Below are positions 1 through 51,040 of a stretch of 51,040 bases of DNA, piece after piece (positions within the stretch are counted from its first letter, which is position 1; each line of letters opens with the position of its first letter). Source of the DNA: Chlorokybus atmophyticus (Eukaryota > Plantae > Mesostigma and Chlorokybus algae); NCBI GenBank assembly GCA_009103225.1, contig RHPI01001202.1, positions 1 to 51,040 of the forward strand, in the 5' to 3' direction. The notes under the pieces were generated by a model, which ran no database searches, had not been told where the DNA came from, and worked only from the letters and a program-made list of their open reading frames with translations. The position numbers were made by a program, and so were the translations under genes.

Positions 1-46
1 CACTCACAGCATGCCAAACAGCAACATGCAAGCACATTACAACACA

Positions 47-390
47 ACCACCGGGCTATACACACTGTTTGTTCCTCACTACACTACACTAGTCTAGCTC
101 CCCGTTAGACATGCATACATGCGTATTAGTAACGCATTACCTGCCCGCACGGGCTCTGTCAGTTGGTGTCGGCAAAGGCAGCAGCAGCAGCAGCAGCACA
201 GCATGACGACTTCCTCCCTTCCGCCTGCTCTCCCTCCCCCCGCCACCCACTCTGCCACGCAGTTTCTGCTGTTGCGTCTCTCACTACCCTAGCCCTTCTC
301 GCGCAGTGCCGACGTCAGCACTGCCGCATGCAGGGCCACTTTGTCACTGGCGGTCAGGTCTGGTCGGTAGGGTTGGGTGGTGGGGTTGGC
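47..390 (+). repeat. Dispersed repeat, long copy of the two-box family (ACCACCGGGCTA...CCCCGTTAG); homologous to 49910-50282 (-)
   Basis: ACCACCGGGCTA at 47-58 and CCCCGTTAG at 100-108. The downstream sequence aligns with the reverse complement of 49910-50282; conceptual translations are TTLALLAQCRRQHC..SVGLGGGVG versus TTPTLTVQCKRQHC..SVGLGGGIG. Confidence 0.8.
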
Positions 391-409
391 TGGGTTTGTC
401 TGTCGCACG

Positions 410-625
410 GGCACCCTGCGTTACCAGGCAGTTTGCTCCCCGCGCATCATTACAGTGCATCACACTGCGTGGTAAGCGTTTGCGCCGGTGCTTCTGCAGC
501 GCCTGGTACACCATCTTATACAGTAGAGCTGGGGGCGTGCAGTACGCATATGCGTTGTCACGTATCATGCGTTGCCTCAAAGTTGTGTTCGGTGACAACA
601 ACAACCAACTATATACATAGTAGGG
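410..625 (+). pseudogene. Probable C-terminal (thumb) fragment of a Penelope-like RT
   Basis: ORF 306..620 RAPCVTRQFAPRASLQCITLRGKRLRR...AGG...VVFG..LY parallels ORF 1372..1719(-) RAPHPNIDIAASAKMGVIISKCIRFLR...AGG...IIFG..LY. Confidence 0.4.
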
Positions 626-1066
626 GTAGATGAGTGTGTGAGGTATTGAATGAATACGGTGGTTAACTTGACCAACTTGAATAGTGTGGTTGGTATGTAC
701 AGAAAATGCGAGAGGGGCATGTGCTGTCTCACTCTGCATGCTACTGACTGTGCATGCCACTATGCATGTGCATTTCTGTTTCACATTGTTTGCACATAAC
801 TCACATAAGAGTTGCGGTGTACATATCAAGCAAAGAGATGAAACAAAGATGCCAAGCACGACACACAGCAGCAGCAGTTAGATTAAGAAAGTTTTGGGGG
901 GGGCCCAGAGCAGCACGAGATACACCGCAAGCTAGACTTGACTAACTGGCAGGGCGAGGTAGCACGCAGCAGCAGGCATCGCAGTGGGCAAGCAAGGTAC
1001 AGCGAGGACGATTTGCACAGCAGAGCGGTGCGTGGATGTCAGGTCATCTCCAAGCATCCAGTTGAC

Positions 1067-1094
1067 GGACTTGGACTTGGACTTGAACTTGGAC
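1067..1094 (+). repeat. Short (GGACTT)n hexamer tandem, about 4.5 units
   Basis: ggacttggacttggacttgaacttggac read directly. Confidence 0.85.
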
Positions 1095-1371
1095 GACGAC
1101 TGACTGGGCCCCGCCACAACCGCACAGTTTGCTTGCGTCGTGTACCTAGCGCAACACTCAGAACAATGGCTGCGGGCCAATTGGCAGCAATGTGTCCGTT
1201 AGTAGCCCTTAGCCAAGCCCATTGCAGAGCAGACCAGTAGTGCTAGTGACATAGCAAACAGTTCCAAGAGTGCAAACAGTTCAGCATAAACATCAGCATG
1301 GTTCCCCTCAGAACCATCATGGGGGCAGGAAGCCTGCTCCCCGCATGTACTCACCTGGCACTTACCTCTAC

Positions 1372-2910
1372 TTACCTCTGCTGCTGGAACCTCCTATGTA
1401 TCACATGATACAAGAACTTGTACGTCGCACCGAAGATGATGCCTTCTTGTCTTGACATCCACCTACACAACACTCCCAACAAATCTTGTGCGTTATAACC
1501 CCCTGCTGTCATGGCAGTCCAAAGTGCCAGCATGTCATGCAGCAAGTGCTCCCTGTATGTGGACAAGCGTAAGAAACGAATGCATTTAGATATGATCACC
1601 CCCATCTTAGCGGAGGCAGCAATGTCGATGTTGGGGTGTGGTGCACGTCTGCAAGGGATTGCAGCAAACTGCGGCAATGTTAGTTTGCTATAAATCTGCG
1701 TGCAAAGTCCTACATCCATGGTCTAAAACAGAGTGATCTTTAAGAAAGGCACGGAGACCCTTAAAGCCAACTCGGTTAGTGTTAGACTTTGCTCAAGATA
1801 CCACCAACTACTGCATCTGTAGACTGGTACATGAAACTTAAAAACTCTGCAATGTCAACAACAAGCAAGTCGTCGACGTATCTTATCACTCTGGACGCTA
1901 GCTTGGCCATTTAGTCCGGCCTGTTGCAGTCATTGAGCTTGCATAGGAACTTGAGCTCCAAGTATCCCAGGTGGTAGTTCGCAAGATATACTCCGGCATT
2001 GCTTCCCATAACATTGCCTATGGTCTGCGTGTGCAACTCATCTTGTGCTGTCTGCACGTATTGGTTAGCAACAAGATATACTAGCATGGTATGCATCATG
2101 TCTTTTGTGAAAATGCGGTGTCTGTCTTCACCAAGTTGTGCTCTGTCTTATCCGCAGCCCCACACGTACGTGGTTACACGATTGTGCAAAATCACATACA
2201 AAGTATCTGCTCTGCGCATGCGGCGTACACAATCAAATAGTTCTTCCATAAGAGCATGCATCCCCGTGATCAAGTCATCATGGCGGATGTTGGTGTAGAG
2301 TGTAGCAAAGTCCGAAGTTTTCAACGACATGCAAGTTTGCTTATCTTGTGAAATACGGGTAGTGTTGCAGTGCTGTACCACGTATAACACTCCCATTCAT
2401 TCCATGAGGACCAACTGCTGTGTTGCTCACGCACCTGCACGCACTCAGACCACAACGCAGTGAATGTGGGCATGAGACTTTTGTATGCACATATGTGCAT
2501 ATGGGTGTGAGAGCACACTGAGGTAGGCAGGACACAACCCGGGTTGTTATGTTGGGAGGCGATCATTGCTCATAAGACGCAGCCGAGTAAAGGCATGGCA
2601 TGCATATATCCAACAGATTGCATGCTACTTTGAAGTGGATGCCATTTCTTTTATACTGAGATTGTGTTAGGCATGAGTAGCGCTACGCCTTTGACATTTA
2701 GACCTTGTGAAGTTCACCATGACGTATAGACAGAGATGGTGCTATTGCTGATGCAGCCGCTGACCACGGAGGTGGACATTGCGCTGGCGGCAGCGGTTTG
2801 AAGACGACACGCGCGGATGTGTAGGGTATAGACCGTCGTATTTCGTGCACACACATGCGCGCACAGACAGGATGCACACCAAAGCAAGCAGAGCAGGCAA
2901 CAAACAAGGG
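1372..2910 (-). mobile_element. Decayed Penelope-like retroelement, RT domain (element 1)
   Basis: Ordered RT motifs broken by stops and frameshifts: IAS..AYKSLMP, SDFATLYTNIRHDDL (motif A), QTIGNVMGSNAGVYLANY (motif B), RYVDD at 1868-1882, VPFLKITL and thumb LCTQIYSK..PHP..RFLRLS..GY. No endonuclease seen downstream. Confidence 0.88.
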
Positions 2911-3688
2911 CAATTGCTATTACACGCGGGGCCACAACCTTGCTAATCTAAGTACTACTATGTGCAATACAACGGTAGTGGGGCAGGCAGTCGGCAGCAA
3001 GCAGCTTGTATGTAGTGGCGCCACATGTGCTGTGTTATCAAGCATATTGTTGTTGGTGTATTGTGCTAGGTATGGTGACAGAACAAAATGCCAAACCAGG
3101 TATGCTCATTGTGAAACTCTACTCATGCTCGGCCAGGACCTTGTGACAGCCAGTGCATCTCCTTGTAATTTCTGTGTTGCGGCATTTCTATGTGCTGGCT
3201 GCTACTGGGTGAACTTGTTCAACATTAGCGAAAGGTCTCATTGTTGTTGTCGCACATACCATGCGTGCCATACCATTTTTCTGCACAACACAAAGCACAC
3301 GAGACCCACCTGGCATCCTTTGTACACTTTCCAGCCTTCCGACAGCTGAGTGTCTTTCCAAGGCAGCCTGATTACATGTGTAAGCCTGTACCTCGTGCAT
3401 GAGGTTGCATGATGATGCTTTCCTGCCCAAAGCTGTCGATTGCATGGGACTGCGGGCAACTAGTAGAGCCGACCTTGGCATAGGGACCAGATCATAGACG
3501 CTATACAAGTAGAATGGATTGCATGACTGTCGTACTCATTGAACATGTACATAGAACACAAGCACAGCTGGCGCGCCGATGCACCGTGGGCAGCAGAGTC
3601 TTTCCATGCATGGCAACAGAATGCCACTGCTGCATTGTATCTTATGGTTCACTCATTAAGGTGAAACAACCTCTATGCAGCTAGAGGT

Positions 3689-5747
3689 TTATATAACTGG
3701 GTGCGGCGGATACTTCCGTTCCTTTTCCCATGCCTGCAACAAGTATTGACCATGATGAACGACAGAACAAAACAGACATCATACGCTGCGCACCCCATTT
3801 CACTTGCTCTACTTGACTGATCCACACAGAGATGTGTGGTTACAACAAATCCCGCCGCTCACCAGCTGTGCCATCATTGTAAGTGTGGACCGCGCGTCGC
3901 GCTCATCAGACACTTCTCGGGGAAATCGTATCCGTACATCCGAAACACCATCCTGCAACGGTTCTTTCTGTTAACAAAGGATAACACAATCCCAGCTGTC
4001 GCTGACAGCCTTAAGTACAAGCTCTGAAGCGTGCAGAACTAATGATCTGCAAACACTAGCAACTACCTGGCCGACAACCTTCACGCGCATGTCGAATCCC
4101 AACCGGTCCAAGCTGGTAACCTTGACAGCCTCAATCTGCATTGATTTGTACGCAGCTTAGATTGCTTGCAAGTGTAACATGTACGTCAGCATAGGAATGC
4201 CAATGCACTGTAATGCAGTATTCACACTTGTGAACAAAACGGGTGAATTGAGCTCGGTTGCTCATTTACCGCAGCGAGTACCTGTCCTCTGACACCGGTG
4301 TAGCAGGCGCAGAGCCGAACAACCTCTTCATAATTGAATTCGCTATTGTGGTAAGCAATGATTTTCTGCGCGCAGTCTCTGAGTGGATCCGACTCAGAAT
4401 TCTTGTAGTCCTCTCCTTCCACCCAGGCGGGTCGGCGATTGGGAGCCTACGACCACAACTTGTTTGTCAGGTGCAGCCAGGAAAGCAACAGCTGGTAGCA
4501 TCCAGTGCAATTTGGCAGTGAAGCGTCAACCAGTGATGATGCATGCGCTGTTTGCAAATGTCAACAAAGGAACTCCTGGATGTCTTGTGCACGCACTCAC
4601 CGCGCCAATGTCGCTTACGTACAAAGCCTTTTCCACGTTGATGCGATAGTAGGCATACCCCTCGTCATTCTCCACTCTGTGCTTCAACGAGTACAGCTTC
4701 GCACAGACCTGCACATGTGCAGCTAAGCAATGTGCCTAATGGCTTGTAACGTGTAGTTGTACATGGGGTGTGACTTGTGCATGATGTGCATTATGAGCAA
4801 TTACTGCAGCAAAGGTGCTTGTACCGCGCTGTCGTCGTCAGAAACACGTGTGACAGTGCCCATAAGCGTGCAGCGCTGGCTGGGGACAGATGTCCCGCAC
4901 TCCACAAACTGCGGACAAGAAAGTTCAGCTCCATTCCAGTAATGCATCAACTGCGCAACTGAACCTGCCGTGAGAACAGCGCACCTGCACGTATAGGCTG
5001 CACCGGTTGTCTTTGAGAATGTTTTGAGTCTTGACAGCGGCCTCTCGCAATCTCAGCAAAGGTTGTCCAGCAGAGTCCAACCCATATCCCACGAACGTGC
5101 CAAGTGGCCAGCCATTGGACAAAGTGGACAGCGTTCCTGCGTGAATATCTTTAAAGCATTGCATGCTGTAAGAGGTAGCTAGTGGCACTCGCAGCAAAAC
5201 ACACAATGACTGCGCTCGCCAAGATGAAATGCATGAGCATTTTGGCACCATGCACATGGAAAGCAGTTGCAGATTGCCACTGCATGCTCGTACAGCAGCT
5301 CTCGTGACCGATGCGTGCATTCCAGCTTGCGACTGTCGCATGTCAGCTGGAATAGTTAGTGCTTGTCGTACGTATTGCATGCAACGCACCAACACTGCAG
5401 CTCTCCACGAGTGTGCGCGCATACTCAGCCGGAGCAGGTCGCTGGGGCCCGTTCTCAGCAGCTGCGAGCAACTCGGCCACCTCGGAGCCGGCATCCACGA
5501 CTGCTGCAGACACGCACTGAGTGACCAGCCGCCTACTGCTGCTGCTGCCGCTGCCGCTGGCGCCCTGAAGCGCAGGGACGCAAGACGGCCAGCAGAGCTT
5601 CAGACTCTTGCCAGCTGTCAGTGCTTGCTGCGGCCTGGCACCACTGCATCTCCTTATCCTTAGGACGGAATGCGCCTCGCCGCCGCTCTGTACGCTGCAC
5701 TGCGACAGCCTGACCGCATCAACAGCGGCCGCCTGGGCAGCGGCCAT
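3689..5747 (-). CDS. GBP: Glutamyl-tRNA reductase-binding protein (plastid, PNPOx-like split barrel), multi-exon
   Basis: Ser/Ala-rich transit-peptide-like N-terminus, then PAPAEYARTLVE, GTLSTLSNGWPLG..LD..GQPLL, DPLRDCAQKII, SLDRLGFDMRV, DVRIRFPREVSDERDARS and a last exon AWEKERKYPPHPVI-TAA(3689). Matches the motif series of plant GluTRBP/PGR7. Confidence 0.85.
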
Positions 5748-5866
5748 CTGTGCCTGCTGCTTGCTACCCTAGACAAGTTCCCGACCAACAACAAGAGCCA
5801 CGCAGCGCTTCTGACCACACCACCTGCTGCCGATATAACCACCTCCTCTTCCTCCTCCTCCTCCTT

Positions 5867-5893
5867 CGCCGCCGCCGCCGCCGCCGCCGCCGC
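5867..5893 (-). repeat. (GGC)9 tract upstream of GBP in the divergent promoter/5'UTR
   Basis: cgccgccgccgccgccgccgccgccgc on +. Confidence 0.9.
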
Positions 5894-6736
5894 TAGCACG
5901 CCCACCCTCTCAAATGCACGCACGAAATCGGTGGTGTTGCTTCGATTAACTTGAAACACTTGTTGAGGTTCCTCCCCAAACAATTGCAAGAAAGCAGCAA
6001 AATTCAAGGAAACAGTGATAGGTTAGTGAGCACCACAGCCAATCAGCGTAAAGATGCGTGTCGAGGCGTATTTATGTGCGGTGCGCACAAGCTGTGCAAA
6101 GGGCACAGTGCGAAGCAAAACACGGAAGGAACCAACTATACATTCCTGTGTGTAGATCGGAAGTTCCGAGGAGTTTTCCCCGCCTGGCCTGAAGCTTGGC
6201 CTGGCCTGGTCTGGCCTGGCTACTTAGGCAGGGCTGTACCGCCTGGCATTGTCGTTGTTGAGTACTATATACCAGTGCATTGCATGCCTGCTGAGTCCTG
6301 CTATACGTTTCGATGAGGAAGCGCAAGGTGCCAGCAATGGTTGAAGCGCTGGGCTTTCGGGTGGCAGCGGCAGCCTGACTGAGCCTCGTGGAAGCGGACT
6401 TGACGCAGCAATGGTGAGCTGTTGATGCAGATGGCCGCTTCTGACCCGCTTCACCTTTGGCTAGGCACAGGACACTCCTGTGTGCTTCAACAGACTTACG
6501 GCCTGTGGAAGGCCAGTAGACAACATGCTTCATGCTGAATTGCTAGTAATATTGTGTTCGAAATGATTAAGCAGCAGGGTTGTGATGACGGGTCATGCAG
6601 ATCGCTTAAACTTGGCTTGTGAAGCTTGTTCGCCAGGATGAGTGCCCAATTTCGCCACGGAATGTTGATTCTGCATGTCGGGGTTGCACTTGCGCGATCC
6701 TTTATCACCAGATTGCACGCTGATAGACAGTCACGT

Positions 6737-9700
6737 ATGCAGTTTGCTCTTGCCGCCATCAACGAAGGCCAGGCTTCGGATCGACAACGCACAGTGCAGG
6801 CGCCATCAACAGTCAGTGTGGAAGCACAGGTAACCAAGCCGTGGCATGTTTGTTGGTAGCGTTGTTTAGAAGCTGCTTGCATGTGCTGCAGCAACAAAAC
6901 CCTTGCTGCTCTGTGGCAGGAAGCACGTCTCGCGTGCATGTATGAAGAAGCCTTGGAATTGCAGCAGAATGGACGCTGGATGGAAGCTCAAGTACAATTG
7001 CAAACACTGCTGGAAGACCCCCTCGTTGCAGACGCCAAGGTTGGTGCTTGCGAGATACAGTGAGGAGTCGTGTGCGTGCTCGTGCATGTGCATGTGGGCA
7101 TGCGCATATGTATGTGTGTGTTCCTGGTTGCAACGCAAAGACTGTCAGGCACAGCGTAATGGCAACATGCATACAGGCAACGGGAGTTTCAGCTTCTACG
7201 CTGATGCAGCTCAAGTTCCTTGCTTACAAAAACCTTGCGGCTTTGGATGCATCAAGCAGCAATGCTGAAGCGCAGTTGGCAGCCCTGCGCTATTATGTGG
7301 CTGCTGCACAGCTTGATGCCGGGGACGTCGTGCTTTGGCATCACCTGGGAACCTTGGCTATGCGGCTGGGCCGCTTGAACGTGGCGCGCTTGGCATTTGA
7401 GAACGCATTAAAGCTCAGCCCTCAGCACTGGCCTTGCTTGCAGAGGCTCTGTGAGGTGTTGTACGCACTCGGCGACGATGATGCTTGCATGGCCACAGTG
7501 AATGCTATACTGCAACTCGACCCGCACCACGCGCGAGCACACACCATCCGACAAACGCTGCAAGGCAGGGCGAGCGGTGATGTCTGCTACAACATACGAG
7601 CAGAGAAACAGCCAGCTCCTGTTCTGTCAAACTTGCAGGCGGCGCGGTCTTTGCGTGAGAGCCACTATGACGGCGGAGAGGTACTCATCGAGCCAAAGCG
7701 CATGTGCATAACACGCCTGACTTGGGCAACTCTGTGCAGAAGCTTACTGGACGCAGCGAGTGAGAAGCAAAGGCAGCGCGACAGTGCTTTGACACTGTAC
7801 AGTACCCCAGTGTTACTGTCTATAGCTGTCACTGCAGCTGAGACTATTGACACAGACATAGACAAAGCGAGCATGCAAGCAAGGTCATTGCCAGACGTTG
7901 TCACGCTGAGCCCAGAGCACGCAGCAAGTCCCAAGCAGCAGGAGTGTTCGGATGCGCAAACTGAAAACGAAGAAACCACAACGGCAAATATGTCCTCTCT
8001 ACCTGAGCCAGGCAACAAGCACTCGCAGGATGAGCTGGCTTTGGGAATTGACAACAAATCAATGCAACCATTAGAGCCTGCTGCAGCGCGCAAGCGCAGG
8101 CGTGGGGAGTCTCTTGAGACGGGACGCATGGTGGAAGCGCGGTCCACGCGGTCACGTAAGCAGCAGACTCCACAGGAGACAGCTGCACCCGCCGAGGAGC
8201 ACAACCCCGTCAAGGATTTGTTTCTTTCTCTTGTAAAACTCATGTCAACGAATGATGCAACCTCCCCTGTGTCCAGCCCTGATAGAGCAGCACGCGCAAG
8301 CGTTCCAACCACAAATGGCAGCAACGCCATCTCTCCCGCACTGCGTGAGCAGGACTCGTCTCAGGGAGTGGACGTGTCGCGGTTTGTGGAGTCTGTTGCG
8401 CACAACAGTGGTATTCGAGATGTGATGCTGCGCCTGATGGAGGAGCTTGCTGCCAACGCAGCGGCGGCTGCCGCCTGCAGGGCAGACGACATCCTGTGCT
8501 TGGATGAATGCATCTGTGACTGGGTTCAGGGCTACAGCTTGGAGTGCTCTGTGTTCTTAAGTGAGCTGTACCTTGACAAGCAGCTACAATCGCCGGCGTG
8601 TGATCAAGCAAAGTCTGTGCACCTTGCGGCTGCCCAACGCCACTTAGGACAGGCCCTTGAGCGCATGGTGGAGATGAAAGATGATGGCGACGGTCAATAT
8701 GCATGCAGAGCTGACAGTCTTGAAGCGGCGTTGCTGATCCGTTACCATTGGGCCTGCGGGCGGTTTGATCTGCTTTGCAAAAACACAGAGGATGGAGTTG
8801 CTCATCTTCAAGCTTGCGCAAGACATCTACAGAACAACGACATGGTTGACGTGGTGTCATTGCCCTATTGCAAGCGCGATGCTGTCATCTCGAGCGCGGC
8901 CGTGGAGAAAAAGCTGCGAGTTGGGAGCTTGCCGCAGATGCTGGCAGAAGCAAGAACACTAGTGTCTCAAAAGCGCTACACGGATGCTGTCAAGCTGATG
9001 GTAAAGGAAGTCTTGCAGTCCAGAGCCGGTGTTTTGGATGATGAAGCCATGGCCGCCATCAACTTTCTGAAGCAGACTTGTGTGCAAGCTGGCATGGAAT
9101 GCCTGGCGGCAGAGCTTCGCTGCTATGAGCAGCAGCTGCTGTCAGCAATCTTTTCAACGTCTGCTACTGGACGACAACACGGCAGCTTGGCGTGGTTGGA
9201 TTGGGTGCAAGACGGAAGCGTCATGCACACCGACTTGCCTGCCATTGCTAGCGGCTTGCACCCGGAGGCACCGCTGAATGCAGAGCAGCTACTATCTGAT
9301 CTGAACGAGTTGTTAGAGCGCATCCGTGCATTGGGCGCTTCACTGGGGTCTCCCACCTCGCAGGTGCGTTCACTGTAGACATGTGCTGCTTCTGCCAAAC
9401 CGGTTGATTGCAAACTCTACTGCGTCACTCAATACAGGGTCGTGTAAAGGCACTATGAGTCTGCACAACAGTTTGCACTTTGCAGCATGGCACACAAACA
9501 TTGACGCAGTGCATGCAGTCTCAAGATGTTGTGAAGCACATCACGCGGCTCATGAGGATCACCATGTTGGTCATCTCGAGCGCGACCGGAGAAGCCAAAT
9601 CCAGTAATGGTGCCCATGCAACTCTATTGAGTCGAGCCTCTTGTCTTCTCTTCCTGCTGCATCGCCTACAGTCATCGAGCACAGAAGACAGTGTAAGTAA

Positions 9701-12700
9701 CTCTTGAGACCCAACATGCTCTGGTTCTTCTAATATTGCTGTGCAAATGCAAGGGTCCTGACCAAGCGCAATGCACAGGTGATGATGGTTGACAAGCTCC
9801 ATGTTGTTCTTGCTACCAATGCGTGCTGTTGCGAGAATGACGGAGAGTTTCTGCTCACCGCGTCATCAGAACTGCTGTCGCAAGTTCGCACTTCAACAAA
9901 CATCTCTGAAGACCTTCAGGACATTATCAAAGGCACTTTGCGACAGGTGTTTTGGTGCCTTCACGAGGTGGACATCAGCCTGGACCAATCTCCCTTGCAG
10001 ACCCACACGGGTGCAGGGCGCGTGCCACTAGACTCGCAGGAAAGATGCGCAAACCTTTTCAGGCTTGTTCGGGAGGCTGCTGCGTCTGCCCCGGGCAAAG
10101 TCCTGCAACAGAAATGGCGTTCGTTTCTGCTGCGTGTGTACTCCCTCTTTCCTCAACCTCCAGATGAAGTGATGCAGCGGTACTCTGTGCTCCAAAGTAT
10201 GGATGATGCCACACGTGATCATGCCGAGTTTGCGGCTGCAACTCTTCTCCCAACCTTCAGCGAGGAGGAGAATGACCCGCGGGTTGCTGGACCTTTTGCC
10301 GATGTATATCGCGACCTTTACTACCTCGTTCACTGTGCTAATGGCATGGAGGTAAGCCTATACCATTACACATTGCACGAGAGATTGCCCTGACCATGAT
10401 GCCCTGCATTGTAGTCAGATGTTGTGTTTCGAGGGTGCTGTAGGTCATGCTGGGTTTGGTCAATGCTGCCAACTTTTGTTGTTGACTGGCAGGTACACGA
10501 CTTGGATGCTTGCTCACTGACAGCCGATCCAGAGGATGAGATAAAGTTGAAGCCCATCACAGAGCCGTTGCTATTTGACCTAGCGTATCATCCGGACCGC
10601 TTCGAGAGCTGGCGAGCGTTGGGTGCAAGTTACGATAGCACCGTCGATCTCGTGCTCAATGACAACTCACGCGCTATGAGCGTGACAGAGTGGGCGGTTG
10701 ACAACAGGCGTCGTGACAGAGCCGTGGAAGTGCTGCGACGGAGATGCCGCCACTGCTTGTTACAAGCCAGTTTGCTCGCGCGTTCTGATGCTGAGAAGGT
10801 ATGTTTCGTGCATCGGTCACAGCTGGCGACTTGCTAGCCTATGGCATATATGATGACTTGTGATCGGTGGGCTGCAGATTGCGATGCAAGAGCTGTTGGG
10901 AGAGACGCTGTACGACGCCATCCAGAATGTCCCACCAATGTATGATCAACACAGGCATGTGGTCAAGCACGACACATTGTGGAGAGCGGTCTGTGAGCAA
11001 GCCCAAGTGTACTTCACAAGTGCGGCGGCTGTCAAGTATGTAGCCTAACAGATGGACACATGATGTGCGTGCGTCAATTGTTTCACGCAGACAGGCCTTT
11101 GACAACAGTCCAATCTTAGGCCTGATGAGTGGAGCTACCACTTCTATTTGGGCAAGCTAGCTGAGAAGCTGAACCGCACTGACACGGAGGCTCTGCAACA
11201 ATACGCAGTTGCAGTGTCCACTGCAAACACTCTACTGGAGCCCCTCTATCGCCTTCACTCGTCGCGCCTGAAGCTCTTATGTACAGAAGCACCCGACTTG
11301 AGCGCGGTGCGGCAGCATATGTTTCTGGACGAGGTGCACCTTATTGTGGCTGTGCATGTCAGTATGCCGCTCACAGCACGCATGTATGACCAGCCTCCTT
11401 GGTTACAGGCCTCAATGGAGACAGGCGTAGATGATGAACGCGCACTTCTATTTGCAGACTGCATAGCTGCCATGGAGTTTTTCCTAGAAAGGGACAAGTA
11501 CTTCCACAAGGTAGGTGTGTCAACAATTGTGTTGTGCATAGCAATCTCCAGCGTCATCCAATCCTAAAAATCCTCGTCTCTGTTGTTGTCGTCTGATGTT
11601 GTTTGCAGGCGCGACATAGACTTGCTGCCGCGTTGCTTTGGCGTGGCATTCCCGCTGAGGTCACGAGGGCTTTAGAGCTGCTGTCCATGTTCTTCAAGAA
11701 AGAAAACCGCATTTATATCAACCTTTGGGAGGTGGAAGCGTCACGCAGAAAGGCGAAGAAGCTGCGTGGCCTGAGCACAACCCAAGGCCGGCCCGGCAGC
11801 CTGGAGCTTGCGCGTAAGGTGCGCATTGTTTAGGCATCATACTTGTTGACAGGGGTGTGTTAGCGGGTTTATGTGACAACAGTACTACGGTTGGTTGTAC
11901 GTAGATGTGTTGACGGACACGTTACTGTGTACTGCACTGCTTGTCAGGTTGCCAAGGACATGACCATTGGCAAGAGTGAAAGCTCCCGCAAGTTCATTGG
12001 ATGCGTTCGCAAATACCTCCTGCTGTACATATATGCTTTGGCAAGGAAGGCTGATCAGCAAAGCCTTGACACGCTTGCCTTGCTGCCACCCTCGCTTGGC
12101 GAGAACAAGAAATTTGCACGTGCTGTGGAGGACATTGTGCCGATTGCTCTGGCTGTGTACACATGTGTGCTGGCATCTGCAATTGCACGCGGGCAGGCGG
12201 GCAATGCGCAGATTGATAGTCACGGAGATCTGAAGCCACTGCTAGAGAAGGCCTTCGTCCTGTATGCTGAGCACGCCCATGATTGGAGCACCATCACTCA
12301 ATGTGTTGAACAACTGCGCTTACCAGTACGTGAACTTGCTGCAGCTGCACAGCTACACATCTCCTACCCAGCTATACGTGGTGGAAAACAGTCAAAGGCT
12401 AAGCACAGTTCTGACGCTGCAGTCTCCGTTCAACAGGCTCCGCAAGGAACGATAAACTGGCAAGAAGTTGTCCCGGCTGACTTGGCTATCAGTGCTGAGG
12501 TGTTTCACGACCACGCTTTGCAATACTTGCAGCACCTGGAGTCTGAAGTGAGTATAATCACGCGGTGCATCAATGACAGCTGCATGCTTTGCTGCTTGCT
12601 GTATTGTGACATAATGCTGCATGTCGGTGCAGGTCATGGTTGCGGAGCTGGAGAAGGCTTACGGACGGCTGCCCAAACGAGCGCGAGGCGCTCTGTCTCC

Positions 12701-13302
12701 TCAGATCAGCGAGCTCTGCCGCCAAACACAGGCGTCCCTACTGAATGCAATAGCAAAGACTGTTGATCGGAATGGAGAAGTATGCTCACTACACCTCCCT
12801 TCAATGTGTTGATGCTGCATTGGTGTGGAGTTGCACTTATGGCTGCAAACTACCTGCTCAACAGGGTGGCAGTGTACAGCCAGAGCATGCGCATGTGATG
12901 GCTCGCACAGCGTGGTCGCTGCATCGTGATGGTTTGGCGCTACCCGCTGCTCAGACGACACCGGAACCCAACACTATGCTGGAGACCAGCACCGCAAGTG
13001 TGCCAATGGTGGGTACTGTTGCATCAGTAATAGTTGCTAACCAGATCAAAGATCCTTACATGGTCACGCACGCGTTTGTTGTGTTACGTGCAGTTGCCTC
13101 ATCGCATTGACCAAGTGCTGGTAAAGCTGTATGCTGTGGAGATGGGTTGTGAGCCCACCAGCCATGCTGAAGTTCTGCAGCACTACGATCAGGTTTTCCT
13201 TTCAACCAAGGTGAGCACTGCTCTCCTAGCCAACTATGACACACACAATCTGGCCCTGTCTCATGTGTCGATGGGTCACTGGTACAGAGTCGCAAGAGGT
13301 GA
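6737..13302 (+). CDS. CABIN1: CABIN1 / Hir3-like TPR protein (HIRA histone chaperone complex), multi-exon; 3' end uncertain (alternative stop about 13683)
   Basis: MQFALAAIN..., YEEALELQ..LEDPL, LKFLAYKNLA, D.VLWHHLGTLA..LG.L..AR.AFE.AL..SP.HWPCL..LCEVL..LGDD..C, later FDLAYHP.RFESW..LG, KPDEWSYHFYLGKL.EKL, EPLYRLHSSRLKLL and FFL..DKYFHKA.H.LA. Confidence 0.88.
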
Positions 13303-14512
13303 TGATGGACGCTTTTGCGCGCTCACCTTAGCTTAGGCTTCAGCAACGCTCTGGTATCTACAGCAACTCTACGAGTCTTGGCCACATATGACGCCCTAGA
13401 ATGTGCGGTTACCGCATATCGGGTGCATTGCACGGATCCTGTCAGAGTGTTTCGCAATGGTGCTGGGCACAATGGTGCTGTTGCACATGTGTTGCTTCTT
13501 GGCACGCTCGTGTATCAAGCGGACGCGGTTGACGCCGCTTCAATGACGCTGCTTCTTACAGCTCTTCAAGGTACAGGTTGATTGGAGCAGTCTATATTTC
13601 TGCAGGAATCCGCTCCTGTCCAGAAACCTCGGCCGCCTACACCAGCAGCCATGCAGGAGATGACGAAGTGGATGCTGGACTAGCCTTAACTCATCTCTGG
13701 CTCACCTGTACCCTCTCTCTGTGCCATCCAAGTGGAAGCAAGTCTGCAGGAGGCAAGGCATCGGTTGGAGCCAGGTAGTACTCCCCTTATCATGACTGTG
13801 CTGGTAGAGTTTACAATACAACAGAAGCAGACAGGCACCCATGTCGCTGACTGTACCAAGGTGATCTGCAGTTAGCAGCCGTGGTCAGGCGTACAATGTG
13901 ACAACCTCAACTATTTGTTGACGACATGTGACAGTCAATAAAGCCTGGCGCCTTTGAATGGAAGGTTGCATGCAGATTCCCATGGTGTAAACTGAAACCA
14001 GTGCAGTCTCAACCACAGACTCCGCGCTTGAAATCTTCACATGACAGCAACAAGGCAAAATACATAATAGCTGCAGATGCTTGTTACTCAAACACCTACT
14101 GCAATGGTAGTAGCCTATGCTGGTTGCAATAGTATTTGTCGTCTTCGTTGGCAAGCAATCTCCAGACTGGCAAGACGATGACATAGTCTTATGACACCTT
14201 TGCGGATTAGCTGCCACTCCCTTTTTATTTCTCGCTGGGTATGGCGCAGATAAGTTACGCAATGCAAGCCATGTCACCGTGCTTGCGCTACCCATCAGCT
14301 ACTTTACAACTACGTACACCCATGCCCCTACAATACCGATGAAAAGCCGTCAAGGTTGATGATTCATGCGTTGCTTGCTCATAGCGCAGATTCAGGGGAT
14401 ATATACTACTGGATCAGCCTGGACTGCTTGCAACAGTGTGATAAAGGCATGACCAGCAGTGCACACCACAACTGTGTCTGCAACAGGCAGAGGCTGCAGC
14501 AGTTATGTAAAT

Positions 14513-14748
14513 TCAGCTTTCCATGTCCAGAATTGGCAACCTGTAGTACAAACTCAAGCCTTCATCGGTCTGACGCGTTCCAGGATAGAAGTACTGAAAC
14601 ATCATTGTCAAGCAGGAGCCATTGTCGGCAATTCCTGCAACAAATATATATATATATATATANNNNNNNNNNNNNNNNNNNNNNNNNNNNNNNNNNNNNN
14701 NNNNNNNNNNNNNNNNNNNNNNNNNNNNNNNNNNNNNNNNNNNNNNNN

Positions 14749-14779
<31 letters not shown>

Positions 14780-16362
14780 TAAGTCTATTGTGATTTGTTG
14801 AGATGAACTGACATTGACATGGCAAGAAGTGGGACGTGGCATAGCACTTCAAACCGTGCATACCACAATAAGTTGCCTCTGGTGCGGTGAGATGACACTG
14901 CAGGCTCTTCACAAAGTGCTTCATTCCAACATCCTGCAAGCGCACCAGAGCAGCCTCGTCACCGTGCAGAACTGGCGTGCAACACCGTCAACAGTCCCGT
15001 ATGCAGTCCCCACGTACCACTGCAGTTGCTTCACCTGCGCTCAAAGCCTCATCAAGCTCCGCTGCTGGGTTTGGTGATTCGGCTTCAAGCCGTGGCACCG
15101 CTGCAAGGTCACTTAGTTCAGTGAAGCAGACGACGTGCAGCAGCACATACTTTATAGTAAAAAGGCCGAGGAAGCACTTACAGCGCACGCCAAGCACGCG
15201 CAAGTTGCGGTATGAAGTGCCAATGGAAACGCAGCTCGTGTACACGCGCAAGTGTAGACCACCAGAGCGAAACACCGCAACGCGCAGGACGTCACCCACG
15301 TTCTTCAGGCGATCACTGACACTCTACACAAGCAACACACAACCACAGGAGAAGCTGTGACGTCAAGCATCCTTGCCAACCTTCCCTCAGCAAAGGTGAA
15401 CAAAATCAGGTCAGCAGAATGCATAGTCATGTAAAAGTAAGTACCTGCAGCTGAGACAGATCTGGCATCTGCACGAGAGTGGAGGGCACTTGCTGAGCGG
15501 CACCCACCAGCCGCTGCAGCTCTTCAAGCTCGGCACGCAGCAGTGGGTTGCCCACTGGCAGATCCTGCACAGTTGCTGTGCGCGCACCCTGCAGACCAGA
15601 TGTTGTTGGTGTTCAATGTGCCATAATCACGCGCGGTCACAACCTCCAACAACCAAGCCCTGTTCTCATCCCACTCACCCGGCATTCAAAGTTTAGGAAT
15701 GGCGTCGCACGCTCCGCAGCTGGAGTGGCCTTCTTTTTGGTCAGTCTGACCGCAAACTGGTCCCACTCGACGGCAGCTGCACTGTGGAGAACACGCAGCA
15801 GCAAGGGCAACTCCACCTGGTTAACATATTGGTGTTACGCAGGTCTCTTTGTTGTAAGAATGTGAAGCTTACATCACTAGACGCACACCTGGAATGCAAT
15901 GCTGTTCCCATACAAGCTGCTGATGTGGTACTCCTCGAAAACAGCATCCTGTCATGCAGGAAAGCATGCATGACAACCTGGAGAGCAGCAGCAGACTTGC
16001 AAGGCAATGGTTCCAAAACAGCAAATTCATGCCCCAAACACAACGGACTTACTACGGCATGCATGTATACAAGGGCAGACTGAGCGCCACCTTGGATAGC
16101 TGCGCAATGACCTGCACGCCGTCGGTGCTAAGTACGCTGTGCACAAGCGATACGTGCGTGGGCGTCAAGTACAACAGGCAGTGGGGCCCATTCTTCTCAA
16201 GCGCCGGCACAAAACCTGCGTCACAAGGAATTGAAAGCAGTTCTGTTGGTGCTGGTCAACTCTAACCAATTCTTCAGCTCGTCAAACACATAGAGTGCAA
16301 GCGCACCCACGTTTCTCCAGCAGCACCAACCCGCGGTCGCTGAACTCCGCCTTGAACTTCAT
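14513..16362 (-). CDS. HUS1: HUS1 checkpoint clamp (9-1-1) subunit, multi-exon
   Basis: Exon 1 MKFKAEFSDRGLVLLEKR; internal GDVLRVAV..SGGL; KHFVKSLQCHLT.PEATYCG; last exon GSCLTMMFQYFYPGTRQTDEGLSLYYRLPILD-TGA. All match plant HUS1. Confidence 0.93.
14644..14780. repeat. (TA)n microsatellite spanning an 86-N assembly gap (14663-14748), in the last HUS1 intron
   Basis: TA repeats on both sides of the N run. Confidence 0.95.
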
Positions 16363-16462
16363 ATCACCAAGTTCGCCAGCAGCGCGCAACCAAGCCCAAT
16401 TGCCGCTCCATCAGCCCCTTCATGGACTCGATTGCTCTCAACTGGAGGGCCTCATCTCCGCA

Positions 16463-16470
16463 AAACCCTA
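16463..16470 (-). promoter_or_regulatory. Telo-box (AAACCCTA) in the HUS1 5' region
   Basis: AAACCCTA about 100 nt upstream of the ATG; established plant promoter/5'UTR motif. Confidence 0.45.
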
Positions 16471-16493
16471 CAACCCGGTCACCGCCGCCCCCT

Positions 16494-16494
<1 letters not shown>

Positions 16495-16525
<31 letters not shown>
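16495..16525 (-). repeat. (GGC)10 tract in the HUS1 5' region
   Basis: Run of cgc/gcc triplets on +. Confidence 0.9.
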
Positions 16526-17812
16526 TGGTTTTTAAAATTGGAGCGGGAAAAGGCGGGCTAGGGCTTCGCATGTGCGCGTGAGGCTGTTGTTGTCTCTATG
16601 GTTGAAGACACAACAACTTCCACGAAACACTCGCGGTGGTTGGGAGCACATCAATGCATTGCAGTCGTGTTTGCCAGCTGGACGCTATGCCGTCAGGAGC
16701 GTGAAGGTAGGGCGGAGGTGGGCGGCGCCGGCGTTGTCACGGGAATAAATACAGCTTTAGTGTGGGCTTATCGGATGCCTGCAGTGCTCCCGGGGTAGAC
16801 CGAGGTGTTGTGTACGAGGGTTGCGAGAGCTGCAGCGCGGCGCTGTCGACAATGACGCTCATTTGCTGATCCGCCCGGTGCGTTGCTTGCGCTTGTGTGC
16901 TGTGGTATGGTTTCGTTCCTGCATTGTGCTGTGCTACGCACTTGGACAAGCTGAGTCCGTCTTTTTCTGATGTTGCACATTGAGTAATTTGCCATGAGAG
17001 GTCATCGTCACTTTGACTAGTTCCAGCATGCTTAGAAATTGAAACATCTTGAGGGTAGTTTTTTGGCTTGGAGAGCTCATTTGCGACATAGCACTGTGCT
17101 GTTATTAGTTTTCTGAAAGCCAATGCAGCGCCGTGTGCTTGCAGTAAGCGTTTGCATGTATTCGCTGATCAAGTTTTGTCAGCTGGCTACTCAGCATGCA
17201 AATTGACTATTGGACTGCATGCCATGCATCCGGTTGTTGCCACAAGATTGTGTTGTGCCTGAACATCGTCCTTGGGTGAGTAGTAGTCAATGCATGTGCA
17301 TTACACAATTAGCCGGCTGGCCTCACAAAGGGGCATTGCCAGCCAACGTTTGTTTGCTGCTTACCTGTTGCTTAGCACAGTCTTTGTACCTGTACTAGTC
17401 TGCAAGTATGGACATTCAAGTGTTCCACTCATGTCAAAATTGGGCTTCTCAACCCATCCACCAGGCAGAGCAGTAGGTGTCACTCTTTCAATCATTAATT
17501 GTGTTGACCGCATTCGGCAAACTTCATTGATCTGTACTCGTATCCACCCATTGCAGCATGCAGTACCACATCTGCACTCAAACAGCTGTTTGAGGCTGCA
17601 CTAGAAGTGACGAACTCGTTGGGTTTGGTTACTTTTAAAGGTTGGGCAACACTCACAGCGATACCACAACAGCGTCACATACCTTTCTGAACTGACGTTG
17701 TATCTGTATGGTATTCACTCTGCGCGGCACAGCAACACTGGTGCTTGCGTTGTGTATGTGTGCAATGTGCATCCTCAGCTCATACTGCTGGTCAATACTG
17801 CAGGTATACCAG

Positions 17813-20103
17813 ATGGCGCCGTGGCAACATTGGCCGTGTGCGCTTGCAGCATGGCATGTGCTGCTGCTGCTGCCCCTTGTGTTAGCGCCAGCATGCCATG
17901 CAGCTGTGCACGAATACCGAGATGAACCTTTTTACCCTTCCTCTGACGCATACATTTTTCAAGGAGGCAGGGAGGGTTTGTTTGCTCAAACAAACACCAA
18001 CCCCGACGAGGTGGTTGGCGTCAGCAATGGCAAATCATACGTCAAGTGAGTGCGCAGCGGGTTGGGGACATGCATATCAACATCTGCTTGGCGCCCATGT
18101 TGTTGCTTCAACACTACGAGAGCAAGTAACTGTAGGCTTATGGCGTCATGGCATAACAGATACAACCAATTGGTTTTCAAGCGGCCTGTGACACAAGCAG
18201 AGCTCACCACACGCGTGCAAGCCATTGTTTTTGAAATAAACGATTTTGACCTGATTGGGTACGCGCTTCTGATGGTTGCGCATGCTCTTGCTCCCGTTCT
18301 TGTTTCATTCAGCACTTGTTAGTACATCCTGACGGCCATGTGCATATGTGTAGCTGGTCATCAGATGACGGTCTGGATCGGCACTACTGTTGCACAGCAG
18401 AGCTGGCTCAGAAGAGGCTCTGCAAGGAAGGCGAGCTGATTTTGCAGGCTCACAGCAACCCAAAGTGGCCATGGCTTCGCGAATTTGAATTTCCGGAAAT
18501 GCAGGAAACATTGCCGGTTCACGATGACTTGATGCCAATCAACACCACTGGCATGTACTACATGTAAGCAGTTAGTCCATATACTCACACATGTGCAGTC
18601 AAGCACTTGTGTCACTGGTGTTATGGCTGGCTTGTCTCTCGCTTCATGTCTGCTTCTTTGCAGGTGGTTTGTGTCTTGCGACATGAGCCAGAGCATTACT
18701 GTGTCCGGGAAGACCGTGTGGAAGAACCCCTTTGGTTATCTCCCGGGCATGCTGTCCCCAAATCTGCAGTTCTATGGCATCATGTCTCTGCTGTACCTGT
18801 TGCTCGGCGGCTTCTGGCTCATCACGTATGCTCGGCACTGGAAGGACATTCTGATGCTGCAGAACTGCATCACAGTGGTGATCTCTCTCGGCATGATTGA
18901 GATGGCTACATGGTATGTGCTATGCACAGTTGGATGTGCTTTTATCCGTGCGAAAGGGTGTGGTTGACACACTGTTGCACAGGTATTTTGATTATGTCAA
19001 CTTCAATAAGTCAGGCTTTCGACCGAAGGGCACGACGATTGTCGCAGTGCTGCTGGGCAGTCTGCGGAAGACACTCGCGCGCATGCTGCTGCTGGTGGTG
19101 TCCATGGGGTATGGCGTGGTGCGGCCTACGCTCGGAGGCCTGAAAGCAAAAGTGGTCAGCCTTGGCGTGGGTTACTTTGTGGCGACATGCCTGTACGATG
19201 TCATGCTAAATGTTGGCACCATCGATGACTTGGGAAGCGGGTGCGTGCGTTGCATGCTTGCCGTGCCATGTGACTAATCACGCAAAACGATGCTGATTGT
19301 TGGTGTGTCTGGCCTCAGCACACGAGTCTTCCTGGCGCTGCCTGTAGCTATCTTGGATGCCGTCTTCATCCTGTGGATATTCACGGCACTGTCGCGCACA
19401 CTTGCACAGTTGCAGGTAGGGTTGCAGGCAAATACGGGCCCAATATTGACAACATGCACAAGGGTTGTCGCATATGTGAGTGCTAATGTCCTGCTCTCTC
19501 CTCAGTCGCGGCGACAAACTGCCAAGCTGGATCTTTACCGCAAGTTCACCAATACACTCGCCATCTCGGTTATCATTTCCATCTTCTGGATTGCTTATGA
19601 TGTGAGCACAAAAGCTTTTGCGCATACTCAGCAGCCTGTCAGAATCCAACTCAATCATGTCGTTGGCACAGATGTACTTCAAGGTGTCTGACCAGTACAG
19701 CGAGAGATGGCAGAGCGAATGGATCATCAATGCGTTTTGGCATATGCTGACGTTTGGGATTAACTGCGTCATCTGCATGCTCTGGGCACCATCTCAGAAC
19801 TCTACCAGGTTTGTGCATCAGGTGGATTGCATATGGAGAGAGAGTTGCAATTGACGCACAGCATCTTACTACACTGCACTGTCCAGGTATGCATACTCAG
19901 ATGAAACACCTGCCGAGGACTGGGACGAGGAGATGGTAGAGAAGCAACCGCTTGTGGCCGCTACAATTGGAGAAAATGCTCCGGCGGCAGAGAAACCGCA
20001 AGCCAAAGCTGCACCATCCAGTGAACAGTCCAGAAGCAAGCAGCCCGTCAATACAGACGTATTCGCAATAGATGATGCAGATGAGGAGTCCAAGCTGGAG
20101 TGA
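17813..20103 (+). CDS. Lung seven-transmembrane / TMEM87-like GOST-family membrane protein, multi-exon
   Basis: Signal peptide, HEY..F..DAYIFQGGREGLFA, WKNPFGYLPG.L.P.L.FYG, HWKDIL.LQNCIT.VI.LGM.EMA.WYF.Y.NFN..G.RP, K.LAR.LLLVVSMGYGVV.PTLGGL, LD..FILWIF.ALS.TL..L, KL.LYRKFTN.LA and acidic tail EESKLE-TGA. Confidence 0.92.
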
Positions 20104-20493
20104 CACAACACGATTTGCAATGTGAGTGTGGCACTTTGGGACTGCTTGTACACCCTTGTAATGCCTTAGGCTTGACATGGGGTTGCACCTTGTTGCTGGC
20201 ATGCTTGTGTGCTGCACGTATCATCGGTAAGTATAACTGTGTTGGTTTGCAGGGTAACCTTGTGGGCTAGGAAGGTCTTACAGGACCTGAGATTGAGGTT
20301 GCGGCTAGTGTGTTTGTGTGGTGTGCGCTTGTAGCACTCTAGATGTTATGCTCGTCACTTTCATTGAATATGGACGTTGTATATGCAATCTTTGTTGTGT
20401 AAATGATGGAATGGCCTTCCGACCAGCATACGAGGGGACACGTGAGGCACCCCTTGTCATGCATGACATTCTCATCATGCACCCCTACAAGTC

Positions 20494-20567
20494 ATCTTAA
20501 AAGCATGCATACTGCAGACGGGCATGATTTGATACATGCCCGTCTGCAGCATGCATGCTTTTAAGAT
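20494..20567. repeat. Near-perfect inverted repeat (33 bp arms, 8 nt loop, 1 mismatch)
   Basis: atcttaaaagcatgcatactgcagacgggcatg-atttgata-catgcccgtctgcagcatgcatgcttttaagat. Confidence 0.95.
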
Positions 20568-20640
20568 AGGTAGAAACAAGCAGTAGACATTAGCCCGGTG
20601 GTGGCATATGATCATGCCTACATGCTGTTTGTGTGTGCGC
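20568..20640 (+). repeat. Partial copy of the two-box family (box TAGCCCGGTGGT only)
   Basis: TAGCCCGGTGGT at 20591-20602. Short flank similarities to the other copies (ggcatga, caaacagca on the - strand). Confidence 0.55.
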
Positions 20641-21186
20641 GTATGTGCTTCTGCATAATGCATGTACAAAACTGCCTCGAGCATATCTTGTACAAGTGTG
20701 CACATGCACAAACAAAACCGATGTTGAACCCCCTCCCTTTGTGTGCGCAGGGTAAGGGGCAACACTACCTAGCAACTTATCGTGTTGCTCGTATACATAT
20801 CAACAATATTTCTCGAACACTTAATCGTAGGTTACGCAACAAGAACACGCAAAGTGATTTATCAATCAGCATTCACTTCATCACTCTGCAACGTATATTG
20901 TCACTACTACCGGCAGAAGTTCTCCGGTAGCGGACAGCTGGTTGACAGCCGAATTGCATGCGCTTGTCACCTGCCGCAGAAGTGAGGGTAGAGAGAAACA
21001 CCCTGCTGTCTCAATGCATAGTTGATGTGGGTGGGTGGGTCGCTTTCTCTGCAACTCACAGTTGGCCGCTTTGTCCATGTGCTGTTTTGGTATCTGTGGT
21101 CTGTACCTGCAGGCGTGTACGAACTAACATGTGCGAGTCACTCTTGATTGCAGCGGATACCAGAGACCAAAGGCCAAGCATGTCCT

Positions 21187-21374
21187 GACTGTGCTTGCTC
21201 AGCATACTGTTGTGCAGATTATGTGATGCTTTGGTGTGCTACACATGCTGCTGTTGTGGCAGAACAGCCTATTGTACCCCCCGGACTGTGCTTGCTCAGC
21301 ATACTGTTGTGCAAATTATGTGATGCTTTGGTGTGCTACACATGCTGCTGTTGTGGCAGAACAGCCTATTGTAC
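21187..21374 (+). repeat. Tandem duplication, 2 x 91 bp, one mismatch, 6 nt spacer
   Basis: 21187-21277 and 21284-21374 are identical except cagatt/caaatt; spacer cccccg. Confidence 0.95.
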
Positions 21375-22018
21375 AAGTGGGGTATGCTGCTGTGCCAGCG
21401 CGTGTATGCATGCGCCAGCGCGGTTGTGACTGCGTTTGCTCGAGTAGCTATGCCATATCTAGGCACAGCCACCTTCTACTCTTAAGCGCACTGATTGTCC
21501 CTATGAGAGGTTGATACCGCCACTGTGTTCAGACATGGGCGTGACATTCATTCCTCCAAAGTGACGTGGGTACACTATGTACAGTGCACAAGGGTCTACC
21601 CCAGGTCCACCAAAGTGTCTCTGACTGTCGTGGTGCGGTGGGCGTGCACTGGTGGGTACACAAAGGAATAAGGCACTTTACTTCGACGCCGTGTTTGGAC
21701 ATGTTGGCGGAATCATCCTCTCATCATTAAGACAATCCGTGCTCGTGAGAATAGCAGGTATACTGTTGCATCTGTGGCTTTTATAGCTTGATAAAACCCT
21801 GATTCCTGGCACACTGCATTGGACACAGCTTTCCCCAGTGCCATTTGATTACTCACACGCTCAACAGCTGCATACCACAACACCTAACCACATACACTTA
21901 CAGCAGTGTACAAGCATCTACGACAGACCTCTAGACAGTGCCGTGCTAGTGAAGAGCTGATCAAGGCATGCCAAACCGGAAATCAGCCGCCGCCCGTGTA
22001 TTACTGGTCCAGTCAATG

Positions 22019-25000
22019 CTATTGCAGAAATCGGAAGGATGGCAACTCTATTAGCGAACGTGGGATGGGCACCTCCGACAGATTGACAGGTGGAAGGGAG
22101 CGTGAGATATCATCCACGGAGAATGGGATGCTACGAAGTGACCACCGCCAGTCAGAACAGTTGCACAGGTAATGAACGACAAGCATATGTGAGAAATGGC
22201 CACACATCATACCTGGAGTCATCATCCAGCAAGAACGAGCTGGTCGCGTGGCTGTCACTCTCCTCATTCATGGAGTGCTTCATGCTTGCCAACACCTGGC
22301 AGCAGTCATGATGGATTAGCTGCGTGCAATTGCAAAGTCCTAAGTTCGCAGCAACATGCAATGCGTGCATGTACCTCTTTTGAGACGGTTTCCGTGCCAT
22401 ACTTATCATCCCAGTACATTGTACTTATGCGGTACAACTGTTGTACGCTCAGCACCTGCACATCAAAAGCACTCATTCACCATAAGCCCTTGGCAGAACC
22501 ACTACTCAGTGACTTGCAAGTCAGCATGGCATAAAATCCATACCGGGCATAGATCATGTGTGATCTCATCCAGCGACTTTTTCGGCTTCTGATGGATGAC
22601 CTGGACAACAAACAGTATAAATATGTTGTGTAGTGACCTGGAAAACCATGCGTGTTGACTGCACTGCTTGGCATACCAAGAATGTAACAGCCTGTCGAAT
22701 GTACTTGAGCTCGTCCCAAGAGCTTCCCATGTACTCATCACCAGCAGTATGGATCCAGTTCTCCAGGTCAGCAAGGCCAGTCTTGACGTACTCCCCGTTG
22801 CTGAAAGAGCAGCACTCTCGACGCAGCAGCAAGCTGTTGAAGAGTTGCACATTGACATATGAGAACAGCTGCGTGAACAGCTTGCGCATAAGGAACGGGG
22901 GCACATGGTTTGCACGCAGTATGTCCAGAATTCTGCTGAAGCTGTCAATCATCTGCTGCCAGTGATTGGTGGCGGGTGTGGTTGGAGTTTGAGGCACGGA
23001 TGCAGCTCCTCCAGCTGCCCTGTCAGCCGCTAGTGCAGCTGCCCTTGCGCTGGGCCTTGAACCCGCACGAGGCGCTCGTGGTGCCTGGATGCAGGCGCTC
23101 AGCATGGGCATAACCTCCTTCTTCACGTTGTCTCTTATCATGCCGTAAATCTTTTCCACGCATGCCGTCAGCTGCTGCTTGAACAGCAGTGCAGGGTATT
23201 TGGCATCCACCTGATGGATACCATCAAGACTGCCCGGGGAGTCTGCACTCAGCGAGCTGTTCGCAGAGGCAGCCTGCGCTTGCGCAGATGTTGGTGTTTG
23301 GCCTGGAGAGACTTGGGTCCTAGAGAAGATTGGCAGGTTCCATGACCCTCGCTTCTTTGGTCCCTGACCAGCAGACCGCGACGCTGTCGTGCGCAGTGTT
23401 TTTTGCAGCAGGTAGAGAAGGGTCGTCGTATGCGACAGCCAATATGCCAGCATGTCATTGCTGTCGATGCTTCGCTCGATTGCCGCAGTTAGCATGGCAA
23501 TGATACGGTCAAAGACGTTGGTCCTCTCCTGCTCAAAACACCTCCAGTGCAGCAAACTCTTGAAGATGATCAGTGATGCCACTGGGCGTCCATCGCTGAA
23601 GCCCACCTCATCCAGCAAGTTATTCAACAGCAGTTCCTGTGCATCACGGGATGACATGAGGCCACACGCAAACAGAGCATGGCTGCAATTTGTCAATGAC
23701 ATGCAAGCACTAGTATTGTGGACTCGTGTCTGCAGAAACACACCTGATCTCCAGCCATCCGGTCCGCCAGCAGTTTTTGTTTCTTGATGTCAAGTTCCCG
23801 TTGTTGCCGCTCGAGCTCGGCAGCAGATATCTCAGCTTCTGAAACATCCGAGGGTTCTGGTGCGGATGTTGCCTCCGAGTCAACAGTCCTGACAGAGTCG
23901 TCTGCGGCAACCTGGAACAGAGTCCTCTGTGGTGTGCTCGCCTCAGAGAACGTAGCTGAGATTGAGGCTGAGACTGCGTGCACCGCAGGCTCATCCACAT
24001 GCCGGCTGGGAATAGAGACATCACCATTGGAAAGAGGAGTTGATGGTGTATGCATCTTTGCTGACTCTAAAGCCTGCATTAGTATCCAAATGTCAGTGCA
24101 AAAGACCCAATCACAAATGCGCGTATATGGCAGAGTTGCAAAGTGTGCCAGGCAAGCACAGCATGTAGAGTGATAGGCAACAAGGCATTACCGCTCTCAG
24201 TTTCCGGATGTCCTTCTCCAAGACCACATTCCGCTCCTTCTGAGTTTCCAGCTCTTCTTCAGCAACCAGTGCTCGCCGCACATGCTGATCAATGTCTCTG
24301 GCAGCTTCATCTGCTCGCTGCTGCTCAAGTTCGATTAGCCTAGACTGGAGATGCATGTTCTCAACACTGAGAGCCTCAGCAATAGCTGCAGCGGAGCCAG
24401 CAACGTGCTTTGCTGGTGCTGATTCCGCATGCACACGCGGAGTTGAGGGAGCAGCAGCAGCAGGTGCGGTTTTCACGGCCGCAATCGCCTTTGGTATGAC
24501 ATGGGATGCTGCGGCAGCAGCTGCAGCAGCGGCCTCAGCACGCGCCATGACAAGTGCGTCAGCATGATCATCCCGTGCCTTGGCTAACGCCTCCTCCAAC
24601 TCTGCAACTGTCTTGGCAAGATCTGCATTCTTTTGGGTGACAGCCTGGTTTTCCGCCTGCAGCGCCGCCGCAACTGCTGCTGCCTCCGCAACATTCCGTG
24701 CGTCGCTTGCTGACCTCGATAGGTACCTGTCCCTTGATGCTAAATCACTGGGACTTCGCGTTAATGAACGTAGATTGACCACGGCTGGCTTGTTTTCTTC
24801 TACTGTGGAAAGTGCTGCCGGAGGCGTAGTTGGTGCAGCCATCTGCTGTTCTTGCAGCTTTGCTAAGGCAGCAGCCAAGGCTACGCGCTCGTTGCGCTCC
24901 TGTGCCAGCTGGGCCTTGGCTTCTTCAGCTTCTTCACGCAGTGTGGACACCAGCCCCCTGAGCTTGTCGATCTCTGCATCCTTGCTGTGCTCCATGTCCG

Positions 25001-28000
25001 TCTGCAAGTGCAGCACTGTTGGCAAGACAGTACAACCAAAATGAGACCAGTCTGCTTGTTCCTGCTCACCTTGAGGCGCCGCTCCAGATCCAGACGCCAT
25101 TGCACATCTGCCAGCTTTTGCTCCAGCTCGGCTTGTTTTGACAATAAACCTGTGACCTCGCGGGCCTCCATCTTAAGCTTCCGCAGCTGTCGCTTGGCCA
25201 ATTTGCCGCGCCAATGCGTCTGTAGCCGGATAGCGTCACGACGCTTGGCAAGGTACTTGCGTCGTTGCACGGAGCCACGATAATATGTCTACACATGTAA
25301 AGAAACATGAGTGAGCTTACGCGTGAAAATCGTATGCTTGGAAAAGTACAGCATAAACAAACAACAGCCCTTTGCAAAAAGCACGTGCCTGAATTTTGAG
25401 AGCTGCCGCATTGCGTTGCAGTTCCACAAACTGCCTGCGAGCAAGTTGGGCTCGTCGTGCGGACTGGATGGTAATAATGGCTGCCCGATGGCGCTGGTAG
25501 TCCCACATTGCCAACCACCGCCGCACGTATTTCTGTATCCTGATGGCAGCCATCTCCTGCCGCATGTGCTTGTATAAAAGCCGTGCCAGCAGACCTGTTG
25601 ACCAAACATGAGTGGTTGAGGAGAGTTGTGACCATGGGAACGTTGGAGTCTGCGCGCCATACAGAATGCTCAAGCCTGCAACCATGACATACCGCGTGCA
25701 TGCGCCTGAATGACCAGCGCGCTTTTGCAAATCTTCAGATACTTGCGGCGCACAATGAAGCGGCGCACGAACTTTTGAATTGTGGTGGCTGCTGAGTTGA
25801 GACGTTGCAACCTCAACTTGTCCAGAATCGCCATCTGGCCGGCTCTAAGGAAAACCTTTGTTCTGCCCAACTACAACACATTGCCATAGCCATGTCAGAC
25901 TGTGCGTTGCAACGATGTGATGGTACAAACAATCACCCACTGTCTGCAAGCACCTAGCAAGGCAAACAGTGTAATGCAACAGCTGCATGCTTAACCTGGT
26001 ATTGGTCGGTTTGCACATGTACAGCCTTCAACAACATGTCGGTGACTAACTTATCATCCAGGCTGCCACTGCAAAGCCGGATACAAGTGAGCAATACAGT
26101 CCGGTAAAGGCTTGCTGGGCATGTTTTATGGATGTCACTGGCCAGCCTGCATTGAGACATAACCCTGGAGTGCAATACTTACATGTCTTTTTGCTTCTGT
26201 TCAAGGAAATGCCGCCTGCAGAAACAAACACATGCCATGGTAAGCAGGTGAATAGGTAAGCAACATGCCAGTCACATCGACTTACCTAGCCATAACTTGC
26301 GGAGCGAGTAAACCAAACCGGTCAGTAAAATCTTGATATTCTCGGCGAGTGGGAAAGCCAGCACAACTGATGCGAATCGCCTCCAAAACGCCCTGCATAT
26401 GCAAGCTGACCATGACCACTGCTGCACGCTATGTGGCACTGCACAATGCTAGAGCTTTACAACACTTGACCTATCGCTGAACACGCACCCCGCATCGCAA
26501 CTGTTGCAACACATTTGCCCCTTCAAAAATTGTGGGCTTATTTACACCATTCGGCTTGATGCAGCGCACATAGTGTGGCTCGGTGGCGTTGAGAGTGTCC
26601 ATCAATGCCAGCAGTTGTTGCTGCAATGCATTTGCAGTAATCAGATTGCATGCTACACGCATTGCTGACAGTATGAACCCAGCAGGACATAACCAGCACC
26701 TTGAAACGGTTCCCAATGGATGAGAACCTGTAGGATGATCTTGACTTGCCATCATCAGCAGGCTGTGGAGGGAACAAGGCTTGTACAAAGGGATCCTGCG
26801 AGTTGCCTAACAACTGCTGATGTTCAGCAATGACGTAGTCCTTGTTCTTCTCCAAGAAGAACTCCGTATCATACAACACCTGGGGATAATGTTGCTCAAT
26901 ATAGGCGCAAACAAAGTTGCAGACCAAGTGATCATCACTGATGCAGTACAAGCACAGCATGCAAGCAACTGCAGTACCTCGCCAGCATAATGGTTTATGG
27001 CAAATGCTGTCTGTGACCGTTTGGGCTGGATGAAGCGCTTGTGGTTCGCAAAGGAGCTATACAGCTTATTTGCAAAAGTGACATGTGTGGACTTTGGGAA
27101 CATACTGCGCATGAAAGGGGATTCATGTTAGTTTCCGGGCAGTGTACTTTATTGCTGTACCCGACATAAAAGTTGTTGCCCAACTGCGAGGGCTTACCAA
27201 GCTTCATCCAACAAAGAAATAACTCCGAGGCCTTTCTGAAAACAAGAATGTTGTCAGATGGCTGTGAGCTGCATGCAACGCAACTGCAACGACTATATAG
27301 CGCAGCTCATGCAAAAGTAAGCATGTTTGCCACTTGCAAGTGCCCAAGGTGGGATGCAACAAACCTTTTCAATGAGATCCAACACGTCCTGGTTATCAAC
27401 GAAGTCAATGTAACTCCAATCAATAGCCTCCCGCTCATACTCTTCTTGCTCCATCTTGAAAACGTGTTGGTTGAAGTGCTGCTGCAGCCGTTCATTTGCC
27501 AGGTTGATGCAGAACTGTTCAAAACTGCTCCAACAGCACGAGTCAGCGGCGGGTACAACTGACTTGCACGATAAAGGGGGGCCGCGTGACTACCTGTTGA
27601 TTTTGAAACTCTCAAAACCATAGATATCCAGGACACCGATCATGGTCTTGGAATCAGGGTCTTCTCCAATGGAGGAGTTGATTCTGGCGACAAGCCTAGT
27701 GCATAATTGTGAGACTGTATTAGCGCAGCACAGACATCATCCTGATGTGCACTCATGCTAGTCAAATCCAGTTTGGGCAGAATTTGCATGCACCCTCACC
27801 AGTCAAACAACCGAGAATACAATGTCTTTGCCAGGGTGTCGCGCGTATCGGCCGCAGCCTTCACATCAAGTGGTTTAATGAATGTTTGCTCTAAGGTCAC
27901 AATCTGCCTCGTGAGCATGGCATCAGCGAGACCTTTGGGATCACACCTGGTCAGCACATGAACACAGTCAGCACCTCACAACCTTGCATCTCGCGCCATA

Positions 28001-29870
28001 ATACCTCGCGTGCAACATTTTCCCAATTGCGTTGATATTGCAATCTACCACGCTACCAGCGCAGGGATGCAGTCAACATTGCACTCACTGCAGCAGGTAG
28101 GCTGCAGTGCGCAGATGTCCTTCTGCCGTAGCATCCTTGAACTTGCTGCTCTCACCATCGGCGCTTGGCGCAAAATCAATATTTCCCAGATGCAGGACGG
28201 AAGCTACAATTCGGAACACCGCGTCCTGTTTAAGAACAATGCATGAGCACCTCAACACGGTAGGCAGCATAAAACAGCCATGCATCGCCTGCTGCGCTTC
28301 CTTGCCTGCTCCTCAATATTGATTCCCACGATTCCCATGGCCTTCTTTGTACGCTCAAACTCTTCAGCATTGCTGACACCTTGAAGCTCATAGCATGTGC
28401 TCTGGTTGAGGTAATGAAACTTCTCTGCTGGAGCCAGGACGTACCGCTCACGCTCCTGAACACAAATTTCGTTACAACAAGGAAAGCTTCTTACACGTTG
28501 GCATATGTTGCCACCAGCAACTGCAGTACATGCAGTGCTGACTCAGCTTACTTCAGCTGATGCGCCCGCACACAGCTGGTAGAAGACATGGTAGTTCCTC
28601 TCAGGATCAGTAATCTGTACAATGCGGGAGCGCTCCAAAAGGTAGGTGCGAATGGCAGCACCAGATATTCTGCCTTTCTGATCAAACTGGATCTCTACAA
28701 ACTTGCCAAAGCGACTGCACACACATGATAGTACTTAGTTCTCAGGCTGACTGCCTGCAGACGCATCGTCAATAAATCTTGCCTTGAGTTGTCGTTCCTG
28801 ATGGTCTTTGCATTCCCAAACGCCTCCAGCAATGGATTGGACTGAACCACATGAGTTGGTTGAGAAGTGGGTGGGGTGCAATGCAAGCAGGTTGCACAGC
28901 ACAGCATACGGAAGGTAAATACCTCAAGGACTTGTTGCTCGACAGCACGTCCGTCAGCACGCCCTCCCATATACGCCAGGTACTGCATGATTAGCTTTGT
29001 TGTCTCTGTCTTGCCAGCACCACTCTCCCCACTGACCAGGATACTCTGCGACTTTTTGTCCTGGAACATTTGCCTGAACACGAAACAAAAGCCATTGAGA
29101 CAGACAGACAAACATGCTGCAACTTCCAATCAGGACATTGCTGCTGTAAGCCTGCCAGTGTGACCACCAAGCAAGCATCACTGACAGTTGCCACACAAAC
29201 ATGCATTCGGGTATTGCAGTACCGGTACGCAGCATCAGCAACGGCAAAGACATGTGGACTCAGCTCGCCCAGAGGTACACCCTTGTACTGCTCCATCATG
29301 TGCACATTGTACAGATGTGGAAGGCGGCGGAAGGGATTGACAGCAATTAGTATGCTGCCTGTGTAAGTCTGCATGCGCAATTACATCAGCCATGCCCATA
29401 TAACATAGAGCATGAGCAAGGACTGAAACCACTGGGTTCAAGATGCATACGTGTACTTACATAAATCTCATCCAGGCCATAGCGCATTGCAAGATTGTGT
29501 AGCACTCCAGGTTCATGAAGATAGCTCAGCGTGGTCATGTCATCAACACCAGCACCCTTGAGAGCTTCCTGTGGTGGACACTCCGCCGTTGTGCGATCCA
29601 CCTGTGATGCACTGCGCTTTAGTAAAATGCATGCACACCAATGAGTAGTCTGCGGCATGTCTGGCAGATGTACAGGCAGTGCTGCAAACAAAAACGACAT
29701 GAACCCCAAAATACCAATCCAGCAGGCGTTTTGACGGTGAGCATCTCTTTATCAACCCGGATGACCTCCCCAGGCAGCCATCCCTCATTGCTCTCTCTGT
29801 TCTCAACCCAAACCTTCGTGCCGACCGCATGAACATGCTGTGCTTGTGCATCATTTCCAGATGATGGAGC
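22019..29870 (-). CDS. Class XI myosin (SH3-like N-terminus, motor, IQ motifs, coiled coil, DIL tail); start codon lies upstream of 29870 and was not resolved
   Basis: [125 protein letters not shown] repeats (IQKYVRRW), DIL domain [26 protein letters not shown] and [19 protein letters not shown]. Confidence 0.97.
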
Positions 29871-31275
29871 CTGAAGCAACCAGTAGTAAGCAAGCTATGT
29901 ACATGTGTCACACAAGAACTGCAAAATGCCCTGGCATCAATCACAGCAGATCAACGCATGGTTGAGGACAGGTGTGATATGTTACCGAATCTAAGGCCAA
30001 GCAATCACATGTTTGCCCTGTCATCATCCATGTGAACACTGAAGGCCACAGCATGGAGCAAAGACCAGATCAACAACCGCAGATTAGCAATTCAGCCGAA
30101 ACTGGAGATGAGGCGGTCAGGAAGCCAAAGGCCTCATGGTCATTGTCATCAACAACATCCAGTACTCACGCCATGAGCACTGGCGCCGCAACTAGCTTGC
30201 ACAACTGTGCCGTCCTCATATGATAAAGCCCAAAGGAACAGTTTGCAATGTTGCAGATTGTGCGCCACATATGTAACATCTACAATATGACAAAAACAAC
30301 CTGCTTCACACATAATTATACCTGCTGTCATGCATTGATAATATGTACCCATGCCAGCAATCAAACGTTTGGTGCAAGTTACACAGTGACGAATTAGTAA
30401 TCAAGCAGCACCCTCTACGTAACTGTTGCAATACTATGTTTCCTGTAGCTGACTACAACCAAAAATCTCAATTGGTGTTATTATTAGCGCATAGCGGCGA
30501 AACTAATCTTTGGTACCAATGTCTGCCGACGTACACAGAGCTCTATAGCTAGGCGGCATTGCAACACAGGATGTCCCAGACACCCTCAACTTTGAACACA
30601 GCATAGAGAACGTTAAACGACATCAGTCTCAAGCATGATTATTGCAATGCTCACCATGCTGATGACTGTGATTGCACAAACTGCCGCCTAACACAAAGCT
30701 GGAAGCTGCAGCTGTCACAAACGCCGTCGGCGACGGCGTAACCGATCAGCTAGCAGCCGCCTCATCTCCTCAGCGAAAGCGCACACGCAGCCAGTCAACA
30801 AACAAGCACTGCCCTTGCACCGTCGACATCAACGATGACAACCTCCTCGACAACATCGCCAACGACGCCAGATCCCGTAGCAGCCAAATGCGTGTGGCGC
30901 GAAATTAGGGCTTGGTTAGAAGACGGCGGTTAAAGCCTCAGCTGCCAACAGCCAAACCGGCTTTATAGCCCTGAATACAGCAGGCAGCCCGGTTATTTGA
31001 CCGCGATTCCGCGGTTGCAGGGATGCTTCGCCGCGTTTTACGCCACACCTGGCTTAACCGCCGACTTAACCAGGGTATTACGGTGTTTGTTGGCGCCATG
31101 CTGCATTGTATTGCCACGAGCCGTGGCCCACGGCAGCATCAACTGGTGGTGTCGGGTGCCAGCTGGCACTTAGGTGGAAGGGGCCAAGCTTCCGTCAAGA
31201 GAGGGTCGGAAGATGGCTTCGCGTGAGCTTTCGTTTCGTTACAGCTTGCTTCCCTGCTGTTAGGCTTGACTGAAT

Positions 31276-31284
31276 TTAGGGTTT
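31276..31284 (+). promoter_or_regulatory. Telo-box (TTAGGGTTT) in the SAC3A 5' region
   Basis: Motif lies in the GC-rich divergent region between myosin XI and SAC3A. Confidence 0.45.
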
Positions 31285-31824
31285 GGCCGTGGTGGCGGTG
31301 TCATCGTCGGCAGCGTGGGCGGCAGTGCTGACGGCGATCTAGGAGCAGCGGAAGGGACAGCGTTGCATGAGCGACAGACTGCAAAGTTTCTGTCAACTGA
31401 TAGCAGTGTAGTTGTTTGTATGGACTAATTTTCTGTGATCGTATGTGCTGTTGTCGGTTGGCAAGCGGACTGCCTTAATGCTTGGGGGGTTCCCTGTGCC
31501 AGCTTGCAAAGCTGGCTGAAGTATGCAGCAAGCTTATACCCAAGGTATGCTGACACAGGTGCACCTGATTGCAGTGCGTATGCCAGGACCTTGCTGCATT
31601 CTGCCAGGCCAACTTGCCTGGGCTGCATTGTACTGTTCGCTTATGTACTAGTAGTAGTAGTAAGAGTAGTAAGTAGTTGCGAATGTTTCTGCTTATTACT
31701 GCGGTATCAGACAATTATGGGTTCACAAACACACTGCACATCCTGCCTTGGAAGCCACCTAAGCTTGGTTGATTGTGCATGCCGACCTTGTGGTGCGCTC
31801 ATATTGGCAAGCAGCAGTAACATC

Positions 31825-34800
31825 ATGTGCAACGCAGACCCTAACACCTATCAGTGGAGCCAACCTAGTGCATATACTGGGTACACCGCGGGTGCTTATC
31901 CAACAGCTTGGCAGCCGCAGCAGCCAACGACAACAGCCGTTGAGGGTGCAGGTTATCAGTACAGTGCCGTCCCTGCTGATAACGCGCAATGGCAATATCC
32001 GCCGGTAGCTACCACCTATCAGGTATGCATCTGCGTCATTGAAGTCAATATTGTCAATCGTTTGGCATAACTGCTTTGCTGACCTTATAATCATGGCGTG
32101 ATGTCGTCTGCGCTGTCCAAGTCGTAGCGTGTTACGATGTTTATGTTCTTCTTTACAGGAACAGCAGCCACCTCCACCAGGTCAGGTTGACACTCAAGCC
32201 ACTGCTGAGGCGCCTCCTGGCCAAGAGCCACAGCCAGTTGCATCAACAAGCTATGCATACCCACCTGCTACAAATGGTTCGGTACCGCAGCCACAATACG
32301 CGTACCCTGGATATGGTCAGGACGGTGCACAGGCGTATTCTGGCACCTACTACTCTGAGTATCCGCCAAGCACTGGTGCAGCAGGATCAACAGCCAGCAA
32401 TTACAGCACTAGCACTTACACCACAGCAGATTCAACTCAGGACTATTCTGCTCAGTGGGCAGCATATTATGCCCAGCAAGCAGCTGCAGCAACACAGGCT
32501 GCCACAGTAAGTGCTAAGCAACCACAACTTGGGTATGCCAGCATGCTCGATGCTGCAACGGTGCCATACCTACTTACTCATACATGGCATTTGCTTGCTG
32601 TCCAGCAGCCAACCTCTGTAGCGGCATCATTGTCATCACAAGCACAAGCTGCGCCATGGCAAACTCAACCACAAGCCCCTATACAACCGCACTACCACAC
32701 CCAAGCACAGCAGCAGTACTGGACTGCGCCGCGACCACAAGCTACACCAGCAGTTCAGCCTGCAAAACCACAGCCACTTGCAAGATCACAGCCGCCTTTA
32801 CCTCCACCACTCCCCCATCAGCCCAAGTTTCAGATACAACCCAACCCAAGGTTTGCTGGTACAGGTGTATCGTATGCGTCTGCTGTGCGTGGTTCCTCAG
32901 CGCCAGCATACATCTCTGTTCCAGCGACTGCGGCCTCAGCCATTGCCACTGCTACGGCCGCAACCACCCCAACAGTCAAGGTACTTGCAATGCTGCTCTG
33001 CAGCTGAGGGATGCCTTGCGAAATGTGACACAACTGAAGCTCACTGCTTAAAGTTCACTGCTTATGATGCAGCCACCAGTCAGCGGCCAATGGCCGAAAA
33101 GTCTTCGAGCCTATGTTGAGCGCTCATTTGCTCAGGCGACAGATGATGTATCGCGAGCCGTTATTGAGAGCAAGTTGAAAGGGGTAAAGTTACAAGCTGT
33201 TTTGCACTTAATGCCAAATGTCTGTCTCATATTGCTTCACTATGTATGCAGATCATCACCAAGGCTTCAGTGGAAGGCGCGTTGTGGACTCGAGACTGGG
33301 ATGCGGAAGCATTGCCCTCGGTAAGTGAGTCACAAACAGATCAGGTTTTAATTGTTGCTGCGAGGAAAAGAAAAAGCCGGTGGTCAGCGAATGAAGAGCC
33401 AATTGCAAAGCAGCCGATTGCTACGAGACTTGGACCAACACCATCACTATCAGTTCATACCAGATTACCACAACGTCAGCGCAAGGCTGACATCGCGGCG
33501 GCAACTGCTACAACACCACCTCCAACTGCTGAGGAGCTGCAGGCAAGCACATGATACACTTGTCACACAGTATGTTTCTCAGGCACAGCAGGGTGGTTGA
33601 GTTGGTTGCTTGCAGCGGCGTAATCGCCGGACACAGCGCTTTGTGCTAGCTGGCAAGGAGAAAATCTCAGGAGGCGCAGGCACAAAAGCATGGAGTTCAG
33701 CACAGTGGCAAGCCAATGGACAGGCTGTTGAGGACATTAATTGGGAGTCCCGTAGCATCAAAGGCACCTGTCAAACGATTGAGAAGTCCTACTTTCGACT
33801 CACATCTGCACCCGACCCGTCTACAGTATGCACATGTGTTATCATGCGTTATCAAGCCAGGCGTGCACCGCATGTGCGTCACAAGGGCATTGTGTTGACA
33901 GTTGCCTGTTCTTCTCCTGCAGGTTCGGCCTCCAGATGTGTTACAGAAGGCAATGGATATGGTGCGCAACAGTGATCGCAACTACTTCTACACTAAGGAT
34001 CAAATGAAGAGTATACGGCAAGATTTGACGGTACAGCACATCAAGAGCAAGCTGACAACTGAGGCCTACGAGCTACATGCCCGTTTGGCGTTACAGAATG
34101 GCGATCTAGCTGAGTACAACCAGGTGCGGAAGCTCAGCTTGTGTTGGTTACCAATGCATGCACTCCAAAGCGACTGCATCCTGGTACTGAACCTCCTGTA
34201 TGCAGTGTCAAACTCAGCTGAATGCTTTGTATGAAGAGGGGCTGCCAGGCACGATCAGCGAGTTTTCTTCGTACCGTCTACTCTACTGTGTGTTCCATCA
34301 AGGCTCGTCCTTGGACCTGCTTGCTGCTTTGTCCAAGTTGACGGGCAAACTGCGGCAGGATCCTGCTGTGCAACATGCCTTGGCCGTGAGGGAAGCAGTG
34401 GCTGCCAACAATTACTGTGCGTTCTTTCGCTTGTATTCGCATGCACCTAACCTTAACGCGTCACTCATGGATGTGTACCTCGAGCGAGCACGTCTTGAGG
34501 CTTGCCAGTGCATTACACGCGCCTGTCGGCCCACCATCCCTGTAGAGTTCCTGGTCGATCAGTTAGGCTTCAAGCTCATTGAAGGGTCTGAAGGCGAGGA
34601 GCCAATAGAGGCGTGTGTGGAGTGGCTGCAGCAGCATGGAGCAATAACCATCTCACTTTCCGAGGGTGATGCTCTTGATTGCAAGGTATGTATGTCCCTT
34701 GACAGCGTTCAGCATGATGCATGCACTTGTAGGTGAGGATGGTTGTGGGTTTTGACATTGCTGCTCCGAACACAGCACTGACTGTTGTGTTGCAGGCAAG

Positions 34801-34894
34801 TACAGGTCAGTTGTTCATTCCTGTTGATGAGGATGCTGTGGCACATGGTGATGCCACGCTTGCGGTTGAAGATTTTCTTGCGCGCGTGACATAG
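31825..34894 (+). CDS. SAC3A: SAC3/GANP-family protein, SAC3A/LENG8/THP3 type (TREX-2-like), multi-exon; start uncertain
   Basis: Y/Q/P-rich N-terminus, WPKSLRAYVERSF, LW.RDWD.E.LP, IKGTCQ.IEK.YFRLTSAPDP.TVRP..VL.KA, NYFY.KDQ.KSIRQDLTVQHI, YE.HARLAL..GDL.EYNQCQTQL..LY and C-terminal EDAVAHGD..L.VEDFL-TAG. Confidence 0.92.
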
Positions 34895-35138
34895 TATTGC
34901 CTGTTCTTGTTCTTCTTGCCTGGGTGGCACCGGCATCAGTACTAAACAGGTTAAGCAGGTTGCGTTGGTAGGTTGCTCTGGCTAGCTGTGTACATCAATG
35001 TGCTGCATTGCCGTCGTGATTTGGGTGATGCTTGCTTCCATTTTTCCAAGCGACTTTGTAAAACGTGCGGCCTACCAGTGTTGTGTATCTGTCGGTCCAA
35101 TCACGTGTTGGTGTGCAAGTGATCGTCCTAAGCTGCAT

Positions 35139-35180
35139 ATGCGCCTGATCTGATTATGATGCATATCAGATCAGGTGCAT
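35139..35180. repeat. Inverted repeat, 16 bp arms (1 G-T)
   Basis: atgcgcctgatctgat-tatgatgcat-atcagatcaggtgcat. Confidence 0.9.
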
Positions 35181-35217
35181 GGTCTCAGGCGCCCCCCAAA
35201 TGTTTGCTCTTGCTTGG

Positions 35218-35274
35218 CACTAAGTAGTGTACATGCTCAACTTCAAGGAAGTTGAGCATGTACACTACTTGGTG
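35218..35274. repeat. Perfect 23 bp inverted repeat with 3 nt loop (extends to 27 bp with one G-T)
   Basis: aagtagtgtacatgctcaacttc-aag-gaagttgagcatgtacactactt (35222-35270). Confidence 0.95.
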
Positions 35275-35282
35275 ATCATGTG

Positions 35283-36700
35283 TTAGATTATGCAACTGAT
35301 GAGTCTGGTAGGCCCCTGCTGCGTACTAAGTATGCAATGTGCTGCATGTGGAAATGCGCGTAGCGCATGATACCTGGGTATATCGCTGTAGGCGGGTAGA
35401 TCCCTTTTGCTGTACAATCTTGTGCAGATCCCATCCCTCGTTTGGAACACGGCCAAGTCCAAAAAGGGAAGCATGGTCCCCTGCGCTTTCTGCGTAACAG
35501 GCAGGATGTGCGGCGGGTACAAGCAGCCTCCTGACACATGTGGAGCAGTATACACCACAACCGTGATGCAGGTGATGGCGTCATGCATGCTATGTATGGC
35601 TAACGGGGCAGGCGGATAGGATAGGAGTATTATGAATAATAGACTAAGTGCTAGCCCGGTGGTGAGTTAAATAAAGAGTGTTGCGTGCATGTCGGCGTGA
35701 TTGCTAGCACACCATACATGCGGACTTTGTGGCATACCCCTTTTGTACAGCAGGTTGTCAAAGTTTGGCACGTCCGCCGCGAACACATTGTCGATATAGC
35801 GCAGCACTCCGCGTGCCATCTTGGTCAGCAGCTGAATGTTGCCTTGCAACCTCAGTCGCTGCATGAAATGTCACAGCCACATGTTGCATCCTATGGTTGA
35901 ACACGTGTGTATAGTCACAAGCATAATGCAATGGTAGTGCATGATGACTATGCTCTAGCTGCATTGGTTGCAAACGAGCTACACCCGTATGCTTGTGGGC
36001 GGGGTTCCATACGCAGTATGGCCCTTGTGGGAGAGGCACCATACACAATAAGTGCAGCATATCTTCTTTGTACAGTACGCCATGGCCATCAGCGCCGAGC
36101 AGCGGTTGTGGTAGATATGCTGGGTTGGACACCGGTAGCACAAGGCCCCCCGATATCTGAATGGGAGCGCAGCACTCGCGTAGAGTAGCCCTTGCTGGTT
36201 GGTGTGGAGTGTGCAAGTTTCAGGCACGGTGGCGCTGACGGTCAAACGCTTGCATGTGAATGTAATATTGTGACGCTTGTGAGAGGAGCACCGTACATTG
36301 TATGCCATGCCCCATGCAGTTGTTGCAAGGTGGGTTTTATTTTTCCCGCAATAAGACTGCGATATACCGTTGCTGTCAAGAGAGACATATGATAAATGGA
36401 ATGTGTATCCAGCCGTAGTTTTTATATGTAGACTTGATAATGTTGCTGTTGCAGCACCTTTTGCGATGTCGGGCGTTGGGCTCACGCAGCAGAATGGGCT
36501 GAGAACTACGGTTGTGCTGATCATGATGCGGCGATTTATTGCAAGTGACCGCTGAGATATAAGATTGATTGCACACAAACTGAGCTTGCGAATCATAAAT
36601 ACATAAGCACACAAACGGACAATGAGCGAGCTTGATGCGGTAGCAAAGATATCGCATGTAGTACATCCAGATGGAAGGGAAGATTGCCCATAGCTGAAGT
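35283..36700 (-). mobile_element. Decayed Penelope-like retroelement, RT (element 2)
   Basis: RYIDN (35787-35801), GGCLYP, LPFLDL..TRDGICTRLYSKR..FPH thumb. Weak traces upstream of the DKA..FVC, FII and QAFD motifs, so the 5' limit is approximate. Confidence 0.75.
35544..35715. mobile_element. 172 bp non-autonomous insertion carrying the two-box core, 8 bp TSD, no TIR
   Basis: Flanks ACATGTGG (35536-43) and ACATGCGG (35716-23). Removing the insert and one TSD restores in-frame RT ...QSPHVSGGCLYP. Boxes at 35600-35608 and 35652-35663. Confidence 0.75.
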
Positions 36701-37351
36701 TATAATGGTCAAGTACGCCATACTCGCTGATGTGATACGGTGTGACACTCAAACCTACAAGCGGCCATAACAGGATACGCACATTTTGCCGACTGGTTTT
36801 AATTTAACACCATAACTTATGTTATTTACCAAATGTTATGCCAAAGACACCTCAACTAACAACATGAATGCATCGATAACATCAACACAAAATGATGACC
36901 TCGATGAAGCCGTAGTCGACACAATCCATTGCATGCATGTACTCAACATGCATGTTAAGTCAAAATATCAAGAAAAATCATTTTTAAACATGCCCCATTC
37001 GCAACATTGTACAAGATATGCAATGCGCTGATGTATACGTACATAAGAGTGCAACAATGCATACAACATAACAAAACATTGCATTGCATGTCACATACAT
37101 ACATACGGTATGTAATGCGTTGTACATCTTATGTACACTCACCTCTATCTACATATATGGTCATGCATGCCACCTTGCTCACTTTCTGCATATAATGCTT
37201 GGTTGCCTGACATTCACCCGATGTTATAAGGGTTTACGTTAAGTCTTAATGACTGTGACACTGTGCTTCGTAAGCCCTAGCGACTGCAATGCTAATAATT
37301 GGCGATGGGTTTGGGGTGTAGAGTCGCGGGTGGAGCGGGCGCTAGCACCAC

Positions 37352-37537
37352 GCTACACTATCCGTGCCATCTCCTTGCTACCCGTTGCATTTGCACGCAC
37401 GCACATATGATAGTGGCTAAGCTAGTTGGTTGGCTAACAAACTTCACCCCCCGGTCAAAACTGCTGGTTGTCGTTGTCATGTGCATGATTGACTCGCTGG
37501 TTGTTTGTGCATGTTACCTCGTATCGTATGCATCTTA
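37352..37537 (+). repeat. 5' direct terminal repeat (pseudo-LTR) of element 3
   Basis: Aligns with 42660-42831 through gctacactatcc, catctccttgctaccc, catttgcacgcacgcaca, acttcacccc.cggtca and ttgactcgctggttgtttgtgcatg. Confidence 0.9.
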
Positions 37538-39457
37538 GCACCGGGTCCTACTCATATTAGGGGTGAGCTATCACTAGGCCGTCACTCTATATCCCGCTGG
37601 TGCGGGCTAGTGGTGCAACGTTGCAACGGGCAGCACACCCTAGCCACGGTTGTTAAGGTTTTCTTTGCCAAATTGTGTTGTAATACTGGGGGGCCTAATT
37701 CTTGTTTGGCATCGGCATCGAGCAGCCTAAGCATTGCATTGCACTTGCACACAACCACCATGGATTGGGGTGGCGTGAAGGCACAAGTATGTAGGGCGCA
37801 CTACCAACTAGCTGCCCGTCCTTCAGCACATACAACACAAACGGCAAGCGACCTTGCACACATGCCGCTCAGTCCTGTACGTACGACTCATGTTATCTGC
37901 TGCATCTATTATCAATTGTATGCGTCCAAGATGGCATATGTGGGACCGACCAAACATATTGCCTATGAGCGTTTCAAGGAACATTACGAGCTTGGTATTG
38001 CCACGAATGCCACGCCGCTGGACTAGTAAAGGCATCCATCAATAGGCGGTATCTCCACTTGAGTGGGTTGACAATGCGGGCCTGTTTAATGCTGACAGGT
38101 TTAATCTTGCTAGACAGCGAGCGAGAGTGGATTGGCATCCTACGCACCTATAGCCCCTATAGTTACAATCAAGAGCGCAAGGGTGCAATCCGACACAAGC
38201 AACCACACAACCATGCATTGGTTGAGGTCCGAGCACTTGCAGCACATGAATATGCACCTGCACCTGTGCCTCCACCTGTCTGCAGACCACACCGCACCGA
38301 ATATGCATATCATGGTTACAAGCGCCGTCTTAGGCACTTTGGAGAGTTGATGCGCTCTGGTGCATCTCATGCCAAAATGCTTGCCGCCAGCAAGCACCGT
38401 GATTTTTTCAGAATGCTGAATTAGTTGAAGCGTTGTACAGCTAAGGAAATTGGGCTAGACCAACGACACGCAGAAGCATTGCTGGGTGTGCTCATGAAGG
38501 CAGCGGCTAAAGGATAGCTAGTCCCTCAGGGTCCCGCAGGCTGCTATCACCAACAATCAACTGTTGGTGAAGTGTCGCTTTATGGGTTTGTTTACTGACT
38601 TTCTGAATGTGCTGAGTAGGGCTGAAGTGCTAGAGGCTGTGCCACACCATGTCCGCCAAGGTTGGAAAACTCCATTGGTAGTATGAAAATATCGGGAAAA
38701 CGTTACGAAGGTTGTGCTGTAACAGGTCACCCATGGTAACATCTACACTAGCTGATGTCTTGCTTGCATACCCTTAAAACCCGTGTGTATGCATGACCCA
38801 GCTTGGCAAGAATGGGTGAATCGTGAGCTGCTGCATGTGGTGACTTGTGATGTGCGACTGACACCGAATGTGGCGTTGCAAGAGCTGCTATGCTGAGGGG
38901 TGCATACAGGCCGCAAGCACTTACGACACCAGAGGCATGGGTGACTCCGGTTATCAAGGCACTACGTTGATATGCAGAGATCTATGAGGTAAAGCACAAC
39001 ATGCTTGTGGGTTCGAAGCAAACGTGGGTCACAACAGCTGTTAGGTACTTGCGTGACAACATGCATGCACTCAGCGTGGATGTGTACCCGGATCTATGTT
39101 TCTCTGCGGCTGAACATGCTGCACTCAGTAAGTTGCAGAGCAAAGTTGTCGTCATATAGGTGGACAAAGCCGCATGCACATTTGCTTTTGTGTGCATCAA
39201 GTTGTATGCAAGCACGCTATTGGCTGAGTTGGCAACACCTACTTACACTCTTGCACAAAACACTACACAGGGAATTGTGGCAGCATACAGGGCTTTCCAC
39301 GACGCACACAACTTCAAAACTACTGTCACACAAGCTGCACAACCTCGACTGCCACACCTACACTTGACGGCAAAGCTTTACAAGTCACCTTCCAAACTGC
39401 GTTTCATTGCAGCTGCTTTTCAACAACTCTGTCGGATGTGTCAATTTCTCTGCCTAG

Positions 39458-39929
39458 ACCTGTGTTTTTCCCCAGACGGAAGTCAACTTCCTTTACAAAA
39501 GCTTTCGAAATGTTCTGAAAAGCGCTCATGACCAGTCTTTCCCTTCATTTGCCTATGGAACTTTCCGTTCGCTGACGGAAGCGTTGGTGGGCTATCCACG
39601 GAAGGTTTCAAGCTTGATATCATTGACTCTTATTAAAAATGTCATTATTATATTGGTTAGATATATTTATGTATACATATGAGATGATGTAAATGTTGAT
39701 AGAAATCATATGAGATGCTTATGCTAAGGTTTGACATGCATGTTGCTTGCTTATATGACACATTTTCGTGAACTTCCGTACTGTTATGGTCAATTAAGGC
39801 AATTTCGGAAGGCATCAGACTTATATAAGCATAAAAGCGTTGGACTTTCGTCATTTTCGAGAATTTTCCCTTCCCGAGCGGAAGTAACAGGAACCATCGA
39901 GGAGATTAAATCCACGGAATAACCCAGGT
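39458..39929. mobile_element. MITE-like 472 bp AT-rich insertion in the RT of element 3
   Basis: Imperfect 14 bp TIR (ACCTGTGTTTTTCC / GGAATAACCCAGGT, 12/14) and six CGGAAG/CTTCCG motifs. Interrupts the RT between RFIAA and AYKACMP. TSD unclear. Confidence 0.6.
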
Positions 39930-40444
39930 TTGACTTTGGCACAAGCATACAAAGCATGCATGCCGGTTATTGAAGTTTATGGAGTTGGGTGACAGGTGAT
40001 GGCACCATGCAGTCCTGAGTCTGAGGGACTCTGCGGGGTTCCAAAGGCTACAACGGTTTTACAACACCACACGAGATGCGCAACAAAAGCATGAGTACCT
40101 GGGGATGCAAACCCTCAACTTTGCAATGCTGTATACTAACATTTTGCATGAAGACTTGCTCCATAACATGCGCTTTGTGGTTGATGAAGTGTTTGCGTAC
40201 CAGCATGCTGTGAACAGGCACTCGTACTTGCATCAGACACTGATCAGTGGCAAAACAGAGGCTCCATAGTGGCCAGGACCGAGACCACTTGATGCGGGGA
40301 CACATGTCTTTACTACGTACGTGCACAATTGTTTGGCATTTGTGTGTGATAACCTCTTTGAGCAGACATCCTCTCACACTGCACACAGGCAGTTCATAGG
40401 CATTCCGATGGGCAACGCTGCAGGTGTACACTTGGATTCAAACA

Positions 40445-41858
40445 TGTAATGCCAATTGATGTGAAATAGGCTAAGAAGGGCTTATGAAGCATTAATAAGC
40501 AATATAACAACCTCTCGTGATAGCGAATTTTGCTACCATGGCCTGGTCGGCCAAGCCCCGCGTTACATTGGTAGTCGGATCTTATTGCTGAAGGTCGTGG
40601 AATCTAGCCCCACCGAGCGCGAAACAATTGCGCGTGAGTTGGTTTCGCGACCGTTGAAAACGATCCAAGACAGTTAGTTGGATTAGTTACAAATCTAACT
40701 GTGAGGTTAAGTCGACTAAGTCGGCGCGCAGAGGGTCGCTCCTGCGCGACAACGTGGCAAGTCGCCGTGGTCACGCCCAAAGGGCTGGCAAAAGTCACTC
40801 TCAGTTCCTTACTTATGTGGTAAGTAAGAGGGACCAAATGAGGATTCCGCATGCCATGGTGTGTGGCACTTGGCATGTGTGCTTATGCGGTCAATCCTTG
40901 TCTACTTAGTAGCTAGGGCTATGCATCTGCACAAGGCTGTATATTAGCAAGCACATGGCTGATCGGTGCCATATGCTCCGCATGACTTGTGGAGTGCTAG
41001 TGCTGTGACGCTGAGGCAGCATACGTGTTGCAAGTCGCAAGTCAGTCGTGCGATTTGCCAGTCCGATGTGTTTGGACAAGCACAAGACGGATTTTGGCAG
41101 TTCACAAATCCGAGGTTGACTTTTCCTGTGTTTGACAATCTCGTGATCTGATAATCCCGAGGTTAATGTCCTATGATGGGACAGGTCCTTTGTTGAACAC
41201 AGTCAGCATGTGCTGCTAGGTCAGCACACAGTGACAAGGCTTTGGGCCTTTGACATCTTGTGTGCCAGGTCGGGAGAGCGGCAAGTGGTATATATGCTCA
41301 GTAGCAACCTTGAGTAGGGATCAGAGTGTGTTCACCACTCGAGGGCCACTTGTGTGTGGGGTGCCTGGTTGTAGCTGTTGAAGGGGCTCTCCCCCTCATC
41401 CCTTGTTGGGTGTGAGTGCGCGGCGTTGGTGACTATACTTGTGTGTGGGAGCTGTTGGAGGGCTGGCGGTCATCCTCTCCTACCCGGCTCTGATGCTGTG
41501 TCTCCCCTCCGCGAGGTGCTGCACCGGGGTGTGTTGTGCATAAGCTCTTTGTGCTTGTGCACAAGGTGGTGAGGCTCACTAGCAGGTAAGTGAGTGGTAT
41601 CATTACAGCCGTGGAAAACTACGCGGCAAGACCGGTAATGGCTGGTCATGATCGGACGCGACCTAGCCTTGCCGTCTGGTCGGAGCGACCAACCAAGATG
41701 TGCAGGTAATATCGCGGTCGAAGTCGGGTTGAATGTAATGCCGGTTAATGTGAAGTAGTAGGCTAAAAAGGGCTGATGAAGCATGAATAAGCCATACACA
41801 ACCTCTCATGGTAGCGACTTTTGCTACCATGGCCTAGTCGGCCAAGCCCCGCATTATA
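40445..41858 (+). mobile_element. Small non-autonomous LTR retroelement (TRIM-like), LTRs 40445-40567 and 41734-41858
   Basis: Both repeats start TGTAATGC and end GCRTTAYA (inverted termini, TG...CA). 5 bp TSD AAACA/ATACA. TGG-starting PBS-like sequence at 40569. Splits RT motif B of the host element. Confidence 0.82.
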
Positions 41859-42659
41859 ATACATTCGCTAGGTTTTGAGTTGAGGTGGCTGCGCCGCTTG
41901 CAGCCCCTGGTTGACAGGCCCATTCTATTGCGGTATGCTTGCAGCATCCTCAGATTTGTGGATGACCTCGTGGTGGTAAACGTGCATTATTTTAAGTTAT
42001 AATTGTATCTTGCTGATGGTGCTCTGGCTGGTGGCTTATATCCACAAGCTTCGCTCACGTTGGCTTGAACAAAAACATGTGTCACAGTGCCTTACCTAGA
42101 CCTCACCATTTGTTAGACAAGGGATGTTGGCATCTGCACAAGAATGTACAAGAAGCTCAAACAACCGGTGTTTGCGGACATACCCGTGCAAAGAGGACCA
42201 CACCCAATATCCGATGTGGCCAAGTCAGCCAAGCTCAACATTGTTGTGTTTTAGGCACATCGCTAAATGCGCATCACCACGTACAGGGCACACTTTATTG
42301 ATGACCTTGTGACATTGATTAAAGCTCTGATCGCTGCAGGCTATAGCCAGCGCCGCTTGACTTCACGCTTACAACGGTCTTTGGTAATAAGCATTGGTAT
42401 GAATGCTCCGGTTTGTATTTGTTTTGGCTGGTGTGCAGGGGGTTGCATGATGGTGTGGGCAGACAACAACGCTGAGCACCACCCAAAAACACACGGGTTA
42501 GTACCATCATTGACAACAACAAGTAATGTAAAGGTAAGTTGTGGTAACTTTGTGCGGGGAGCACGTTGTGCCCGCACAGGCAAAGTCAGGTCAGGCACGC
42601 CCTGTGACCACGGCACTTACCACCCTTTCCCTTTCCTTCCCCTTCGGCTGCTGCAAGTT

Positions 42660-42831
42660 GCTACACTATCCCTGTCATCTCCTTGCTACCCACTACATTT
42701 GCACGCACGCACACAGGATAGTGGCTGAGCTAGTTGGCTTACAGACTTCACCCCCCGGTCAGAATTGTTGGTTGTCATGTGTATCATTGACTCGCTGGTT
42801 GTTTGTGCATGGTACCATATCGTATACATTA
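42660..42831 (+). repeat. 3' direct terminal repeat (pseudo-LTR) of element 3
   Basis: Homologous to 37352-37537. Confidence 0.9.
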
Positions 42832-43469
42832 CAGGGTTCACTCCAACCCTACCCTCTTGCCCCCCTTATTCGTCATGCATGCATTCACTGCAGCTTTGTT
42901 ACCTGCCCATGCCCATGTGGTCAGCAGTTAGCCCATGCAACCGCAAGTCAACAACTATAACCGCAAGTCAACACGCCCCCCTCCCGCCCCCACCTCACCC
43001 TCCGTCGCCGATTGCAACCCTGATACGGCGCTGCACTAGGGTTTTGTTAGCGTTGGCATGCAGCTTAACGCACATGTGCATGTACCAGCGTACCCCTTCC
43101 ATACAACACTCTGTCAGTCGTAGAGAGTTGCAGCTGTGGCACACTGCGCGAGTACCGCATGTGCCATGACAGCAGGGACTGGGGTCAACGGCGCCCAGCC
43201 CGGCGCTGCTGCGACTGCCGCCACTCCCCGCATACTCACTGCTGCCTGCACTCACTGCAAAGCCTTCTTTAAACTGATCGTTCCCACATCACACATATAC
43301 TGGAATAATAATTGCTGCACAATTACGTAATGCAGGAATGTGAACCGCATGCCACAGGCAATTGGCCAGTCCATTGGACATGAAGGCTCACACAGACCCC
43401 GTTGCAAGCTCGGGACAACAGCGCGACACCAACACTACAGTCTTACAAGACCGACACAATATGCATGAG

Positions 43470-46400
43470 CTATGCAAGGTAGTTGTAAGTTTGTGGGTTG
43501 GTCTTATCCCTCTCAAGGTACTCGCGGTCTATCAAACTTTCAATGCGTTTCTTCAGGTCTGCGGGCTTGATAGGGAACTTAAGCTGCACAAAACAGAAGA
43601 CAACCAAAATAAGAGATTGTGCTGATTGATGCGAGGAGACCAAAACACAATCAACCACCTGCTGGAACAGTTCGGTAATCAGAAGCGTATGACTCAGCAC
43701 TTTGCGCGTCTTCATGATGCGAACAATAGCTGCGTCAATCTGCATTGCAAGAGAATTATAGCAGAATGTAACAGACATGGACAATAGCGTAACTTCAGCA
43801 TGTATGCCAGACCTGGTACTGTCGATCTTGGAACACGCGCTCTGTCGTAGCCTGATTGTCCTCAACAGTTTCCTTCAACTGGATTGCATTCACCTGTAAA
43901 GATGCACGGCAAAGTGAGCAGACACCAAGACAAGTCCAGCAATTGATGCACATCTGACTCACGCACAGATTCACTGCATACCTTGATCCTGTACAACTTC
44001 TCACTGAAGTCAGTATTGAACTCAAAGTAATCCCCATCCTCCACATCACGCCCCTTGGGATCCTAATATGGTGCACATGGGGATAGCTACTGAGCAAATG
44101 TGACAGGTGAACTGACACGCAAACGCAGATAGGGAAACATAGAGAACCTTGTGTAGTATCCTAATCTTTCCGCAAGCAAGGGACTGCAGTGTGCGCCTCA
44201 GCTCCTTGTCCTCAATGTTTGTAGCATCCCGAATCTCCGTCAGGCTTAACCGATCAGCGGAATTGAAAAGCATGAGCACAACAGTCTGTCACCACAAGGT
44301 ACCGTCAGCGAACAACGCACTTAGACCCTCCAGTGCCTCACTGATCACACAATGCATCGGCAAACTCTTGCACCACTGGCTACACCTGGAAAAGGGACAC
44401 AGAGAGCTCCTTCTTTCCTTTGGGGAAATCCGCTTTCAAAACGCAGTGCCCCAAAGAATTTTGCCACATCAACCTTCGACCGCTGTGCTTGCTAAGGTAG
44501 AAGTCCTTGAAGATGTCCTGATAGACGTTGAGTTCATGCGGCAGAGTGACTTCGAGAGGTGGGTAGGTAGGCCAGTAGCCTGTTGTAAGAACGTGCACAT
44601 TCATCTCAATTCCCTGGGGCAGCTTGGAACGCGCCTGTGCCGACTGCCTGAAGGATGTCATGATGTCTCTTGACAAGTCAATGTCCTTGAACATCCCCTC
44701 CAACTTGTTGGTGAACTGAGATCCACACTCTGTCTTGAGCTTAGTGATCATTGACTTTTCTGCATCGATGGAGGCACTCTTTCCCAGCAGCAGTCGCTTA
44801 GCAAGGTCTTTCTTATAGAAAGCTTCGAACACGTCCTTGCCCTGGATGTACCTAAACAAAATCAAGACCTTATCCAGCGTTGCTTCCAGCTCTTCCTCTG
44901 AGGTGCCTTTGTTCCCAGCTCGCAGCCTTGCATCAATAAACTTGGCAATAAGTTCTGCTGGTCGATTTTGCCTCAGGTTGATAAAGTACTCAAAGGAGTC
45001 CTTCAATGCATATCCAAACGTCTCCTGCTTTGCAAAGCTGGTCTCCAAAATCTGATCCAGTCGTGCTTTGAACTCCAACAGGCACTGCACCATGTCTCGG
45101 TCCTTCTCTTCGTCCACGACAAGTGCTGAACCTGTTTTCTTTACATACGCCCCAATGGCTAACCGCAGCGGCTCATGCGCACCAACCCGCCCAAACAAGC
45201 TGTACATGCGGCCAAGATCGGCCAAGCGGTTGCCATCCATGAGAGTGCTCAAGCCCTGCATATGCAACAGTCTATTCATAAACCTTTGAGAGCTACTCAT
45301 GCTCCAACACCAGGGGAATAATGGCACCTGCAACAGTGCACACCACCCATACCAACCTTGTCAATGATAGTTGCTGTGTGTTGCTCCAGCAGCTGCTTCT
45401 CGACGACTGTTATAAGGGGTTTGCGCGTGCTACTATCCAAGTAATTTATACACCTATCATGCTCCTCTTGCAGCCGAATCTGTGGATTACCAGAAGCATC
45501 AGCACAATGGTTGGTCAACAGTGCTTGCCATACACAATGTTCTCATGCAATGCTTACCTCGCAGTGCTTCATATAGTCCGGAACATCCGCTTGTTGCATA
45601 AAACGCGTGCCTTCAGCAGCATAGAACGCACTCGTCTCATCCAGAAAAACCCTTTCAAAACTGCATGCACGTACAGTCAGCTGGGGTGCACAGAGAAGTG
45701 CACCTTGTCCACAAATGCAACTGATTGCACCTGTCACTGTAGATCCCCAGGGCTGAGAACATCCTCAACAAGTTCTTCAGCAGTGAGCGATCCACTGTTT
45801 CCCCTTGCCTGTTGACATAATCTAAGCGCAACTGCTTTGCGAAGGCTGGCAAACAAAAAAAGGAACAGCGAAGCTTGGCACACAAGTTAAGGATTGCGCT
45901 TACCTTTCACGCTCGATCAGCCTTAGCAGCCCCACAACTGTTTTCTTCTTGACTTCGGGGCACTCACCCAAGTACCTGCTGAAGAGCTGAAGTCCCATAT
46001 CCCTGCATTCACAATTTCAGAAGGGACGCGCAATTCAACACACCAGCTGACCAGCAGCTGAGCCCATTGTTCACTATTGCTCAGCTTGCTAACGCACCAT
46101 AGAGACCGCACTCCTGTGGTCTGAATTACATATGTACGGTCCAGATAGAGGAATATGCTACGAATCGTGAGCTGCCACAACCACCGTCCATAAGTAGAGC
46201 GACAATGTTCTCTTTGCTTGCACACCAAGCACCACCAGTTCAGTGCCACACAACCAGCGTACCATTTGGTCGCAGTGATCTTGCCACCGATCCTGCACAT
46301 GGTTCAAGAATATGACAGGATCTGGTATCTGCGTGTGATGCAGTCAAGGCAAACCTACTACTTCGCTCGCAGCAAATGCCATGCAGCATGCAGCATGCAA

Positions 46401-47518
46401 CGTTTAAACCAATCAGAAGAACACAGCGGTTGTATGGATATCCTAACAACCCGTAGAGTTGAGCTCGTATATGCTCCGCGCATTCGCTCTGTAGCCTTGT
46501 GTACAAATTGTCCGCCATCTTGTGCACGCAAAGGTCTTCAACTGCCTGAAACATATCAGCGTCGCTAACAATGCAACACTAGCCGCTAGCACTGAGAGTG
46601 ACAGTATGCAACGGTGGCAGCCCTTACCCGGTACAACTCTTCCAGGCTACATGACACTGGTTGCTTCCGATGAACAGCATTCACAGCGTTTTGCAACTTG
46701 GCCCATGTAGCTGCCTCAAAGTTCACAGGCAGCTTTGGTTTTGCTGGAAAAAGCACAACCATTAGTACATCAGCAGCGTCAAACTAACCTGCGAGCCTGT
46801 GCAACTAACCACACCCCAACCGCAGCACGACGCTTACCAGCATGACCAGTAAGTACATACGTGTGATGTTGGCAAGTACTAAGCTATTGACCGTCAACCT
46901 GTCCTAAACCAGTTTAATGCACTGTACTGCAGGTTTCGCCATGATGGTAGCATGCCTTGCTCAGACGCCCTACGACCCTATGCACTAACTGAATCATGCA
47001 GCGACAGAGGCATTGAAGCCGTGAGCGCCCATGTGATCGTACGAACAGAGTAACCTCAACGTCATGCTCGACGTGTGCTTGAACAGTGGAAAACAACAGA
47101 AGCTTGCGACACAATGTCCGCATGTGCATGCCAGTAGCAGCAAATGCATGCTATCTACCGGCAACTTGCAACCCTACACTTAGCAAGGTAAGGTACCTTT
47201 GAAATTGATCACAAGTTTCTTTGGTGCAGGTGGCGTAGCCTTCTTCCTGGTGAGGTTGGCTGCGGTGGTGGTGGCAGTGGCGGTAGTTGCGGCATCAGCG
47301 TACCCATCGTTGTTGGGGGTGCCACAATCCATGGGCGCAGGAGGATCCAGCACATGATGAATTTCCATGGTGTTGGCGCTGGCCTGCTCCTTCGCCCCTG
47401 CCCCTCCCTTGGATCGCTTGTTGCTGGGCGCCTGCGCCTGGGCCTGACCTCCTCCTCCTCCTCCCGCAGCCCCTGCTCGCTTCCTGGAAGCTGCTGTCGC
47501 CGCCACCGGCGTCGTCAT
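43470..47518 (-). CDS. CUL4: Cullin 4, multi-exon
   Basis: [141 protein letters not shown] and neddylation-domain C-terminus [17 protein letters not shown]...YNYLA. Confidence 0.97.
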
Positions 47519-47520
47519 CC

Positions 47521-47529
47521 AAACCCTAA
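47521..47529 (-). promoter_or_regulatory. Telo-box (TTAGGGTTT on sense) 2 nt before the proposed CUL4 ATG
   Basis: aaaccctaa on +, adjacent to CAT at 47516-47518. Confidence 0.55.
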
Positions 47530-47919
47530 CCTCGGCCTCCACGGCCGCCCCTGACCCTACCGACAGCCTTACCACCAGCCCTTACAAGCAGGAACATGCC
47601 AGCCTCACCTCTTCATGCGCCAACCAAGTCCTGCTTTGACCTGTCGCCCTCCTCCTTGACCTTCTCCACCACCGCCGCCGCCGCTACAGCATGGATGACG
47701 TCGTCCATATGGAATGGAAATGAACTTGGCTCCTAGTCTGGGTATCCAACCTCTGGGCCATCTAGAGCCCTACTGAATGCGTCTGGACCCTAATGTGCCG
47801 GTAGTATTGCTGGAGGTATTGTCGTCGTCATCGGCGGCGGCGGCGGCAGCGGGCGGCGTGTTCAGCCTGTATTACAGCCGTGTGGAGGAGTAGGCCTGCT
47901 GAGATGTGGGCGGCGGGCG

Positions 47920-49510
47920 ATGGTGGGGGCGGCGAGGTCCACCAAGAGGAGGCTGCTCTCGCTGCTGGCAACAGGGGCGGCGTTGCTTCTGCTGTGGGGC
48001 ATGTGGGCGAGCCAGTTGGCACTGACGCCGTTGACGGAGCACAATGCGGCATTGTTGGCTCTGCAAGACACGACTGTCTTCCCACCAACGGTCTTGTCAA
48101 TCCCTTCTACACCTCCTGCTCCACCCACTACACCTCTGCAGCCAGGCCGCTGGTTGCAGTGGACGCCGCGAGCAGAAGAGCTGATTCTTGGATATGTAGG
48201 AAGCATGCAGTTCCCGCACACATGCGATGACCAGCGCGTGCTGTTCTTGACTCCTAGGGAGAAGGTGAGCTGCCAGTTGCAGTTGTTCATCAAGGTTTGA
48301 CGTGTTGTACTAATTCAGTTTGTCCTTGTCCTGTCTGTTGCTTTTGGAAGCTGCTATGGTGCTTGATGCAGGCAATGCATGTGTGCATGTGGTGTAGTAC
48401 TCAACATGTCCACTGTATTGGCAGGGATTCTTTTCTACCCTGCATTCCTTTGAGATGGCGCTGGTCGCTGCCATGCATCTCAACCGCACACTGGTGCCGC
48501 TGCCCAACCCGGACAAGCTGTCCATGCAAGGGTTGGAGCAGAACGGGCACGGCGGGTACAGCCTGTGGGCCAGCCACATCGTGTCTCCCACATGCGTAAA
48601 ACACCTCGAGCAGTTCACGCTCTCTGCAAACGGCCTGAATGTCATGGATGTCCCGCACGCTTGTGGGAACTTCACGGATGCCGCCAGCCCCATCTCGCAC
48701 GAGCCAGGCAAGTATGTCCAGTACTGCAGCGGTGGCAAATGGGAGGTGCCTTGGTGCCGAGTACCTGTCACTGAGTGTTGCACCAAAGTCAACCTTCTGG
48801 ACTCGCATTTCTCCTTGCGTGGCTTTCCTGACTGGCTGTGGAGCGAGCTGCTGGCAGAAGGTGCCGTCGTGCTGCCTCTGAATAAAGCTGTTCATCCTTT
48901 GGAGCAGCAGTTTATGCTGCATGCCATCATCGGCAAGTGGTTGTTCGACAAAGCCGTCAGCAATAAGGAAGTGCTTCACTTTGTGCAGACGTTGCCAGCC
49001 AGTTCTTTGATGCTCGGTGTTCAAGTCCGCCGCTCAGACAAGAAGCACGAAGACCCGTACTGGAAGCTTCACCGCCAGTACCGGCCTGTCGCTGACTACT
49101 TCAAAGCCGTGTTGGAGACCACACCTGGCAATGGACTGCCAAAGTGTCCGGAAGCAGTTTTTCTCATATCAGATGATCCGCAAGTCCTCAGCTTTGCCAA
49201 GCTGGAACAAGCAGCACGCAAGGCTCGTGAAGCTGGCAAGGCTGATGAGCTCTGCTTCGCAAATCTATACTCAGACACGGCTGCCACAGCTATGTCGGAG
49301 TCCAGGGCGATGAGGAACCTGCCAGATGAAGTCAACCGCATGCTTGCTGGTGTTCGGACAATGGTCACCCGCGTTGACTACGCTGTTGTTACAGCATCCT
49401 CCAACATTGGTAGGTTTATTTTTGAGTATCTTGGGGCTAGAGTGCGCATTGCTCAGGTCGTTTCGCAAGGGCCGTTGGGAGTGCTACTGGATGGCCACTG
49501 GCACATGTGA
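47920..49510 (+). CDS. Type II membrane fucosyltransferase-like protein (GT23, FUT8/NodZ-like), two exons
   Basis: N-terminal TM anchor and Pro-rich stem, GFFS.LH, LGVQVRRSDKKHE, VFLISDDP and VDYAVVTASSNIGRFIFE, matching the three conserved alpha-1,6/alpha-1,2-fucosyltransferase motifs. Intron about 48266-48423. Confidence 0.7.
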
Positions 49511-49909
49511 GTATGCAGCTTGTGTACGCATCCATGTAGCACCTGAGTGCATATTGTTCCAGGTGTGTAGGTAAAACATTGTGATAAACTATGTTGTAGA
49601 ACAGCACATACAAATGGTCCTGCTGTCGTTTGTTGCCGGTCAGCCATTGGGTAGTGTCCCTTGGGTAGTGGCAAATGTGGCATTGCATGGCCAAGTGGAG
49701 GCTGCAATGCAGGTGCTTGAGCTGCTTCTGCTTCACCTATGCCACCAAACATCATGCATCATCTAGCATTGTGCAAACGACACTTCTGTGGGGGGCTGCA
49801 TGTCATGTTGCAATACGACTTGTGTTGGTGGTGCACGTAGTCCACACAGACACAAAAGTAGTACATAAGCTCAGACCAGCCGCATATTTTTGATGCTTGT
49901 AGGCTAGCC

Positions 49910-50282
49910 GCACCAATCCCACCACCCAACCCCACCGACAGCACATAGCTGCCAGCTGCGATGCAGTGGTCCTGCGCGATGCAGTGCTGACGTTTGCACT
50001 GGACAGTGAGGGTTGGGGTAGTGAGGGAGAGCAAAGTACCGATGACTCTGCAGAAGAGTGTGGCGGGGAAGAGCGGGAGAGAGGCAAGCAGAGAGAGGCA
50101 GAGGGAGTCGTCGTCATTGCTGCTGCCATCCTTGCCATCTTTGCCATTGTCGATACCAACTAAGTGTGAGACCGTATGGGCGGGTGAATACTTTGCAATG
50201 TGCATGCTGGTGTGAACTAACGGGGTAGGGGTTAGTGTGTTGGGTAGAGTTAGGAGTTAGGAGTTAGGAGCAGCCCGGTGGT
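49910..50282 (-). repeat. Dispersed repeat, long copy of the two-box family
   Basis: CTAACGGGG at 50217-25 and CAGCCCGGTGGT at 50271-82 on +. The reverse complement aligns to 47-390. Confidence 0.8.
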
Positions 50283-51030
50283 ATGAAACATCTTCATGCC
50301 AAGGCATGTGCCGTGTGTTAGATGTGATGCAGGACATTGCATGCGTTTGACACTATGCATGCTGTTAATCTAGCATCATATCTTTTATACACTCTTAAAC
50401 GAGGGCTTCAAGATACGAGGAGAAACCACTACTATCTACACACATGGTGTATGCGTCGAATACATAAAATAAAAGGCTATTCTATGCATGCAGCATGTGC
50501 AAGTGATGCAACTGTTGAATGTACAACTCTCGCTCTCGCTTGCTAGGCCGATGTACTGCTGAGGGGCTCCGCTCACTGCTACCGCTCTTGTATTTACTCA
50601 TTGCTTGCTTTGTGCTAGCACCGACGTGACCCATTGCCCTTAACGTCTAGACATTTGCCGCATCACACCACTTGCTGCTCGTTATCGAATCATGTAATTG
50701 TGGATGTACTTTGTTGTTGTGTTGTCTTGACACAATAATCAGTAATGCTCTGCAAATTTAAACACAGGTCTTTGCGTGTACATGACGTAGGAAAAACTTG
50801 AGGTGCCTGCAATAAAATTAGGCACAAAAGGATTATATGCAAAATTGAGAACAATGGCATGTGCGCGTCTTTTTATCGAAGGGGAATTGTTTCACACTTG
50901 TTTCGACACAAAATAAAGAGATTACGTGTGTTAGTAGGAGGCAAGTGCAGCTGTTGCACAAAGCAAGGAGAAGGGCCCGGAATGCGCAATCACACGCAAG
51001 TGCAAACTTACCATATTTTGCTGCGACAGC

Positions 51031-51040
51031 CCCCCCCCCC
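51031..51040. repeat. Poly(C) run at the window end (possibly a contig break)
   Basis: cccccccccc. Confidence 0.7.

Follow-up and report, generated by a model that had tools for sequence, protein, structure and literature searches.

The question raised by this locus is what a pair of short sequence boxes, found at nearly constant spacing at several places in the same stretch of Chlorokybus DNA, belongs to and what it does. We searched both strands of the whole 51,040-nt stretch (hereafter the window) for the pattern CTAACGGGG-N35-55-AGCCCGGTGGT, that is, box 1, a spacer and box 2. The search returned three exact matches, at 47-108 (-), 35600-35663 (+) and 50217-50282 (+), with spacers of 42, 44 and 46 nt between CTAACGGGG and AGCCCGGTGGT. 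The two-box motif is real and strongly non-random, as 100 shuffles gave no match at all (three observed, none expected), and the sites are exactly those that an earlier note on this DNA had listed. The additional site with box 2 by itself, also noticed before, was found as an exact match at 20592-20602 (+). Searches with degenerate boxes in the window gave matches at chance level. Four loci in JGI metagenomes and six in GTDB genomes fitted the pattern and were apparent chance matches only, located in unrelated, mostly GC-rich DNA that lacks a C-poor spacer.

In a three-way alignment of the exact copies, all 20 of the 20 box columns are invariant, compared with 11 of 49 columns upstream and 10 of 47 in the spacer (21 of 96 outside the boxes together), and pairwise identity outside the boxes is 38-54%. 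The contrast between boxes and flanks is thus as strong as had been claimed. The spacers were indeed C-poor (1-4 C per 42-46 nt) and TAG-rich (3-6 TAG each), and they turned out to be copy-specific micro-tandem repeats, such as (CACTA)3 at 77-91 and (GAGTTAG)3.4 in copy 3; their description as unalignable went too far, because a partial alignment is possible between the spacers of copies 1 and 4. Upstream of box 1, at a distance of 27-30 nt, stands a third conserved block, GGGCRGGTRA, for which copies 1, 3 and 5 provide the only exact matches in the window; copy 2 carries ATGCAGGTGA at this position, which reads CAG/GTGA.

The boxes are embedded in a larger dispersed repeat that has five copies in the window (Table 1). 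Copies 1 and 3 have about 380-450 bp in common at about 72% column identity, and both reach about 250 bp further upstream than copy 2. A profile made from the copies (nhmmer) added two partial copies, at 20567-20660 (+) with E=4e-4 and at 42837-42946 (-) with E=4e-3; the second of these, on the right flank of a Penelope-like element (PLE), is colinear with positions 76-265 of copy 1 (blastn E=0.003). The 5' extent before box 2 depends on the copy, being about 55 nt, 116 nt or ~350 nt, and homology runs on for 46-60 nt past box 2 in four copies, with an exact 3' end defined for copy 2 only. The last 52 nt of the unit are less conserved than the boxes. The statement that the boxes stay intact while their flanks decay is contradicted by copy 5, which has lost both boxes and yet retains an exact GGGCAGGTAA, and by copy 4, which is without box 1; inserted copies therefore decay throughout, and selection must act on source elements and not on them.

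Table 1. Coordinates of the repeat copies, the PLEs and the annotated host reading frame in the window
Feature	Position	Strand	Remarks
Copy 1, long form	1..405	-	Window start cuts the copy 46 nt after box 2
Copy 1, parts	Box 2 47-57; spacer 58-99; box 1 100-108	-	Spacer with (CACTA)3 on the + strand
Copy 1, donor-like block GGGCAGGTAA	137-146	-	
Copy 2, 172-bp insertion	35544..35715	+	Box 1 35600-35608; box 2 35653-35663
Copy 3, long form	49890..50340	+	Approximate ends; box 1 50217-50225; box 2 50272-50282
Copy 3, parts	Donor-like block 50178-50187	+	Spacer includes (GAGTTAG)3.4 at 50247-50270
Copy 4, short	20537..20660	+	Box 2 exact at 20592-20602; box 1 decayed to TTTTAAG; donor absent
Copy 5, decayed	42830..43013	-	GGGCAGGTAA exact at 42899-42908; both boxes degenerate
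PLE e1, RT remnants, YVDD motif	1375..2396	-	Same strand as copy 1, ~950 nt upstream of copy 1
PLE e2, RT fragment, YIDN motif	35283..35864	-	Interrupted by copy 2
Degraded Chlamys-type PLE	37352..42845	+	Pseudo-LTRs 37352-37555 and 42660-42845
Chlamys-type PLE, parts	GIY..YVG endonuclease-like ORF 37505-38026	+	Upstream of RT remnants 40000-42728
FUT8-like gene ORF	48455-49510	+	100% identical to JGI Chlat1 protein 7241 (Chrsp58S06885)

Copy 2 is a true insertion, recent-looking, inside a dead retroelement gene. It splits the RT frame of the minus-strand PLE fragment e2, which on that strand reads ...RYIDNVFAADVPNFDNLLYKRGMPQS-PHV, insert, PHV-SGGCLYPPHILPV..., and the doubled PHV codons are the 8-bp target duplication, identical at 7 of 8 positions (ACATGTGG at 35536-35543 and ACATGCGG at 35716-35723). 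The RT halves on either side align with consecutive parts of the e1 RT (1375-1910), and when the 172+8 bp are deleted, the spacing in the RT becomes about 43 aa, compared with 37 aa in e1. Read by eye, the ends of copy 2 have no terminal inverted repeats and no A-rich tail. The unit is thus mobile, and with a target duplication but neither inverted ends nor a tail it has the look of a retroelement; this clean 172-bp insertion bears out the proposal that a mobile unit leaves short non-coding copies here. For copy 3, the sole candidate for a target duplication was a 6-mer at chance level. A MITE or another cut-and-paste DNA transposon does not fit, since the ends of copy 2, as read by eye, are not complementary.

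Copies that vary in 5' extent but have the 3' part in common point to target-primed reverse transcription that stops short of the 5' end, and in that case the orientation in which the boxes had been read would be the sense strand; we infer both this strand and PLE parentage. Our preferred reading of the two-box motif is a conserved tail, or pseudo-LTR module, in a retroelement family of PLE type, and such systems are already known. On balance, we consider that the unit is probably, if by no great measure, the pseudo-LTR region at the 3' end of a Chlamys-type PLE lineage, or of a non-autonomous derivative, spread by target-primed reverse transcription; this judgement covers identity and propagation jointly and excludes any role of an intron. 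The boxes are conserved far above their flanks, and that they serve a retroelement as a cis-acting signal, as was first proposed, is the natural reading.

Chlamys elements have been curated in Chlorokybus (Craig et al. 2021, PMC8557442). They are often 5'-truncated, have pseudo-LTRs and tails, lack hammerheads and insert at (CA)n and (C)n targets; non-autonomous Chlamys families have 3' ends in common with autonomous ones, and the TSS and a 5'-UTR intron are located in the Chlamys pseudo-LTR (PMC8557442). In that paper we found no mention of the invariant boxes. The unit resembles Chlamys-type PLEs in its apparently 5'-truncated copies, its lack of a hammerhead, its internal short tandem repeats and the occurrence of the family in Chlorokybus, and it resembles the Chlamys pseudo-LTR and derivatives such as MRC1 of Chlamydomonas (PMC8557442) in having a target duplication without TIRs or a poly(A) tail. 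It differs from Chlamys-type PLEs in that neither continuity with an RT frame nor a tandem or pseudo-LTR arrangement was seen in the window.

The source would be a Chlamys-type PLE lineage of Chlorokybus, or a non-autonomous derivative that borrows PLE enzymes, and the boxes would sit in the last ~170 nt of its unit as the best-kept blocks there. Target-primed reverse transcription would start at the 3' end, ~52 nt past box 2, and would often stop early, leaving copies with a shared 3' part and with varied 5' ends, of about 125, 172, and 430 bp or more. Sources that keep the boxes would stay expressed and be copied, and the inserted copies would decay. Transcription, processing and priming of Penelope-like elements are little understood, and the hammerhead of related elements is missing from Chlamys elements; invariant blocks that survive across diverged subfamilies would mark the bases that matter. 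For annotation, the motif would flag retroelement tails in Chlorokybus and not a host RNA gene.

How closely, then, is the unit tied to PLEs in this DNA? Three degraded PLE copies are the only RT-coding elements that we found in the window. Pfam gave no match to their ORF fragments, phmmer with the e1 ORF returned short relatives only (one with a weak RVT_1 match), and an ESM Atlas search with the endonuclease-like ORF returned nothing informative. Compared with one another, the three PLE copies showed no homology in their 3' regions. Copy 2 lies inside e2. Copy 5 directly adjoins the right pseudo-LTR, and the C-rich strand of its spacer at this junction fits the (CA)n/(C)n target preference of Chlamys elements. 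Copies 3 and 4 are beside no PLE; copy 1 lies ~950 nt past the e1 frame, and no homology links the two. By a rough estimate, chance alone would place three of the five copies near PLEs with a probability of ~0.13, so the clustering is not significant, and the tie to PLE termini that the earlier note proposed stands as one copy inside, one abutting and one ~950 nt 3' of a PLE frame, a weak association within the window. In the window, no copy was seen to run on from the reading frame of a PLE, and a direct-repeat search revealed neither tandem nor pseudo-LTR copies of the unit around any RT.

Degenerate boxes had been reported after both terminal repeats of the Chlamys-type PLE. The right-hand case stood, as it is the decayed, inverted copy 5 (the nhmmer and blastn match on the right flank given above), and catgcatgc and ttacctgccc recur after the right repeat. 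The left-hand case fell: the putative box at 37537-37547 has 3 mismatches and simply belongs to the final 15 nt of the repeat itself, and the window holds 117 matches at <=3 mismatches, compared with 116 expected. From the end of box 2 onward, copy 1 aligns in sense orientation with 39 nt of the left pseudo-LTR (37465-37503; score 30, z ~6, a score reached by 0 of 200 shuffles), a match seen for copy 1 only, among 16 comparisons, and not found by nhmmer. The left pseudo-LTR also contains, at 37426-37538 (+), a 111-nt run free of AG, the fifth longest on the strand, which starts just before GGCTAAC and ends at CTTAG/CACCGGG; the right copy has two AGs inside this run. CTTAG/CACCGGG, near the left pseudo-LTR end, is by its sequence a possible acceptor.

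We next consider what the conserved blocks of the unit do. GGGCRG/GTRA, CTAAC and YAG/CCCGGTGGT may be, in order, the donor, the branch-like site and the acceptor with the start of exon 2 of an 83-90-nt leader intron in the pseudo-LTR, an intron role that we infer tentatively from the sequence of the blocks. The donor-like sequences are CAG/GTAATG, CAG/GTGATG and CGG/GTGAAT, CTAAC is present, and the acceptor-like TAG, TAG, CAG and TAG stand before CCCGG, with the AG invariant in 4 of 4 copies and preceded by T or C; the implied intron sizes are 85, 83 and 90 nt. For comparison, we read by eye 14 introns of the cullin gene and one of the FUT8-like gene, exon by exon and without a joined gene model. 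The host introns are often 75-90 nt long, which the unit's 83-90 nt fits, and host donors are as degenerate after GT as those of the unit. At the donors of the cullin introns, at 43380-47300 (-), the bases after GT vary greatly (GTACCT, GTTCTC and GTCTGG, for example), and the branch sites are CTRAY-like. The unit also resembles the leader introns of Penelope (75 bp) and Chlamys-3_cRei (398 bp) in the order of donor, branch and acceptor and in its terminal-repeat position, its own length being 83-90 nt.

The region just before the acceptor fits less well. The AG-free run before the box-2 AG is 7, 4, 1 and 5 nt long, compared with 11-58 nt (median 32) at 15 host acceptors. CTAAC lies 48-52 nt upstream of the box-2 AG, with 6-10 AGs and no pyrimidine tract in between, and unlike in the 15 host introns compared, this branch-to-acceptor stretch is purine- and AG-rich. 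With these short AG-free runs and the AG-rich stretch, the leader intron is an attractive reading but not a secure one. Splice signals also leave the invariant GGGG and CCCGGTGGT unexplained, and at each of the four box-2 sites in the window a joined donor exon is missing, so that no spliced copy was found there. An intron on the reverse strand, where CCCCGTTAG/ follows a G-poor tract and makes a good-looking acceptor, was rejected as the main reading for want of a fixed donor and in view of the pattern of 5' truncation.

The main rival to the leader intron is that the boxes, on the 3' end of the RNA, would form a handle by which the RT/endonuclease complex of a PLE takes hold before priming, the splice-like look being coincidental. 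Such a handle could account for the invariant GGGG and CCCGGTGGT, unlike splicing, and would fit the location of the boxes within the last ~120 nt, where even the shortest mobilised copies keep them, as well as the 3' ends that non-autonomous Chlamys families share with autonomous elements (PMC8557442). In this respect the unit is like the conserved 3' tails that stringent LINE/SINE partners have in common, having a short conserved 3' module across diverged subfamilies that is present in short non-coding copies; it is unlike them in having neither a conserved stem-loop nor a terminal simple-repeat tail. Single-sequence folds of the three copies gave MFE z-scores of +0.09, -0.80 and -0.13, the alifold covariation term was 0.01, and the three predicted folds differ, so that no stable or common structure was found. 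The lack of a conserved stem-loop (z ~0, no covariation) thus counts against a handle, as does the lower conservation of the last 52 nt, which are nearest to the priming site, and consensus blocks for donor, branch and acceptor in the right order would be an unlikely coincidence. Weighing these points, we regard the handle as rather doubtful.

It is less probable still that the blocks around the hypervariable micro-repeat form an undescribed cis-module of hammerhead-less Chlamys PLEs, either a docking site for their telomerase-related RT or a target for homing by the GIY-YIG endonuclease. Deleting the Chlamys-type PLE in silico (37340-37351 / 42830-42845, with a 2-bp overlap) joins ...ACCAC to AGGGTT..., and on the other strand the rejoined site reads AACCCTGTGGTG, a 10/12 match to box 2 plus the next base (copy 5); beyond the rejoined site, the left flank shows no homology to the unit's tail. 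If the module were a homing target, it would explain elements that land in each other's tails, of which the 10/12 match at the rejoined site is a hint.

An improbable alternative, a step below the preceding one, is that the unit is an independent, SINE-like short retroposon with its own internal promoter, box 2 being a Pol III A box or a Pol II core element, in which case the link to PLEs would amount to no more than TE-rich DNA in common. In its favour, TAGCCCGGTGG agrees with the A-box consensus in 10 of 11 bases by eye, copy 2 stands as a discrete insertion of 172 bp, and copies 3 and 4 are beside no PLE. ARAGORN detected no tRNA-like structure, however, and no B box was seen by eye in the 60 nt after box 2, so that of a tRNA-type promoter the A-box-like match, noticed earlier, is all that is present. 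There was also no Rfam match to 7SL, 5S or tRNA and no A- or T-rich tail, and the long copies run 250 bp upstream of the supposed promoter.

Host genes offer another, very unlikely, explanation, in which the unit would be a regulatory module of the host (a 3'-UTR, polyadenylation or termination element) that selection keeps, locus by locus, at the 3' ends of genes. Copies 3, 4 and 5 each start ~390-460 nt past a host stop codon and on the strand of the gene, the stops being those of the FUT8-like (49510; copy 3 starts ~390 nt past it), TMEM87-like (20103) and cullin (~43470) genes. The full identity of the FUT8-like ORF to JGI Chlat1 protein 7241 marks the window as nuclear DNA of Chlorokybus atmophyticus. 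A preference for the 3' ends of genes could lie behind the placement of these copies, or it may be chance, the probability that the orientation matches by chance at three loci being 1/8. Copy 2 lies inside a dead retroelement gene, the boxes are decayed in copies 4 and 5, and no conserved poly(A) signal follows box 2, all of which speak against a host module. A homologue search for a TPR gene gave no match.

Least likely is the proposal of the earlier note that a self-cleaving or structured RNA replaces the canonical PLE hammerhead: Chlamys elements do lack canonical hammerheads (PMC8557442) and the boxes could in principle pair, CGGG with CCCG, but Rfam gave no relevant match at gathering or E<=10 thresholds, the folding and covariation values given above are near zero, the spacer is a slippage-prone repeat and the possible pairs are invariant. 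The specific pairing of CCGT with ACGG that had been put forward fared no better, as it is not common to the three predicted folds, and because its bases are invariant, covariation cannot be shown for it.

The copies have some further features. The long form contains a conserved palindrome, GCAGTGC-TGACGT..-GCACTGC, at 294-335 in copy 1 and at 49979-50002 in copy 3, whose CRE-like TGACGT core precedes box 1 by ~190-230 nt; a promoter element is one possibility. The first 31 nt of copy 4 recur inverted at 20494-20524, making a near-perfect 31-bp hairpin at 20494-20567, apparently a scar of snap-back or twin priming. The intergenic DNA that follows copy 4 contains 1.9 repeats of a 97-bp unit, 98% identical to each other (21187-21374). 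Over the whole window, GCATG occurs 201 times, 4.0x the expectation from base composition, and TGCATG 92 times, 7.5x the expectation, and the repeat copies are 3-7x richer in GCATG/CATGC than the window average.
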